Below are positions 1 through 1,268 of a DNA stretch of 1,268 bases, one piece after another (position 1 is the stretch's first letter; each line of letters starts with the position of its first letter). Location of the stretch: assembly GCA_000004985.1 (NCBI GenBank), contig GG739466.1; one strand, written 5' to 3'. A program made the position numbers and the translations under genes. The stretch comes from Naegleria gruberi. Its lineage: Eukaryota. Below the pieces are notes generated by a model. The model was not told where the DNA came from and did not search any database. It saw only the letters and a program-made list of their open reading frames with translations.

Positions 1-2
1 AG

Positions 3-302
3 GCAGATAAAGAAAATGATCAAGCATTTGGTATTCGTTTAGATATCACCTTATTTAAAGAAATAGCTAGACAATTTTGTTTACTTGGAATACAGGAATT
101 GAACGCAGAATCATCTTTACTGAATATACGGGAGTTTATTGGAAGAGTTTCGATTGGGCCCCCACTTTATAATTATGCAGTGAAATTTAAAGCAATTGGT
201 TTATTACGTGAATTTTATGAGAAGAGAAGATCTGAGTCTAACGACCAAAATGAAATAGAAGAATATCGTTGTTTACGTGATAGCTTGGATAGGCTTCATT
301 AA
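3..302 (+). CDS. 3' end (C-terminal ~100 aa) of a protein-coding gene entering from the left edge; product unknown
   Basis: Frame 3 is open from base 3 to TAA at 300-302 with no stop (100 codons). The translation is ADKENDQAFGIRLDITLFKEIARQFCLLGIQELNAESSLLNIREFIGRVSIGPPLYNYAVKFKAIGLLREFYEKRRSESNDQNEIEEYRCLRDSLDRLH*. A stop-free run this long is unlikely by chance in AT-rich sequence. A second TAA follows immediately at 303-305. The ORF-track start at 99 is TTG, and the frame stays open upstream of it, so the true start lies outside the window. I recognise no family. Confidence 0.45.
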   Translation, partial: ADKENDQAFGIRLDITLFKEIARQFCLLGIQELNAESSLLNIREFIGRVSIGPPLYNYAVKFKAIGLLREFYEKRRSESNDQNEIEEYRCLRDSLDRLH

Positions 303-312
303 TAATTATTAA
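299..312. repeat. 14-bp perfect all-AT palindrome TTAATAATTATTAA spanning the tandem TAA TAA stops of the + strand gene
   Basis: The sequence equals its own reverse complement. It overlaps stop codons 300-302 and 303-305. It has no G/C, so any hairpin would be weak. Function is unknown. Confidence 0.5.
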
Positions 313-556
313 TACGTAGCTGAGATGTGATAGCATTAGAAACGAAAATGGATAAGGAGTTTTTGGATAAGATTGTTGTGGAAAGCGAACCATTAATTAA
401 AACACCAATTTCTTAGGAGGAAGAGACCTTTTTGAAGATTTAAGTTATTATCTCACGTAAAAAAGCATTCAAAAATTAATAGATTTAAAGATACGTGTGA
501 TGATTTTCAGTTCAATCTAGGAAGATAGCATCAATCAAGAGATTAATGTTAAAATA

Positions 557-799
557 ATGGAGTATTGTGTGGGAATATTGGTTTCTGATGATATTAATGT
601 TGGTTTTGAAGAACTATGTGGAAATATGTATTGTTCGATGTTAAAGGATTTTGCTAAGGAATTGAAGGAAGTAGGAAATAGGTTAATATCTCCAGACTTG
701 GAACAGATCCTTGATGATGAAATTGAATCAGTCGCCATAATGAATGCCAAAGATTACTATGATTACTATGGTTCAACAGTTTTAGTTTTAGTGCTTTGA
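557..799 (+). CDS. hypothetical 80-aa ORF (ATG 557-559, TGA 797-799); no recognisable family
   Basis: ATG at 557 is the first Met after an in-frame TAG at 518-520. The composition is protein-like, acidic with a hydrophobic C-terminal VLVLVL, and not low-complexity. There is no Shine-Dalgarno upstream, only an A-rich AAAATAATGG context. The stop abuts the end of the opposite-strand NHL/EGF reading. The 9-bp tandem duplication at 752-769 encodes DYYDYY. There is no homology support, so confidence is low. Confidence 0.3.
   Translation: MEYCVGILVSDDINVGFEELCGNMYCSMLKDFAKELKEVGNRLISPDLEQILDDEIESVAIMNAKDYYDYYGSTVLVLVL
752..769. repeat. perfect 9-bp tandem duplication GATTACTAT x2
   Basis: Bases 752-760 and 761-769 are both GATTACTAT. 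The duplication is in frame in ORF 557..799 and gives Asp-Tyr-Tyr-Asp-Tyr-Tyr. Confidence 0.85.
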
Positions 800-828
800 T
801 TAACGATATGAATCAGGTTCACAGCTAC

Positions 829-948
829 CTTGGGACGAACACTCCCAATACAGTTTCCTCTTCCAGAGCAAACAGTTGAGTTCTTATTAGTTTCTCCAAA
901 ACATTGATATTCACAAGTTCCATTAATTAGAATGCCATTTTCTGAGCA
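829..948 (-). CDS. EGF-like / cysteine-rich extracellular module segment (degenerate; 4-5 Cys)
   Basis: NGILINGTCEYQCFGETNKNSTVCSGRGNCIGSVRPK has the spacing C-x3-C-x10-C-SGRGN-C. There is an N-x-T sequon (NST). The segment continues after a frame change as G-S-C-EPDSYR*. The region is open only after a TGA at 949-951 (- strand) in this frame. Confidence 0.4.
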
Positions 949-1171
949 TCAAGGGATAAGTTTCTAATTCTCTTATTCCACTTCCAGCAATTGTGGAAAT
1001 ATAGCCATTTGTGCTTATTTTGCGAGTTCTGTGATTATTATTGTCGGCAGCAATTAGTATTGCACCATTTTCTTGAATTACAATTCCATTAGGATAATTT
1101 AATTGTGCACTTGTGGCCAAAATACCTCCATTATATCCTCCTGCTGCAGTCGACTTCTTTGATTGTAATAA
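923..1171 (-). CDS. NHL-repeat segment, stop-to-stop open frame (contains the 65-aa ORF-track entry 923..1120, whose 'M' is a TTG)
   Basis: The frame is open from just after TGA (1172-1174, - strand) to TAA (923-925). It encodes one complete about 47-aa NHL repeat (GGYNGG ILATSAQLNYPNGIVIQENGAILIAADNNNHRTRKISTNGYISTIAGSG). The frame stays open upstream of the TTG, so the annotated start is an artefact of start-codon choice. Confidence 0.6.
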   Translation of the reverse strand, partial: LLQSKKSTAAGGYNGGILATSAQLNYPNGIVIQENGAILIAADNNNHRTRKISTNGYISTIAGSGIRELETYPLMLRKWHSN

Positions 1172-1250
1172 TCAACAATATAAATTTCACCAATTGAACT
1201 AATTGACACACTAAATGGATAGTTTGCCTGAGCATTTGTGGCCAATCCAC
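1101..1250. repeat. intragenic direct repeat (NHL repeat unit at DNA level) with 125-nt period
   Basis: Bases 1103-1125 (TTGTGCACTTGTGGCCAAAATACC) and 1228-1250 (CTGAGCATTTGTGGCCAATCCACC) share about 80% identity, including an identical 10-mer at 1111-1120 and 1236-1245. The offset is 125 nt, and 125 mod 3 = 2. Confidence 0.6.
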
Positions 1251-1268
1251 CATGTGATATTGTAGAGA
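1156..1268 (-). CDS. upstream NHL-repeat segment in a different frame (-1 relative to 923..1171), running off the right edge
   Basis: The translation ...GGLATNAQANYPFSVSISSIGEIYIVDYYNQR is a second NHL repeat. It matches the downstream copy (ILATSAQLNYPNGIV...IAADNNNHR) at both protein and DNA level. For example, TTGTGGCCAA occurs at 1111-1120 and at 1236-1245. Confidence 0.5.

Follow-up and report, generated by a model that had tools for sequence, protein, structure and literature searches.

Organization of the Window

The window, i.e., the whole 1268-nt stretch of DNA that was analyzed, carries two open reading frames (ORFs) on the plus strand. On the minus strand, a three-frame translation of positions 800-1268 yields NHL-like and cysteine-rich peptide sequence that is scattered over the frames, whereby the longest ORF in this region has no more than 65 codons. 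The first plus-strand ORF (3-299) is open to the left window edge, comprises 99 codons and is followed by a double stop (TAA TAA, 300-305). Its GC content by codon position (0.47/0.32/0.20) is coding-like. No Pfam match was obtained for it and no homologue was found in a word-indexed protein search, and its best PDB match, the N-lobe of the MAP3K MLT/ZAK kinases, was not significant (E 0.31). This ORF may either belong to an orphan Naegleria gene, of which it would be the 3' end, or be a kinase fragment that has degenerated. The second plus-strand ORF (557-799) has 80 codons from its ATG and ends with a TGA at 797-799. It gave no Pfam match and no significant PDB match. A base-composition estimate yields a chance of about 10-15% for an ORF of such length in the window, so that ORF 557-799 is possibly no gene at all. 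Its stop codon directly abuts a TAA of the minus strand (800-802), in which the broken minus-strand sequence ends, and thus the two converge without any spacer. A search of the window against Rfam found nothing.

NHL- and EGF-Like Sequence Is Divided Between Minus-Strand Frames

In the following, the minus-strand frames are designated m0, m1, and m2, with their first codons at the plus-strand coordinates 1268, 1267, and 1266, respectively. In a composite stitched together from the frames, Pfam recognized TEN_NHL (PF25021) with 33.5 bits (cut-off 27.1) and NHL (PF01436) with 23.7 bits (cut-off 20). An HMM of the NHL unit, which has 60 positions and was built from 57 units of the word-indexed protein search matches, detected frame m1 with E 5.9e-17 (model positions 8-60) and frame m2 with E 3.1e-10 (model positions 14-47); the remaining four frames were without significant match. 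With such E values, the NHL similarity is real, far beyond chance and divided between frames. The Pfam EGF models stayed below their cut-offs on the composite (EGF_integrin, E 0.13; EGF_2, E 4.7), whereas an EGF-unit HMM built from Naegleria proteins matched TCEYQCFGETNKNSTVCSGRGNC with E 4e-6 (positions 23-46); the seven-residue core CSSQGSC alone was matched by this HMM with E 0.1. The preliminary description of the locus, which had been made from the letters alone, had read NHL and EGF-like peptide by hopping between frames. This reading is confirmed by the homology searches, in which the NHL part passes the Pfam cut-offs and the EGF part becomes significant only with the Naegleria-built HMM, and no single frame holds all of it.

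Complete, evenly spaced NHL units that could form propeller blades are not present in this sequence. A repeat search of the window placed LATxAQ and LATSAQ 125 nt, i.e., 41.7 codons, apart, whereas intact NHL units follow each other at 55-57 aa in 16 of 16 intervals of the Naegleria proteins; in 130 intervals taken from the other matches, the distance ranges from 53 to 69 aa. The NHL-unit HMM positions 48-56 are missing after the first unit. Thus, the segment whose absence after DYYNQ had been noticed beforehand is indeed lacking. Similarly, no EGF-like domain was recovered as defined by the profiles PF07974 (EGF_2) or PF25024 (EGF_TEN) together with the six-Cys pattern C-x-C-x2-G-[YFW]-x-G-x2-C; the C-x-C...G-Y-x-G...C half is missing in both EGF units.

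Five Collinear Pieces Match the Naegleria gruberi Protein XP_002673894

An exhaustive HMMER search, for which the straight translation of 948-769 (minus strand) was used as query, found XP_002673894, a protein that had been missed by the word-indexed protein search. Overall, 36 of the 60 query residues are identical, and the protein contains the same CSENGILINGTCEYQCFGETNKNSTVCSGRGNCIG as the window peptide, with 36 consecutive residues being identical. XP_002673894.1 is the N. gruberi 'predicted protein' NAEGRDRAFT_70916 (UniRef100_D2VPM5), which has a length of 2807 aa and the Pfam domains NHL, TEN_NHL, EGF_2, EGF_TEN, and a C-terminal Pkinase. By eye, it is composed of about 18 NHL units of 56-57 aa, followed by about 13 EGF units of about 39 aa, a hydrophobic stretch, and the kinase. 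The other named HMMER matches that were looked up are N. gruberi paralogues, and the EGF linker of the window proved to be specific to Naegleria in this exhaustive search. The word-indexed protein search returned generic NHL proteins of less than 400 aa (the named ones bacterial), which share about 40% identity and leave the Cys-rich part uncovered.

By tblastn and pairwise alignment to XP_002673894, five pieces were defined, all of them collinear and on the same strand, with identities of 85-100%. Piece A (1150-1266, frame m2, codons at 1266-3i; STISHGGLATNAQANYPFSVSISSIGEIYIVDYYNQRSR) is the remnant of an NHL unit and is clipped by the window end. Its aligned part (1251-1150, GGLATNAQANYPFSVSISSIGEIYIVDYYNQRSR) shares 29 of 34 residues with positions 210-243 of XP_002673894, whereas the identity to the collinear unit (approximately residues 862-894) is only about 50%; the first unit of the fragment thus resembles unit 4 of the protein and not the collinear one. 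Piece B (1150-974, m1; TAAGGYNGGILATSAQLNYPNGIVIQENGAILIAADNNNHRTRKISTNGYISTIAGSGI, i.e., TAAGGYNG...STIAGSGI) is an NHL unit that corresponds to residues 908-966 (51/60). Besides substitutions, it shows two in-frame changes of one residue each, namely a deletion and an insertion. Piece C (977-963, m0) is the end of the last NHL unit and consists of NKRIR, which is identical to residues 1001-1005 (5/5); on its own it is not significant (NHL-unit HMM, E 2.1), and it is contiguous with piece D. The latter (960-844, m2) reads LIP, a stop codon and CSENGILINGTCEYQCFGETNKNSTVCSGRGNCIG, and comprises the linker and the first half of EGF unit 1 (residues 1007-1045, 38/39). The stop codon, an in-frame TGA at 951-949, replaces the conserved Trp1010 and is the sole difference in this piece. 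Piece E (841-821, m1) is the core of EGF unit 2, CSSQGSC (residues 1077-1083, 7/7), which tblastn joins with the matches to residues 908-966 and 1006-1046 at a combined E of 1e-48. Beyond this core, the tail EPDSYR cannot be aligned and leads to the TAA at 802-800, so that the end part in frame m1 spans 800-841.

At the window edge (1255-1266, minus strand), STIS is directly followed by HGGLATNAQ; intact units have about nine residues more at this place (G-T-G-x-G-Y-S-G-D). There may be a further in-frame deletion here, for which four residues only can be adduced.

Altogether, the fragment resembles XP_002673894 in the type of its NHL unit (GDGGLATSAQLNYP...IYIAD.NHRIRKI.T.GYISTIAG), in the linker between the NHL and EGF parts (KLIPWCSENGILINGTCEYQCFGETNKNSTVCSGRGNCIG, 38/39 identical), in the subsequent EGF core CSSQGSC, and in the order of the pieces. 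It differs from the protein by the absence of about 9, 35 and 31 residues at three junctions, by a 1-nt deletion and by the TGA at Trp1010. Moreover, its NHL part does not exceed two units and a stub, compared to about 18 units in XP_002673894, its EGF part is confined to portions of two units, compared to about 13, and it lacks the C-terminal hydrophobic (membrane-spanning-looking) stretch as well as the kinase.

Four Deletions and One Stop Codon Interrupt the Fragment

In comparison to XP_002673894, the fragment changes frame four times. The deletions have lengths of approximately 28, 106, 1, and 91 nt, each of which is 3n+1, and this results in the observed succession of frames m2, m1, m0, m2, and m1. 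These lengths, as well as the microhomologies described below, were deduced from the alignment of protein to DNA. At junction 1, between pieces A and B (1153-1150, tcga; m2 to m1), the loss amounts to about 28 nt and corresponds to KVTTYGFIS (nine codons and one base). Here, the last codon of RSR (cga, 1152-1150) overlaps the first codons of STAAG (tcg act, 1153-1148). Junction 2, between pieces B and C (979-975, ggaat; m1 to m0), lacks about 106 nt and thereby most of the last NHL unit, i.e., about 35 residues (966/967-1000 of XP_002673894), with base 977 belonging both to the G965 codon (gga, 979-977) and to the N1001 codon (aat, 977-975). Junction 3, between pieces C and D (963-961; m0 to m2), lies in an A run from which one base is lost. 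Between NKRIR in m0 and LIP-stop-CSENG in m2 there are 2 nt, where XP_002673894 has one codon (K1006), and the Lys1006 codon is left incomplete. The underlying change would be agaaaactt to agaaactt, with the parental nucleotides deduced from the protein. At junction 4, between pieces D and E (843-842, ag; m2 to m1), about 91 nt are missing (residues 1046-1076), so that EGF unit 1 loses its second half and unit 2 its beginning; only 2 nt are located between G1045 (ggg, 846-844) and C1077 (tgt, 841-839). The overlap with either side of the junctions amounts to 2-5 nt, at most about 5, and at three of the junctions about 75 residues of XP_002673894 are missing.

This differs from the preliminary description, which had assumed three frame breaks, each caused by a single-base slip in a homopolymer and each curable by a single-base repair, so that one continuous protein would result. 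The alignment to XP_002673894 yields four breaks and, in addition, the in-frame TGA at 951-949. The tblastn analysis, which had been proposed for locating the frameshifts, did reveal frameshifts, but at 1153-1150, 979-975, 963-961, and 843-842 and not at the assumed sites. Those sites are TTT at 1158-1160 in NQR, AAAA at 938-941 in SENG, and 828-834 in SQG, and at all three the alignment to XP_002673894 is gapless and no indel is needed; the peptide at the three homopolymers is either identical to that of XP_002673894 or differs by substitution only. As for the mechanism, just one of the four breaks involves a single base, and this one is situated in an A run (961-963) that had not been listed. 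Even the 'repaired' product would still be without about 75 residues that are found in every intact unit: one NHL unit would miss an invariant part and another the greater part of its length, and two EGF units would each lack one half. For highly repetitive genes, it is therefore advisable to compare a frame-hopping reading with a full-length relative before attributing it to single-base errors.

The 11-nt sequence GTCGACTGCAG (1143-1153, minus strand), which lies on junction 1, contains a SalI site that overlaps a PstI site and looks polylinker-like. It is also expected from the codons TCG ACT GCA G.., which encode the Ser-Thr-Ala-Gly of the STIAG motif, and no vector-like sequence was found in its surroundings.

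Homology Ends Near Position 820

From 820 to 800 and below, tblastn with XP_002673894 gave no match at E <= 10. When XP_002673894 and its paralogues were used against the whole window, no match to the post-EGF region or the kinase was obtained at E <= 0.01, and at E <= 10 the post-EGF and kinase residues produced chance-level matches only. Thus, the remaining approximately 1700 codons of XP_002673894, including at least 11 further EGF units and the kinase, are absent from the window. Below 800, two stretches are suggestive by eye only, namely P-D-S-Y-R-stop-S-K-H-stop-N-stop-N-C, which can be placed against PNNCTCFKGHYGETC, and SISSSRICSKSG at 726-691. In this region, tblastn with XP_002673894 gave nothing at E <= 10, and the HMM yielded an E value of 0.36.

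Just past the end of the homologous region, the plus strand harbors two perfect tandem repeats, namely 2.1 copies of GATTACTAT at 752-770 and 2.5 copies of AGTTTT at 778-792. They may mark slippage-prone sequence at the homology boundary. Furthermore, there is a 37-nt direct repeat on the plus strand (390-426 and 920-956; 76% identity), whose first copy (390-426) translates on the minus strand into EIGVLINGS, similar to ENGILINGT of the fragment. The idea that 390-426 constitutes a second, older relic was given up, as 29 of 300 dinucleotide shuffles score as well.

Related Proteins in Naegleria and Other Organisms

The NHL-EGF junction of the fragment has the same architecture in several shorter Naegleria paralogues, namely XP_002674235 (737 aa), XP_002670765 (854 aa), and a copy on the ENA contig k127_311506 (ERZ929261). 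The shared order is an NHL array, the motif C.E..L...G.CEYQCFG, and an EGF array. Over the EGF query, these paralogues are 36-46% identical to the window, and they are uninterrupted ORFs. The copy on k127_311506 (221-2437) is an intact, intronless NHL-EGF gene of 738 codons that is near-identical to XP_002674235. Naegleria DNA is thus present in public metagenome assemblies, where it is called by prokaryote-style gene finders. The GC content of this contig is 34% and that of the window is 33%.

Beyond Naegleria, the teneurin-type models TEN_NHL (PF25021) and EGF_TEN (PF25024) are the best-scoring Pfam models for both the window composite and XP_002673894. However, the domain order of teneurins is reversed, since NHL precedes EGF in the fragment, and the other teneurin domains are missing. 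The likeness to teneurins is one at the domain level only and does not reflect an orthologous relationship. Bacterial NHL-repeat beta-propeller proteins (annotated as YvrE/YncE-like) have the same unit of 56-57 aa and the same motif at about 40% identity, but they are without an EGF part and their identity is far below that of the Naegleria proteins. An origin from a phage, plasmid, or bacterium was considered and discarded, as BLASTN against phages and plasmids gave no match. Scans of viral, prokaryotic-genome, and metagenome contigs with exact DNA and protein patterns likewise gave no match for the window. In the literature collection that was searched, no paper combines 'Naegleria gruberi', 'NHL', and 'EGF'.

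The Minus-Strand Sequence as a Probable Pseudogene Fragment and Alternative Explanations

The minus-strand sequence combines homology to a protein-coding family with frameshifts, a premature stop, and truncation, and its disabling lesions in relation to XP_002673894 are four deletions and one stop codon. A single open frame that would lead from NHL through EGF and the hydrophobic stretch to the kinase does not exist, since four frame changes and the TGA intervene. Frame changes, TGA, truncation, and homology together are what an ordinary pseudogene fragment would present, and not a working gene. On the basis of these sequence comparisons, the minus strand of 800-1268 is most likely a pseudogene fragment that belongs to the Naegleria NHL-EGF family, is truncated and frame-shifted, and has internal deletions; presumably, no functional protein is made from it. 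The window itself probably originates from N. gruberi or from an organism very close to it. The preference for gene-specific decay with internal deletion over uniform sequencing error, which had been voiced beforehand, agrees with the full length of the relative, the about 75 missing residues, and the nonsense codon.

The source gene of the relic, a putative surface-receptor gene, most likely belonged to a family in which arrays of NHL repeats and of EGF repeats would be combined with a C-terminal hydrophobic stretch and a protein kinase, as is suggested by the close collinear identity of the five pieces to XP_002673894 (29/34, 51/60, 43/45, and 7/7). XP_002673894 itself is probably a close paralogue of this source rather than its direct parent, because piece A is closer to unit 4 of the protein than to the collinear unit. 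The probable course of events is that a copy of a family member was formed by duplication or fragmentation and lost its function, and that deletions, one homopolymer slip, and point substitutions then built up. The losses at junctions 1 and 2 might have arisen by deletion between short direct repeats (tcga and aat, respectively), either by slippage or by microhomology-mediated joining. Beyond annotation, the relic is of little importance. It would add one dead fragment to a family of NHL-EGF surface proteins that is large and expanded and in which some members have a kinase. Relics of this type, should they be numerous, would document the turnover of the NHL-EGF family; a single fragment is unsurprising.

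The retained pieces keep a strong coding-like GC3 of 0.15-0.18 in addition to their high identity to XP_002673894. Many indels thus stand against few substitutions, a combination that slow decay explains no better than would an artefact or an origin that is recent or occurred in one step. It is unlikely, however, that the breaks are artefacts of the cloning, sequencing, or assembly of an intact gene, i.e., that they go back to deletions in E. coli clones, to polymerase or template jumping, or to a homopolymer miscall. Such an explanation would be in line with the coding-like GC3 and with the break that consists of a single base in an A run, but it would need four separate deletions plus a change from TGG to TGA within 330 nt (1153-821). 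The window is a whole stand-alone contig of 1268 nt, and contigs as short as this can be of low quality. However, the homology also stops abruptly near 820, with about 1700 codons missing, and the deletions, the new stop codon, and this loss of homology would all fall into about 450 nt. Although the near-identical tandem units of the NHL-EGF family (56-57 aa and 39 aa) are prone to slippage in vitro, piece B carries substitutions and in-frame indels in relation to XP_002673894, and these differences point to a diverged copy and not to a damaged read of the XP_002673894 gene. Furthermore, an overlap of only 2-5 nt at the junctions is too short for joins in a k-mer assembly (de Bruijn graph).

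Quite improbable is also a one-step mosaic. In this case, template switching in the course of replication or reverse transcription would have joined collinear pieces from a family member in one event, or a mobile element would have captured them as a gene fragment, and the product would have landed beside unrelated sequence. The loss of one base in an A run and the TGA are ordinary decay events. On the other hand, a one-step mosaic would explain that pieces with identities as high as 85-100% are interrupted by four junctions and that the homology ends abruptly, and it would be compatible with the collinearity of all pieces on one strand and with the overlapping reading at junctions 1 and 2, which suggests microhomology. 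Neither terminal repeats, nor a target-site duplication, nor a transposase- or RT-like ORF was found in the window. If the one-step mosaic were true, template switching at microhomologies of 2-5 nt would have joined four or five collinear pieces of an NHL-EGF-kinase gene, which then came to lie beside unrelated orphan ORFs, and the relic would illustrate how gene fragments are shuffled in one step in a heterolobosean genome, in contrast to slow decay.

That the sequence is a functional gene, in which short spliceosomal introns or recoding (programmed frameshifting or an alternative code) would bridge the frame changes, is hardly credible: a 40-nt GT...AG stretch (981-942, length class 3n+1) could join STIAG to NGILINGTC, and two frames finish in AAT-TAA, but junctions 1 and 4 are without spare sequence, which is missing there and not inserted. 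The GT...AG stretch was rejected as an intron since it holds the homologue of coding NKRIRKLIPWCS of XP_002673894. Excision of the 11-nt GTCGACTGCAG was dismissed as well, as it is far too short for an intron and the NHL unit would still miss a strand. Use of the ciliate code (TAA/TAG = Gln) leaves every frame interrupted by TGA codons. Frameshifting at stop codons, as in Euplotes, does not fit either, since the homologous frame switches well upstream of the stops. The intact paralogue on k127_311506 passes through the NHL-EGF junction in one ORF of 738 codons that contains no intron.
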